Source: an uncultured beta proteobacterium
GTDB lineage: Bacteria > Pseudomonadota > Gammaproteobacteria > Burkholderiales > SG8-41
Direction: 5' to 3'
DNA length: 64,000 nt
Assembly (NCBI GenBank): GCA_963808765.1
Contig: CAWEHH010000030.1
Span: 302,896-366,895 of the forward strand
In this document: piece by piece, positions 1 through 64,000 of the stretch
How positions within the stretch are numbered: the first letter of the stretch is position 1
How the letters are laid out: each line of letters begins with the position of its first letter
The notes under the pieces: model-generated
What the model was told of the DNA's origin: nothing
What the model saw: the letters and a program-made list of their open reading frames with translations, nothing else
The model's database searches: none
Program-made: the position numbers and the translations under genes

Positions 1-1220
1 TCAAGGTCTGTTCTTCCGCCGGGATGCCGGGACCGTCGTCGCTCACCGACACGGTGGGCTGCGGTTGTGCGCTCACACGCACGGTGACATGCCCGCCTTC
101 GTTGCTATAACGCACCGCGTTGTCGACCAGGTTGTCGAGCAGTTCTCTCAAGCGTGCGGCGTCGCCCTTCACCATGACCGGCGCCTCAGTGCCCTCGAAG
201 CCGAGATCGATACGGCGCTTCAGCGCCTCGTGCACCCATTCGCCCGCGCATTCGAAAACGAGCGCATTCAGATCGACCGGCCGCATCGTGATGTTGTTAA
301 CAGCCTCGGGCTCGTTGCGCGCGAGCGCGAGCAGTTGCGAGACGATGCGCGCCAGGCGCTGCAGACCCGTGTGCACCGTGCCGAGCGAAGCGCGAACACG
401 CACCGGATCGTCATCCCGCATGGCGAGCTCGAGCTGCGCCTGCACCGCAGCGACCGGTGTCTTGAGTTGATGCGCGGCGTCCGCGATGAAACGATTCTGA
501 AGCGTGAGAATGCTGTCGATGCGCTCGAGCAGCGCGTTGATCTCCGTCATCAACGGTTTCACTTCACCGGGAACCGTGCCGACCTCGAGCGGGCGGCGAT
601 CCCGGTGCGAGCGTTGTGCGATCGCCTGCTCGATGCGTTCGAGCGGCGCGAGCCCGCGCACGACGCCGAACCAGACGATCGCGCCCGCGATCAGGATCAG
701 CACGACCTGGGGAAGCACCACGCTCAGGAGAATTTCGCGCGCCAACTCGTCTCTCTTGTGTTTCGTCTCGGCGATGCGCACGATCGCGTCAGGCCCATTG
801 CCTGCAGCCGGCTGGGCGACGCGCGACTCGACGACGCGCACGCGCTGCTTGTCGATCTCCGCGTCGTACAGCGTCTCGCCTCGGGCAACCAGCGACGCCG
901 GGAGGCGGTGGAGGGATGTGTTGGCCGGACACGAGATGACCGTCACTCGTCGCGATGCCGTAGTACAGCGTGTCCGTGGGATCCGTGAAGAGCACGCTGC
1001 GCGCCGCCTCCGGCAGATCGAATTCGAGGCCCGCGCCGCTCGAGGCGAGATGCAGCGAAACTTCGCGGACGAGCTCGATCAGCGATCGGTCGTACGCGCG
1101 CTGCGAGAAGCCGAGCGCCATCCAGTAGCTGAAGAACGCGTCCGCCGAGAGCAGCGCGCAGAGCGGCACGAGGAGCCACTTGAGTAACTGCGTTCTGAGC
1201 ATCGGCTGCTCACGACTCAT
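1..1220 (-). CDS. Sensor histidine kinase, TctE-like; runs off the window edge; apparent frameshift near 850-900
   Basis: N-terminus MSREQPMLRTQLLKWLLVPL...AYDRSL (ATG at 1220) overlaps the response regulator stop. The minus strand near 1-200 reads DNAVRYS...VSDDGPGIP (HATPase N and G1 boxes). Confidence 0.8.
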
Positions 1221-1884
1221 TCGGCTTCTCGATGAGATAGCCCATCCCGCGCACGGTTCGGATATCGACGCCGCATGTCTCGAGCTTCTTGCGCAGGCGG
1301 TAGATGAAAACCTCTGCCGTATTGCTCGCCGACACGTCTTCCCAGCCGTACAGGCTCTCCAGAATCTGCTGCTTCGTGACGACTTTGCCCGCACGCAGCA
1401 ACAGGAGCTCGAGCACGGCGAATTCACGCGCGGAGACGTCGAGCGGGTCGTTGTCGCAGAAGAGCCGCCGCCCCGATGTATCGAGCTTCAGGCGACCGTG
1501 CACGAGATCCGGACTTCCCGCGAGATGCGCGCGGCGAATGAGCGCACGCACGCGCGCTTCGAGCTCGGACAGGTGAAAGGGCTTCGTGATGTAATCATCG
1601 GCGCCGAGATCGAGGCCGCCGACACGGTCCTCGACGGTGTCTCGCGCCGTCATCATGAGCACCGGTACCTTCGAGCGGCGCATGCGCACGCGCTTCAGCA
1701 CCTCCAGGCCGTCGATGCCGGGAAGACCGATGTCGAGGAGCACGATGTCGTAGTCCGTCGTGAGGATGGCGCGATCGGCCGCTTCCCCGTCGCTGGCGAG
1801 GTCCACCGCATGCGCGGCTTGAGTAAATGCGCGCGCAATGGCATCGGCCAGCATGGCGTCATCTTCCACCAGCAGAATACGCAT
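1210..1884 (-). CDS. OmpR-family response regulator, TctD-like
   Basis: MRILLVEDD...LLDIGLPGIDG...GADDYITKPF...IRTVRGMGY. Confidence 0.93.
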   Translation of the reverse strand: MRILLVEDDAMLADAIARAFTQAAHAVDLASDGEAADRAILTTDYDIVLLDIGLPGIDGLEVLKRVRMRRSKVPVLMMTARDTVEDRVGGLDLGADDYITKPFHLSELEARVRALIRRAHLAGSPDLVHGRLKLDTSGRRLFCDNDPLDVSAREFAVLELLLLRAGKVVTKQQILESLYGWEDVSASNTAEVFIYRLRKKLETCGVDIRTVRGMGYLIEKPNES

Positions 1885-2249
1885 CGAGCTACTCCGGAGG
1901 CGCGGGAACGCCCATCTAACACGATTCGGACTTCACTGCTCTCGCCGCCCAACGACTTTCGCCCGGCGCCTGCAACCGATGCGGCTCACGCTTCGTTCGA
2001 TCGCAGCATCGACTCCCGCCTGCAAGGACGAGCCGCGACTTTGCTACAATGGCCGGACGGTTTTACGCCAAGGCTCCCGCCCGAGGTGGAGGCAAGCCAC
2101 AACGGCCTGATTCGCAGTGACAAGCTCGCACGAAGGCGCATCTTACACACTGAATTCCGCAAGCAGACAATTCCGCGACGACGCAGGGCCTCCGCCGCTA
2201 TTGCATTTGTACGTAGCGCGCGAAGCCGCAGGGCGCGGCTGCGCCGGTA

Positions 2250-2583
2250 ATGCGTAAAGCTCACCTGTTGCTGTGCCTGGGATTGATGTGGGCAGGCGTC
2301 CGCGAGCGCCCAGTTCGTCTCGCAACGGTTCCTGCCGGAGAAGGGCGAGCGCGGCCGGCTCGGTGAAGCGCAGCCGCTCCCGATGGTGAAAATCGGCAAC
2401 CGTGTGCTGCGCCTTGCGCCGGGGGCGGTCATCTACGATCAGCAGAACCGGTCTATCGTTCCCGCGCATTTGCCTCAGGGCGCGGACGTGTACTTCACCA
2501 AAGATCTCACGGGCAACGTCCTGCGCGTGTATATCCTGACCGAACAGGAGCGCGCGCGTCTCGCCGCGGCCGGTAAACGCTAG
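2250..2583 (+). CDS. Small hypothetical exported protein upstream of miaB; apparent frameshift in the signal region
   Basis: ATG at 2250 with hydrophobic leader. ORF 2383-2583 (LRLAPGAVIYDQQNRSIVP) stops 2 nt before miaB. Confidence 0.6.
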
Positions 2584-2585
2584 CG

Positions 2586-3937
2586 ATGACGCGCAAAGTC
2601 TATATTCGGACCTTCGGGTGCCAGATGAACGAGTACCGACTCGGCGAAGATCGCCGACGTGCTTCGCGCGTCTCATGGATTCGAGCCCACGGCCGATCCG
2701 GCGTCGGCCGACGTGATCCTCTTCAACACCTGCTCGGTCCGCGAGAAGGCCCAGGAGAAGGTCTTTCACGATCTGGGACGTGTGAAACATCTGAAGCGCG
2801 AGCGGCCCGACGTGCTGATCGGCGTCGGCGGCTGCGTGGCAAGTCAGGAGGGGCCCGCGATCGTCAAGCGCGCCCCTTACGTCGATTTCGTGTTCGGCCC
2901 GCAGACGCTGCACCGGCTGCCCGAAATGATCGAGGCACGGCGCGCGACCGGCCGATCGCAGGTGGACATCTCGTTTCCCGAGATCGAAAAGTTCGACCGC
3001 CTCCCGCCGGCGCATGTGGACGGGGTGACCGCTTTCGTGTCGATCATGGAAGGCTGCAGCAAGTACTGCACGTTTTGCGTCGTGCCCTACACGCGCGGAG
3101 AGGAAGTGTCGCGCGGCTTCGAGGACGTCCTGACCGAGGTCGCGGAGCTCGCCGTGCAGGGCGTGAGGGAGGTGACGCTGCTCGGCCAGAACGTGAACGC
3201 GTTCCGTGGCAGAACCGAGGACGGCGAGACGGCGGATCTCGCGCAGCTCATCGAGTACGTGGCGGAGATTCCGGGTATAAACCGCATCCGCTACACGACA
3301 TCGCATCCGCGCGAGTTCACGCAACGGCTGATCGACAGCTACGAGCGTGTTTCCAGTCTCGTGAGCCATGTCCACCTGCCCGTCCAGTCCGGCTCCGATC
3401 GCGTGCTCGCGGCGATGAAGCGCGGCTACACCGCGCTCGAATACAAGTCGATCGTGCGCCGGCTGCGTGCCGTGCGGCCGGAAATCTCGATCTCCTCGGA
3501 TTTCATCGTCGGTTTCCCCGGAGAAACGGAACGCGATTTCGCGGCGACGCTGAAGCTCGTCGACGATATCGGATTCGATTCGAGCTTCAGCTTCGTCTAC
3601 AGCCCCCGTCCGGGCACCCCTGCGGCCGATCTGCCAGACGCGACGGCGCAGGAGGTCAAGCTCGAGCGGCTTCAAACGCTGCAGCAGAAGATCGAAGCGC
3701 CAAGCGCAGGCGATCAGCGCCGCGCTCGTCGGCACGCGGCAGCGCGTGCTGGTCGAAGGCCGGTCCCGCAGAAATTCCGATGAGCTCATGGGCCGCACCG
3801 GCAACAATCGTGTCGTGAACTTCAGCGGCCCGCACAGCCTGATCGGCGAGTTCATCGAAGTCGCGATTACGGCAGCCCTTGCGCATTCGCTGCGCGGAGA
3901 AATCGATAACGATGCCCCAAAGCCTCGTACAGATTGA
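2586..3937 (+). CDS. miaB: tRNA i6A37 methylthiotransferase (two apparent frameshifts, near 2636 and 3700)
   Basis: [16 protein letters not shown], radical SAM motif CSKYCTFC, C-terminal TRAM domain, spread over three frames. Confidence 0.95.
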
Positions 3938-4118
3938 TGTGAATACTCAAGGACGTTCGAATGTTACGTTCGCGAGAGAAGCCTGTCCCAGGCGCGCCGA
4001 TCGTGCTCTCCAAAGCCTCGTACAGATGATGTAAAGAATACTCAAGTACGTTCGAATGTTACGTTCGCGGCGACAGCCTGTTCCAGGCGCGCCGCTCACC
4101 GAGAAAGGGGTGGTTCTA
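3917..4118 (+). repeat. Family A repeat: two tandem 93-bp units plus GGGGTGGTTCTA end
   Basis: CCAAAGCCTCGTACAGAT at 3917 and 4010. Both units share GAATACTCAAG.ACGTTCGAATGTTACGTTCGCG and GCCTGT.CCAGGCGCGCCG. Confidence 0.9.
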
Positions 4119-5099
4119 ATTGCTGAGGCCCTCGAACTCAGCTTCACGCCGGTCAACAACCAGCGGCTCGCGAATCTGTGCGGCGCGCTCGACGAGAACC
4201 TGCGCCAGATCGAAACCGCGCTCGACGTGACGATCGCACGACGCGGCGAGAACTTCGCGGTCAGCGGAAGCGCCGCGCCCACGCGGCTCGCGGCGAAGCT
4301 CCTGCAGCGCTTCTACGAGCAGGCCGATGAAGCGCTCTCCCTCGAAGACGTGCAGCTCGGCCTGATCGAGGCCGGCGCGGAACAGTCCGGCAAGACGAAG
4401 GTCGCGGCGCCGACCCTGATCACGCGGCGGCCCGATCTGCACGGCCGCACGCCGCACCAGGTCGAGTATCTGCACAACATCCAGACGCACGACATCACCT
4501 TCAGTGTCGGCCCCGCCGGCACCGGCAAGACGTATCTCGCGGTCGCCTGCGCGGTGGACGCCCTCGAGCGGGAGAACGTGAAGCGCATCGTGCTCGTGCG
4601 CCCTGCCGTCGAGGCTGGCGAACGCCTGGGCTTTCTTCCGGGCGACATGGCGCAGAAGGTCGACCCGTACCTGCGTCCGCTCTACGATGCGCTTTACGAC
4701 CTCATGGGCTACGACAAGGTGGCGAAGATGTTCGAGCGCGGCGCGATCGAGATCGCCCCGCTTGCATTCATGCGAGGCCGCACGCTCAACCACTCGTTCG
4801 TGATACTGGACGAAGCGCAGAATACAACGCCCGAGCAGATGAAGATGTTTCTCACGCGCATGGGCTTCGGCAGCAAGGCGGTCGTTACGGGCGACATCAC
4901 GCAGGTGGACCTCGCGCGCGGCCAGAAAAGCGGGCTCGTCGACGCGCAGGAAGTGCTGAAGAAAATCCGCGGCATCGCCTTCACCCATTTCGGCGCGGAA
5001 GACGTGGTTCGCCATCCGCTCGTGCAGCGCATCGTAAATGCTTATGGAAACCGGGAAGCACGCGACGCGCGCACGCGCGCGCGCAAGCCACCGGAGTGA
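4110..5099 (+). CDS. phoH: PhoH-family ATPase (YbeZ-like); start uncertain (GTG 4110 or ATT 4119)
   Basis: GPAGTGKTYLA, RPAVEAGERLGFLPG, LDEAQN, VVRHPLV. Confidence 0.93.
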   Translation: MVLIAEALELSFTPVNNQRLANLCGALDENLRQIETALDVTIARRGENFAVSGSAAPTRLAAKLLQRFYEQADEALSLEDVQLGLIEAGAEQSGKTKVAAPTLITRRPDLHGRTPHQVEYLHNIQTHDITFSVGPAGTGKTYLAVACAVDALERENVKRIVLVRPAVEAGERLGFLPGDMAQKVDPYLRPLYDALYDLMGYDKVAKMFERGAIEIAPLAFMRGRTLNHSFVILDEAQNTTPEQMKMFLTRMGFGSKAVVTGDITQVDLARGQKSGLVDAQEVLKKIRGIAFTHFGAEDVVRHPLVQRIVNAYGNREARDARTRARKPPE

Positions 5100-5106
5100 G
5101 CGGCGC

Positions 5107-5562
5107 GTGCAGCGGCCGCTCCTCGACCTGACGGTGCAATATGCGACGACTGCGCGCGGCGCGCCCACCCATGACGATTTCTGCGAGTGGGCCGGTTCGG
5201 CGCTCGAGCACGACGCTCGGATCACGGTGCGAGTGGTCGGGCTCGCGGAAGGCCGCACGCTCAACCGCACCTACCGCGGCAGGGACTATGCAACGAACGT
5301 CCTCACCTTCGTGCTGAACGATTCGCCGCCTTTTGCGGGGGATCTCGCGTTGTGCGCGCCGGTCGTGGCGCGTGAAGCGCGCGAGCAGGGAAAGACGCTC
5401 GCGGCCCACTACGCTCACCTCACCATCCACGGCGTGCTGCACCTGCAAGGCTACGACCATGCGGGCAACCGCGCTGCGAAAGTCATGGAAGCGCTCGAGA
5501 CCCGCATACTGAAGGGCCTCGGCTACCCGGATCCGTACGCTCCTCTTACCCATCATGGATGA
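5107..5562 (+). CDS. ybeY: rRNA maturation endoribonuclease
   Basis: LNRTYRGRDYATNVLTF; HGVLHLQGYDH metal-binding motif. Confidence 0.95.
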   Translation: MQRPLLDLTVQYATTARGAPTHDDFCEWAGSALEHDARITVRVVGLAEGRTLNRTYRGRDYATNVLTFVLNDSPPFAGDLALCAPVVAREAREQGKTLAAHYAHLTIHGVLHLQGYDHAGNRAAKVMEALETRILKGLGYPDPYAPLTHHG

Positions 5563-6391
5563 CACCCACAGTAAACCGTCGCTCCTCGAGCGCATCTCCG
5601 CATTCATCATGCGCGAGCCCGAGGACCGCGACCAACTGATCGAAGTGCTGCGCCACGCCCACGAACGCAATCTCCTCGATGCGGACGCACTCTCGATGAT
5701 CGAAGGCGTTCTTCAAGTCTCCGAGCTTCAGGCGCGCGACATCATGGTTCCCCGCTCGCAGATGGACGTGATCGACATCAACGATGCACCCGATGAGTTC
5801 GTGCCGCTGGTCATTCAGACCGCGCACTCGCGCTTTCCCGTGACGAGCGGCAACAAGGACGACGTGCTCGGCATCCTGCTCGCGAAGGACCTGCTGCGCT
5901 ACTACGCCGGCGAAGAGGAGTTCAACGTGCGCGAGATGCTGCGGCCGGCCGTTTTCATCCCGGAATCGAAACCGCTCAACGTCCTGCTGAAGGAGTTTCG
6001 CAAAAACCGCAACCACATCGCGATCGTGGTGGACGAATACGGCGGCGTGGCGGGCCTCGTCACGATCGAGGACGTGCTCGAGCAGATCGTCGGCGAGATC
6101 GAAGACGAATACGACTACGACGAGGACGAAGACAACATCGTCCAGGAACGAACCGGCCACTATCGCGTGAAGGCGGCCACCGAGATCGGCGACTTCAACG
6201 AGAAACTCGGGACCCGTTTCAGCGACGAGGAGTTCGACACGATCGGCGGGCTGGTGCTCAAGCATTTCGGCCGCGTTCCGAAGCGCGGCGAGCAGGTCAC
6301 CATGGAGGGCCTGACCTTCAAGGTGCTGCGGGCCGACAGCCGGAGACTCGATCTGCTCGAAGTCGAAGCGCGCAGCTCGGCCGAAGCGTGA
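5555..6391 (+). CDS. corC: HlyC/CorC CBS-domain transporter-associated protein
   Basis: AHSRFPV, VVDEYGGVAGLVTIEDVLEQIVGEIEDE; lies between ybeY and lnt. Confidence 0.93.
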   Translation: MDDTHSKPSLLERISAFIMREPEDRDQLIEVLRHAHERNLLDADALSMIEGVLQVSELQARDIMVPRSQMDVIDINDAPDEFVPLVIQTAHSRFPVTSGNKDDVLGILLAKDLLRYYAGEEEFNVREMLRPAVFIPESKPLNVLLKEFRKNRNHIAIVVDEYGGVAGLVTIEDVLEQIVGEIEDEYDYDEDEDNIVQERTGHYRVKAATEIGDFNEKLGTRFSDEEFDTIGGLVLKHFGRVPKRGEQVTMEGLTFKVLRADSRRLDLLEVEARSSAEA

Positions 6392-7978
6392 CCCGCATGC
6401 AGCAGGCTGACGACGGCGCCGCCAGGGCAGCCGGGACGGCGAGCGGAAAGCGGGCGCGCTGGATGCCCGATCGTGCGGCCCTCCTCGCCGGTGCGCTCGG
6501 TGCGGCGAGCGTCGCCGGCTTCGCGCCGCTCTATCTTTTTCCGCTCCCGATCGTGACGCTCGCGTTTCTGCTGCATCTGTGGACGCGAGTCTCCGACGCC
6601 AGGTCCGCGGCTCGGCTGGGCTGGTGGTTCGGGCTCGGATTCTTCCTGACGGGCGTCTCATGGGTCTACGTGAGCCTGCACGATTTCGGCGCCATGCCCG
6701 CCCCGCTCGCGGCGCTCGCCACGCTGCTTTTCTGCGCTTATCTCGCGCTCTTTCCGGGCGTCGTCGGCTACGCCTATAAACGCCTGCCTGGCACGCTGGC
6801 GCTGAAGGCGCTCGTGCTTGTCCCGGCCATGTGGACGCTCGCGGAATGGACGCGCGGATGGCTGTTCACGGGCTTTCCGTGGCTCGGCATCGGCTATTCT
6901 CAAGTGCCTGTGAGTCCCCTCGCGGGCTACGCGCCTGTCGCCGGCATCTACGGCGTCACGCTCGCCGTGACTGCCAGTGCGGGGATCGTGTTCCTGTTCG
7001 CGCAATGCGTTCTCGAGCGCCGCCGCGCGCAGGGGCGCAACGGCACGGGCTTACTCATACCCTCAGTCGTCCTCCTCAGTCTGTGGCTCGGCGGCTTCGC
7101 GTTACAACAGGTGCGCTGGACGTCTCCGGCGGGCGATCCCGTCTCCGTCGCGCTGCTCCAGGGGAACATTCCGCAGGAGATCAAGTGGACCGACGAGGGC
7201 CTGCGCACGACGTTGATCACGTATCGCGACCTCGCGCTCGCAAGCGATGCGCGGCTCATCGTGCTGCCCGAGACCGCGCTGCCGCTCTTTCTGCATGACG
7301 TCCCCCCGGACTACCTCCGCGGCTTCGCCGCGCATGCGCGCGCGAACGGCGGTGACGTTCTGATCGGCGTTCCGGAGCGCGAGCCCGCGGGCGACTATTA
7401 CAACTCGCGTGGTTTCGATCGGCACCTCGCCCACGCAGGCGTACCGCAAGTCGCACCTCGTGCCGTTCGGCGAGTTCATTCCGCTGCGCCCGGTGCTCGC
7501 GTGGATCGTCGGCATGCTCTCGATCCCGCTCCAGGATTTCTCGCCCGGCACCCGCGCGCCGCGCCCGCTCGAAGTGGCCGGCCAGCGCATCGCCGTCAAC
7601 ATCTGTTACGAGGATGCCTTCGGCGAGGAAATCATCCGGCAGCTTCCCGACGCCACGCTGCTCGTCAACATGAGCAACGTCGCGTGGTTCGGGCGATCGA
7701 TCGCGCCGCGGCAGCATCTTCAGATCTCGCAGGCGCGCGCGCTCGAGACGGGCCGCTACATGCTGCGCGCGACGAACACCGGCATGACCGCCGTGATCGA
7801 CGAACGCGGGGAGGTCGTGGCGGCGGCACCGCAGTTCTCGACTGCCGCGGTGTCCGCCACCGTGCGCGGCTATACCGGCGCGACGCCCTACGTGCGCTGG
7901 GGCAACAGCGTCGCTCTTGCGCTGTGCGCGGCGCTCGTCGCGGTGGCCGTATGGCGGGGCCGCACGCGGCGCGGCTGA
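6388..7978 (+). CDS. lnt: Apolipoprotein N-acyltransferase (apparent frameshift near 7408)
   Basis: FTGFPW, LQGNIPQ, PETALP, then YRKSHLVPFGEF, ICYED and RATNTG in a second frame. Confidence 0.95.
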
Positions 7979-8043
7979 TTCGGCCACGTGTCGGATAGCA
8001 AGTCCGACACGCTGCTAGAATCCGCCCTTCGCGTAAAGCCCTC

Positions 8044-8931
8044 ATGCTCACGTTCCAGCAGATCATTCTCGCGCTCAACCAGTACTGGGACCGCCAGGGC
8101 TGCGCGCTGTTGCAGCCGTACGACATGGAGGTCGGCGCCGGCACCTTTCACACCGCCACGTTCCTGCGCGCGATCGGCCCCGAACCGTGGAACGCCGCCT
8201 ACGTCCAGCCTTCGCGGCGGCCGAAGGACGGCCGTTACGGCGAGAACCCCAACCGGCTCCAGCACTACTATCAATATCAGGTCGTGATGAAGCCCTCGCC
8301 CGAGCGTCTCCAGGATCTCTATCTCGAGTCGCTGTATGCGCTGGGCATCGATCCGCTCGCCAACGACATCCGCTTCGTCGAGGACGACTGGGAATCGCCT
8401 ACGCTCGGCGCGTGGGGGCTCGGCTGGGAAGTCTGGCTGAACGGCATGGAGGTCACGCAGTTCACCTATTTCCAGCAGGTCGGCGGCCTCGACTGCCGTC
8501 CGGTGCTGGGTGAGCTCACCTACGGGCTCGAGCGGCTCGCGATGTACCTCCAGGCGCGCGAAAACGTCTACGACCTCGTCTGGGTCGACGGCGTCACGTA
8601 CCGCGACGTCTACCACCAGAACGAAGTCGAGCAATCGCACTACAACTTCGAGGTCGCGAACGTGCCCCTGCTGTTGCAGCAATTCGCCGCATGCGAAAGC
8701 GAGTCGAAGCGGCTGGTCGAAGCCGGCCTCGTGCTGCCGGCGTACGAGCTGGTGCTCGAGTGCTCGCACACGTTCAACCTGCTGGATGCGCGGGGCGCGA
8801 TCTCGGTGACCGAGCGGGCGGCGTACATCGCACGCGTGCGCACACTCTCGCGGCTCGTCGCCCAGGCCTATTACGCTTCGCGAGAAGCGCTGGGCTTCCC
8901 GATGTGCAGGCGGGAAGTGGCGGCCGCATGA
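8044..8931 (+). CDS. glyQ: Glycine-tRNA ligase alpha subunit
   Basis: [37 protein letters not shown]. Confidence 0.98.
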
Positions 8932-11062
8932 GCACGGATACGCTTCTGGTCGAGATCCTCACCGAGGAGCTTCCGCCAAAGGCGCTCGCGCGCCTCGGAC
9001 AGGCGTTCGCGGACGCGCTTTCGAAGGCACTCGCTCAGGATGGGTTTCTGAGCACCGACAGCGCCGTTCGCTGGTTCGCGACGCCGCGCCGGCTCGCGGT
9101 CGAGATCGGAAACGTGCGTGAGGCGGCGCCCGACAGGACCGCCGACGTCGCCGGGCCATCGGTCAAGGTCGGCCTGGATGCGGCTGGCAAGCCGACACCA
9201 GCCCTGCTGGGATTCGCGCGCAAGAACGGCGTCGCTATCGAGTTGCTCGAGCAAAGGGACACGCCCAAGGGCCCGGCATTCTTTTATCGCGCGACGACGA
9301 AGGGGAGCACGCTCGCGAGCGCACTCGAATCGAAAGTGGCGGCGGCGCTTCGGGCGTTGCCGATTCCGAAGGTGATGCGCTGGGGCGCGAGCGACGCCGA
9401 GTTCGTGCGCCCGGTGCACGGCCTCATGATGATGCACGGCGCGCGCGTGGTGCCCGGCACGGTGCTCGGTGTCGCGAGCAGCAGCTCGACGCGCGGCCAT
9501 CGATTCCTGTCGCGCGGCGCTTGGGGGTTGCCACACGCGCGGGACTACGAGCAGGTGCTCGCAAGAGGCGTGGGTGGTGGCGAACTTCGAGAAGCGCAAG
9601 GCGCGCATTGCCGAGGCATTGCGTAAATCAGCGGCTGACCGTGCCCGCGTCGCGGCCGACGACGCGCTGCTGGACGAGGTGACCGCGCTCGTCGAGTGGC
9701 CTGTGGTGTACGAAGGCCGCTTCAGCGAGGCGTTCCTGGAAGTGCCGCAGGAATGCCTCGTGCTTTCGATGAAGCAGCACCAGAAGTACTTTCCGCTCAC
9801 GGATCCGGCTTCATCGAAGCTCCTGCCGCGCTTCCTGCTCGTCTCGAACCTGCCGACCGACGATCCCGCCGAACATCGTTCACGGCAACGAGCGCGTGCT
9901 GCGCGCGCGGCTCGCCGACGCGAAATTCTTCTACGACCAGGACCGAAAGACTCGACTCGAAGAGCGCGTGTCACAGTTGGCGCAGGTCGTCTATCACAAC
10001 CGGCTCGGCACGCAGCTCGAGCGCGTCGAGCGCGTGGAGCGGCTCACGCTGCCGATCTCGGCCGCGCTCGGCATCGACGTGAAACCGCCGGCACGTGCGG
10101 CAAGGCTCTGCAAGGCGGACCTGCTCACCGGCATGGTCGGCGAGTTTCCGGAACTGCAGGGCATCATGGGGCGCTACTACGCGCTGCACGACGGCGAGCC
10201 GGCGGCCGTGGCGGACGCGATCGAAGAGCACTACCGGCCGCGCTTTGCCGGCGACGCGCTCCCCGAATCGACCGAAGGTTGCGTCGTCGCGCTCGCGGAC
10301 AAGCTCGAATCGCTCGCGGGCCTCTTCGGGATCGGCCAGCAGCCGAGCGGCGACAAGGATCCGTTCGGATTGCGCCGCCAGGCGCTGGGCGTCATTCGCA
10401 TCCTGGCCGAGCGCAAGCTCCCGCTCGCGCTGTCGCAACTCATCGAGGCGGCGTTCGGTGTTTTCCAGGAGTCGTTCGAAGCCGCGGCTGGAAAGAGCCA
10501 GGTTTCGAACGCGCCTGCCGTGCAGCGCAAGCCGAACGATTCCACGGCGGATGCCCAGCTTCTCGATTTCTTCTTCGACCGCATGCGCGGCTATTTCGCC
10601 GAAGCCGGCTATTCCGCGGCCGAGATCGATGCGGTGCTCGCGCTGAGACCGGATCGGATCGACCTCGTGCCGCTGCAGCTCGAAGCGGTGAAGATGTTCA
10701 ACACGCTGCCCGAGGCGCCGGCCTCGCGGCGGCCAACAAGCGCATCGGCAACATTCTCAGGAAGGCGACGCGGGTTCCTGCGAGTTCGACGAGGCGCTTG
10801 CTGGTCGAGCAGCCCGAGCAGCGCCCTCGCCGCACAGTTCGCCGCCGCCGCGCAATCGCGGCCGAGCGCACTACGCGGCGCAGGACTATCGAGCGCATGC
10901 TGAAGACGCTTCGCGGCGCTGCGAGGCCCGGTGGATGCGTTCTTCGACGGCGTCATGGTGATGACGGACGACGAGCGGCTGCGCGACAATCGCATCGCGC
11001 TGCTCGCGCAGCTGCGCGAGACGATGAATCGCATCGCGGACATTTCGAAGCTGGCAGTGTGA
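8928..11062 (+). CDS. glyS: Glycine-tRNA ligase beta subunit (several apparent frameshifts)
   Basis: [37 protein letters not shown]; ends ...ADISKLAV*. Confidence 0.95.
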
Positions 11063-11084
11063 ATCGATCACAGTCGACATCGAT

Positions 11085-11227
11085 CCCGGGGCAGTCCCGC
11101 TGCGGGGGCGGTCCCGCGGTTTCCAGCCACGTGTACAGGGGTCAGTCCCGGTTTTCGGGCTGGCTTTCGCGAGCGCCCCAAAACTCCGGGACAGACCCCA
11201 TCCCAGACCCCATCCCAGACCCCCTCC
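11085..11227. repeat. REP-like GGGGTCAGTCCC/GGGACAGACCCC inverted pair plus 12-bp tandem CAGACCCCATCC
   Basis: GGGGTCAGTCCCGGTTTT at 11138; AAAACTCCGGGACAGACCCC ending 11199; degenerate copies near 11087 and 11105. Confidence 0.75.
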
Positions 11228-11228
11228 C

Positions 11229-11762
11229 ATGAAGCTCGTCATCCTCGACCGCGACGGCGTCATCAACCACGACAGCGACAGCTACATCAAGGGGCCGGAC
11301 GAGTGGCGCCCGATCCGCGGCAGCCTGGAAGCGATCGCGCGGCTGAACCATGCCGGCTATCACGTGGTGCTCGCGACGAACCAGTCCGGCGTCGGGCGCG
11401 GCCTTTTCGAAGTCTCCACGCTGAACGCGATCCACGACAGGATGCATCGCGCGCTCGCCCAGATCGGCGGGCGCATCGACGCGATCTTCTTCTGCCCGCA
11501 CGCGCAGGACGCGAACTGCGCGTGCCGCAAGCCGCGGCCGGGGCTGCTCGAGGAGATCGCACGCCGCTTCAACATGGACCTGAAAGGCGTTCCGGCGATC
11601 GGCGACTCGCTGCGCGACTTCCAGGCCGCCGCCGCGGTCGGCGCGGTGCCGATGCTCGTCCTCACCGGCAAGGGCGAGAGGACGCGAGCGGCGGGCGGGC
11701 TGCCCGAAGGCACGCAGATCTACGCCGATCTCGCCGAGGCCGTGCGCGCGATCGTGCGATGA
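11229..11762 (+). CDS. gmhB: D-glycero-D-manno-heptose 1,7-bisphosphate phosphatase
   Basis: [17 protein letters not shown]...CACRKP, IGDS. Confidence 0.95.
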
Positions 11763-12484
11763 GCGCGTGCGAGTTCGTCCGCTCGGCGGCGTATGCGCTG
11801 GTGCAGTTCGGCGTCACGCCGCCCTATTCGATCGTCGCGCTGCTCACGTTCCCCCTTCCGCGGCAAACGCGTTATCGCATCATCACGCGCGTGGTCGCGG
11901 TTCATGGTGTGGTGTGGCGAGCGCATCTGCGGCATCCGCTATCGGGTGCTGGGCGCCGAGAACATCCCAGCGGTCCATCGGTCATCCTTGCCAATCACGA
12001 GTCGGCCTGGGAAACGATCGCGTTGCAGACTGATTTTTCCGCCGCAGGTCTGGGTGGTGAAGCGGGAGCTCCTGTGGATCCCGTTCTTCGGCTGGGGCCT
12101 CGCGATGCTTTCGCCCATCGCGATCGATCGTCGCAGGCCGGCGCGCGCGCGCTCAGACAGACGCTGGAGCAGGGCCGCGAGCGCCTGCGCGCAGGGTTTC
12201 AGCATCGTCATGTTTCCCGAAGGCACGCGCAGCGCGCCGGGCGCGACGCGGCGTTTACCAGGTCGGCGGCGCGTGGCTCGCCGCGCAAACCGGTGCGCCG
12301 GTCGTGCCGGTGGCGCACAATGCGGGGCGGTGCTGGCCGCGCAACGCGTTCCTCAAGCGTGCCGGCACGATCACGGTGAGCATCGGCCCCGTCGTGCCCT
12401 CCGCGGGGAGGAAAGCGCCGGAGCTCATGCAGCGACATGGAACAATGGATCGGCGAAGAAAAGCGACGGATACGAGGCACATGA
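11759..12484 (+). CDS. plsC: 1-acyl-sn-glycerol-3-phosphate acyltransferase (multiple apparent frameshifts)
   Basis: NHESAWET, VVKRELLWIPFFGW, FPEGTR and PVAHNAG fragments across frames. Confidence 0.85.
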
Positions 12485-13258
12485 AACGGATAACGCGGTA
12501 GTCAGCTCGAGCTGCCGCTCACCTTCCGGCAGCAGCAGGTCGTCGGCCGCGCGCATCTCGCGCTCGAAGGCACGCTCGTCAGCTACACGATCAAGCGCAG
12601 CCTGCGGCGCCGCGCGATCTCGATACTGGTCGACGAAGAGGGCGCTGCGCGTGGGCGCGCCGTGGCACGCGACGCACGGCGCGATCGAGCGGCTGCTGCA
12701 CAAGCACTCGGAGTGGGTGCTGCGCAAGCTCGAGGAATGGCAGGTGCGTCGCGCCGCGCCGCGGCGCTGGGCCGACGGCGAAGCTCTCATGCTCCTGGGT
12801 GAGCCGTTGACTCTCCGGATCGCGGAAGCGGCAGCCAGCCGACGCGGTGCACGTGCACGGCGCGGAGCTGATCGTCGGCCCTGCGCGGAGCGTCCCGCGG
12901 TCGATCGCGCACGCCGTCCACGACTGGCTGCACGAGCAGGCGCTCGCGTGTTTCGAGGAGCGGGTCGAACATTACCGGCTGCTGCTCGGCGTCGACCGTC
13001 TTCCCGCAGGTGCGACTCTCCGAGCGCCCGCACGCGCTGGGGGAGCTGCCACGTAAGCGGGCGCATCCATCTCAACTGGCGGCTCGTGCAGATGCCGCGC
13101 GCGCCTCCTCGACTACGTCGTCGCGCACGAAGTCGCGCACCTGATCGAAATGAACCATTCGCAGCGCTTCTGGCGCATGGTCGGCGCAGCTCGTGCCCGA
13201 CTATGCGGCGCGGCGCAAGGAGCTGCGCCACGAAGGCCATCGCTACCTGCTGGTATAG
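12481..13258 (+). CDS. YgjP/SprT-like (M48-annotated) metal-dependent hydrolase (apparent frameshifts)
   Basis: RTRWGSC...IHLNWRL, YVVAHEVAHLIEMNHSQRFW. Confidence 0.85.
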
Positions 13259-13265
13259 AATCGGC

Positions 13266-13446
13266 ATGCGCGTTTCTCCTCATCGTCATCGCGACCGGGC
13301 TCTTGCATGCGGCGGCTGCGGCTACAAAGGGCCGCTGTACCTGCCGAAGCCCGACAGCTGGCGCGCAGAAGCCGGCGCCGATCATGCCTGCCCCGGCGCC
13401 GCCCGAACGGCCGACACCCGCCGAAACGGCACCCGCTCCGAAGTGA
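13266..13446 (+). CDS. Small lipoprotein, YifL/LptM-like (apparent frameshift)
   Basis: GCGYKGPLYLP lipobox motif followed by a Pro-rich tail, directly before lysA. Confidence 0.75.
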
Positions 13447-14700
13447 ATCCTTACGACTATCGAGCGAGGCGAGCTGCACGTCGAAGAGGTGCCGCTTTCG
13501 CGCATCGCCGCCGAGCTCGGCACGCCGTGCTACGTCTATTCGCGCGCGGCCCTCACGGATGCCTTCACGAGCTTCGACGCCGCTTTCGCCGGCGCGATCC
13601 ACCTCGTCTGTTACGCGGTGAAGGCGAACTCCAACCTCGCGGTGCTCGACCTCTTCGCACGGCTGGGCAGCGGCTTCGACATCGTGTCGGGCGGCGAGCT
13701 GCAGCGCGTGCTCGCCGCAGGCGGCGACCCGGCGAAAGTCGTCTTTTCGGGCGTCGGCAAGTCCTCCGAAGAGATCCGCCTGGCGCTTGAAGGCCGGCAT
13801 ACTGTGCTTCAACGTCGAATCGGAAGCGAGCTCACGCGAATCGATCGCGTCGCGGGCGAGCTGGGCAAGCGCGCGCCGGTCAGCCTGCGCGTGAACCCGG
13901 ACGTCGATCGCCGGCACGCATCCTTACATCGCGACCGGTCTCAAGCAGAACAAGTTCGGCATCGCGTATACCGAGGCAGCCGCCCTTTACGCGCGGGCGG
14001 CCGCACGCTCGAACACGTGCGGATCGAGGCATCGACTGCCATATCGGCTCGCAGCTCACCGACATCGCGCCGATCGCCGAGGCGCTGCGGCAGATCGCCG
14101 AGCTCGTGGCACGGCTCGAAGCGGACGGCATCGAGCTCGCGCACATCGACGTCGGCGGCGGCCTCGGCATCCGCTACACAGGCGAGACGCCCCCCGACGT
14201 CGCGGGAGTACGCGCGGGCGGTCATGAATGCGTTTCCCGATCCACGGCACAAGCTCTCTGTTCGAGCCGGGCGCGGCTGCTCACCGGCAATGCCGGGCGT
14301 CCTCCTGACCCGCATCGAGTACCTCAAGCGAGGACGAAGACCGCAACTTCGCCATCGTCGACGCGGCCATGAACGACCTCATGAGGCCCGCCCTGTACGA
14401 TGCGTGGCACGAGGTGCTGCCGGTGCGGGAGGGCGACGCAACCGGGACCTACGACATCGTCGGTCCGGTGTGCGAGACCGGAGACTTCCTCGCGCAGGGA
14501 CGCGCTCTGCCCGCCCGGGAAGGCGATCTCCTCGCGATCATGTCGGCGGGCGCATACGGCATGAGCATGGCGTCGAACTACAACACGCCGCCCGCGCGCC
14601 GCCGAAGTGATGGTCGATGGAGACCGCATCCATCGTCGTGAGCGAGCGCGAAGAGCTGTAGCCGATCTCATCGCTCGCGAGCGGCGGCTGCCTCTCGTGA
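13443..14700 (+). CDS. lysA: Diaminopimelate decarboxylase (several apparent frameshifts)
   Basis: [51 protein letters not shown]. Confidence 0.95.
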
Positions 14701-14854
14701 GCGTGACGAGTGATGAGTGAGTAGCGAATGACGTGCATGATACGATTCGATCACGTCATCGCTTCATCATTTCTCACTCGTTCATCGCATTCGAAGTGTT
14801 GCGATCAAACACACAAATCGATATTCCATCGTCAAACAGCATTTGACAAAGGTG

Positions 14855-14884
14855 TTGCTTTTTTTTTGAGCTGTAGCATAGAAT
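14855..14884 (+). promoter_or_regulatory. Candidate sigma70 promoter for the K/A mini-gene
   Basis: TTGCTT-N18-TAGAAT in an AT-rich tract; a TTGACA also lies at 14843. Confidence 0.5.
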
Positions 14885-14929
14885 TGGCGCACCACGCGCG
14901 GTTTTTCCGAAATTTTTTTCGGGAGAACG

Positions 14930-15013
14930 ATGGAAGAGACGACTGCTAACAACGTTCGAAAAGTCGTGCGATGGGAGTGCGGAGCCAACCAGTCGCACGT
15001 GATGCATGCCTAG
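14930..15013 (+). other. Structured leader, possibly a 27-aa uORF (MEETTANNVRKVVRWECGANQSHVMHA)
   Basis: GGGAG 4 nt upstream of ATG 14930; stems ACGACT/AGTCGT and GTGCG/CGCAC. Confidence 0.35.
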
Positions 15014-15035
15014 GTTAACTTTAAAGGAGACTACA

Positions 15036-15098
15036 ATGGCAGCGAAGAAAAAAGCTAAGAAAAAAGCAGCGAAGAAAAAAGCAGCGAAGAAGAAGTAG
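15036..15098 (+). CDS. 20-aa Lys/Ala polycationic peptide MAAKKKAKKKAAKKKAAKKK (histone H1-tail-like); below the ORF-track cutoff
   Basis: RBS AAAGGAG 6 nt before ATG; only Met, Ala and Lys codons, with synonymous variation; TAG TAG double stop; downstream hairpin. Confidence 0.75.
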   Translation: MAAKKKAKKKAAKKKAAKKK

Positions 15099-15104
15099 TA
15101 GTCA

Positions 15105-15139
15105 GTAAAGCGGGGGCTGGGTAACCCCCGGCCTCCCGC
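15105..15139. terminator. GC hairpin between the convergent mini-gene and anti-sigma gene
   Basis: GCGGGGGCTGGG-taacc-CCCGGCCTCCCGC, followed by TTTA on the minus strand. Confidence 0.6.
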
Positions 15140-15222
15140 TCCCCCTCCTCCGTCTGTTGTCCCTTTCGTCCGCCAGTCGCTCGTTCAGCAGTACCTTCGC
15201 GGAAGCCGCGCCGTTCATCTTC

Positions 15223-15990
15223 TCAGGGATTGAGATGCTGGTACACCGCCGTCGCGACGCGCAGCAGATCCTCTTTCCTGATCTCGCCCGAAAGCGCATA
15301 GCCGAGGCCGCGGTCGATCCAGTAGAAGACCCGCACGTTGCCTTCCTGCGCGAAGCGGAACGCCGTCTCCTGGTTGTGCTCCCGGTTGGTCCGCACGTAC
15401 AGCGTCAGCCGCTGGCCCTGCGCATCCTGGTACATGAACTGCGCCACCGGCGCCGTCCTCGCCGGGCAGCAGCCGGCCACCGACCAGACGCGTAACCCCG
15501 CGATCGAGATGCGGGATCTTGAGCGGCGTGCCGAGGCGCTTGGAAAGCCATGCCGACGAGATGCGGCCTCCTGGTCCGCCGCCACCTCCACCGGATGCCG
15601 GACCTCCGGGCGTGTATACGGCGTGGGCGACGGCGGCCCGCTGCGCCCATGACAGGAGCGGTCGGCGCGCTTGTCGGCGCGGCTTGCAGTTCGTGCACAT
15701 GCCAGCCGGCGATGCCGCCGAGCGCGAACCAGGCGAGCGCCGCAGCGAGCCGCAGGCCACGCCGCATGGCGCAGCGTTGCCGGCTGAAGCGCGCCGGCAC
15801 CGGCTCGTCGAGCACGGAATCGAACTGCGCGCGGTCGAGCGCATCGTCGTTACGCCGGTAGGCGGCAAGCCGCGCGGCGTCCTCGGGATGCGCCGCCAGA
15901 TACGCTTCGACCTCGGCGCGCCGCTCGGGTCGGCAGCTCGCCGTCGAGCCACGCGTGCAGATCGGCTTCGGTAATCGAGTGTCTGCTCAT
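15223..15990 (-). CDS. Transmembrane anti-sigma factor, PrtR-like (apparent frameshifts)
   Basis: ITEADLHAWLDGEL; AAVAHAVYTP; WLSKRLG; GGRLLPG; QFMYQDAQGQRLTLY; FYWID..GYALSG. Confidence 0.85.
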
Positions 15991-16502
15991 TTCACGACCT
16001 TCAGGCTGGCCGCGCCGCATCGGCCTCCAGCAGCATGCCGCAGCCGTTCGCGCGCCGCGCGCGAGGCGCGACATGACCGTGCCGATCGGGATGCCAAGCG
16101 TATCGCGCCGCTTCCTCGTACGACATGTGCTCGAGCGCGACCAGCAGCAGCACCTCGCGCTGCTCGAGCCGGCAGGCGCCGCAGCGCCGTGTCGATGTCG
16201 CGCACTTCGAGCATGTCCGATCTGCGTGGCGCGCACCGGCGCTGTCGCGACATCTCGTCGTCGAGCGGCAGCGTCGTCGGCCGCCGGCGCGAGCGCACCT
16301 GGTTGACGTGAACGTTGTGCATGATCGTGAAAAGCCACGCCCGCAGATCGCTGCCGCGGCGCCACAGGTGAAGCTTCATCCAGGCGCGCTCGAGCGTGTC
16401 CTGGACGAGATCGTCCGCCGCGCTGCGCTCTCCCGTGAGTGCGCGCGCATAGCGGCGCAGCCGCGGGATGAGCTCTTCGACGCGGCTCGCGAAATCGTTC
16501 AA
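15987..16502 (-). CDS. ECF RNA polymerase sigma factor, PrtI/ECF26-like
   Basis: IPRLRRYARALT, ADDLVQDTLERAW, AWLFTIMHN, GIPIGTVMSRLAR. Confidence 0.9.
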   Translation of the reverse strand: MNDFASRVEELIPRLRRYARALTGERSAADDLVQDTLERAWMKLHLWRRGSDLRAWLFTIMHNVHVNQVRSRRRPTTLPLDDEMSRQRRCAPRRSDMLEVRDIDTALRRLPARAARGAAAGRARAHVVRGSGAIRLASRSARSCRASRAARERLRHAAGGRCGAASLKVVK

Positions 16503-16534
16503 GGCATTGGCACCATGTGGCGCACTTCCTGACC

Positions 16535-16560
16535 AACAGACACCGGCGACCCTTTATTCC
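16535..16560 (-). promoter_or_regulatory. Putative autoregulatory ECF promoter
   Basis: Minus strand GGAAT(AAA)-N18-GTT, about 35 nt upstream of the sigma start. Confidence 0.5.
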
Positions 16561-16577
16561 GGAGAACAACGTTGCTT

Positions 16578-16695
16578 TAGAATCACCCCATCATCGGTAA
16601 GCGGGGCTGCGGAGCAGCGGGCCCCGCGAACGACGCATTTCGGCGTCAGTCAGTATTTGCATCAGTATGTACCAGGCCTCGAGCAGAACGTGCGG
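16578..16695 (-). repeat. Family A repeat unit with terminal motif
   Basis: TAGAATCACCCC...CCCCGCGAACG.CGCATT.CGGCGTCAGTCAGTATT...ATGTACCAGGCCTCGAGCAGAAC, matching the reverse complement of the 42306 unit. Confidence 0.9.
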
Positions 16696-17040
16696 GGCCT
16701 CGCCGCCCTACGGACGAGGAAAACCAAGGTTTTCCTCCGTAACCTCCTTTCACGGGGGCGGCGCTTGCCTTCGGCTCGGGCCTCGCCGCCCTACGGAACA
16801 GAGGAAAACCAAGGTTTTCCTCCGTAACCTCCTTTCACGGGGGCGGCGCTTGCCTTCGGCTCGGGCCTCGCCGCCCTACAGCAACAGAGGAAAACCAAGG
16901 TTTTCCTCCGTAACCTCCTTTCACGGGGGCGGCGCTTGCCTTCGGCTCGGGCCTCGCCGCCCTACGGAACAGAGGAAAACCAAGGTTTTCCTCCGTAACC
17001 TCCTTTCCTTTGGCTGCGTGTCGGGTAGCAAGGCCGACAC
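16696..17040 (+). repeat. Family B tandem array: four 85-86 bp units plus terminal GTGTCGG..CCGACAC hairpin
   Basis: Palindrome GAGGAAAACC-AA-GGTTTTCCTC at 16716, 16801, 16887 and 16972, with near-identical sequence in between. Confidence 0.95.
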
Positions 17041-17057
17041 GGTGCTACCGCTCGGCG

Positions 17058-18495
17058 TCATATCAGAAACAGGGTAGCAAGCCCGAGGAAAATAAAAAAG
17101 CCGCCGCTGTCGGTGATGGCCGTGATCAGCACGCTCGAGCCCAGCGCGGGGTCCCGGCCGAGCTTTTCCATGAGCAGCGGAATCGAGACCCCCATTACGG
17201 CGGCGAGCAGGAGATTCAGCAGCATCGCGGCGGTCATCACCACGCCCAGCTCCCAGTTCTTGTAGATGAGGAACGCAAAAAGGCCAACGACGGTCCCCCA
17301 GATGAAGCCGTTCAGGACGCTCACCCCAATTTCCTTCATGAAGAGCTTGCGGAAGTTCTCGCGGGTGATCTGCCCCAGCGCGAGCGCACGAACGATCATC
17401 GTGATGGTCTGGTTGCCCGAGTTGCCCCCGATGCCCGCGACGATCGGCATCAGCGCGGCGAGCGCAACGAGCTGAGCGATCGAGTGCTCGAAGAGCCCGA
17501 TCACGCGCGAGGCGATGAAGGCGGTGACGAGATTCACGGCGAGCCACAGTCCAACGGTTCCGCACGCTTTTCCATACCGAGGCAAAGAGATCCTCGTCCT
17601 CCCGCAAGCCCCCGGCGGACAGCATGTCGAAATCCTGCGACGCGCGGATATAGTCGACGACCGCGTTCACCGTCACGCGGCCCACCAGCCGCCCATCGTC
17701 ATCCACCACGGGAGCGGACACGAGGTCGTAGCGTTCGAAGGCCGTGGAGGCTTCCTGAGCGTCCTCCCATGGATTGAACTGGGCGAACTCGCGGAGCATG
17801 AGCTCGCCCACGAACGCCTCCGGCGAGCTCACGAGCAGCCGATTCACGGGCAGCAGGCCTTTCAGGTGCGCGTCGCGATCCACCACGAAAAGCTGATCGG
17901 TATGGTCCGGCATATCGTCGAGCCGGCGCAGATATCGCAGCACGACCTCGACCGTGACATCCGCGCGCACCTCCACCATGTCGAAGTCCATGATCGCGCC
18001 GACCGAGTCTTCAGGGTAGGACATCGCCGAGCGGAGCTGCTCGCGCTCCTCCACCGACAGCGACTTGAAGACGTCCTGGATGACCTCCCGCGGCAAGTCC
18101 GGCGCGAGATCGGCGATCTCGTCGGTGTCGAGCTGCTCGGTCGCGGCGACGAGCTCGTCTTCGTCCATGCTCGCGATGAGCGACTCGCGCACGGCATCGG
18201 AGACTTCGAGCAGGATCTCGCCGTCGCGCTCGGCTTTCACGAGATCCCATACGACGAGCCGCTCATCCAGCGGGAGCGCTTCGAGGACGTAAGCGACATC
18301 GGCTGGATGCAGCCGATCGAGCTCGGGCTGAAGCGCTTTCAGGTTGCGCGTGCGCAGCGCGTCTTCCACGCGCTCGCGTGCTGGCGACTCGTGGCCCGCG
18401 AAGAGATCCTCCTCCAGCTTCAGACGGCGCATGAGCTCCGTCACCTGCTGCAGCAGTTGCTCTCTGGAGTGGGTTGCTTCTGCGCGCTGTTCCAT
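17058..18495 (-). CDS. mgtE: Magnesium transporter (apparent frameshift near 17550)
   Basis: LHPADVAYVLE, CBS pair, PIVAGIGGNSGNQT, DPALGSSVLITAITD. Confidence 0.95.
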
Positions 18496-18653
18496 GTGCC
18501 GCGATCGGGGGATACGGTGCCGCGCAGGCGATCGCGCGGCAGTCGTGGAGCTTTCGCTCCGGCTCGGGCGGTATTGTAGTAGGAGGCCCGCGCCGAAGTG
18601 GTACAGTTTGCGGCCTGCCATGCAACGGCCATGACCTCGCCACCACGCCCTCG

Positions 18654-21120
18654 ATGTCCGCATCTTTGAACAGGAAACTGAAGCAGGCTTACGAGCTCCT
18701 GCGTGAGGGCGCGCCCGCGCGTGCACGGTCGCTCTGCGATGACGTTCTGCGTCGCGCGCCGCGTAATGCGGAAGCGCTGTACCTGCTCGGGCTCACCCAT
18801 CTCACGGAAGGCGATGCACACCGTGCCGTGACTCCGTTCGTGCAAGTGCTTGCGGCAGCTCCGCGTCATGTCGCCGCTCTCGAATACCTCGGCCTCGCTT
18901 ATCTCATGCTGGGCCGGTTCGCCGATGCGGAGAGCGCACTGGCGAAAGTGGTCGCTTCACCGGACGCGCCACCTTCCGCCTTCATGCGGCTGGGCGCCGC
19001 GCTGATCGAGCAGGGGCGCGCGGCCGATGCCATCCCCATACTGAGGCAAGGTCTCGCTCTGGACCCGCGGGGCATCGATTGTCATCTCAATATGGGACGC
19101 GCGCTTGCCCAGAACGACGACAGTGAAGGAGCGCGCGACCACTTCGAAACAGTGCTGCGGATCGATCCTCATAACCTCGATGCGGCTTTCAATCTGGGTG
19201 TGCTCGCTTTGCAGCACGATGCGCTCGATGAAGCGGCGCGGCACTTCGAGCGCGTATTACGCGCAGAGCCGCGTTACGTGGATGCACTGGTCAATCTCGG
19301 CATCGTGCTGCAAAAGCAGTCGCGTTGGGATCTCGCGGTCAAGCATCTGAGCGAAGCGCTCTCGCTCGCGCCGGCGAACGCGGCTGCCCGCAATAACCTC
19401 GCGCTCACGCTCGCGCTGCAAGGTAAGCTCGAGGAAGCGCGCGATCAATACACCGCCGCACTGTCCGCGGCGCCGGACTATGCCGCTGCTCACGAGGGTC
19501 TCGCGTCCGTCTGCATCGCTCTCGGCCGTGTGAGCGAAGCGGTCGAGCATCTGAACGCAACGCTTCGGACGGAGCCGGACAATCGAAACGCGCTTTCAGC
19601 GCTGGCCGGCGCGCTCTTCGACAGTGGCCGGCTCGATGAAGCGCTGGAGGCCGCGCAGCGCGTCGTCGCGCTCGACCCGTCCGCCGCGGCTGCGTACGCA
19701 ACGGCAGCCAATGTTCACATCGTCCGCGGCGAGCTCGACCGCGCCATACCGATACTCGAGTCCGGTTACGAACACACACAGTCGAGCAATCTCCTTGGCA
19801 TGCTCACGTACCAGTTGCGGCACGCGTGCGAGTGGACGAAGTGGCGCGCAGCGTGGGAGAAGATGCAGCCCGAGATCGAGCGGGGCGCCGCATTGGGAAG
19901 TCCGTTCTGGCTGCTGTGCGAGCCCACGACGCCGCGGCAGCAGCTCGACTACACGCGCCGATGGGCCGAAGCGCGCTTCAACAGGGCGAGTGAGGCACCT
20001 GCTTCCGCGTCGAGGATGCGCAACGCGCGGCTTCGCGTCGGCTATCTTTCGTCCGACCTTCAGGAGCACGCAGCGGCGTACCTCATAACGGAAGTACTCG
20101 AGCTGCACGACCGCGACCGCGTCGAGCTATTCGCCTACTCCCACGGACCGGACGACGGCGGTCCCATGCGCGCGCGGCTCCGTGCCGCGTGCGAGCATTT
20201 CGTCGATATCGCATGGGAGCCCGATGACGTCGCAGCGGAGCGCATCCGCGGGGATGCGCTCGATGTGCTCGTCGATCTCAAGGGTTACACTGCCGGCGAT
20301 CGGCTGACCATCATGGCTCGCCGGCCGTGCCCGGTGCAGATCACGTGGCTCGGCTATCCCGGCACCACCGGCGCCGCTTTCATGGATTACCTGATCGCCG
20401 ACACCTTCATCATTCCTCCGGGCCGCGAGGACATCGGTCTCGGAACGCATCCTGCGTCTGCCGCACTGTTATCAGCCGAACGACCGCAAGCGCCCTCATG
20501 CAGAGGCGCTCGACCGCCGCGCATACGGCATCCCTGAAGAGGGCTTCGTCTTCTGCTGTTTCAATCAGACTTTCAAGATCGCTCCGGACGTGTTCGAGGT
20601 GTGGCTGCGGCTGTTGCGCAACGTCCCGGGAAGCGTGCTCTGGCTCGTGGACAGCAATGCGCAGGCGAAGCGCAACCTGATCGAAGCCGCACGAGCGCAG
20701 GGTGTCGCTTCCGAGCGGTTGGTGTTCGCACCCCGCCTGCCCTACGCGCAGCATCTTGCCCGCTATCGCGTCGCCGACCTCGCGCTCGACACGTTTCCCT
20801 ACACGTCGCACACGACGCTGAGCGACGCGGTGTGGTGCGGGTGTCCCACTGTCGGATTGTGTGGCGAAACTTTCGCCGCGCGCGTCTCGGGCAGCCTCCT
20901 TACGACAGCGGGGCTGCCGGACCTCGTCACGTATAGCTTTGAAGAGTACGAGGCGCTCGCGCTATGTCTTGCGACCGACCGGCACTCGCTTCAGGAAGTG
21001 CGCGCGCGGGTCACTGCCGCCCGTGATCGCTCTCCTCTCTTCGACTCTGCTGCATTCGCCCGCGACCTTGAAACGCTCTATAACGCAATTGCGCGCGGCG
21101 AGCACAAGCAAGCGGGTTGA
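18654..21120 (+). CDS. TPR-repeat O-GlcNAc transferase-like protein (GT41/SPINDLY); apparent frameshift near 20440
   Basis: Many TPRs, then LRVGYLSSDL, VDLKGYT, PVQITWLGYPGTTG..MDY, ADLALDTFPY, FAARV. Confidence 0.88.
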
Positions 21121-21124
21121 GCAT

Positions 21125-21150
21125 AAAAAAACGGGCGCCGAAGCGCCCGT
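21125..21150 (-). terminator. Intrinsic terminator of the porin gene
   Basis: ACGGGCGC-cgaa-GCGCCCGT with a T7 tail on the minus strand. Confidence 0.85.
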
Positions 21151-21176
21151 CGAGTGAAACCAGCCGAGTTATTGTT

Positions 21177-22379
21177 TTAGAACGAGTGGCTGACGTGGAA
21201 CGCGGCGCCCTGGCTGCTCTCGCCGCGCGCCGCCGGGTCGCGTGCCGAGTTGCCGACACGGAACGTGCTGTTGCTGCCGTCGGGGTCCACGTACACGTAA
21301 CCGATCTTAAACCGCGTCCGTTTCGAGAAGTTGTAGCTGTACGAGATCGAGTACGCATTGCCGCCGGTACCCCCACCGGAGGGGTCAAGGCCGCCGTTCG
21401 CACCCTGCGCGATGCCGACGGCGCTGTTGCCCTTGACGTCGCCAGCGTCGGCGTATTGCGCTTGCAAGCCGTGCGCACCGAAGATCCTCCAATCGACGCC
21501 GAGTGTCCAGGTTTTCCGCTTGGCTTCCTGGCCAGGCAGACCCTCGTATTCCGCATCGAGGTACGTCCCACCAAACTTGACCGGGCCGAACGTAAACGCC
21601 GCCGAAGCACCCCAAGCGGTGTCATCGCCACCCCTGCTGTTCGCCGGTGTGATCCCGTGCACGTTGAACTCTTTGTGCTTCTCGTAACCTGCGCCGATGC
21701 CGAACGGTCCTGCCGTCCAGGTCACCCCGGCTGACCAGACGCGAGGCTTCGCGTTGTGCGAGTTGGCAGCGGTCGGGGTGCTGTCGAGGATGGCATTGTC
21801 CGCCGCGAAATTGCCGGACGAGACCGCGGCCAACGCCTGGAATCCGGCGATGGTCGGAGATTCGTAATACGTCAACCCCGCTTCGCGCCGCTTCCAGCGC
21901 TGGCGCTGCGGGCCGTCCGCCGAGTTCGTGGCGTCCGCACCGCCCGAACCGCCGAACGGCAGGAACGACATGCCGAGAATGCCGGTTTCTTCCGCGCCGA
22001 CCGTGCCGACGTTCAAGGCGCGTTTGAACGGCGTATCCCAACGGCCGAAGTGGAGGTTGCCGAAGCCGCCTTTGAAACCGACCGCGCTGTTACGCGTGCA
22101 CCATCCGGTCTGATCCATCCCCCGAATGTCGGCCGAGCTCTCGCACTGGAACCATGCAGAAAAATTGCCGCCGAGCTTCTCTTCACCGCGGAAACCGATG
22201 GCGCTGCCGCCCGGGGTATCGGCGTAATCGGTGTCTTTCGCGCGGCCCATCGATTTGATGTAGCCGTATTCGTAAGTGACCCGCCCATATAGCTGTACCG
22301 TGCTCGACTGCGCATAGGCAGCCGCGGCCGGAAGGGCCAGCGCGCCTGCGACAGCCGCCGCGATGATTTTCTTCTGCAT
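21177..22379 (-). CDS. Betaproteobacterial general porin
   Basis: Signal peptide MQKKIIAAAV..AYAQ, SxIGFRGEEKLG, RNSAVG, YNFSKRT, C-terminal HSF. Confidence 0.92.
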   Translation of the reverse strand: MQKKIIAAAVAGALALPAAAAYAQSSTVQLYGRVTYEYGYIKSMGRAKDTDYADTPGGSAIGFRGEEKLGGNFSAWFQCESSADIRGMDQTGWCTRNSAVGFKGGFGNLHFGRWDTPFKRALNVGTVGAEETGILGMSFLPFGGSGGADATNSADGPQRQRWKRREAGLTYYESPTIAGFQALAAVSSGNFAADNAILDSTPTAANSHNAKPRVWSAGVTWTAGPFGIGAGYEKHKEFNVHGITPANSRGGDDTAWGASAAFTFGPVKFGGTYLDAEYEGLPGQEAKRKTWTLGVDWRIFGAHGLQAQYADAGDVKGNSAVGIAQGANGGLDPSGGGTGGNAYSISYSYNFSKRTRFKIGYVYVDPDGSNSTFRVGNSARDPAARGESSQGAAFHVSHSF

Positions 22380-22529
22380 AACGATCTCTCCTTTTTGAGT
22401 TCCCATCTTCGGAGCGCTACCTGAAGCTCCAAAATCCTGCCCCTCATTGAGGCCTCGGGCGTAGTTTGCAGGAGACAGTATCGCCGCAGCAACAGAAAGG
22501 CGGGCTGTTCGTTAACCTTTCGGCGGCTT

Positions 22530-22547
22530 TGTTGCGCGGACGCAACA
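22530..22547. promoter_or_regulatory. Perfect inverted repeat, candidate regulator site in the porin promoter region
   Basis: TGTTGCG-cgga-CGCAACA; an additional GCAACA half-site near 22489. Confidence 0.5.
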
Positions 22548-22645
22548 GTTCGTGACGCTTGAGACTTGGCCCCGAGCGCGCGGGGCAGTGTGTCGGAGGG
22601 AAGCCCGACACACTGCTAAAATCGGCCCTTTGTCAGGAGTCGTCT

Positions 22646-23161
22646 TTGAGCAAGAGCACGGGCCCGCGGGAATGCCAGCCGTGCACCGCCTGTTGCGACG
22701 GCTGGCTTCAGATCCAGGTGGACGGGGTGCCGGTCCATCCCGGTCGGCCGTGCCCGTACAGCACGGGTTCGGGCTGCAGGAATTACGAGAACCGGCCGGT
22801 CGATCCCTGCCGGCACTTCATCTGCGGCTGGCGGATGGAAGGCAGTCCGCTGCCGGAGTGGATGAAGCCGAACAACGCCAAGGTGATCGTGCTTTTCAAT
22901 CAATGGACGTGGCGCGGGTGGCCGGTAGACGTGGCCGTTCCGGTCGGGCGCCGGATCCCACCACGGGCGCTCAAGTGGCTGCAGCAGTTCGCCCAGGAGA
23001 ACGGGCGCCTTCTCCTCCACTCGGAGCAGATCGTGAAGGACGGCGCCTACACCAACCAGCAGGCGGTTTCCGCTTACGGCCCCCCCGAGTTCCAGCAGGA
23101 GATGGCGGAGCGCGCCGCCAAGGGCGAAACGATCGCGGAGGCGCTCGCCGTGGCGAGTTAG
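22646..23161 (+). CDS. Cys-rich CxxCxxCC (YkgJ-like) putative Zn/Fe-binding protein
   Basis: AGGAG 6 nt before in-frame TTG 22646; CQPCTACC..CPY..GC..YENRP..PC..F.CGW. Confidence 0.75.
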   Translation: MSKSTGPRECQPCTACCDGWLQIQVDGVPVHPGRPCPYSTGSGCRNYENRPVDPCRHFICGWRMEGSPLPEWMKPNNAKVIVLFNQWTWRGWPVDVAVPVGRRIPPRALKWLQQFAQENGRLLLHSEQIVKDGAYTNQQAVSAYGPPEFQQEMAERAAKGETIAEALAVAS

Positions 23162-23192
23162 ACGGCGCTCGCCGTGCCACGGCCTCCCAGTC

Positions 23193-23403
23193 GTTCTGCC
23201 GTGAGCCTCGTACACTCCGACGAGAGTGCTGATCGCCGAAGCCGGAATGCTCTCGTTCGCGGGGACCCGCTGCTCCGCGGCCCCCGCGTTCTGCCCTGAG
23301 CCTCGTACACTCGGACGAGAGTGCTAATCGCCGCTCGAATGTCACTTCGCGACGGACACGCTGTTCCAGCGGCCGTCGCTCACACACGGATAGGGTGGTT
23401 CTA
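23193..23403 (+). repeat. Family A repeat: two tandem units (period 95) plus GGGTGGTTCTA end
   Basis: GTTCTGCC.TGAGCCTCGTACACTC.GACGAGAGTGCT at 23193 and 23288. Confidence 0.9.
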
Positions 23404-24411
23404 CTAAATCCCTAGACCCTGCAACTGCTTCTCCGGATAACGCGTGCCGGCGGTCACCTCGGCTGAGAACGCTTTATCCAGCGACGCGAGGTCCTCGGCC
23501 GTGAGAGCGAGTTCCGCCGCCGCACAATTCTCTTCGAGGTATTTGCGCCGTTTAGTGCCGGGGATCGGCACGATGTCGTCGCCTCGCGCCAGCAGCCAGG
23601 CAATTGCGACCTGCGCCGGCGCCGCCTTGTGCGCCTGCGCGATTGTCTCGAGCGGCTTCAGCAGCTCGCGGTTGCGTTCGATGTTGGACGCCTCGAAGCG
23701 CGGGTGCTCGCGCCGGCGATCTTTCGGAATCAGCGCGTCGAGCGTCTTGATCGTGGCCGTCAGGAACCCGCGCCCGAGCGGCGCGTACGCCATGAACCCG
23801 ATCCCGAGCTCGCGGCACGTCGGAAGAATATCGCGCTCGACGTCGCGGCTCCACAGCGAATATTCCGTTTCGAGCGCTGCGATCGGATGGACCTTGTGCG
23901 CGCGCCGGATCGTCTCGGCACCGGCTTCCGACAACGCGAGATAGCGCACCTTGCCCTGCTCGACCAGGCGCGACATCGCGCCGACGGTCTCTTCGATCGG
24001 CACCGAGCGGTCAACGCGGTGCAGCCCGTAGATGTCGATCATATCGACGCCGAGGCGTTTCAGGCTCGCATCGCACGCCTGCGGCACCCAGTCGGGATGC
24101 CCACCGGAGAGCGCGGGGGCACTTCCGCCCGCACCGCGGCCGGCGAGCGCGAGATTGCCGAACTTCGTCGCGACGAGATAGCGGTTGCGCTTGCCCTTGA
24201 TCGCTTTGGCGACGAGACTCTCGTTCACGCCCGCGCCATACGCATCCGAGGTGACGAGCAGGTTCACGCCCAGCTCGAGCGCCAGGTGCATCGTCGCAAT
24301 CGACTCTTCGTCGTTCGGCTCGCCATAGCTGATCGACATGCCCATGCAGCCGAGACCCACCGCCGGCACATCGGGACCGTTCTTACCCAGCTTACGTGTC
24401 TGCATGCTCAC
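23404..24411 (-). CDS. Aldo/keto reductase
   Basis: GLGCMGMS, VATKFG, SLKRLG, EYSLWSR, YAPLGRG, PIPGTK. Confidence 0.93.
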   Translation of the reverse strand: MSMQTRKLGKNGPDVPAVGLGCMGMSISYGEPNDEESIATMHLALELGVNLLVTSDAYGAGVNESLVAKAIKGKRNRYLVATKFGNLALAGRGAGGSAPALSGGHPDWVPQACDASLKRLGVDMIDIYGLHRVDRSVPIEETVGAMSRLVEQGKVRYLALSEAGAETIRRAHKVHPIAALETEYSLWSRDVERDILPTCRELGIGFMAYAPLGRGFLTATIKTLDALIPKDRRREHPRFEASNIERNRELLKPLETIAQAHKAAPAQVAIAWLLARGDDIVPIPGTKRRKYLEENCAAAELALTAEDLASLDKAFSAEVTAGTRYPEKQLQGLGI

Positions 24412-24459
24412 GCCTCCTTACGAAATCAGCTCAGTGTGTGCGCTCGCGCGGGGCGCCTC

Positions 24460-25149
24460 TCACCCGGCATACGAAACCGTGAGATCGCCCACGCCTTCGA
24501 CGTGCCCGTGCAGCTTGTCGCCGGCTTTGACGGGACCGACACCCGCCGGCGTTCCGGACATGATGACGTCGCCCGCGCGCAGCGTGACGAGCTTCGAGAG
24601 ATACGAAATCGTCTCGGGTACGTTCCAGATCATCGCCGAGAGATCGCCCTGCTGACGCAGCGCTCCGTTGATCTCGAGCCAGATCGCGCCTTTGGCCGGG
24701 TGGCCGACCATCGCGACGGTTTTCAATGCCGTGCACGGCGCCGAGTTGTCGAAGGCCTTGCCCATCTCCCACGGCCGGCCCATCTTTTTCGCTTCGCCCT
24801 GGAGATCGCGGCGGGTCATGTCAAGACCGACGCCATAGCCGAAGACATGTTCGAGCGCGCGATCCACGGGGATGTCGGCGCCGCCCTTGCCGATCGCGAC
24901 GATCATCTCGATCTCGTGGTGCAGGTCGCTCGTCATCTGCGGATACGGGATCGTCGCACCGTTCTGGACGATCGCATCCGGCGGCTTCATGAAGAAGAAC
25001 GGCGGCTCGCGGTCCGGATCGTGCCCCATTTCCCGAGCATGTTCCGCGTAGTTGCGGCCCACGCAGTAGATGCGTCCGACGGGAAACGACTGATTGCTTT
25101 CGGCAACGGGCAGCGTCGTCGGCCCGGGAAATTCGATCGCGTAGTTCAT
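24460..25149 (-). CDS. Fumarylacetoacetate hydrolase family protein
   Basis: RIYCVGRNYAEHAREMG, PFFFMKP, HHEIE, DMTRRDLQ, GTPAGVG. Confidence 0.93.
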   Translation of the reverse strand: MNYAIEFPGPTTLPVAESNQSFPVGRIYCVGRNYAEHAREMGHDPDREPPFFFMKPPDAIVQNGATIPYPQMTSDLHHEIEMIVAIGKGGADIPVDRALEHVFGYGVGLDMTRRDLQGEAKKMGRPWEMGKAFDNSAPCTALKTVAMVGHPAKGAIWLEINGALRQQGDLSAMIWNVPETISYLSKLVTLRAGDVIMSGTPAGVGPVKAGDKLHGHVEGVGDLTVSYAG

Positions 25150-25464
25150 GTCTTCCTCGTGAAAGATCCGGTCGCGCGGGGAGGTCATGGGTGAGCACAT
25201 CGGTGCGGCGGCGATGAGGGCGGGACAAACCGAGGTCCACTTCGCGCCGACCGACCGAAATGATGGACGCGATCTTAACATGCAGGCGGTGCGCAACCGC
25301 CTCGCTGCTGCGGCTCGCGGACGTCAGGCAGGAGGCGCGCACGCTCCTTGCTCCGACTCACGCATTCACAAGACCTTGCGTGTCCCGGGGTTTACGCTAT
25401 AAGAGCGCGACCGCTACCATAAGTGCAGAGCGGCTCACCCGGCTCTCGCTTCCGGATTCCCTCC

Positions 25465-28400
25465 ATGAGTACCCGCCTCCGCGAAATCCCTTACAACTAC
25501 ACCTCCTTCTCCGACCGCGAGATCGTGATCCGGCTGCTCGGCGAAGCGGCGTGGGACATGCTCGACGCGTTGCGCAGCGAGCGTCGCACGGGGCGCTCGG
25601 CGAAGATGCTCTACGAAGTCCTCGGCGATATCTGGGTCATCTCGCGCAATCCCTATATCGAAGAAGAGCTCATCAAGGATCCGAAACGGCGCGCCGCGTT
25701 GATCGCGGAAATGCGCGAACGTCTCACTGCGATCGACGCGCGGCGGCGCAGGCGCGCGGACGATCGCGTGACGACGCTCCTCGCCGCCGCGAGCAAGGCG
25801 GTCGATGCGTTCGAAGCGCAGTTTCGCGCCACATACGATCTGCGCAAGCGCATCCGCGGCCGGTTCTCGGGCGTCACACACCGCGACAACGTCATGTTCG
25901 ACGGTTTCGCGCGCGTCTCGCACGTCACCGACGCCACCGACTGGCGCGTCGAGTATCCGTTCGTTGTCATCGCGCCGGACACCGAAGAGGAAGTCGCGCC
26001 GATCGTTCAGGCGTGCATCGACCTCGGCCTCACCATCATCCCGCGCGGCGGTGGCACCGGATACACCGGCGGCGCGATTCCGCTCACGCGGCTCTCGGCG
26101 GTGATCAACACCGAGAAGCTCGAAACCATGAGCCCGGTAGAGGCGGTGATGTTGCCGGGCCTCGATCGCGCAGTGCCGGTCCTGCGCTGCGGCGCGGGCG
26201 TGGTGACGCGCCGCGCGATGAACGTCGCCGATGGCGCGGGCCTCGTCTTCGCGTGCGATCCCACGTCATCCGACGCCTCCTGCATCGGCGGCAACGTCGC
26301 GATGAACGCCGGCGGCAAGAAGGCGGTGCTGTGGGGCACGGCGCTCGACAATCTCGCCGCGTGGCGCATGGTGACACCGGACGCGACGTGGCTGCACGTC
26401 GAACGGCTCGAGCACAACCTCGGCAAGATCCACGACGTGCCGCTCGCGCGCTTTCGCCTGAGTCGCTTTGCGCTCGATGGAAAAACGCCCCTCGGTGCGC
26501 CCGAGGTCCTGGAGATACCGGGTTCGTGTTTCAGGAAGCCCGGCCTCGGCAAGGACGTAACGGATAAGGTGCTCTGCGGGCTTCCCGGCGTCCAGAAGGA
26601 AGGCTGCGACGGCCTCATCACCCAGGCGACCTTCGTCCTGCACCGCATGCCGCCCGCGGTTCGCACCGTGTGTCTCGAATTCTTCGGTCCGGTGCGAGAA
26701 GCCGTTCCGGCGATCGTGGAGATCCGCCGATACCTCGATGCACAGCCCGGAGGCGCCAAGCTCGCGGGACTCGAACATCTCGACGAGCGCTACGTGAAGG
26801 CGGTCGGCTACGCGACCAAGGCGCGGCGCCCCGGCCGTCCGAAGATGGTGCTCGTCGGCGACATCGTCGGCGAGGAAGAGGACGCGGTCGCAGCGGCCGC
26901 ATCCCAGGTCGTGCGCATCGCGAACGCGCGGCAGGCCGAGGGCTTCATCGCCGTCGCGCCGGACATGCGCCGCAAGTTCTGGCTGGATCGCGGCCGCACC
27001 GCCGCCATCTCGAAGCACACCAACGCGTTCAAGATCAACGAGGACGTGGTGATCCCGATCGAGGGCCTCGGCGGCTACTCCGACGGTGTGGAGCGCATCA
27101 ACATCGAGCTCTCGATCCGCAACAAGCTGAAGCTGACCGATGCCCTCGAAGCGCTGCTGCGCGGCGACCTGCCGCTCACGAGCCGCGAAGAAGTCGGCTC
27201 GGCCGCGGAGCTCCTCGGCGATCGCGTGAACATTGCGCTCGGTCTCATCGACGAGACGCGGGCACGCTGGCGCTGGCTCATCGATTCGATCGATGCTCCG
27301 CTTGCTTCCCTCTCCGATAGCGCGCCGCCGGCCTACGCGCAGGTCATTGCCGACGCGCTCGCGAGTCATGAGTCGGGAATCACGCTCTTCGATGTGTTGC
27401 AGGACCACCGCATCCGCGTCTCATGGAAAACGGAGCTTTGCACACAGCTTGCGGACGTCTTCGACGGACGCCCGTTCGTGAGAGTCCTGCAGGCGATCGA
27501 GGCGACGCACAGGCAAGTCCTGAGGAGCCGCGTCTTCATCGCGCTTCATATGCACGCGGGCGACGGGAACGTGCATACGAACATCCCGGTCAACTCCGAC
27601 GATTACGGGATGCTCCAGGAAGCCGCGGAAGCTGTTGCGCGCGTCATGCAGCTCGCGGTCTCGCTCGGTGGCGTCGTCTCGGGCGAGCATGGCATCGGCA
27701 TCACCAAGCTCGAATTCCTCGACGCGGAGAAAGTCGAGGCGTTCCGTGCATACAAGGCGAACGTCGATCCGAACGGCCACTTCAACAAGGGGAAGCTGCT
27801 GGCCGGAGCCGATCTGCACAACGCGTATACGCCGAGCTTCTCGCTCATCGGCGCGGAGAGCCTCATCCTCGAACAGTCGGACATCGGCCGCGTCGCCGAC
27901 ATGATCAAGAACTGTCTGCGCTGCGGCAAGTGCAAGCCGGTATGCATGACGCACGTGCCGCGTGCGAACCTGCTCTACAGCCCGCGCAACAAGATCCTCG
28001 CGACCAGCCTGATCACCGAGGCGTTTCTCTACGAAGAGCAGACGCGGCGCGGGATCTCGCTCGAGCATTTCGACGAGTACGGTGACGTCGCGGATCACTG
28101 TACGGTCTGTCACAAATGCGTGAACCCGTGTCCGGTCGACATCGATTTCGGCGACGTGTCGATCGCCATGCGCAATTACCTCCGGCGCAATCGCAAGCGG
28201 CGGCCGAAAGTCGGTCTCGCCGCGGCCATGATGTTCCTCAATGCGACCGATCCATCGACGATCAACGCGCTGCGGCTCGGCATGATCCGCATCGGGTATC
28301 GCGCGCAGCGTTTCGCCCACCGATGTGCGAAGGCGGTCGGTCTCGTGCAGAAGCAGACGCGGCATCCGCCCTCGACGACGGGCCGCACGCCGGTACGCCA

Positions 28401-29316
28401 GCAGGTGATCCACTTCATCAACAAGCCCATGCCGGGCAATCTGCCCAAACGCAGCTCGCGCGCGCTCCTCGACATCGAGGACCCGCGCATCGTGCCGATC
28501 GTGCGCGACCCGGTGAAATCGCAGGACGCCGAGGCCGTCTTCTATTTCCCCGGCTGCGGTTCCGAGCGGCTCTTCGGGCAAGTGGGGCTCGCGACGCAGG
28601 CGATGCTCTATGACGCCGGCGTGCAGACGGTGCTTCCGCCGGGCTACATCTGCTGCGGCTATCCGCAGACCGCGGCCGGTGAAGAACACAAGGGCAAGCA
28701 GATCATCACCGCGAATCGCGTGCTGTTCCATCGCGTCGCGCACACGCTCGCCTACCTCGACATCAAGACGGTCATCGTCTCGTGCGGCACCTGTCTCGAT
28801 CAGCTGGAAGGCTACGAGTTCGACAAGATCTTCCCCGGCTGCCGGCTACTCGATATCCATGAGTATCTGCTGGAGAAGGGCGTGAAGCTGGATGGCGTAA
28901 ACGGTGTGCGCTACATGTATCACGATCCGTGTCACACACCGATGAAAGTGCATCAGCCGCTGAAAGTCGTGTCGACGCTCATGAATCAGCCGGTGCCGCT
29001 CAACGATCGTTGCTGCGGCGAATCGGGAACGCTCGCCGTGAGCCGTCCCGACATCTCCACCCAGGTCCGTTTTCGCAAGGAGTTCGAAATGCGCGCCGGC
29101 GCGGATGCTCTGCGCGCCGACGGCTTCAAGGGCGACGTGAAGGTGCTCACCTCCTGCCCCTCGTGTCTCCAGGGGCTCGCGCGTTACGACAACGACTCCG
29201 GCACGCAGGCCGACTACATCGTCGTGGAGATGGCGAAGCTTTTGCTCGGGGAAAACTGGATGGCCGAGTACGTGAGCAAGGCCAACAACGGTGGGATCGA
29301 GCGCGTGCTGCTCTAG
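25465..29316 (+). CDS. Large FAD-linked oxidoreductase with Fe-S and CCG domains (DUF3683/DUF3400 type)
   Basis: [53 protein letters not shown]...CP, CCG motifs. Confidence 0.92.
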
Positions 29317-29469
29317 CCTGAAGTCCCGTCGATAATCCAGCATCGAATCAGTTGAGTCCCCAGAGCCTCCGTCCATGGAGACCCGCCGGCTTGCCGCTAT
29401 CCGTCAACCATTGGTTGTCGATCGGAGAAGGCTGTATCTGCATGAGGTGAGGTCCGGTGGATGTTTCGG

Positions 29470-30424
29470 CTATTCCGCTCGTATTCCCGCCGCCTTGATA
29501 ACTTTGTCCATGGTGGCCATCTCTGCCTTGATCGTTGCTGCAAAGTCCCGCGGCGAGCTGCCGACGATCTCGGTGCCCTCCTTGAACAGCAGATCCTTCA
29601 GTCGCTGCGTGTTCAGCGCCTGCACGGTTTCGCGGTTGAGAAGCTCGATGAGCCGGGGCGGTGTTCGAACGGGCGCAAACATCCCCGCGCTCGTCGTCGA
29701 CTGGTAGCCCGGCAGACCGGCTTCTGCAACCGTAGGCAAGCCCGGCGCGACCGCAGACGGCCGGGCACTCGTAATCGCCAAAGCGCGCAACTTGCCTGAT
29801 TTGATGTGTCCGGCGACCGAACCGGTACTCGCAAAGCCCAACTGAACTTCGCCGCCAAGCAGGCCGAGCACCGCGGGACCCTGCCCTTTGTACGGGACGC
29901 GAACGATATTCACCTGCGCCATGTGTTTGAAGAGCTCCGCGGCGAGGTGAGACGCCGCGCCGGTAGCGCCGGAACCGTAGTTCAGCGTGCCCGGTTTCGC
30001 TCTGGCGAGCTCGATCAGCTCTCCGATCGTCTTAACCGGCATCGCGGGATGTACGACGACCAAGTTGGGTGTGCTCGTCGCAAGCGTCACCGGTACCAGA
30101 TCCTTCACCGGATCGAAAGGTACTTTCTGCAGCAGCGGCATCATCCACAAGCTGCCGCCGTGGAAGAGCAGCGTGTAGCCGTCCGGCGGCGCCTTTACCA
30201 CGATCTCACCAGGGACGATGCCCGTCGGGCGATTGTCCACGATCACCTGCTGACCGAGGCGCGCCGTAAGCCCTTGGGCGATAGTCCGTGCAACGAGATC
30301 GGTCTGTACCGCCGACCGCAGAAGTGACGATGCGTACCGGCCGCGTCGGAAAGTCCTGCGCAGCCGCCGTGCCGCAGAGCGCAATGGTGCTCAGCGCGAA
30401 AATCGACTTCAGGTGACGAGACAT
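29470..30424 (-). CDS. Bug/TctC tripartite tricarboxylate transporter substrate-binding protein (apparent frameshift near 30305)
   Basis: Signal peptide, FPTRPVRIV, PPDGYTLL, SHLAAELF, VPYKG, PGLPTVAEAG. Confidence 0.9.
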
Positions 30425-30491
30425 CGCAAGTTTCTCCTCGAAGTTTGGAAGCCCTAAGGCCGATACACCACGGAGTGGATGGCCAGCTCGT

Positions 30492-30625
30492 CTAGTGTCC
30501 TGAATCGTAAATTCGCCCCACAGTCGTCATTCCGGCGCAGGCCGGAATCCAGAGCTAGTTTGGTTCTGGCCCCGGCCTTCGCCGGGGTGACGTCACTAGG
30601 ACGAACTTCTGAATCACCATACGAG
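30492..30625. mobile_element. Degenerate MITE-like element: imperfect 24-bp terminal inverted repeats enclosing a family C REP pair
   Basis: CTAGTGTCCTGAATCGTAAATTCG versus the reverse complement of the right end, CTCGTATGGTGATTCAGAAGTTCG (16/24). Internal GTCATTCCGGCGCAGGCCGGAATCCAG...CTGGCCCCGGCCTTCGCCGGGGTGAC. Confidence 0.55.
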
Positions 30626-30768
30626 CGCCTCATGCAAGAATGGCGGCTTCCGGCTCCCGTCCGCCGGCGTAACCGCGGTATCATGCTCATGACAGCTTCG
30701 GGGGTTTCTGAAGCCTCGGCCCCTCAAGAAGCCACCCGGCGGATTCGATGGAACGCTTCGAACTTTCC

Positions 30769-31893
30769 ATGACCATGCGACTGTCAGATTTCATCGTGCG
30801 TGACATGGAGGGTATCTTGACGCGCTGGGAGGCATTTGCCGCTACCAGTCTGCCGGCTGCGGCAAGGATGAACTCCCTCGCGCTGCGAAACCACGCGCAA
30901 CAGATCCTGGAAGCTGTCGTGGCCGATTTGCGGACTTCGCAAAGCAGGGAAGCGCAGGCGGCGAAATCGATGGGACTCGCGCCGAAGATTCTGGCGGCAC
31001 CAGAGACGGCGGCACAAACCCATGCGCTCTTGCGGGCGAAGAGCGGCTTCGACATCAGACAGTTGGCTGCCGAGTATCGCGCTCTGCGTGCAAGCGTCCT
31101 CAGTCGATGGCTGGATGATTGCCCCTCGGAAGCCACGCACCTCGACGATGTCATCCGTTTCAACGAGGCGATCGACCAGGCGCTCGTCGAGTCAATCGAT
31201 TTCTTCACCGCGCAAGTCGACCAGGGCCGCAACCTGTTGCTTGGAACGCTCGGGCACGACTTGCGGACACCTCTCCAGAGCATACAGATGACCGCACGCT
31301 ACCTCGCGGCCCTCAACGCGGGCGACAAAGTCTCGGACGCCGCGACCCGTCTGATCAACAGCGGTGCCCGGATGAAGACACTACTGGACGATCTGCTGGA
31401 CTTCAACAGAACCAGGCTGGGTCTGGGTATCGGTATCTCGCGCACCCATGTCGATCTCCGGAGCTTGTTTGCCGATCAAGTGAAGGAGTTGCGCAGCGCG
31501 CATCCCGATCACCCGCTTCAGCTCGAAGTGCAGGGCGATTGTCTGGGTATGTGGGATGGGCATCGCCTCGAGCAATTGCTGGCGAATCTGGTCGTCAATG
31601 CAATGAAGTATGGAGCCCCACGCGCACTCGTGCGTGTTGTAGTTGCTGGGGAGGAGAACGACGTTCGCCTTGAAGTCATCAACAGCGGGCCGGCTATCGA
31701 TCCGGCGATGCTGGGCGAGATCTTTGAGCCTCTGAGGCGCGGGGCGCAGCACGCGAGCACCGATGGCAGCCTTGGGCTGGGCCTGTACATCGCAGCAGAG
31801 ATTGCCAAGGCCCACGGCGGCGAGATTACTGCGCGGTCCGCCGGCTCTGAGACGACGTTCACGGCGCGCCTGCCGCGTTTCCCTATCACTTAG
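30769..31893 (+). CDS. Orphan cytoplasmic histidine kinase with an RsbRD_N-like N-terminal domain
   Basis: MRLSDFI...ILTRWEAFA; GHDLRTPL; NLVVNAMKY; GLGLYIA; no transmembrane segment; no adjacent regulator. Confidence 0.88.
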   Translation: MTMRLSDFIVRDMEGILTRWEAFAATSLPAAARMNSLALRNHAQQILEAVVADLRTSQSREAQAAKSMGLAPKILAAPETAAQTHALLRAKSGFDIRQLAAEYRALRASVLSRWLDDCPSEATHLDDVIRFNEAIDQALVESIDFFTAQVDQGRNLLLGTLGHDLRTPLQSIQMTARYLAALNAGDKVSDAATRLINSGARMKTLLDDLLDFNRTRLGLGIGISRTHVDLRSLFADQVKELRSAHPDHPLQLEVQGDCLGMWDGHRLEQLLANLVVNAMKYGAPRALVRVVVAGEENDVRLEVINSGPAIDPAMLGEIFEPLRRGAQHASTDGSLGLGLYIAAEIAKAHGGEITARSAGSETTFTARLPRFPIT

Positions 31894-31942
31894 CCCCTTC
31901 AGATCTGCGCGTGCCGTCAAGGAGAGTCCGGCGAGCCAACCG

Positions 31943-33043
31943 ATGAGCGCACGCAGCCGGCAGGACGCGTCCGAAGACTGCTTTTCCGCCGACTACCAAA
32001 CCGCGCGTGACCGCTTTCGCGCGGCAGCGACCCGGGCCGGCGCCGCATTGCATTCGATTGGCCTCGCCGCCGCAGGCCCATATGGCGAAGCGCTGTCCAT
32101 CGATGTCGCGTGGCTGGGCGCCGCACGCCCGCGTCGCGTCCTGCTTCACACGAGCGGTATGCACGGCGTCGAGGCGTACACCGGATCCGCCGTTCAGCTC
32201 GCGCTGCTCGCCTCGCCTCCGCTGCTCCAAGGAGACGATGCGCTGGTGCTCGCACACGTGCTCAATCCGTACGGAATGGCATGGCTGCGGCGCGCGAATG
32301 AAAACAACGTCGATCTCAACCGCAACTTCCTGGTGAACGGCGAAGCATTCGCAGGCGCGTCGGCGCTCTACGCCGCGCTCGATCCGCTGCTGAACCCCCC
32401 GTCGCCCCCGATGCACGACGGCTTCCTCGTGCGCGCCGCGGCGATGGCGATGCGCCACGGCTTTCAGCGCGTGAAGCAGGCGATCGCGGAAGGACAGTAC
32501 GAGTATCCAAGCGGCCTCTTCTACGGCGGGCGCGAGCTGCAACCCGGACCCTGTGCGCTCGGCGAGTGGCTGAGAGCGCACTTGCGGGGCGCTTCGTACG
32601 TGTTCGCGCTGGACCTCCACACCGGTCTTGGACGGCGCGGCACGGACACGCTGATCCTCGAGCGGGGCGTGGCCGCAACTGCGCCGGGCGCACTTTCCGC
32701 GGCGTTCGAACGCACCCTCGTCGATCCGCATCTGCCTTCGGTCGCCTACACCGTTCGCGGCAGCTTTGGCTCCGCGCTCCCGCATTGGCTGCCGGACACG
32801 CGCCTCGATTTCCTCCTTCAGGAGATCGGCACCTATCCGCCGGTGCATGTCATCCATGCGCTGCGCGAGGAAAACCGCTGGCATTTTTTCGGTGATGGCA
32901 GCATAGTCCACCCGGCCAAAGAACGGCTGCGGGAGGCTCTGTGCCCGGCGGCTGTCACGTGGCGGCGGCAGGCGATCGCACGTGGATTGACCGCGGCACG
33001 CGCAGCCGCGAAATGGGCTTTCGGCGAAGGGACGCGTTCATGA
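31943..33043 (+). CDS. DUF2817 / M14-like zinc peptidase
   Basis: FSADYQTARDRF, SGMHGVE, NPYG..RR.NENNVDLNRNF, DLHTGLG. Confidence 0.85.
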   Translation: MSARSRQDASEDCFSADYQTARDRFRAAATRAGAALHSIGLAAAGPYGEALSIDVAWLGAARPRRVLLHTSGMHGVEAYTGSAVQLALLASPPLLQGDDALVLAHVLNPYGMAWLRRANENNVDLNRNFLVNGEAFAGASALYAALDPLLNPPSPPMHDGFLVRAAAMAMRHGFQRVKQAIAEGQYEYPSGLFYGGRELQPGPCALGEWLRAHLRGASYVFALDLHTGLGRRGTDTLILERGVAATAPGALSAAFERTLVDPHLPSVAYTVRGSFGSALPHWLPDTRLDFLLQEIGTYPPVHVIHALREENRWHFFGDGSIVHPAKERLREALCPAAVTWRRQAIARGLTAARAAAKWAFGEGTRS

Positions 33044-33447
33044 GCTGCGAGCTTTGCGAGCGCACCGGAGGTGAGTTGCTGTGGCAGGGCGAGCGGCTGC
33101 GCATCGTGCACGTGGACGAGCCTGGCTATCCCGGTTATTGCAGAGTGATCTGGCAGTCTCACGTGAAGGAGATGACCGATCTCTCGGAAGACGATCGGCT
33201 GTATCTGATGGAAGTCGTGTTCGCCGTCGAATCGGTGATTCGTGAACAGCTCGACCCGGAGAAGGTGAATCTCGCGAGTCTCGGCACGCTCGTGCCGCAC
33301 CTTCACTGGCACGTGGTTCCGCGCTTTGCCGACGATCCCCACTATCCGCAGCCGATCTGGGCGACCGCGCGTCGTGCGCCGGAACGCACGCTGCGCGAAG
33401 TGAACACCTCGGCACTGGCAGGCGCGCTCGCCGCCGCGCTCGACTGA
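33040..33447 (+). CDS. HIT family protein
   Basis: [22 protein letters not shown]. Confidence 0.92.
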
Positions 33448-33461
33448 CGACACGTTCCGCC

Positions 33462-33824
33462 ATGGCCGCACCGACCCAGGCGTCGCCGACCGAGATCAAG
33501 CTGCATCAGGTCTCGCAGATACTCGAAATCACGTACGACGACGGAAAGTCCTACCGTCTGCCAGCCGAATTCCTGCGCGTGTATTCGCCCTCTGCCGAGG
33601 TCCGCGGCCACGGCCCCGGCCAGGAAGTCCTCCAGGCAGGCAAGAAAGACGTGCGCATCGTCGCGGTCGAACCCGTCGGGCACTACGCCATCCAGCTTCG
33701 CTTCTCCGACGGCCACGATACCGGCCTCTACTCGTGGGACCTCCTCTACGACTACGGCGAGCGGCAGGACAAGATGTGGCAGCAGTATCTGGATCGGCTC
33801 CGCAGCGCCGGAGCGTCTCGATGA
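33462..33824 (+). CDS. DUF971 (gamma-butyrobetaine hydroxylase N-terminal-like) protein
   Basis: [34 protein letters not shown]. Confidence 0.92.
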
Positions 33825-34555
33825 CCGACAAAACCCACTTCGGCTACCAGGAAGTCCCCGAGGAGGAGAAGGCGAGCCGCGTCGCCGGCGTTTTCGACTC
33901 GGTCGCGCGCCGCTACGACCTCATGAACGATCTCATGTCGGTCGGCCTTCACCGCTACTGGAAGCGCTTCACGATGGCACAGAGCATGGTGCGGCCCGGC
34001 GAGCGCGTGCTGGACGTCGCGGGAGGCACCGGCGATCTTGCACGCCTTTTCGCGGAACGGGTGGGACCCACCGGCACCGTGGTGCTCACCGACATCAACC
34101 GCAACATGCTCGAGCTGGGGCGCGATCGTCTTGCCAACCGCGGCAGGGTCGTGCCGGTCGTGCAGTGCGACGCCGAACGCCTGCCATTCGCTTCCGGGAC
34201 GTTCGATTGCATAACGGTCGCCTTCGGACTGCGCAACATGACCCACAAGGATCTGGCGCTGGGCGAGTTTCGGCGCGTGCTGCGTGCCGGCGGGCGATTG
34301 CTCGTCCTGGAGTTCTCCCGTGTATGGCGCCCGCTCGAACGGTTGTACGACGCGTATTCGTTTCAGGTTCTGCCGCGCCTGGGGCAAGCCGTGGCGGGCG
34401 ACGCGGACAGCTACCGCTATCTCGCCGAATCCATACGCATGCACCCCGACCAGGAAACGTTGAGGCTCATGATCGAACGCGCCGGCTTCGACCGGGTCGA
34501 ATACGCGAATCTCGCAGCGGGCGTGGTCGCGTTGCACCGCGCGATGAAGTTCTGA
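33821..34555 (+). CDS. ubiE: Ubiquinone/menaquinone C-methyltransferase
   Basis: [41 protein letters not shown]. Confidence 0.97.
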
Positions 34556-34728
34556 TCGCCTTCTTTGCCACGACCACGTCAGGAAATCCTGAACCCGCGC
34601 GGCGCGATCCTGTCCAACCCCTACAAGAAAAGGGCTTGCCGAACACCTCGGCGCGAGTTTCGCGTGCCACCCATAGCTCGCTGGCGCGCTTATAATCCCC
34701 GGGTTAACTCCAGTGAAGGAGCGGATTC

Positions 34729-35648
34729 ATGCGTAAATTACTGACTGTTTTCGTTGCTCTAATCGGTCTGTCGTTCGTCGCGATCGACGCCGATGCGCGC
34801 CGGATGAGCGGCGGCAAGAGCATCGGCAAGCAGCGCGAAGCCATCAACCCGAATCAGGCCGCGCCGCGCACGCCGCCGCAACAGCAGCAGGCAACGCCGA
34901 ACACGCCCGCGCAGCAGCAGGCCGCTCCGGGTGCCGGTGCCGCCGCTGCGCAGCCGTCCGGCATGAGCCGCTGGCTAGGGCCTCTGGCAGGCCTCGCGCT
35001 CGGCGCCGGCCTCGCGTCGCTGTTCCTGAACAACGGGCTCGGCGGGGCGCTCGCCGGAATACTGCTGGCAGCCGCGCTTGCGTTCGGCATCTTCCTCCTG
35101 TTCCGGCTGCTCACGCGAGGCCGCGCTCAACAGGCGCCGCTGCGCTACGCGGGGGCCGGTGCGCAGGGCACGCAGGAAATGCCGCGTCAGGCTGTCGAAC
35201 CGGTGCTCCAGCGCACCAGCGCCGCTGCACCGCATTCCGTCGCGGCAACCACCGCGGCAACACCTGCGGCCGCGCCCACAACGCGCTGGCCAGGCTTCGA
35301 CGAAGCGCAGTTCGTGCGGCACGCGCGCATGAATTTCGTCGACCTGCAGTCCGCATACGACCGCAACGACCTGACCGCGATCCGCGACTTCGTCACACCG
35401 GAGGTGGCCGCCGAGATCGAGAAAGATATGCGCGCGACGGGACCCGGAGAGAAAACCGACGTCGTCACGCTCGAAGCCGATGTCCTCGACGTGACAACGC
35501 AAGACGGACTCCACGTCGTGAGCGTCCGGTTCTCGGGGCTGATGCGCGAAGGAGCGGCCGAGCCCAGCCGTTCAAGGAGCTCTGGCATCTCGAGAAGCCG
35601 GTCGATGGGCAGTCCGGATGGGTCGTTTCCGGGATCCAGCAGGCTTGA
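34729..35648 (+). CDS. Tim44-like domain protein (apparent frameshift near 35565)
   Basis: ADARRMSGGKSIG, WLGPLAGLA, LQSAYD, SVRFSG; true end ...W...GIQQA* in another frame. Confidence 0.85.
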
Positions 35649-35710
35649 CACGATTGGAGCCGGACGCGGCTTTCGACAGGGCCGTCGAATTTCGAGTTTG
35701 ACCATGCTGC

Positions 35711-35741
35711 AAAAGCCCGGGCTCACCGCCCGGGTTTTTTT
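35711..35741 (+). terminator. Intrinsic terminator after the Tim44 gene
   Basis: AAAAGCCCGGGC-tcacc-GCCCGGGTTTTTTT. Confidence 0.8.
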
Positions 35742-36329
35742 ATGTTCGAAACATTCGGTCTCCCACCGTTGAACCGCCTGCTGCGCTCGAGTGGCTGGGC
35801 GCTCCAGCGGCTGCAGCCTCACGCGGGCAAGACGGCCGTGCTCGCCTGCGCACCCTGGAACGTGCGAGTGACGGTATCCGCGTCGGGCGAGCTCGCGCCG
35901 GCAGACGCGGAAGCCGCCCCGGATGTGGTGATCGTGACGACGCCCGGGTTGCTGCTGCGCGTTGCCTCGGGAGACCACGCCGCGTGGAGCGAGGCGAGGC
36001 TGGAAGGCGACATCCAGTTCGCCGGCGCGATCGACTACGTCCGGCGCAATCTCGGGTGGGACTACGAGGAAACACTGAGCCGTTTCGTCGGCGACGTCGC
36101 GGCGCACCGGATTGCCGGCGCCGTGCACGCAGCCGATCGCTGGCGGCGCACCGCCAGCCTCAACATGGCGCGCGGCGTCGCCGAATATGCCGCGCACGAG
36201 AACCCGCAGGTGGCCAGTCCGCAGGCGGTGGATGAATTCAATGCCGAAGTCGATCGCACGCGCGACGACGTCGACAGGCTCGAGAAGCGCGTCGAGCTTC
36301 TTGCGCAGCAGCGCGCCTCCCGAGCCTGA
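35742..36329 (+). CDS. ubiJ: SCP2-domain ubiquinone biosynthesis accessory factor
   Basis: LNRLL..W...L.PHAGK, EGD, WDYEE.LSRFVGD..AHR, C-terminal coiled coil; lies between ubiE and ubiB. Confidence 0.85.
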
Positions 36330-36331
36330 CC

Positions 36332-37858
36332 TTGCGCCTCTTCCGGCTCCTGAAAATCCTGTCGGTGAGCGTGCGCTTCGGGCTCTACGAATTCGCTTTC
36401 GAGCACGAGCGCACACGTGGCGTGGGGCGCATGCTCCAGTTGTCGCCGTTTCGACGGCGACATACGAGCCCGAGAGCGGTACGCCTGCGCCGCGCGCTGG
36501 AGGCGCTCGGTCCGATCTTCGTGAAGTTCGGACAGGTGCTCTCGACACGCCGCGATCTGCTGCCGACCGATATCGCCGACGAGCTCGCGCGACTGCAGGA
36601 TGCCGTCGCGCCGTTTCCGGCGGAGGAGGCGCTCGCGACGTTACAGCGCGTCTACGGCCGGCCGGTGGACAAAGTTTTCCTGCGCTTCAACCGCGAGCCC
36701 GAAGCGAGCGCTTCGGTCGCGCAAGTGCATATCGCGGCGCTTCCCGACGGGACCGAAGTCGCCGTCAAGATTCTGCGGCCGGGCATCGCGAACATCATCG
36801 CGAACGACGTTTCGCTCCTGCGCGCAGCCGCCTCTTTCGTCGAGCGCCACTGGTCGGAAGGCAGACGCCTCAAGCCGCACGCGGTGGTGCACGAGTTCGA
36901 GAAACATCTCGAGAACGAGCTCGACCTCCTGCGCGAAGCGGCGAATGCGAGCCAGCTTCGGCGCAACTTCGAAGGCTCGCCGCTGCTGCTCGTCCCCGAA
37001 GTCTATTGGGACTACTGCGCCGAAGAAGTGATGGTCATGCAGCGGATGCACGGCACGCCCGTGAACCAGGTCGAGGCGCTGCGCGGACAAGGCGTCGACA
37101 TCAAGCAGCTCGCCCGCTCGGGCGTCGAGATCTTTTTCATGCAGGTGTTCCGCGACGGGTTCTTCCATGCCGACATGCATCCCGGCAACATCCTCGTCTC
37201 GCCGCAGGGGCGCTACATCGCGCTCGACTTCGGGATCATGGGCACGCTCTCGGAGCTCGACAAGCATTATCTCGCCCAGAACCTTCTCGGCTTCCTTCGA
37301 CGAGAATACCGGCTCGTCGCGCTCGCGCACGTCGAGTGCGGGTGGGCGCCCCCGAATACGCCCATCGACGAGTTCGAAGCGGCGATCCGGGCCGTATGCG
37401 AACCGGTCTTCGATCGGCCGCTCAAGGAGATTTCGTTCGGACGCGTGCTGCTGCGCCTCTTTCAGACCTCGCGCCGCTTCAATATCGAGGTGCAGCCTCA
37501 GCTCGTGCTCCTTCAGAAGACGCTGCTCAATATCGAAGGGCTGGGACGTCAGCTCGACCCGGACCTCGACCTGTGGTCGACGGCCAAGCCGTATCTGGAG
37601 CGCTGGATGTCGGAGCAGATCGGCTGGCGCGGCTTCGTGCGCCGCGTTCTCGACGAGGCGCCCGCTTGGGCCGTCGCACTGCCCAAGCTCCCGCGTCTTG
37701 TCGAGCAGGCGCTCGCGCGGCAGGCAATGGCGCCGCCAGCGGAGCTCACGCTCGCGATCCTCGGCGAGCGGCGGCGCACGAATCGGTTGCTGATCATCAT
37801 CGCGGTCATGCTTGCGGTGATCGCGCTCGGACTTGCGCTCGGTCTCGCACTTCTCTGA
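36332..37858 (+). CDS. ubiB: Ubiquinone biosynthesis kinase-like protein
   Basis: [41 protein letters not shown]. Confidence 0.97.
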
Positions 37859-37929
37859 GAAATCGCTCGCAGCGCGGCGCCGTATAATGCCGTGAACTCA
37901 CGAAAACGCCCCCGCTTCTCCAGCAGTCT

Positions 37930-39376
37930 ATGGCTTCGAATCTGATCTGGTTCGTCGCGATCTATCTCGGCGTGTCGATCGCGATCGGCCTCGCTGCGGC
38001 GCTGCGCGTGCACAGCGCACGCGATTACATCACCGCCGGGCGACATCTTCCCGTGTACGTCGTGTTCGCAGCGGTTTTCGCCACATGGTTCGGCGCGGAG
38101 ACCGTGCTCGGCATTTCCGCAACGTTCGTGCGTGAAGGCCTGTCGGGGCTGGTCTCGGATCCGTTCGGCGCGTCCTTGTGTCTGGTCCTCGTGGGTCTCT
38201 TCTTCGCGCGTCCGCTGTACCGGATGAATCTGCTCACGATCGGCGATTTCTACAGGCAGCGGTTCGATCGTCGGGTCGAGCTGATCGCGAGCATCTGCTA
38301 TCGCGCTTTCGTATCTGGGCTGGGTGTCCGCGCAGATCACCGCGCTCGGCCTGGTGTTCAACGTGCTCTCCGATTCTTACATCACCCCGGCGTGGGGCAT
38401 GATCATCGGGGCGAGCGTCGTGCTCGTCTATACGCTGTTCGGGGGCATGTGGTCCGTCGCGGTGACGACCTTCATTCAGATGATCTTGATCGTGCTCGGG
38501 CTGCTCTACATCGCCTGGCTCGTAAGCGACATGGCCGGCGGCGTCGCGGCGGTGGTCGGACATGCCGCGGCCGCCGGGAAGCTCGACTTCCTGCCGCAAT
38601 TCTCGCCTGCGGAGCTGATCGGCTTCGTGGCGGCCCTCGTCACGATGGGCCTCGGGTCGATCCCGCAACAGGACGTCTTTCAGCGCGTCAATGCATCGCG
38701 CAGCGAGGGCATCGCCGTCTACGGCACCATCCTAGGAGGAATCGCTTACTTCATGTTCGCCGCCGTGCCGCTCTTTCTCGTGTATGCGGCGACCCTGATC
38801 GATCCGAAGATGGTGGCGGATTTGATCGACACCGATCCGCAACGCATTCTGCCGACGCTCATCATCGATCATCTGCCGCTCGCCGCCCAGATCGTTTTCT
38901 ACGGCGCGCTTCTCTCCGTGATCATGAGCACCGCAAGCGGTACTCTGCTCGCGCCGTCCGTCACGATCGCGGAGAACGTGTTGAAGGACCAGTTCCGAAG
39001 CCTCACCGACCGGCAATTCCTCTGGATGACCCGGGCGGTCGTGGTGTCGTTCGGGCTGCTCGTGACGCTGTATGCCCTGTTCACCGACGCGACCATTCAC
39101 AAGATGGTCGAGAACGCATACAAGGTGACGCTCGTCGCCGCGTTCGTGCCGCTCGCCGCGGGAATCTACTGGAGCAGAGCGACGCGTCAGGGCGCGCTTC
39201 TCAGCTCGGTTGCGGGTCTTGCGACGTGGATCAGCCTGGAGCTCGTGCTGCCGGACGGCATCCTTCCGCCGCAGTTCGCGGGGCTGCTCGCAGCCATCGC
39301 GGGAATGATTGCCGGCTCGCTGCTGCCGCAGTGGTACGGCGGGTCGCATGCAGGCCCGCGGCCGCGCACGGCGTAG
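37930..39376 (+). CDS. Sodium:solute symporter family protein (apparent frameshift near 38303)
   Basis: DYITAGR.LP, FATWFGAET, YTLFGGMWSV, GSIPQQDVFQR, IMSTAS. Confidence 0.9.
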
Positions 39377-39520
39377 GGGCGGCGCTTGCCTGCCGCGGCA
39401 AGATTCCTCCGGGCGCAGGCGCCCGAGCCGCGGCTCGGTGTACGAACGGAGGGAAACCGAGGTTTCCCTCCGTTACCTCCTTTCCTTTTGTCGCGTGTCG
39501 GATGCAGAAGCCCGACACAT
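39374..39520 (+). repeat. Family B unit with terminal hairpin, starting at the TAG stop of the symporter
   Basis: TAGGGGCGGCGCTTGCC...GAGGGAAACC-GA-GGTTTCCCTCCGTTACCTCCTTTCCTTT...GTGTCGG..CCGACAC. Confidence 0.85.
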
Positions 39521-39554
39521 GGCGGTGACGCCGCACGAGGCGCGATAGCACGCG

Positions 39555-40112
39555 ATGAGCCTCGCGGCGATCGTCCACGGACCCGCCTATCGTGCGGCGC
39601 TCTACGCGCTGCTCCTCGCGAACGCGCTCTACTTCGCCTGGGCCGGCACGCGCAGCGAGGCGCTCGATGCGGCGGCATGGCTCGTCCTGCTGGCGTTATT
39701 CGAGCTCGAGGCGCGGCGGGCAGGGTGGCTCGCTCACGGACGCCGCCGCGCGATACTCCGCATGACGCGCCTCGTGGCAGCGGCCGGGGTCATCGCGGCA
39801 ATGCTGGGCTATGCGTTCGAAGACGACGTCCTCGATGCGGTCAACAGCGTGCTGTGGATCGCCGTCGTCATTCTTCTGGAGGCCGAAGTGCGTTTTCCGA
39901 GACTCGTCTCGAACGCGCGCAGGACGTTCGGTGCCATGGCGGCGCTCCTCTACAGCGGACTCGCGGTGCTCGTCGTGCTGTGGGCAGTGAACGGGCTGTG
40001 GTTCGACGCCTACGACGCGCTCCTGTGGCTGATCGCGTTCGCCACACTCGAGCTGAATCTCATCAAAGCGCCGCGCGCAGCGGGCAGGGCGATCGGACAA
40101 GCAACGCCGTAA
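39555..40112 (+). CDS. Hypothetical multi-pass membrane protein
   Basis: Hydrophobic ORF with a thrice-repeated D..(A/N)..W.....LE motif. Confidence 0.7.
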   Translation: MSLAAIVHGPAYRAALYALLLANALYFAWAGTRSEALDAAAWLVLLALFELEARRAGWLAHGRRRAILRMTRLVAAAGVIAAMLGYAFEDDVLDAVNSVLWIAVVILLEAEVRFPRLVSNARRTFGAMAALLYSGLAVLVVLWAVNGLWFDAYDALLWLIAFATLELNLIKAPRAAGRAIGQATP

Positions 40113-40202
40113 CGCGACTGCTGCGCCGAGATGCGCTTCCAGTCCGCCGCGGGAGCGGCCGCTTTCGCGGGCACATCGCGGTCGCGGCTCTTTCCTGCGT
40201 CC

Positions 40203-41168
40203 TTACGCTTTACTGTCGTACGCGTGCTGGAACGCCGCGATGAAGCGATCGAGATCCGCCTCCGGCAAGTCGTTGATCCCGCCTGCGGCTTCGCGTCCGC
40301 CGCCGCTCTCGAACTGCTCGCACAACGCGGCCGCGCCGCGTGGGCGCTCCGTGGATGCGCGCACGCTCACGACGAAGCCCGCGCCTTTTGCGACGAGAAT
40401 GGCGTGGGCCCGCCGCGGATGCGCCTGCGCGAGCCGGTTTCCGTAAAGGCCGTTCACGCGACGCGCCCAGGCGGCATCGGGCAGCAGATAAACGGCCGCC
40501 GAGTCGGTCGCCCGGTGCGGTTCGATCCCCTGTGCGCGGTAGAGATCGTCGGCATACGCGTTCTTCAGCACGTTGAACACCGGCTCGTCGAAAATGAAAT
40601 GCCGCGGATCGCGGTAGCGCGCGAGCGTCCGGTAAAGATCGGCCGGGTGGTAGTGGAGATCGTCCAGCGATTCGCCGTAGGCGTTGTAGTTCAGACAGTC
40701 CCCGAGCTCATGCAGCCGCGCGAGCTCGGTACGATCGAGGCGCAGCGGCTGAGCGGCGCTCAGCGCGGCGGCGACGAGGTTGTCGCCGAACGCGCCGACC
40801 ACGGCCCACATGCGGTGCTTTCCGGAGAGGTGCTTGTCCACGATCAGGCTCGTGCACACGTCGGGCGACGTGTCGATGTGGGCTTCGAGCAGCGCATGCC
40901 GCGGAATGGCGCCCGCTGTGTGGTGATCGAAGTAGAAGACACGGCCGCCGCGCGCGAGCAGGCGGTCGAGCGCCGCTGCATTCGCCTTCATGGAGATGTC
41001 GAGCACGGTCAGTTCGTCGCCGGCATCGGCTTCGACGCGGTCGAGCAGCCGGATGTCGCGTTTTACGCCCGTGACGAGCTCGGCCGGACGCGGCGCGTCG
41101 AGACGCAACTGGTGAAGAGCGCAGATGCCGTCCGCGTCTCCGTTGAAAATGTCGTACGATTTCGCCAT
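40203..41168 (-). CDS. DHH-family phosphoesterase-like protein
   Basis: FNGDADG, VLDIS, YFDHH, CTSL, SVRA, GGGR.AAGGI. Confidence 0.85.
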   Translation of the reverse strand: MAKSYDIFNGDADGICALHQLRLDAPRPAELVTGVKRDIRLLDRVEADAGDELTVLDISMKANAAALDRLLARGGRVFYFDHHTAGAIPRHALLEAHIDTSPDVCTSLIVDKHLSGKHRMWAVVGAFGDNLVAAALSAAQPLRLDRTELARLHELGDCLNYNAYGESLDDLHYHPADLYRTLARYRDPRHFIFDEPVFNVLKNAYADDLYRAQGIEPHRATDSAAVYLLPDAAWARRVNGLYGNRLAQAHPRRAHAILVAKGAGFVVSVRASTERPRGAAALCEQFESGGGREAAGGINDLPEADLDRFIAAFQHAYDSKA

Positions 41169-41214
41169 GGTATCCGACAGCGAAAGGCGGCTTGTCCTTC
41201 GATCGCCGCGCCCG

Positions 41215-42267
41215 ATGCGCCTGGCGTCGTCGCTCGCGGTAGCTTACCTGCTCGTGATTGCGTATGCCAGTTTGCAGCCTTTCACGGCGTGGTGGATTCC
41301 GCCCGAAGAGATCCGGCAGTTTCTCATCGCGCGCTGGCCTCGCTACATCACCGTCGAAGATGTCATGGTGAACATCGGCGCATACGTGCCGCTGGGCTTT
41401 CTGCTGGCGCGCTCGTTCATGCGACGCACGGACCACCGGCGTGCCGTTCTGCTCGCGATCGTCTTATCGTGCCTGGTGTCCATCGCCATGGAGAGCGCGC
41501 AGATGTTCATGCCCGCGCGCATCGCGTCGAATGTCGACGTGCTCACGAACTCGATCGGGGGCGTGATCGGAGCGCTCGCGGCTCCGATGTTCTCCCCGAC
41601 GCGCCTGCTCGGGGCACGTTTGACGCGGCTGCGGCGCGAATGGTTCGTCTACGGTGCGAGCGCCGATCTCGGCGTGGTGCTGCTTTGCCTGTGGATCGCG
41701 ACCCAGCTTCACCCCACGTCGCAACTCTTCGGCACGGGTGACCTGCGCGGCACGTTCGATCTGCCGGACTGGGTCATTCACACGCCGACGCTTCTGCTCA
41801 CGACCGAAGCCGCGATCGCCGCGTTGAACGTGCTCGGCGTCGGATTGATCGTGCTCGCCTTGACCCGCGACAGCAAGCCGCGGACGATTGCACTCGTGAT
41901 GCTGCTCGCAGCCGCATTGCTGACGAAGACGCTAGCGGCGGCCGCGATCGTGAAATCGAGCGCACTCTTCCCGTGGCTTACGCCCGGGGTTGCGATCGGC
42001 CTTCCCGTCGGCGCGATCGCCCTGTGGATGTGCGGGGCCATGCGGCGCCGGACGCAGTGGATTGCGGCGGCATGCTGCTTCGTGGCAGCGATCGCGGCGA
42101 TGAACATCGGGCCGGACAACCCCTATCAGACGGTCCCGTCGCACTTCCTCACCGGATCGAGGCATTTTCTGAGCTTTTCAGCCATCGTCCGGGCCCTGTC
42201 CGAATTGTGGCCTTTCCTCGCGGTGGCATACGCGGGCTACGCCGCCACCGAACAGCCCGCAGGCTAG
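41215..42267 (+). CDS. VanZ-family membrane protein (alternative start 41167)
   Basis: YASLQPF, DVMVNI.AYVPLG, ME..Q.F.P.R.AS..D...N..G. Confidence 0.85.
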   Translation: MRLASSLAVAYLLVIAYASLQPFTAWWIPPEEIRQFLIARWPRYITVEDVMVNIGAYVPLGFLLARSFMRRTDHRRAVLLAIVLSCLVSIAMESAQMFMPARIASNVDVLTNSIGGVIGALAAPMFSPTRLLGARLTRLRREWFVYGASADLGVVLLCLWIATQLHPTSQLFGTGDLRGTFDLPDWVIHTPTLLLTTEAAIAALNVLGVGLIVLALTRDSKPRTIALVMLLAAALLTKTLAAAAIVKSSALFPWLTPGVAIGLPVGAIALWMCGAMRRRTQWIAAACCFVAAIAAMNIGPDNPYQTVPSHFLTGSRHFLSFSAIVRALSELWPFLAVAYAGYAATEQPAG

Positions 42268-42305
42268 TGGCGAGGGTTCGGGCCTCACAGCTTGCGCAAC
42301 CCCAG

Positions 42306-42504
42306 GTTCTGCTCGAGGCCTCGTACATCTCGATGGGAATACTGACCGACGCCGGAATGCTTCGTTCGCGGGGACCCCGCTGCTCCGCAGCCCTACGTCC
42401 TGCTCGAGGCCTCGTACATCTTGATGGGAATACTGACTGACGCCGGAATGCTTCGTTCGCGGGGACCCCGCTCCGCCCCCCGCTCACAAAAAGGGGTGGT
42501 TCCA
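42306..42504 (+). repeat. Family A repeat: two near-identical units (period 91) plus GGGGTGGTTCCA end
   Basis: CTGCTCGAGGCCTCGTACATCT.GATGGGAATACTGAC.GACGCCGGAATGCTTCGTTCGCGGGGACCCCGCT occurs twice. Confidence 0.93.
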
Positions 42505-42576
42505 AGCAAGATTCTTCCCCTCGTCTATAATGAGCGGCCGCGGTTCTTTAACTCTCCAACCTTCTCGGGACCGACA

Positions 42577-42888
42577 GTGAGCTACTACCAACGCCATATC
42601 TTCTTCTGCTGCAATCAGCGGGAGCCGGGTGCGAGGACTTGCTGCAACAATCACGGCGCATCGGAGCTTCGCGACTATGCCAAGGATCGCGTGAAAGAGC
42701 TCAAGCTATCGGGCAAGAGCAAGGTGCGCGTCAATATGGCCGGCTGCCTCGACCGCTGCGACGAAGGTCCGTGCATCGTGGTGTACCCGGACGCGGTCTG
42801 GTACACCTACGTCGACCGCGAGGACATCGACGAAATCATCACCGAGCACCTCCAGAACGGCCGTATCGTCGAGCGGCTGCGGATCTGA
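42577..42888 (+). CDS. Thioredoxin-like [2Fe-2S] ferredoxin
   Basis: HIFFCCNQR..CC; GCLDRCDEGP..VVYP..VWY; TATAAT about 50 nt upstream. Confidence 0.92.
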   Translation: MSYYQRHIFFCCNQREPGARTCCNNHGASELRDYAKDRVKELKLSGKSKVRVNMAGCLDRCDEGPCIVVYPDAVWYTYVDREDIDEIITEHLQNGRIVERLRI

Positions 42889-42981
42889 CCCTTTCTCGCG
42901 CATGATGCGTGACGCCGCGTGCCGTCACGCGTCGTTCGTTGGGCCGCCGACGTGAGAGCAGGCACGATGCAGATCAGGCCG

Positions 42982-43596
42982 ATGCCGCCGGCAAGCCTCG
43001 AGCGCGTGATGATCGACGGCCCCGCCGGCACGATCGAGACCGATCTGAACGACCCGGGCCATGATCGTCGCGGCATCGCTCTGATCGCGCACCCGAATCC
43101 ACTTCAGGGCGGAACGAAGGACAACAAGGTCGTCACCACGCTCGCGAAGACGTTCTACAACCTTCGTTACGTCGCCGCGCGTCCGAATTTCCGCGGCGTC
43201 GGCGCGAGCGCCGGCGTGCATGATGAAGGCCGGGGCGAGAGTGACGATCTCGTGGCGGTAGCCGACTATCTGCGCAAACGCTATGGACAAGGCGAGCTCG
43301 TCCTGGCCGGCTTCTCGTTCGGCAGCTTCGTGCAGACACGCGTTGCGAAGCGCGTGGATGCGAAAAGCATGGTGCTGGTGGGTACTGCCGTCAATCGCTT
43401 CGACACGGAAGCCGTGCCCGACGACACGCTCGTCGTTCATGGCGAGCACGACGACGTCGTGCCGCTCCAGGCGGTGCTCGACTGGGCACGGCCGCAGCAC
43501 CTGCCGATCGTCGTCGTTCCCGGCGGCGAGCATTTCTTCCATGGGCGGCTCAACCTGCTCGCGCAGATCGTCATGCGCCACTTCCGGGTGTCCTGA
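42982..43596 (+). CDS. Alpha/beta hydrolase
   Basis: HPNP..GGT.DNKVV, NFRGVG.S.G, GFSFG, HFFHG. Confidence 0.9.
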   Translation: MPPASLERVMIDGPAGTIETDLNDPGHDRRGIALIAHPNPLQGGTKDNKVVTTLAKTFYNLRYVAARPNFRGVGASAGVHDEGRGESDDLVAVADYLRKRYGQGELVLAGFSFGSFVQTRVAKRVDAKSMVLVGTAVNRFDTEAVPDDTLVVHGEHDDVVPLQAVLDWARPQHLPIVVVPGGEHFFHGRLNLLAQIVMRHFRVS

Positions 43597-44508
43597 ATGC
43601 CGCATCTGAAGGTCGTCGGCTTGCGCAAGGCCTACGACGGGACGGAAGTGGTTGCAGGTCTGGATCTCGAGCTCGAAGAAGGCACATGCTTCGGATTGCT
43701 CGGGCCGAACGGCGCAGGAAAGACCACGACGCTGCGGCTGTGCCTGGGACTCATCGAGCCCGATTCGGGTGAGATCAACGTTCTCGGGCTTCCGATTCCG
43801 CAGCGTGCACGCGAAGCCCGCGCGCGCATCGGCGTGGTGCCGCAGGTGGACAATCTCGATCCGGATTTCACGGTGCGCGAGAACCTGCTCGTCTACGGCC
43901 GCTACTTCGGGATCCCTCGCGCAGAGGTCGAACGGCGCATACCCGCGCTGCTGGAATTTGCAGAGCTCACCGCGCGCGAGCACGCCCGCATCCAGACGCT
44001 CTCCGGCGGCATGAAGCGCCGGCTCACACTCGCGCGCGCGCTCGTGAACGATCCCGACCTCGTCTTCCTGGATGAGCCGACCACCGGCCTGGATCCGCAG
44101 GCGCGCCATCTCATCTGGCAGCGGCTGAGGCGGCTCACGAACGAGGGCAAGACGATCATCCTGACGACGCATTTCATGGACGAAGCCGAGCGCCTGTGCC
44201 ACCGCGTTGCGATCCTCGACCACGGCCGCAAGATCGCCGAAGGCGCGCCGCGGGAGCTGATCGCGCAGTACATCGAGCCGCAGGTCGTCGAAGTGTACGG
44301 CGACGGCGCCGCAAGCTGGGCCGACCGCGTCGGACGCGACCGGTGCGATCGCTGCGAGCGGACGGGTGAGACGGTCTTCTGCTATGCGCGAGACGCGGAC
44401 GCGCTCGTGCATGCGCTCGATCGCGAGCCGGGGCTGCGTTACCTCCATCGGCCGGCGAATCTGGAAGATCTCTTTCTCAAGCTTACGGGTAGGGAGTTGA
44501 GAGATTAG
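43597..44508 (+). CDS. nodI: NodI-like ABC exporter ATPase
   Basis: [45 protein letters not shown]. Confidence 0.88.
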
Positions 44509-45331
44509 GGCCTGTACACAATTGATTGCTCTCGGTACATTCTGGTCTTTCCGCGAGGACCAGAGGCGATGCGCAAGATGCTGCGGAATGACCAATGGGA
44601 ACGTATCGAGCACTTACTGCCAGGTAAAGCGACAGATCGGGGTGTCACAGCGAAGGACAACAGGTTGTTCGTCGAAGCGGTTTTATGGATCGCCCGCACC
44701 GGCAGTCCCTGGCGAGATCTTCCGCCGCAGTTCGGCAACTGGCATAACGTGTATACGCGCTTCTCGCGCTGGGGCAAGAGCGGCGTGTGGCAACGCGTGG
44801 TCGAAGCGGTGGGTATGGATGTCGACTTGGAGGCGCTGTTGTTGGATAGCACCATTGTTCGTGCCCACCAGCATGCTGCTGGCGCCCAAAAAAAGAAGGC
44901 ACGCAAGCAATCGGGCGCTCGCGCGGAGGACTGAGTACCAAGATCCACATGGCTGTGGACGCGTTGGGCAATCCCGTGCGATGGCTGCTTACGGGCGGTG
45001 AGGTGCATGACATCACCCAAGCGCCGGCGCTTATCGCCGGCATTCACCCTAAACAAGTGATCGCGGACAAAGGCTATGACTCGGATGCATTTGTCGTTCA
45101 CATCGCAGCCAGCGGCGCACAAGCCGTTATCCCGCCACGCAAAGCCCGTCGCCAAGCGCGGCCTTATGATCGCGTTGCCTACCGTGAACGCCATCTCATC
45201 GAGTGCTTCTTCAGTCGTCTCAAGCAGTTTCGCCGGATCGCCACACGTTATGAAAAGCTCGCACGCAATTTCCTATCGATGCTTAACCTTGCCGCCGCCT
45301 ACATCTGGCTGGCGTAATTGTTAACAGCCCC
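44508..45331 (+). mobile_element. IS5-family (IS427 group) insertion sequence, 824 bp, TA target duplication
   Basis: TIRs GGGCCTGTACACAATT / GGGGCTGTTAACAATT (13/16); TA at 44506-44507 and 45332-45333. Confidence 0.9.
44569..45317 (+). CDS. IS5/IS427-group transposase in two ORFs joined at an A7G slippery site (about 44887)
   Basis: TGSPWRDLP, LDSTIVRAHQHAAG; then TKIH, ADKGYD, Y..R..IE.FF..LKQFRRIATRY. Confidence 0.9.
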
Positions 45332-45362
45332 TAGTATGCTGACGCACTGATTCGCCCGATTC

Positions 45363-45475
45363 GTCATCCCGGCGCGAGGCCGGGAGCCAGGCAGATTCGC
45401 CCTGGATTCCGGATCCTTCGCCCCCGGATCGCGCTCCGCTGGTCCGGGGGTGACGAGCGTACGGTCCGGAATGAC
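45363..45475. repeat. Family C REP-like inverted pair with nested CCCCGGATC..GTCCGGGG
   Basis: GTCATCCCGGCGCGAGGCCGGGAGCCAG ... CTGGATTCCGG ... CCGGAATGAC. Confidence 0.75.
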
Positions 45476-45552
45476 GACTCGAATCCGTCGAACTTGCGGG
45501 GCGGCACACTAGCCTGGTTCAGTATCACCCCATCATTTACAAGGCCCGGACT

Positions 45553-46341
45553 GTGTCCCTCCAAAGCACCCTTCATTTCCCACAGCTCAGCTTCCGTTTC
45601 ATCCACGTCTGGCGCCGCAACCGTCTCGTGTGGCGCAAGCTCGCGATCCCCTCCATGCTCGGCAATCTCGCCGATCCGATGCTCTACATGCTCGGCCTGG
45701 GCTACGGGCTGGGCGCGATGCTGCCGGAAGTCGGAGGCATGTCCTACATCGCCTTCCTCGCGGCGGGCACGGTGTGCTCGAGCACGATGATGAGCGCGAC
45801 GTTCGAATCGATGTATTCGAGCTTCTCGCGCATGCACGTTCAGCGCACCTGGGATGCGATCATGAACGCGCCGGTCGTGCTCGACGACGTCGTCTTCGGC
45901 GAAGCTGTCTGGGCAGCCAGCAAGGCATTCCTGTCCGGCAGCGCGGTGCTCGCGGTCGCAGCGGTTCTCGGGCTCGTAAGCTCCGCTCTGGCTCTGTGGG
46001 TGCTGCCGCTCGTGTTCCTGACCGGACTCACGTTCGCCGGGCTCGGGCTCATCATGACGTCGCTCTCGCCGAGCTACGACTTCTTCATGTACTACTTCAC
46101 GCTCGTCATCACACCGATGATGCTGGCGAGCGGCGTGTTCTTCCCGCTCGAGCAATTGCCCGCGTGGCTCCAGATGGTCGCGCAAGCGCTCCCGCTCACG
46201 CATGCGGTCGCGCTCGCCCGCCCTCTCATGACGGGCGTCGTTCCGGACGCGATCGCGTGGCACGTCGGCGTGCTGGCGATCTACGCCGTGGTGGCGACGT
46301 ACGCCGCCCTCGTCCTTGCACGACGGCGGCTGCTGAAGTAG
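45553..46341 (+). CDS. nodJ: NodJ-like ABC-2 permease
   Basis: VWRRN.LVWRKLA..S.LGNLADP, FLAAG, YDFFMYYFTL.ITPM. Confidence 0.88.
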   Translation: MSLQSTLHFPQLSFRFIHVWRRNRLVWRKLAIPSMLGNLADPMLYMLGLGYGLGAMLPEVGGMSYIAFLAAGTVCSSTMMSATFESMYSSFSRMHVQRTWDAIMNAPVVLDDVVFGEAVWAASKAFLSGSAVLAVAAVLGLVSSALALWVLPLVFLTGLTFAGLGLIMTSLSPSYDFFMYYFTLVITPMMLASGVFFPLEQLPAWLQMVAQALPLTHAVALARPLMTGVVPDAIAWHVGVLAIYAVVATYAALVLARRRLLK

Positions 46342-46363
46342 CGGAGAATCGCAGGCGCTCCGC

Positions 46364-46756
46364 GTGATACACGCTACCATCGCCTTCGTTCTCGCGCTCG
46401 CCGCCGGTCAAAGCGCGGGCGCGGACGCGCCGACCGCGCGCATCGTCGTCCAGGATGCGCCCATTGCCGGTTTCGTGTATTACGACGGGCGAACGTCCTG
46501 GGACGAAATCAGGAAAGGCGATCGCCTGACGCTCGTGCGCGAGCTGGCCAATCCGCACGACGCGAACGCGATCCGCATCGAATGGCAGGGACGGATGCTC
46601 GGATACGTCCCGCGGCGCGACAATGCCGATCTCGCCCGCCAGCTCGATCGCGGAGCGCGGGTGGAGGTGCGCGTGACGGGGCTCACGCGCGCCGCGAACG
46701 GCCGGCACCGGCTGTCCTACGAGATCTATGTTCCACTCACACAGGAGCGACCATGA
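46364..46756 (+). CDS. Stand-alone HIRAN-domain protein with apparent signal peptide
   Basis: IAGFVYY, L.LVRE..NPHDANAI.I, LGYVPR..N..LA. Confidence 0.85.
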   Translation: MIHATIAFVLALAAGQSAGADAPTARIVVQDAPIAGFVYYDGRTSWDEIRKGDRLTLVRELANPHDANAIRIEWQGRMLGYVPRRDNADLARQLDRGARVEVRVTGLTRAANGRHRLSYEIYVPLTQERP

Positions 46757-47541
46757 AACTCGGACATTTCGAACAAGAGGGGCGTGCGTTCTACGGCATC
46801 GTCGAAGGCGATGACGTGCTCGAGCTCGAGGGCTCCCCGTTCGCGGGCGGACGCCGCACCGAGCGCCGGCACGAGCTTGCCGAGCTGAAGCTGCTCGTGC
46901 CGTGCACGCCGCCCAACTTCTATTGCGCGGGACTTAACTACGCCGCGCACGTGGAGTGGGCCAACAAGCGAACCGGCGGCAACATGAAACTCCCGCAGAA
47001 AGCCGACATCGGCTATCGCTCACCGTCCGCGCTCATCGCGAGCGGCGAGACGATCGTGATTCCCGCCGATTCGACCGGCCCGGTGCAGTTCGAAGGCGAG
47101 CTGGTGGCCGTCATCGGTCAGAAGGCGCGCAATCTCTCGGAATCCGAAGCGCTCTCGTGCGTGCTCGGCTACACGCTCGGCAACGATCTCTCCGAGCGTT
47201 CCTGGCAGAAGCAGGACCGCACGCTGTGGCGGGCGAAAAACTGCGACACGTGGAAGCCGATGGGACCGTACATCGTAACGGGGCTCGATCCGCTGAAGCA
47301 GATCGTCTCGGTTCGCGTGAACGGCCAGAAGGCCTCCGAGTACGACACCGGCAAGATGCTTTTCACCGCGCAGCATTTCATCGCGCGCATCACGCAATAC
47401 ACGACGCTTTATCCGGGCGACGTCCTCTGGCTCGGCACGGACGGGGCGACCGAGCCCGATCTGAAGGCCGGGGACGTGGTCGAGATCTGCAACGATGCGA
47501 TCGGCGTTCTGAAAAATCCCGTCGCGCGCGCTTCGATGTGA
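46753..47541 (+). CDS. Fumarylacetoacetate hydrolase family protein
   Basis: GLNYAAH, FEGEL, GYT.GND.S.R, AKN.DT, PGDV..GT. Confidence 0.9.
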   Translation: MKLGHFEQEGRAFYGIVEGDDVLELEGSPFAGGRRTERRHELAELKLLVPCTPPNFYCAGLNYAAHVEWANKRTGGNMKLPQKADIGYRSPSALIASGETIVIPADSTGPVQFEGELVAVIGQKARNLSESEALSCVLGYTLGNDLSERSWQKQDRTLWRAKNCDTWKPMGPYIVTGLDPLKQIVSVRVNGQKASEYDTGKMLFTAQHFIARITQYTTLYPGDVLWLGTDGATEPDLKAGDVVEICNDAIGVLKNPVARASM

Positions 47542-48704
47542 CGGAGCGCTTCTTCGCGCCTTGTCCGCGCGGGCTCGAAGGCGTACTGCAAGACGAGCTC
47601 GCGGCGCTCCACGCGCAGGACTGTCGCTCCGTCGATGGCGGCGTCCAGTTCGCGGCACCCTTCGAGCTCTGCTACAGCGTCAATCTCGAAAGCCGCATCG
47701 CGAGTCGTGTCCTCTGGCAGGTCGCCCACGCGGCTTATAAGAACGAGCGCGACCTGTACGATCTCGCGCGCGGCCTGTCGTGGCAGCGTTGGTTTCCAGT
47801 CGAGAACTCGATACGCGTAGACGTCGCGGGAATCCGCGCGCCGGTCAAGAGTCTCGATTTCGTCACGCTCCGGGTGAAGGACGCGGTGTGCGATGCATTT
47901 CGGGCCGCGTGCGGCCAGCGTCCCGATGTCGATACGCAGGCGCCGGACACCCGCATTCACGTCTTCCTGACGGCATCGCACGCGACGGTTTATCTGGACA
48001 CGACCGGCGAGCCGCTTTTCAAGCGCGGATACCGCAAAGCGACCGGAGAAGCGCCGCTTCGCGAGAATCTCGCGGCAGGGATTCTGCGTCTCACGCGATG
48101 GGACGCGCAGTCGCCCCTGCTCGATCCGATGTGCGGCAGCGGTACGTTTCTATGCGAAGCGGCGATGATGGCGCTCGACAAAGCGCCGGGTCTGGAACGA
48201 ACGTTCGCGTTTCAGAAGTTGCACGTCTACGACGAAGCAGTATGGGTCGGGCTGAAGGGGCGCTCGCGTGAGCGCGTGCGTTCGGTTGCAGCGCTCCCGA
48301 TATTCGGCAGCGACCGCTACGGCGAAGTGCTCGAGCTCGCGCGATCGAACCTGCGAGGCCTCGGCGTCGAGCGCCTCGTGAAGTTGAAGCAGGCGGACAT
48401 CCTGGAGATGCCCGCGCCCGCTCGATCCGGCATCCTCGTCACGAACCCGCCTTATGGCATGCGCCTCGACGATCAGGAAGTCCTCGCAGCGCTGTATCCG
48501 AGGCTCGGCGACGCACTGAAGAAGAAGTATGCCGGCTGGAATGCATACATTTTTACGGCGGATCTGCGGCTGCCGAAGCTCATCGGACTCGCCGCATCGC
48601 GCCGCACGCCGCTCTACAACGGCGCGCTCGAGTGCCGCCTGTTCGAGTTCAAGCTCGTGGCGGGCAGCATGCGGCGGGCTCGTGCGGTGAACGGTGAAGG
48701 GTGA
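47538..48704 (+). CDS. THUMP-domain RNA methyltransferase (RlmL-like)
   Basis: CPRGLE, LFKRGYR, APLRENLAA, DPMCGSGT, NPPYG. Confidence 0.92.
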   Translation: MTERFFAPCPRGLEGVLQDELAALHAQDCRSVDGGVQFAAPFELCYSVNLESRIASRVLWQVAHAAYKNERDLYDLARGLSWQRWFPVENSIRVDVAGIRAPVKSLDFVTLRVKDAVCDAFRAACGQRPDVDTQAPDTRIHVFLTASHATVYLDTTGEPLFKRGYRKATGEAPLRENLAAGILRLTRWDAQSPLLDPMCGSGTFLCEAAMMALDKAPGLERTFAFQKLHVYDEAVWVGLKGRSRERVRSVAALPIFGSDRYGEVLELARSNLRGLGVERLVKLKQADILEMPAPARSGILVTNPPYGMRLDDQEVLAALYPRLGDALKKKYAGWNAYIFTADLRLPKLIGLAASRRTPLYNGALECRLFEFKLVAGSMRRARAVNGEG

Positions 48705-48720
48705 AGGGTGAAGGAGTGAG
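48686..48720 (+). repeat. Heptamer tandem repeat (GGTGAAG)n
   Basis: GGTGAAC GGTGAAG GGTGAAG GGTGAAG GAGTGAG. Confidence 0.75.
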
Positions 48721-48840
48721 TTCTCGCGCGTTGCCGGGCATCATTCCCGTGATCGCGTCAACGCCCGCATCCGAGCCGACGTTGTTCTCCCTGCGCTCAC
48801 GACAACGAGCACCTGCGAACAACATCATAGGGAGGATGAC

Positions 48841-49254
48841 ATGGAACGAGAACAGACGTTGAAGATACTCAATGCGCTCGCGAACGGCGTGCATCCCATG
48901 ACGGGAGAAGTCTTCGCTGCGGACAGCCCCTATCAACAGCCGGACACGGTGCGCGCATTGTTCGAAGCCGTGCGCACGATCGAAGCCTCTCCGATCACAC
49001 GCGACGGTCAGACCCCGGAGCGGCGCACGGGCGAAATGCCGGCCAACACATTCGTGCGCTGGACGGCGGAGGAAGAGGAACGTCTCGCAGCGGGCTTCGA
49101 TGCAGGCAGAACGTCCGCGGAGCTTGCGAAGCTGCACAATCGCTCGCGGGCGGCGATCGAAGCCCGCCTGCTGAAGATGGGGAAGATCGACGTGTCCGCC
49201 CTCACCGTGCAGTTGCGCTACAAGCCGAAGAACAACGACGGCGCGCCGGCCTGA
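48841..49254 (+). CDS. Hypothetical protein with a Myb/HTH-like C-terminal motif
   Basis: GGAGG RBS; LANGVHP.TGE; RWTAEEEERL...LAKLHNRS..AIEARL. Confidence 0.75.
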   Translation: MEREQTLKILNALANGVHPMTGEVFAADSPYQQPDTVRALFEAVRTIEASPITRDGQTPERRTGEMPANTFVRWTAEEEERLAAGFDAGRTSAELAKLHNRSRAAIEARLLKMGKIDVSALTVQLRYKPKNNDGAPA

Positions 49255-49283
49255 ACTTCGGACACGAGGGCTCGTTACGGCGT

Positions 49284-49336
49284 CTGGATTCCAGCCCCGG
49301 ATCAGGGTCCGGGGTGAACCTGCGCGCTGGAATGAC
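49284..49336. repeat. Family C REP-like unit
   Basis: CTGGATTCCAG-CCCCGGATCAGGGTCCGGGG-...GCTGGAATGAC. Confidence 0.7.
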
Positions 49337-49395
49337 GATCAGTTAGCGGTCACGTCAAATCGCGCGAGCTGCCCATTCATGGCGACCGGTAGAGA

Positions 49396-49446
49396 GCCGA
49401 AGGAAGGGAGGTAACGGAGGGAAACCATGGGTTTCTCTCTGTTCGT
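49396..49446 (-). repeat. Family B unit (reverse orientation)
   Basis: Reverse complement: CGAACAGAGAGAAACCCATGGTTTCCCTCCGTTACCTCCCTTCCTTCGGC. Confidence 0.75.
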
Positions 49447-49514
49447 GACTGGCGCCGAAGGCGAAGGAGAAAGACCTTGGCGGCCTGATCGAACATCGCC
49501 TGAGCGCACCGCGC

Positions 49515-50652
49515 TTACACGATGTTCAGATGCGAAATGCCGCCAAGGACGTCTTTCTCCTTCGCTTCCTTGCTGTTCAGCTTGATCATGAGACGCAGCT
49601 CGTTCACCGAGTCCGCGTTGCGCAGCGCATCCTCGTAGGTCACGAACCCGGCGTCGTAGAGATCGAACAGGTGCTGGTCGAAGGTCTGCATGCCGAGCTC
49701 GCGCGACTTCGACATGATGTGCTTGATCTCGTGCACTTCGCCTTTGAAGATGAGATCGGAGATGAGCGGCGTGTTGAGCATGATCTCCATCGCCGCAACG
49801 CGCCCTTTGCCGTCTTTCAGCGGAATCAGCCGCTGAGCGATGAAAGCGCGGATGTTGAGCGACAGATCCATCAGCAGCTGCTGCTTGCGGTCCTCCGGGA
49901 AGAAATTGACGATGCGGTCGAGCGCCTGGTTCGAGTTGTTGGCATGCAGTGTCGCCATGCACAGGTGCCCCGTCTCGGAGAATTCGATTGCATACTCCAT
50001 CGTCTGCCGGTCGCGAATCTCGCCGATGAGAATCACGTCGGGCGCCTGCCGCAGGGCGTTCTTGAGCGCCGCGAACCACGAGTCGGTGTCGACGCCGACG
50101 TCGCGCTGCGTGACGACACAGTTCTTGTGATCGTGCACGTACTCGACCGGGTCCTCGACCGTGATGATGTGGCCGTAGCTGTTCTCGTTGCGATAGCCCA
50201 CCATCGCGGCAAGCGTGGTCGATTTGCCCTGTCCGGTGCCGCCGATCATGATGACCAGACCGCGCTTCATCATGCAGATGTCGCGCAGTTGACCGCGGCA
50301 GATTGAGCTCCTCGAAGCCGGGAATGCTCGTATTGATCGTGCGCATCACGAGCCCGACGCGTCCCTGCTGAATGAACGCGCTCACGCGGAAGCGGCCGAT
50401 GCCGCCCGGGCTCACGGCGAAATTGCACTCCTTCGTGGCCTCGAACTCCGCCGCCTGCTTGTCGTTCATCATCGCCCGGGCGATCTCGGCGGTGTGCTGG
50501 GGCGTGAGCGGCTGGTTCGCCACCGGAGAGATTCTGCCGTCGATCTTGATCGCGGGCGGAAAACCGGCAGTGATGAAGAGATCCGAGGCGCTCTTCGCGA
50601 CCATGGCGCGGAGCAAGTCCTGCATGAACTTCAGTGCCTGGTCTCTTTCCAC
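49515..50652 (-). CDS. pilU: Type IV pilus retraction ATPase (apparent frameshift near 50290)
   Basis: ASDLFITAGFPPAIK, GGTGQGKSTT, LRQAPDVILIGEIRD, GMQTFDQ. Confidence 0.93.
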
Positions 50653-50685
50653 GTCTTGCCCGCGTATTGAAGCGTCGCTGAAAGC

Positions 50686-51726
50686 TTACCTGAAAGCGTC
50701 CTTGTTGACTGCGCGCGCGCGTGCCTCTTCGGACGCGATCTGATTGCGCCGAACGAGATCCATCATGCACTGGTCGAGCGTCTGCATGCCGAACTGCTGT
50801 CCGGTCTGGATCGACGAATACATCTGCGCGACCTTGCTCTCGCGAATCAGGTTACGAATGGCGGGTGTGCCGATCATGATTTCGTGCGCTGCGACGCGCC
50901 CGGTGCCGTCCTTGGTCTTGATGAGCGCCTGAGAGATGACGGCCCTCAGGGATTCGGAGAGCATCGACCGGACCATCTCCTTCTCTTCCCCCGGGAAGAC
51001 GTCGATGATCCGGTCGACCGTCTTGGCTGCGGAGCTCGTGTGCAGTGTTCCGAACACCAAGTGGCCCGTCTCGGCAGCGGTCATCGCGAGTCGGATCGTT
51101 TCCAGGTCGCGCATCTCGCCGACGAGGATGACATCAGGATCTTCGCGCAGCGCCGCTCGCAATGCATTGGCGAACGACAGCGTATGCGATCCGACCTCGC
51201 GCTGATTGATGAGACATTTCTTCGCTTCGTGGACGAATTCGATGGGATCCTCGACGGTGAGGATGTGGCCCTGCTCGCTTTCGTTGACGTAATTCACCAT
51301 CGCTGCGAGCGTCGTCGACTTTCCCGACCCGGTCGGCCCGGTCACGAGCACGAGGCCGCGCGGCTGCTGCGCGATCTCCTGGAAGATCTTCGGCGCCTTC
51401 AACTCTTCGAGCGACAGCACGGTCGACGGTATGATGCGGAACACGGCGCCCGCGCCGCGCTGCTGCACGAACGCGTTCACGCGAAAACGCGCGAGATTCG
51501 GAATGGCAAAGGAGAAATCGCACTCCAGATTCTCCTCGTAGAACTTGCGCTGGCCGTCGCTCATGATGTCGTAGACCATCGCGTGCACTTCGCCATGATC
51601 GAGCGGCGGGAGATTGATGCGGCGCACGTCGCCGTGCACACGAATCATCGGCGGCAGTCCCGCCGAAAGATGCAGGTCCGACGCCTTGTTCTTCACCGTG
51701 AAGGCGAGCAGCTCGGAGATGTCCAT
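50686..51726 (-). CDS. pilT: Type IV pilus retraction ATPase
   Basis: MDISELLAF, GPTGSGKSTT, AIRNLIRE. Confidence 0.97.
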   Translation of the reverse strand: MDISELLAFTVKNKASDLHLSAGLPPMIRVHGDVRRINLPPLDHGEVHAMVYDIMSDGQRKFYEENLECDFSFAIPNLARFRVNAFVQQRGAGAVFRIIPSTVLSLEELKAPKIFQEIAQQPRGLVLVTGPTGSGKSTTLAAMVNYVNESEQGHILTVEDPIEFVHEAKKCLINQREVGSHTLSFANALRAALREDPDVILVGEMRDLETIRLAMTAAETGHLVFGTLHTSSAAKTVDRIIDVFPGEEKEMVRSMLSESLRAVISQALIKTKDGTGRVAAHEIMIGTPAIRNLIRESKVAQMYSSIQTGQQFGMQTLDQCMMDLVRRNQIASEEARARAVNKDAFR

Positions 51727-51830
51727 TATAATTTCTCCACGAGTAGCGCAAGTTCCGGCGCGGCTTGAGGAGTGGTTCGCAAGCGTCTGATTTCAGCGAC
51801 TGAAAGCCGGGTGCCGAAGCGCCGGGAAGT

Positions 51831-52511
51831 ATGGGCACAATTGCCGCCAACTTGCAAGCCGTACACGACCGCATTCAGCGTGCGGCGCGCGCCTGCGAAC
51901 GTGATCCAGTCGACATTTCTCTGCTCGCGGTCAGCAAGAGCTGTTCAGTGCGCCACATCGAAGCGGCACGCGCGGCCGGCCAGGTCGCTTTCGGCGAGAG
52001 CTACGCGCAGGAAGGTGTGAACAAGATCACGCAGCTTGCCGCCCTCGCCTGTGAATGGCATTTCATCGGTCCGATCCAGAGCAACAAGACACGCGTGATC
52101 GCGGAGCACTTCCAGTGGGTGCACAGCATCGACCGGGAAAAAATCGCGGCGCGGTTGAACGAGGCGCGTCCGCCGCATCTCGCTCCGCTCGAAGTGTGCA
52201 TACAGGTTAACGTGAGCGGTGAAGCCACCAAGCGCGGCGTCGCGACCGGCGATGCATACGCGCTCGCGCGCGTGATCGCGGCGATGCCTCGGTTGCGTTT
52301 GCGCGGATTGATGGCGATACCCGAACCGACCCCTGACGTGGCGCTCCAGCGCGAACGGTTCGAATCGGTCCGCAGACTGAAGGATGACTTGAACGCGGAG
52401 GGCTGCGGGCTCGACACGTTGTCCATGGGCATGTCGGACGATCTCGAGGCGGCGATCGCGGAAGGCGCGACGATGGTGAGAGTCGGTACGGCGATCTTCG
52501 GACCCCGATGA
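51831..52511 (+). CDS. yggS: PLP homeostasis protein
   Basis: LLAVSK, WHFIGPIQSNK, LRGLMAIP, SMGMSDD, RVGTAIFG. Confidence 0.96.
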   Translation: MGTIAANLQAVHDRIQRAARACERDPVDISLLAVSKSCSVRHIEAARAAGQVAFGESYAQEGVNKITQLAALACEWHFIGPIQSNKTRVIAEHFQWVHSIDREKIAARLNEARPPHLAPLEVCIQVNVSGEATKRGVATGDAYALARVIAAMPRLRLRGLMAIPEPTPDVALQRERFESVRRLKDDLNAEGCGLDTLSMGMSDDLEAAIAEGATMVRVGTAIFGPR

Positions 52512-52583
52512 AACGTGAGGCCGCGCGGCTGATACCATGCGTCCTCGCGGCATCCATGCTCTCGGGCAACCATCGCGCACATT

Positions 52584-52615
52584 CCCTTCACTACTTCACT
52601 CCTCACTCCTTCACT
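52584..52615 (-). repeat. Heptamer repeat (CTTCACT/CCTCACT) abutting the proC start
   Basis: CCCTTCACTACTTCACTCCTCACTCCTTCACT-ATG. Confidence 0.7.
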
Positions 52616-53449
52616 ATGAAAATCGCCTTCATCGGTGGCGGCAACATGGCGAGCGCGCTGATCGGCGGCCTGTTGCGGCAGGGGTGGGAGCCCACACACA
52701 TACGCGTGGCCGATATCGACACGGCGGCACGCAGCCGCCTGAGCGGCCGGTTCGGCGTCTCCACCCACGAAACGCCGCGTGGGGCCGTGGAGGACGCCGA
52801 TTGCGTCGTGCTTGCGGTCAAACCTCAGAACCTCCGCGAAGTCGCACTGGGTCTTTCCACTCTGATCTCCGACAAGCTCGTGTTGAGCATCGCCGCGGGC
52901 ATTCGCGCCCGCGACATCTCGCGCTGGCTCGGCGGACACACGCGTGTCGTGCGCGCCATGCCGAACACACCCGCGCTCGTCCTTAAAGGCATCACGGGCC
53001 TGTTCGCGCAGAAGAGCGTCGACGCCGCCGATCGAGAACGCGTTGAGCAGGTGATGGCGGTGGCCGGACCGACGCTGTGGGTCGATACCGAGGCACAGAT
53101 GGACGCCGTCACGGCGGTGTCCGGAAGCGGACCGGCGTACGTGTTCTACTTTCTCGAAGCGCTCGAGCGTGCGGCCCTGGAGCTCGGTTTCGACGAGCAG
53201 GCGGCGCGTCGACTCGCCGGTCAGACGTTCGTCGGTGCGATCGAGCTCGCCACCGAGAGCGCCGAGGACTTCGCCACGCTGCGCGCCCGGGTGACATCGA
53301 AAGGCGGCACCACGGAGCGCGCCGTTTCGACGCTGGACGCCCTGGGCGTGAAGCCTGCGATCGTGCGCGCCATCCACGCCGCTGCCGAGCGCTCGCGCGA
53401 AATGGGTGACGAGCTCGGCACGGACCCACCAGCTACCAGGAACGGGTAA
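52616..53449 (+). CDS. proC: Pyrroline-5-carboxylate reductase
   Basis: FIGGGNMA, LAVKPQ, RAMPNTP, SGSGPAY, VTSKGGTT. Confidence 0.97.
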   Translation: MKIAFIGGGNMASALIGGLLRQGWEPTHIRVADIDTAARSRLSGRFGVSTHETPRGAVEDADCVVLAVKPQNLREVALGLSTLISDKLVLSIAAGIRARDISRWLGGHTRVVRAMPNTPALVLKGITGLFAQKSVDAADRERVEQVMAVAGPTLWVDTEAQMDAVTAVSGSGPAYVFYFLEALERAALELGFDEQAARRLAGQTFVGAIELATESAEDFATLRARVTSKGGTTERAVSTLDALGVKPAIVRAIHAAAERSREMGDELGTDPPATRNG

Positions 53450-53451
53450 GC

Positions 53452-54030
53452 ATGCTAGAGAACGCGCTGATCTTCCTCATCGAGACGATCCTGGGGCTCT
53501 TCACGATTGCGCTCCTCGTCCGCTTTTACATGCAATGGGCACGCGCACCGCAGCGCAACCCGGTATCGGACTTCGTAAATGCACTGACGAACTTCGCCGT
53601 CCTGCCCGCGCGACGGGTGATTCCCGGCTTATGGGGCCTCGATCTCGCCACGCTCCTGATCGCATGGCTCGTCCAGGTGATCGAGCTTCTCCTCGTGCTG
53701 GTGCTGAGCGGCTTCCCCATGCGGGCCGATCCCGGGCAGGCGATCGCGGCAATGGCGCTGCTCGCCGTCGTGAGGCTCCTGCGGCTCGGACTTTACGTCG
53801 CGATCGCCGTGTTGATCGTACAGGCGGTGCTTTCCTGGGTGAATCCGTACAGTCCCGTTGCCGCACTCGCCAATGCGCTGACGCGTCCCTTCTTGCGACC
53901 CGTGCAGCGCATCATGCCGACCATCGGCAACGTCGACCTGTCGCCGCTCGTGGTAATCGTGATCTGTCAGCTCGTTATCATGCTCCCCGTCGCCTGGCTC
54001 GAGATGGTGTTCATGCGACTGCTGAGATGA
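53452..54030 (+). CDS. yggT: YggT-family membrane protein
   Basis: RNP.S....LT, LSWVNP, DLSP. Confidence 0.9.
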   Translation: MLENALIFLIETILGLFTIALLVRFYMQWARAPQRNPVSDFVNALTNFAVLPARRVIPGLWGLDLATLLIAWLVQVIELLLVLVLSGFPMRADPGQAIAAMALLAVVRLLRLGLYVAIAVLIVQAVLSWVNPYSPVAALANALTRPFLRPVQRIMPTIGNVDLSPLVVIVICQLVIMLPVAWLEMVFMRLLR

Positions 54031-54341
54031 GCACCGCTTGGGTCCGTTACGATGCGGTCGCGAGAACGCTTCGACTGTCCATCTACGTGCAGCCGAATGC
54101 GCGCACGAGCGATGTCGCGGGACTGCACGGCGAAGATCTCAAGGTCCGCATCGCCGCCCCTGCCGTCGATAACAAGGCGAATGCCGCGGTGAGGACGTTC
54201 TTCGCGCAAGTGCTCGGCGTGCCTCCGGGCAGTGTGACCGTGCTGCGCGGTGCGGCCAGTCGTCGCAAGATATTGGAAGTGTGCGATGCCGGCGCGGAGC
54301 AGGAGGCGCGGGCCATTGCTCTTACGAAGGGCTCCGGCTGA
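54027..54341 (+). CDS. DUF167 / YggU protein
   Basis: VQPNA, LKVRIAAP.VD.KAN, G..SRRK. Confidence 0.88.
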   Translation: MSTAWVRYDAVARTLRLSIYVQPNARTSDVAGLHGEDLKVRIAAPAVDNKANAAVRTFFAQVLGVPPGSVTVLRGAASRRKILEVCDAGAEQEARAIALTKGSG

Positions 54342-54421
54342 ACTGGTCACAACTGCTTGTTCGCCCAACAGTTATGCCAGACGCAGTGAGCCTTTGGTAC
54401 AACTCTGGGGAGATACCCGGG

Positions 54422-55198
54422 CTAGAAGCGCCAGGTGAGACCCACCGTTCCGAGCGTCGTGCGGGCGTGGCCGTCCCGCAAATTGCGCACGACGCCCACG
54501 GCGAGATCGAGTTGCTTGCTCGGTGAATAGATTGCGCCGATCTCGACATAGCCCATGCTCGCGCGTTCTGCACGATCCGCATTCGTCGTAATACCTGCGT
54601 CGAGCGCGAGCTTCCAGCGGTCTGTCACGTCCCAGACGGGCGCTACCGACAGGCTCCACAGCGTGCGTCTTTCGGCCGAGTTCAAGGCATCATCTTCGTA
54701 GCGCACGCGCTCGACCGAGAGATTCGCATGCACCGCACCGAAGCCCGTCTCCCGGGTAGCGATCAACGTCGTGCCGTAGGAGATCTTTGCCGCGCCGAGC
54801 CCGCGGGCCTCTCTCTCGCTCGAGACAGGCATCAGCACTTCGGGCTTGAGCGCGAAGCTCAGTTTGCTAGCCTCGTTTTCGTAGAAACGCCACTTGGCGC
54901 CGAGTGCGGCGTTGCCCAGGCCGCGCTCGGGAGCCGCGTCCTGCGGCGCTATTCTGAGGTAGCCCACACCGATATAGAGATCGAGCGCATCGGTGATACC
55001 GCGCGTGTAGACCAGCGGCAGCTCGCGTGTGACGTCTCTCGTACCCGGCGCCTTGTCCACCGTATGGTTGTACGCGATCTCGATCTGATTGCCGCCCGTG
55101 CCTTGCGTGCCGGTGTCGTCTGTAACAAGGGGCTGAAAAGGCGAGGCCGCGCCCGGCAGCAAGCCGACACAAGCCGCCAGGGCGGACGCGAGCTTCAT
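54422..55198 (-). CDS. Putative outer-membrane beta-barrel protein
   Basis: Signal peptide, QPLVTDDTGT, GAKWRF, alternating beta strands, C-terminal LTWRF. Confidence 0.75.
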   Translation of the reverse strand: MKLASALAACVGLLPGAASPFQPLVTDDTGTQGTGGNQIEIAYNHTVDKAPGTRDVTRELPLVYTRGITDALDLYIGVGYLRIAPQDAAPERGLGNAALGAKWRFYENEASKLSFALKPEVLMPVSSEREARGLGAAKISYGTTLIATRETGFGAVHANLSVERVRYEDDALNSAERRTLWSLSVAPVWDVTDRWKLALDAGITTNADRAERASMGYVEIGAIYSPSKQLDLAVGVVRNLRDGHARTTLGTVGLTWRF

Positions 55199-55241
55199 TC
55201 GGCGACGAGCCGACTTCGTTCCCTGCGCGGCATGCATATTC

Positions 55242-57008
55242 TCAGCCTTCCCGGGGCTGCGAGGTGGTTTCGATTCCCGTGGCCGATGCTTCATCGGCCT
55301 CGTTCGGTTTGGTAGCGCTCGGCAGTCTCGACACGTTGCGCGCACGGTTCGGCCCGCGCCGTTCGGCGAACTTTGCCTGCGCGGAGGGTGTGAGCTCGCT
55401 GCGCAGCTTCCGCGGCAACCCTGGCTTCTCCTGCTTCGCCGGCACGACCCCTTGCGCGTCGAGTATCTTGAATAGCGCCACGGCCCCGGTGAGGTTTTGC
55501 GTTTGCGCCTGCATCGATTCGGCAGCCGCCGCCGCCTCTTCGACCAGCGCGGTATTCTGCTGGGTCACCTGATCCATCTGGACGATGGCCTGATTGACTT
55601 GTTCGATCCCGGAGCTCTGTTCGCGCGAAGCCGTCGCGATTTCCGCCACGATCTGCGTCACCCGGTTCACCGACGCGACGACTTCGTCCATCGTCCTGCC
55701 TGCCTGGTCGACGAGGCGCGTGCCGTCTTCCACCTTGTGCACCGAGTCCGTGATGAGCTCCTTGATCTCTCGTGCGGCCGCCGCGCTGCGCTGCGCGAGC
55801 GCCCTCACTTCGGCGGCCACTACCGCGAAGCCGCGGCCCTGCTCACCTGCCCGGGCGGCCTCGACGGCAGCGTTCAGCGCGAGGATATTGGTCTGGAAGG
55901 CGATGCCATCGATCACCGCAATGATGTCCGCGATCTTCTTCGAAGCGTCGTTGATTCGGCTCATCGTCGCGACCACTTCGCCGACGACTCGTCCGCCGTT
56001 CACGGCGATGTCGGATGCGCCTGCGGCGAGCTGATTCGCCTGCTTCGCGCTTTCCGCGTTTTGCCCCACCGTGCTGCTGAGCTCCTCCATCGAGGAGGCC
56101 GTCTCCTCGAGCGACGACGCCTGCTCCTCGGTGCGCTGTGACAAGTCGGCGTTGCCCGCGGCAATCTGCCCGGCAGCCGTCGTAATCGCGCTGCTCGAGC
56201 TCATGATGACCGATACCGCTCGATACAGGTAGTCGCGCATGCTCTTCATTCCTGCAAGCAGGCTCGTAGTGTCGCCGCCGCGCGTCGTGACTTCGGTCGT
56301 AAGGTCACCCGCGGCGATGCGTCGCACGACCTCGACCGCATAGGCGAGCTCTCCGCCCAACCGGCTCAGCACACTGCGCACGGTGAGGAATGCCGCAATC
56401 AGGCCGAGCAGGATGGCGATCGCTGAAACCACGAGAATGACGAGTTTCGACGTCTCCGAGCTTCTTTCGGCTGCCGCGCTGGTCTGCTTCGTACTTTCCT
56501 CGATGACCTCGCTCAGGACCTCCATTTCCTTTTCGACGCTCGAGAAGGCCGCGTTGAACTGCGGCAACTTCACATGTGCAGCGGCGACCTCAGCGAAAGC
56601 GAGGCCCACCATTTCTTCTGCGCTTTTCAGGTAAGCATCGACCGGCGGCTGCACTTTCGCGAGCGCCTGCCTGATCTCGGCATTGAGCGGCGCGGCTTGC
56701 AAGCTCTTCATCGACTCGCGGAACGTGTCGACGTGCTCTTTGGCGGTGGTACGGATCTTCGTTTCGCTGTTCTGATCCTTTTTTTCGGCCGCCAGCAGCG
56801 CGGCATACACGTCGGCCTGGAGCCCCTCGTGCACCATGTCCGCCATGAGCTGGTCCTTCAAGGCCGAGCTGTTCAGGACGATTTCGTCCTTCGCTGCGCT
56901 CAAGTCGAGTGCAGCGAGATAGCCGGTGACCGCAACTGCCAGAATGGAAAGAATGAAAGTAAGGCTGAGACCGAACAGCCGCTGCTTTACGCTGAGATCG
57001 AACTTCAT
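55242..57008 (-). CDS. Methyl-accepting chemotaxis protein
   Basis: Two transmembrane segments, [37 protein letters not shown]. Confidence 0.96.
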
Positions 57009-57171
57009 GCCTGTTGTACTCCCGTCCTGTCAGTTACCGGCTTCGTTATCGAACAAGCTCAGGACCTGTCCCAAGGTGTGATCCGTGCGGAATCAGGCAG
57101 TGCTGACCTGCCCAGGTTTTTAGGACCAGCCGGAACTTGAGAGAATGGCTCCCGCGACATCAGGGAGCCCC

Positions 57172-57435
57172 ATGAAGAAAGTCCGTTTCACCGAAGAACA
57201 GATGGTCACGATCCTGCGAGAGGCCGATAAAGCGCCGGTCGCCGAGGTCGCGAAGAAGCACCGGATCAGCGAGCAAACGATCTACAACTGGCGGCGTCAT
57301 TTCGGGACACTGGAACCCGCCGACATCAAGCGGCTGCGCGGCCTGGAATCTGAAAACTCGAAGCTCAAACGCCTGCTGGCCGAGCGCGATCTGGAGATCG
57401 ACACGCTCAAGGAGATCAACCGGCGAAAGTGGTGA
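57172..57435 (+). CDS. IS3 transposase OrfA
   Basis: MKKVRFTEEQ...ISEQTIYNWR...LESENSKLKRL. Confidence 0.92.
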   Translation: MKKVRFTEEQMVTILREADKAPVAEVAKKHRISEQTIYNWRRHFGTLEPADIKRLRGLESENSKLKRLLAERDLEIDTLKEINRRKW

Positions 57436-58277
57436 GCTCGCAGGCGCGTCGGGAACAGGTTGCAATGGCGTGTGAACGCGGCCTGTCGCAGCGACGTGCG
57501 TGCGAGCTGCTCGAAGTAGCCCGGTCGGCGTTGAAATACGAGTCGGTGCGAAGTGAGCGTGATGCACCGATGATTGAGGCGATGAAACGCCTGGCGGCGC
57601 AGTATCCGCGCTACGGCTATCGGCGCATCCGCATCTTTCTGCGGCGGGAGGGCTTCCACATGAGCCGGCATCGTGCACATCGGCTGTGGCGATTGGCCGA
57701 GCTGCAGCTGCCGCGACGACGCAGCCGACGCCGTGTGGCAACGTCCAGACCGCGGCCGATTCCGGCCACCGGTGCCAATTTCCTGTGGGCCTATGACTTC
57801 GTATTCGATGCCTGTGCCAACGGGCAGAACCTGAAATGTCTGACGATCATCGACGAATTCACTCGCGAGTGCCTGGCCATCGACGTGGCCGGCAGCATCC
57901 GTTCGCAACGCGTTATCGAGGTGCTGGCGCGGTTGATCAGCGAACGCGGTGCGCCACGCTACCTGCGCTCGGACAATGGCCCGGAATTCGTGAGCAAAGC
58001 GATCCTCGAATGGCTGGAGAAGGCAGGCATCGAGACGGCGCTGATCGATCCGGGCAAACCGTGGCAGAACGGGATGGACGAGAGCTTCAACGGCCGCTTC
58101 CGCGACGAGTGCCTGAGCCTCGAGTGGTTCCGCAGCCGACGCGAAGCGAAGGTCATCATTGAAACGTGGCGCCGCCATTACAATGAAGTCCGGCCGCATT
58201 CGAGCCTCGATTACCTCACGCCACACGAATTCAAACAGCAGCACCCATTCATCAACCAGGGAGCCGTTCTAAAGTAG
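57429..58277 (+). CDS. IS3 transposase OrfB (DDE)
   Basis: RYGYRRI, WAYDF, SDNGPEF, PGKPWQNG..ESFNG, YNEVRPHSSL. Confidence 0.95.
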   Translation: MVSSQARREQVAMACERGLSQRRACELLEVARSALKYESVRSERDAPMIEAMKRLAAQYPRYGYRRIRIFLRREGFHMSRHRAHRLWRLAELQLPRRRSRRRVATSRPRPIPATGANFLWAYDFVFDACANGQNLKCLTIIDEFTRECLAIDVAGSIRSQRVIEVLARLISERGAPRYLRSDNGPEFVSKAILEWLEKAGIETALIDPGKPWQNGMDESFNGRFRDECLSLEWFRSRREAKVIIETWRRHYNEVRPHSSLDYLTPHEFKQQHPFINQGAVLK

Positions 58278-58611
58278 CCACTGGCCCGAAATTCCCTGGG
58301 CAGGTCAGTGCGCGCCTGACGCGCGGTCGGATCGCGAGCGATTCGGCCGCGGCCGAGTTTTCGGTGGCTTCGACGAGGATCGATGAGCGTTGATCGGGCG
58401 GGAAGCCGCTCCTGAGCGCACCAATAGGAGTAACGGAGGACAACCGAGGGGCTTGAGCAGAGCGTCGGGCGGCTCCGCAGTAATCTTGATCTACCTTAAA
58501 CGGCCGCGCATGGGCGCGGGGCCTTCTGGCGGATTTCCGGTGCGACGCTTTTCGATTAGTTTAGTTAGGACCGGGACGCGGCCATGCTCCATCCACCCTC
58601 AAGCTTTCATA

Positions 58612-58775
58612 CCATCGGACTGAGCGTTAACGGCGGCTCGAATGCTTCGTTCCTGGCGACAAGGTGTCCCAGCGCGGACCGTTCGTTCCGCGCTGCCCCG
58701 CGTACGATCGGACTGAGTGTTACCGGCGCTCGAAGGCTTCGGCCGCGGCGACAGCCGCTCCCAGACGCCCCTGCT
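58612..58775 (+). repeat. Diverged family A tandem pair (period 93)
   Basis: ATCGGACTGAG.GTTA.CGGCG(G)CTCGAA.GCTTCG at 58614 and 58707; resembles the 23288 unit. Confidence 0.7.
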
Positions 58776-58780
58776 CGCGG

Positions 58781-60270
58781 TTACGAGAGAGTAGTGGTTC
58801 TCTTCTTCTCTTCGGCCGCCGGCTTTTCCCCCAACGGCCGCACGTACACCTCGATCGCACGCACGACGAGCGCGATTCCGACCCAGCCGGCCAGTAGCAC
58901 GATCGGCGCGGCAAGCACGAGCGGCCACACGATGCCGACGGCCGTCGAGCCGAGAAGCGCCGCGCCGACGACGGCCATGATGCCGGCTTCGGTGCGGCCG
59001 AGCACCCTGCGATTGGTGATCGCGGCACCGACCGTGTGGCCGATGCGCAAGCGCGCCCGCGGCGGCGCGCACGGCGCGCTGCCCTTCGCGCGCGCGAGCG
59101 CCGCGCCCGCGCGGCGCTCACGCGCGGCGCGCACGCGGCTGCGCGGGTCCAGCACGATCTCGGTCGCGTGCTCGAGATCGCTGCTCGTACATCTCGGCCA
59201 TCGCGCGCGCGACGCGGCACGTCTTCGATCGCGACGTCGAGCTCGTAGTTGCCGATCCAGCTCGCGAGATTGAGATTGGTCGAGCCCACACGCGCCCACC
59301 GCCCGTCCGCGACCGCCGTTTTCGCGTGCAGCATCGAGCCGTTCCATTCGAAGACGCGAATGCCGGCTTCGAGCAGCGACCGATAACCCGAGCGCGACAG
59401 ATGCGACGACCAGCGGCACGTCGCTCGTGCCGGGGACGAGCAGCCTCACGTCGACGCCGTCGAGCGCCGCGGCCCGCAGCGCCTGCACGTACGGCGCGAC
59501 GCCGACGAAATACGCATCCGGTCAGCCACAGGGTGCGCGTCGCCATCGCGGCGATGAGTTGATCGAGGCGATAGAGCCCCGCCATGCTCGGCGCGGTCGC
59601 GAGCACGCGCAGCGTGACATCTCCGCGCGCCGCGATGCTCGGCCGCCGGAGTGAGCTCGTCCGGGGCGAGCGGCGCGCCGGCAGCCGCCCACACCTGTGC
59701 GAAAGCCTCCTCGAGGTCGGCGACCGCCGGGCCCTCGCAGCTCGATGCCCGTGTCGCGCCAGGGCTCGATGCCGCGCGCGGGATCGCCCACCCATTTGCG
59801 GCTCACGCACAGGCCGCTCACGAAACCGACCTCGCCGTCGACAGCGATCAGTTTGCGGTGATCGCGGCGTAACCAGCCGAACGGGCTGTCGAGCGCGGCG
59901 GATTGAAGCGCCGCACCTCGCCGCCCGCTGCGACGAGCGGCCGCCATAGACGCGAGCTGCGCGACGCCGAGATCACCGAACCAGTCGTGCAGCACACGAA
60001 CACGCACGCCCGCGCGCGCGCGCTCGGCGAGCGCGGCGACGAACTCACGCCCGACCTCGTCATCGGCGACGATGTAATGCTCGAAGAAGATCGCGCGCTT
60101 CGCCTGCCGCGATCGCCTGCCAGCCACGCCGGGAAGTTCTCGCCCGCATCCTTGAGCAAGCGCACGCAGTTGCCGGCCACGAGCGGCGCGCCGGCAGCGC
60201 GCGAGAACGCCTGCTCGGCGAGGATGCGAAGCGGCGTGGTGACGGCGCGCCTTTCGGGCAAGTCAGGCAT
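58781..60270 (-). CDS. Cardiolipin synthase / phospholipase D family (multiple apparent frameshifts)
   Basis: Two HKD motifs: [11 protein letters not shown] and [11 protein letters not shown]...GSTNL. Confidence 0.88.
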
Positions 60271-60277
60271 GCAACCG

Positions 60278-61805
<1,528 letters not shown>

Positions 61806-61810
61806 CGCGT

Positions 61811-62419
61811 TTACATCACCGGCACGCCGAATCGCCTCAGAAGCTCGGCGGTTTCGGCGAGCGGCAGCCCCATGATGCCGGAGTAGCTGCCCTGAATGCT
61901 GCTGCACGAAAACCGCGGCGCGCCCCTGTATCGCGTAGGCGCCGGCCTTGTCGAGCGGCTCGCCGGTCGCGACGTAGCGCCGGATCTCCTCCTCGCTCAT
62001 CGGCTTCAACCACACTCGAGAGGTCGAAATCGCGCGTTCGAGTGCGAGCGGCAGCGCAAATGGCGACCGCCGTGAGGACCTGATGCTCGCGCCCGGCCAG
62101 CCCGCGCAGCATGCGCACCGCGTCTTCGCGATCGGCCGGCTTGCCGATGATACGGCCGTCACTCACGATGGTCGTGTCGGCCGCGAGCACGGGGGTCGCA
62201 GGCAGCGTGCGCTTGCCGAGATAGTGAGACGCAACCTCGGCCTTCGTAGTCGCGATGCGCAGGACGTAACTGTCCGGCGGTTCGTTCGGCATACGGCGTC
62301 TCGTCGACGTCGGCGCCGCGTGTGAGATCCTCGCGCAGCAGCACGATCTCGAAGGTGACGCCGATCTGCTTCAGCAGCTCGCGGCGGCGGGGGCTGCGCG
62401 AGGCGAGATAGATCCTCAT
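61811..62419 (-). CDS. maf: Maf nucleotide pyrophosphatase (apparent frameshifts)
   Basis: [32 protein letters not shown]. Confidence 0.93.
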
Positions 62420-62503
62420 GATCCGGGTCGATCGTAAGAAAGCGGAAGCTCAATGGTAAAGGGTCGCGGCCCTGCCGGTGTGAAACGCGCGATGGCGGTC
62501 GCT

Positions 62504-62654
62504 TAGAACCACCCCCCTTATCGGTGAGCGGCGCGCCTGGGACAGGCTGTCGGCGCGAACGTGTCATTCAGGCCCCAATCAGCACTCACGTCCGAGTCTA
62601 CGAGGGCTAAGGCAGAAGGAAGCCGCCCGAGCCGAAGGCGAGTGCCGCCCCCTA
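62504..62654 (-). repeat. Composite element: B half-unit fused to an A unit and terminal motif, starting at the rlmH TAG
   Basis: Reverse complement: TAGGGGGCGGCACTCGCCTTCGGCTCGGGC...GCCCTCGTAGACTCGGACGTGAGTGCTGA...GACAGCCTGTCCCAGGCGCGCCGCTCACCGATAAGGGGGGTGGTTCTA. Confidence 0.88.
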
Positions 62655-63127
62655 GCCACGATGGTAGGGCAATCCTTTGCGTATCGACACGGCACGGTAG
62701 AGCTGCTCGGCGAGGATCACGCGCACGAGCGCGTGCGGCAGCGTGAGCGGGAGAGCGACCATCTGAAGTCGGCCGCCCGCACGATCGTCTCCGACAGGCC
62801 ATCCGCGCCGCCGATCACGAATGCGACATCGCCGCGGCTCTGCCACTCGGAAGGCGCGATGCCAGCGCCTCGGTCGTGCAGCTCCGACCGCGCTCGTCGA
62901 GCACGACCATGAAGCAGCGCGGCGACAAGGCCGTGACGATGCGCTTCGCTTCCGCGTCCAGTATGCGCTTCACTCCGGCGGCGCGCTCCGATCGCTGCCG
63001 CGCGGCTCGGGCTTCACGTCAATCAGCTCGAGTCGGCCTCCCTCGGCATGCGGCGTGCGTACTCCTCGAAGCCCGCTTCGACCCACGCCGGCATGCGGTT
63101 GCCGACGGCGACGACCAGCAGGTTCAT
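62652..63127 (-). CDS. rlmH: 23S rRNA m3Psi1915 methyltransferase (apparent frameshifts)
   Basis: [41 protein letters not shown]...PYHR. Confidence 0.93.
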
Positions 63128-63131
63128 ACCC

Positions 63132-63220
63132 TAGAACCACCCCTTATCGGTGAGCGGGGGCTGCGGAGCAGCCAGTATTTCCATCAATATGTACGAGGCC
63201 TCGAGCAGAACGTACGGGGC
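63132..63220 (-). repeat. Internally deleted family A unit with terminal motif
   Basis: TAGAACCACCCCTTATCGGTGAGCGG...CAGTATTTCCATCAATATGTACGAGGCCTCGAGCAGAAC. Confidence 0.85.
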
Positions 63221-63264
63221 GCCGCGCGGCTGCCGTCGCGAGCGTGACAGGAATCCCCGACCGC

Positions 63265-63634
63265 TCAAGAGGTCGCGGGAGCCGCAGCGCGCTCTTGCGC
63301 CGCCCCCTGGCGCGCGGTGGCGTCCAGAGCTCTTCGAGGTTGTAGTGCTGGCGCACGGCGGGCTGCATGATGTGCACGATCACCGCGCCCAGGTCGACGA
63401 GCACCCATTCGCCCGTCTGCTCGCCTTCCACGCCGCCGATCCGGTACGCCCTGCGCTTTCAGCTTTTCCTGCACGTTGCGCGCCATCGCCTTCGCCTGGC
63501 GCGCGAATCCGCGCTCGCGATGATGATCTTGTCGAACAGCGACGTCAGTTTGCGCACGTCGAGCACGACGATGTCGCGCCCCTTGATGTCCTCGAGCGCG
63601 TCGACCGTCGCTTTACCAGTTTGTCCAGTCTCAT
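63265..63634 (-). CDS. rsfS: Ribosome silencing factor (apparent frameshifts)
   Basis: ALEDIKG.DIVVLDV; EG...[24 protein letters not shown]. Confidence 0.92.
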
Positions 63635-64000
63635 CAAATCCTTGCTATACAGGCCTTGCGAACGAATATAGTCGAGAACCGAGTCGGGAAGCAAATAGCG
63701 CGCGCTCGCGCCGTCGCGCACGGCGTGCGCACGAACGTCGCCGAGATGTCGAGCCCGGTCATCGAGACCGCCGCGATACCGCCCGCGGGCGCGAGATGCA
63801 CGGCGAGCGGCTGCTGCATGGAGCGGGCCGCGTACTCGTGCGCGAGGGGCTCCGGCATGCGCGCCTGCCACGTGTCGATGGGGAAGCCCGGGCGATACGC
63901 GACGACGATGTGCGCGAGATCGAACAGCGCGTGCCAGCGATGCCACGTCGCGAGATCGAGGAAAGCATCGGCGCCGAGCAGCAGCACGAGCGAGCGGTGC
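63634..64000 (-). CDS. nadD: Nicotinate-nucleotide adenylyltransferase (partial)
   Basis: LLGADAF..L.TWHRW, RPG, DISAT, YLLPDSVLDYI....LY. Confidence 0.92.
   Translation of the reverse strand, partial: HRSLVLLLGADAFLDLATWHRWHALFDLAHIVVAYRPGFPIDTWQARMPEPLAHEYAARSMQQPLAVHLAPAGGIAAVSMTGLDISATFVRTPCATARARAICFPTRFSTIFVRKACIARI

Follow-up and report, generated by a model that had tools for sequence, protein, structure and literature searches.

Does the AT-rich gap that follows lysA in this window, the whole 64,000-nucleotide stretch of DNA that was analyzed, hold a genuine gene for a protein of only 20 residues, and what could a peptide made almost entirely of lysine and alanine do? A first-pass annotation had read the gap as a stand-alone transcription unit for a polycationic micro-protein that gene callers miss, and had suggested a protamine-like condensing role or a lysine-related one.

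The micro-gene and its orthologues

Promoter, leader, ribosome binding site, ORF, double TAG, and hairpin are all present in the sequence as that annotation had claimed, and all lie on the plus strand. A conserved upstream promoter block (14843 to 14860) includes the −35-like hexamer TTGCTT (14855 to 14860) and retains TGTTGC[AT] in at least 90% of 33 orthologous loci. An 18-nt spacer separates it from the −10 hexamer TAGAAT (14879 to 14884), with which a GC-rich discriminator-like stretch forms a second element (14879 to 14891). The structured 5' leader of 144 nt (14892 to 15035) carries the Shine-Dalgarno (SD) sequence AAAGGAG (15023 to 15029) 6 nt 5' of the ATG. The ORF, MAAKKKAKKKAAKKKAAKKK with its TAG at 15096 to 15098 (15036 to 15098), has 20 codons, 12 for Lys and 7 for Ala; the peptide is 60% lysine and has a mass of 2184.8 Da, or 2053.6 Da minus Met, the removal of which is expected before Ala. 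The second TAG (15099 to 15101) is not conserved among orthologous loci. The GC-rich terminator-like hairpin beyond it (15109 to 15140; −26.3 kcal/mol) has no U-tail here and a U-rich tail in many relatives, and is probably common to the micro-gene and the convergent gene. A consensus scanner called neither promoter nor terminator at the locus (the −35 hexamer has 3 of 6 matches, and the U-tail is absent in this genome). A sigma54 promoter was rejected by eye, the GG-GC spacing being wrong.

The gap is indeed AT rich, with a GC content of 39 to 51% over 14700 to 15099 versus 60 to 78% in most flanking bins. The flanking gene names held in part. NCBIfam names the upstream neighbor lysA, which is frameshifted in the assembly, and also an ECF sigma factor gene further on, on the minus strand, which the convergent gene follows; the label “anti-sigma” for the convergent gene drew no family match and is presumptive, coming from position. 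Two repeats lie nearby: an inverted-repeat-like spacer with GTGA...TCAC units after lysA (14700 to 14790) and, upstream of the ECF sigma gene (16667 to 17077), a near-tandem repeat, perhaps a REP-like element, with RKTKVFLRNLLSRGRRLPSARASPP repeated in translation.

Among 34,578 ATG-started frames of 10 to 30 aa in the genome, 762 of them with an SD-like motif, the ORF is the only one that combines at least 40% Lys with an SD, which argues against a chance frame. A 30-aa version from an upstream start at 15006 was rejected: only 15 of 34 orthologues have an open frame across the upstream extension, so that the ATG at 15036 is taken as the start. The claim that gene callers miss the ORF agrees with an exact look-up in a collection of 15 billion proteins, in which this sequence was absent and 0 of 10 sequences were present, a weak sign of non-annotation since the collection may leave out very short proteins.

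A DNA search over 61 genomes gave a match in 34 of 36 family members, and the unit follows lysA in 32 of the 36 sampled family genomes. By excised loci, the ORF is present in all 12 genomes of the genus and in 20 of 24 other family genomes, plus one found later. All 34 family loci keep the ATG, GGAG 6 to 7 nt upstream, the stop, a hairpin 3' of the stop, and a TAGA[AC]T box 109 to 198 nt upstream of the ORF. Upstream lies lysA in 33 of the 34, the last being truncated where its contig stops; in at least 26 of them the downstream gene is convergent. Orthologues are 14 to 23 aa long (20 aa in 21 of 34), and the identical 20-aa peptide is present in many independent assemblies. Four family genomes are without the ORF. 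Three of these are unassembled at lysA, which stops at a contig end in G030 and was not found in G018 and G034; in the fourth, G026, lysA abuts the convergent gene, which indicates that the whole unit was lost there.

Selection on the ORF acts at the protein level. Across 19 colinear orthologues, pN/pS is 0.058 (mean pS, 0.30; mean pN, 0.017), and 13 variant codons are synonymous versus 5 nonsynonymous on 11:46 sites (P = 1.6e-6, with kin not independent). The changes are thus largely, and not exclusively, synonymous (13 of 18 variant codons versus 19% expected), and variable columns comprise nine third, four second, and one first codon position. Start-to-start and stop-to-stop lengths vary by whole codons, and leader lengths are spread over the three frames (13, 11, and 10). 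The slippery sequence A_AAA_AAG occurs once versus 25.5 times expected by codon shuffles in 28 family coding sequences, and 14 times versus 29.9 in 87 coding sequences from GTDB; A-runs of ≥8 occur 0 versus 17.4 and 2 versus 19.3 times, respectively. Kinship of the sequences inflates both the selection and the A-run statistics, and A-run avoidance could instead act at the DNA level. E. coli genes show an A_AAA_AAG bias in the same direction in Table 1 of PMC4363877. Protein-level selection rather than a microsatellite, as first proposed, fits the low pN/pS, the whole-codon indels, and the slippery-codon avoidance, and the ORF is very probably a translated gene. The 34 family peptides (613 residues) contain 387 K, 208 A, 10 V, 4 G, 2 S, 1 R, and 1 T, with no acidic residues and no Pro.

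Transcription and the structured leader

The micro-gene is transcribed in close relatives in soil. Small shares of the stretch are contained in 24 sequencing runs, 21 of them recorded as RNA. Eight RNA runs from eight studies (soil metatranscriptomes) were examined; all consist of contigs of relatives at about 85 to 95% identity, which carry neither strand nor level, and all eight cover the unit, leader and ORF included. The runs were picked for containing this stretch and some may be oligo-dT enriched, so contig depth cannot rank expression. In four high-resolution runs, depth is restricted to 14879 to 15110 and is zero over 14763 to 14878 and from 15111 on, except for a 3.6-deep contig at about 14705 to 14733 in run X12. 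The bin 14791 to 14897 has depths of 0, 0, 6.8, and 1.4 in the first four runs versus 69, 9651, 20, and 66250 in the next bin. In the high-resolution runs the promoter is uncovered by RNA contigs though as conserved as the leader; uncovered flanks in such runs are a weak hint only.

Contigs start at 14892 to 14901 with adapter remnants, whose joins at 14892, 14899, and 14901 lie 8 to 17 nt 3' of the −10 box; adapter orientation, which differs between runs (two in each direction), does not reveal the strand. Loose poly(A) ends at 15053 (21 contigs in X7) point to plus-strand RNA that was primed or tailed within the A-rich ORF. Oligo-dT capture of that ORF may account for the very high depths in X2, X5, and X7; the random-primed and rRNA-depleted runs X20 and X21 also cover leader and ORF. 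No contig in the eight runs joins lysA to the unit, and with its own promoter and RNA contigs restricted to it, the unit stands alone as described.

A covarying, structured leader is new, beyond the account of the first-pass annotation. In an alignment of 23 sequences, the 5' end pairs in a long-range helix, and the predicted fold further contains an inner stem, another hairpin, and, close to the SD, a weak stem; 96% of alignment cells are paired, and double-sided changes occur in 12 of the 29 pairs. Covariation exceeds all 500 shuffles and all slid controls, a comparison favored by the structure having been derived from the same sequences. A leader-only model matches 14892 to 15038 as a single copy in this genome and found 10 of the 12 family loci held out from it, missing L031 and L032. 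Two Betaproteobacteria loci in GTDB also matched, and among 93 sources matches occur only in Betaproteobacteria/Burkholderiales, with nothing in other phyla. Among 118 genomes from other families of the order, the model matched one, at a locus that follows lysA, has the same promoter, and carries a 16-aa Lys/Ser/Gly ORF; this ORF is missed by the K/A pattern described below and is an out-of-sample success of the model. Rfam gave no gathering-score match within 14600 to 15300 (best E value, 1.4), and over 20 loci of other lineages only a tRNA matched.

In relaxed form the promoter occurs eight times in the genome: here, before rplM, rplU, rpsO, guaB, atpI, and tRNA-Ser, and once in a repeat. 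This company hints at growth-linked, stringent-type control, with the limit that the pattern was derived from this very promoter and may merely select strong sigma70 promoters.

Lysine-rich micro-proteins across bacteria

The breadth of the class is likewise new. A scan pattern of SD, ATG, K/A codons, KK, and stop, which fixes the first eight and last two codons, matched 7 of 7 family genomes versus 2 of 293 others in the order (one small ORF and one SWIB-protein tail); the scan controls gave no matches. In GTDB the pattern found at least 120 loci, among them 91 with 92 closed ORFs of 12 to 24 aa (82 distinct). The matches listed span more than 15 phyla or classes, including Acidobacteriota, Gemmatimonadota, Verrucomicrobiota, Planctomycetota, Bdellovibrionota, Nitrospirota, Alphaproteobacteria, Steroidobacteraceae, Eisenbacteria, Omnitrophota, Binatia, Dormibacterota, Methylomirabilia, Sumerlaeota, and Brevinema. 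Of the 120 listed loci, 92 have the terminal triplet in frame, where a third would be expected, and a strong hairpin lies 3' of the ORF in 68 of 89 listed loci versus 3 of 88 control windows. The 92 listed peptides are 61% K and 31% A, with a net charge of +8 to +14; at positions left free by the pattern, 513 of 854 residues are K, 231 A, 5 R, and 3 D, and spacers are also Ser, Gly, Thr, Pro, or Val. Lysine codon choice in the listed peptides tracks local GC (rho = 0.61).

Occurrence under the strict pattern is patchy: at least 7 of 81 and at least 4 of 61 genomes in two phyla, at least 1 of 121 in Alphaproteobacteria, and at least 17, at least 13, and at least 5 of 41 in three families, counts that include the center genome and some matches unchecked for length, one of the 7 resting on the unpublished G366. 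Lengths form a continuum up to K/A proteins of 39 to 129 aa, one of which weakly matches HC2 (E = 6e-4, below the cut-off). At 55 loci outside the family (100 of 116 frames scanned; 16 from redundant loci and L109 left out), neighbors are constant within lineages and different between lineages, and neither lysA nor a ribosomal gene is among the 72 Pfam-named neighbors; these loci also hold no contextual pointer to chromatin. The unrelated contexts across phyla make the lysA link a local one. Convergence across phyla is possible.

Several loci have features of their own. At L058, L079, L089, and related Steroidobacteraceae loci, the micro-gene has an EVE-domain gene on one side and rpiA on the other and lies downstream of a 5-FTHF cyclo-ligase gene, and in Binatia-like and Eisenbacteria loci (L068, L082, L098, L100, and L129) a sigma54-activator gene is directly upstream. 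Two pattern matches per genome occur at L076 and in G341, G344, G663, G666, and G675; the two copies at L076 are 400 nt apart, each with its own hairpin. A stand-alone SWIB-domain protein starts with a K/A tail near-identical in style to the micro-protein at L172 (G000:C30) and L041, and such a tail is a possible source of the ORF, or a case of convergence. Actinomycete matches (L106 and L139) have Lys clusters separated by Asp and may belong to another class. Among 120 viral-collection loci (IMG/VR; L179 to L297), 52 have closed frames of ≤30 aa (29 distinct), mostly Lys/Asn/Gly-rich, 12 to 24 aa long, and with an SD, on AT-rich contigs and often directly 5' of another start codon; these may be DNA-condensing core peptides of phages and are distinct from the K/A class.

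Candidate function and rival explanations

What is conserved is charge alone, namely clustered Lys on a chain that is short and flexible and comes from a dedicated strong unit. Nonspecific binding to polyanions accounts for this better than does a fitted pocket, a sensor, or a helix that acts on membranes. The reading as an amphipathic antimicrobial helix was rejected, as Lys is spread evenly round the helix (moment, 0.08). The micro-protein is probably an H1-tail-like polycation that binds nucleic acids or polyphosphate nonspecifically. Any polycation binds DNA in vitro. Condensation of DNA is on record for the K/A tails of Hc1/Hc2, and BpH1, a dispensable protein, is expressed in exponential growth (PMC2848022). 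KPAA tails bind DNA, RNA, and polyphosphate granules (PMC11894788; PMC12818456), Hc2 and PhaF bind RNA, and AlgP positions polyphosphate granules (PMC11894788, PMC12818456, PMC2848022).

In the proposed mechanism, a sigma70-type promoter with a GC-rich discriminator, presumably growth controlled, would yield an RNA of about 250 nt, the ends of which are seen in relatives. The paired leader, a structure shown by covariation, would stabilize this RNA and may carry feedback control. The strong SD and the Lys codons, which selection seems to have kept free of slippage, would permit high-level translation. By analogy with Hc1/Hc2, AlgP, and PhaF tails, Lys clusters would bind phosphate backbones while spacer identity and length stay free, and a disordered polycation of 19 to 20 residues would neutralize and compact DNA, RNA, and polyphosphate, probably in growing cells. 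The unit would be accessory, one relative having lost it entirely at this locus. A bolder version is tentative and rather doubtful: a free oligolysine of 12 to 24 residues in many phyla, made from a very abundant stable mRNA, that serves as a gene-encoded polyamine and major nucleoid/RNA counter-ion, controls itself by binding its own leader, is missed by gene callers, HMM searches, and trypsin proteomics, and represents the minimal living form of an H1 tail.

The nearest known systems are the Lys-rich proteins Hc1/Hc2 of Chlamydia and the Hc2-like proteins of Bordetella (BpH1), Burkholderia, and Ralstonia (PF07382; NF038053), which share pentamer repeats, Ala spacers, and the absence of acidic residues. 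Repeat-number variation is also shared, whereas the Hc2-like proteins given in PMC2848022 have 149 to 237 aa versus 20 aa here. The micro-protein has three Lys per pentamer versus two basic residues and, unlike them, no terminal conserved domain and no HMM match: genome-wide searches with PF07382 and NF038053 gave no match at the locus, the peptide falling below curated HMM cut-offs, and the genome's NF038053-like (Burkholderiales H1-like) gene is a separate locus on contig C35. The KPAA tails of AlgP/PhaF (Pseudomonas) and the C-terminal tail of linker histone H1 are likewise disordered K/A polycations, with binding by the micro-protein predicted; those tails are Pro-rich and sit on folded domains, whereas the micro-protein would be a tail alone, with no Pro in the family and no second domain. 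Protamines, Coxiella ScvA, E. coli Tpr, and adenovirus mu are tiny basic peptides (<35 residues) that condense nucleic acids, mostly Arg-rich and tied to dormant or virion states. Size and strong basicity are common to both, but the micro-protein is Lys-only behind a housekeeping-type promoter, and with Arg nearly absent (5 of 854 pattern-free residues in the listed GTDB peptides and 1 of 613 in the family) “protamine-like” gives way to H1-tail-like. It would work like an H1 tail, yet as a minimal form that is not a member of PF07382 or NF038053.

Searches of Pfam, NCBIfam, and PDB, a weak test for a short low-complexity query, gave no family or chain for the 20-aa peptide and nothing for four sister peptides of 21 to 22 aa; PDB was blank for an 82-aa version. 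ESM Atlas returned 30 matches without a common Pfam family, the top three hypothetical proteins of 31 to 39 aa (score, 0.95); in the nearest cluster with a family, 17% of members are HC2 (score, 0.84), which is no more than a lead. A literature search, including by peptide motifs, found no paper on this class, most subscription papers and smORF catalogue supplements being outside its scope.

Bacterial chromatin inventories rest on annotated, trypsin-visible proteins, and a 2-kDa oligolysine is below gene-caller limits, is removed by the composition filters of HMM searches, and leaves nothing after trypsin digestion. Should it be made at the level suggested by promoter and RNA, common lineages of soil and water (Burkholderiales, Acidobacteriota, Gemmatimonadota, Steroidobacteraceae, Verrucomicrobiota, Nitrospirota, and Bdellovibrionota) would contain an abundant polycation that the inventories lack. 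The H1-tail-like reading, if true, would add an overlooked part to bacterial chromatin and provide a clean natural test of an H1 tail acting alone. Cultured carriers of the class exist, such as the Vineibacter terrae strain of L147 with a peptide of 22 aa, the class is not unique to this window, and the peptide is open to synthesis.

The main rival, an unlikely one, places the peptide in a cavity of rRNA, as an accessory protein of the ribosome or one associated with it. Small basic ribosomal proteins such as bTHX, bS22, and eL41 have a fixed length and conserved positions. The micro-protein resembles them in size, charge, and patchy distribution, its RNA seems abundant, and its promoter motif recurs before rplM, rplU, rpsO, and a tRNA, six of the seven other occurrences being at growth or housekeeping genes. 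Unlike them, it varies freely in length (12 to 24 aa) and spacers; no position other than Lys is invariant, Arg and aromatic residues are almost absent, and the searches above gave no family match. Ribosomal genes are missing among the named neighbors outside the family, and G026 lost the unit cleanly.

A still less probable reading gives the RNA the leading part: its stable structured leader would act as regulatory RNA or sensor, and translating the Lys-rich ORF would only tune it or signal the supply of tRNA-Lys. The leader covaries, is kept with the promoter across two families, and its contigs are the deepest part in some RNA runs. However, the leader model matched only Betaproteobacteria/Burkholderiales loci among the 93 sources whereas peptides of this type turn up in many phyla, the choice of codons tracks GC while amino acids are conserved, and the Rfam searches yielded no family.

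A specific polyphosphate-granule organizer or counter-ion has a precedent in AlgP (PMC11894788) and a suggestive case in L065, where an 18-aa acidobacterial member lies between the genes for polyphosphate kinase (ppk1) and Ppx/GppA (ppx). This context occurs at only 1 of 55 loci, however, and the peptide is without a second domain for granule tethering, which leaves such specialization improbable.

The lysine sink, sensor, or attenuator tied to lysA that was first suggested fares worse and is very unlikely: 12 of 20 codons are Lys, and lysA is upstream in the family and in G078, but the ORF lies downstream of lysA with its own promoter, RNA contigs do not join the two, and lysA is not among the 72 named neighbors elsewhere. 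A ribosome-mediated attenuator leader peptide was ruled out by the convergent, not co-directional, gene after the terminator in the window and in most family loci, which leaves nothing to attenuate.

The error-prone assembly meant that the ORF needed confirmation from outside, and a microsatellite or a long-read artifact such as a collapsed H1-like repeat is hardly credible despite many frameshifts and long poly(A) runs, given the identical peptide in independent assemblies, synonymous variation among orthologues of 14 to 23 aa, RNA contigs that pass through ORF and stop, and the real H1-like gene on C35. The poly(A) runs, of 310 and 717 nt, lie on another contig (G000:C26:26072-27135) and are probably a long-read assembly artifact.
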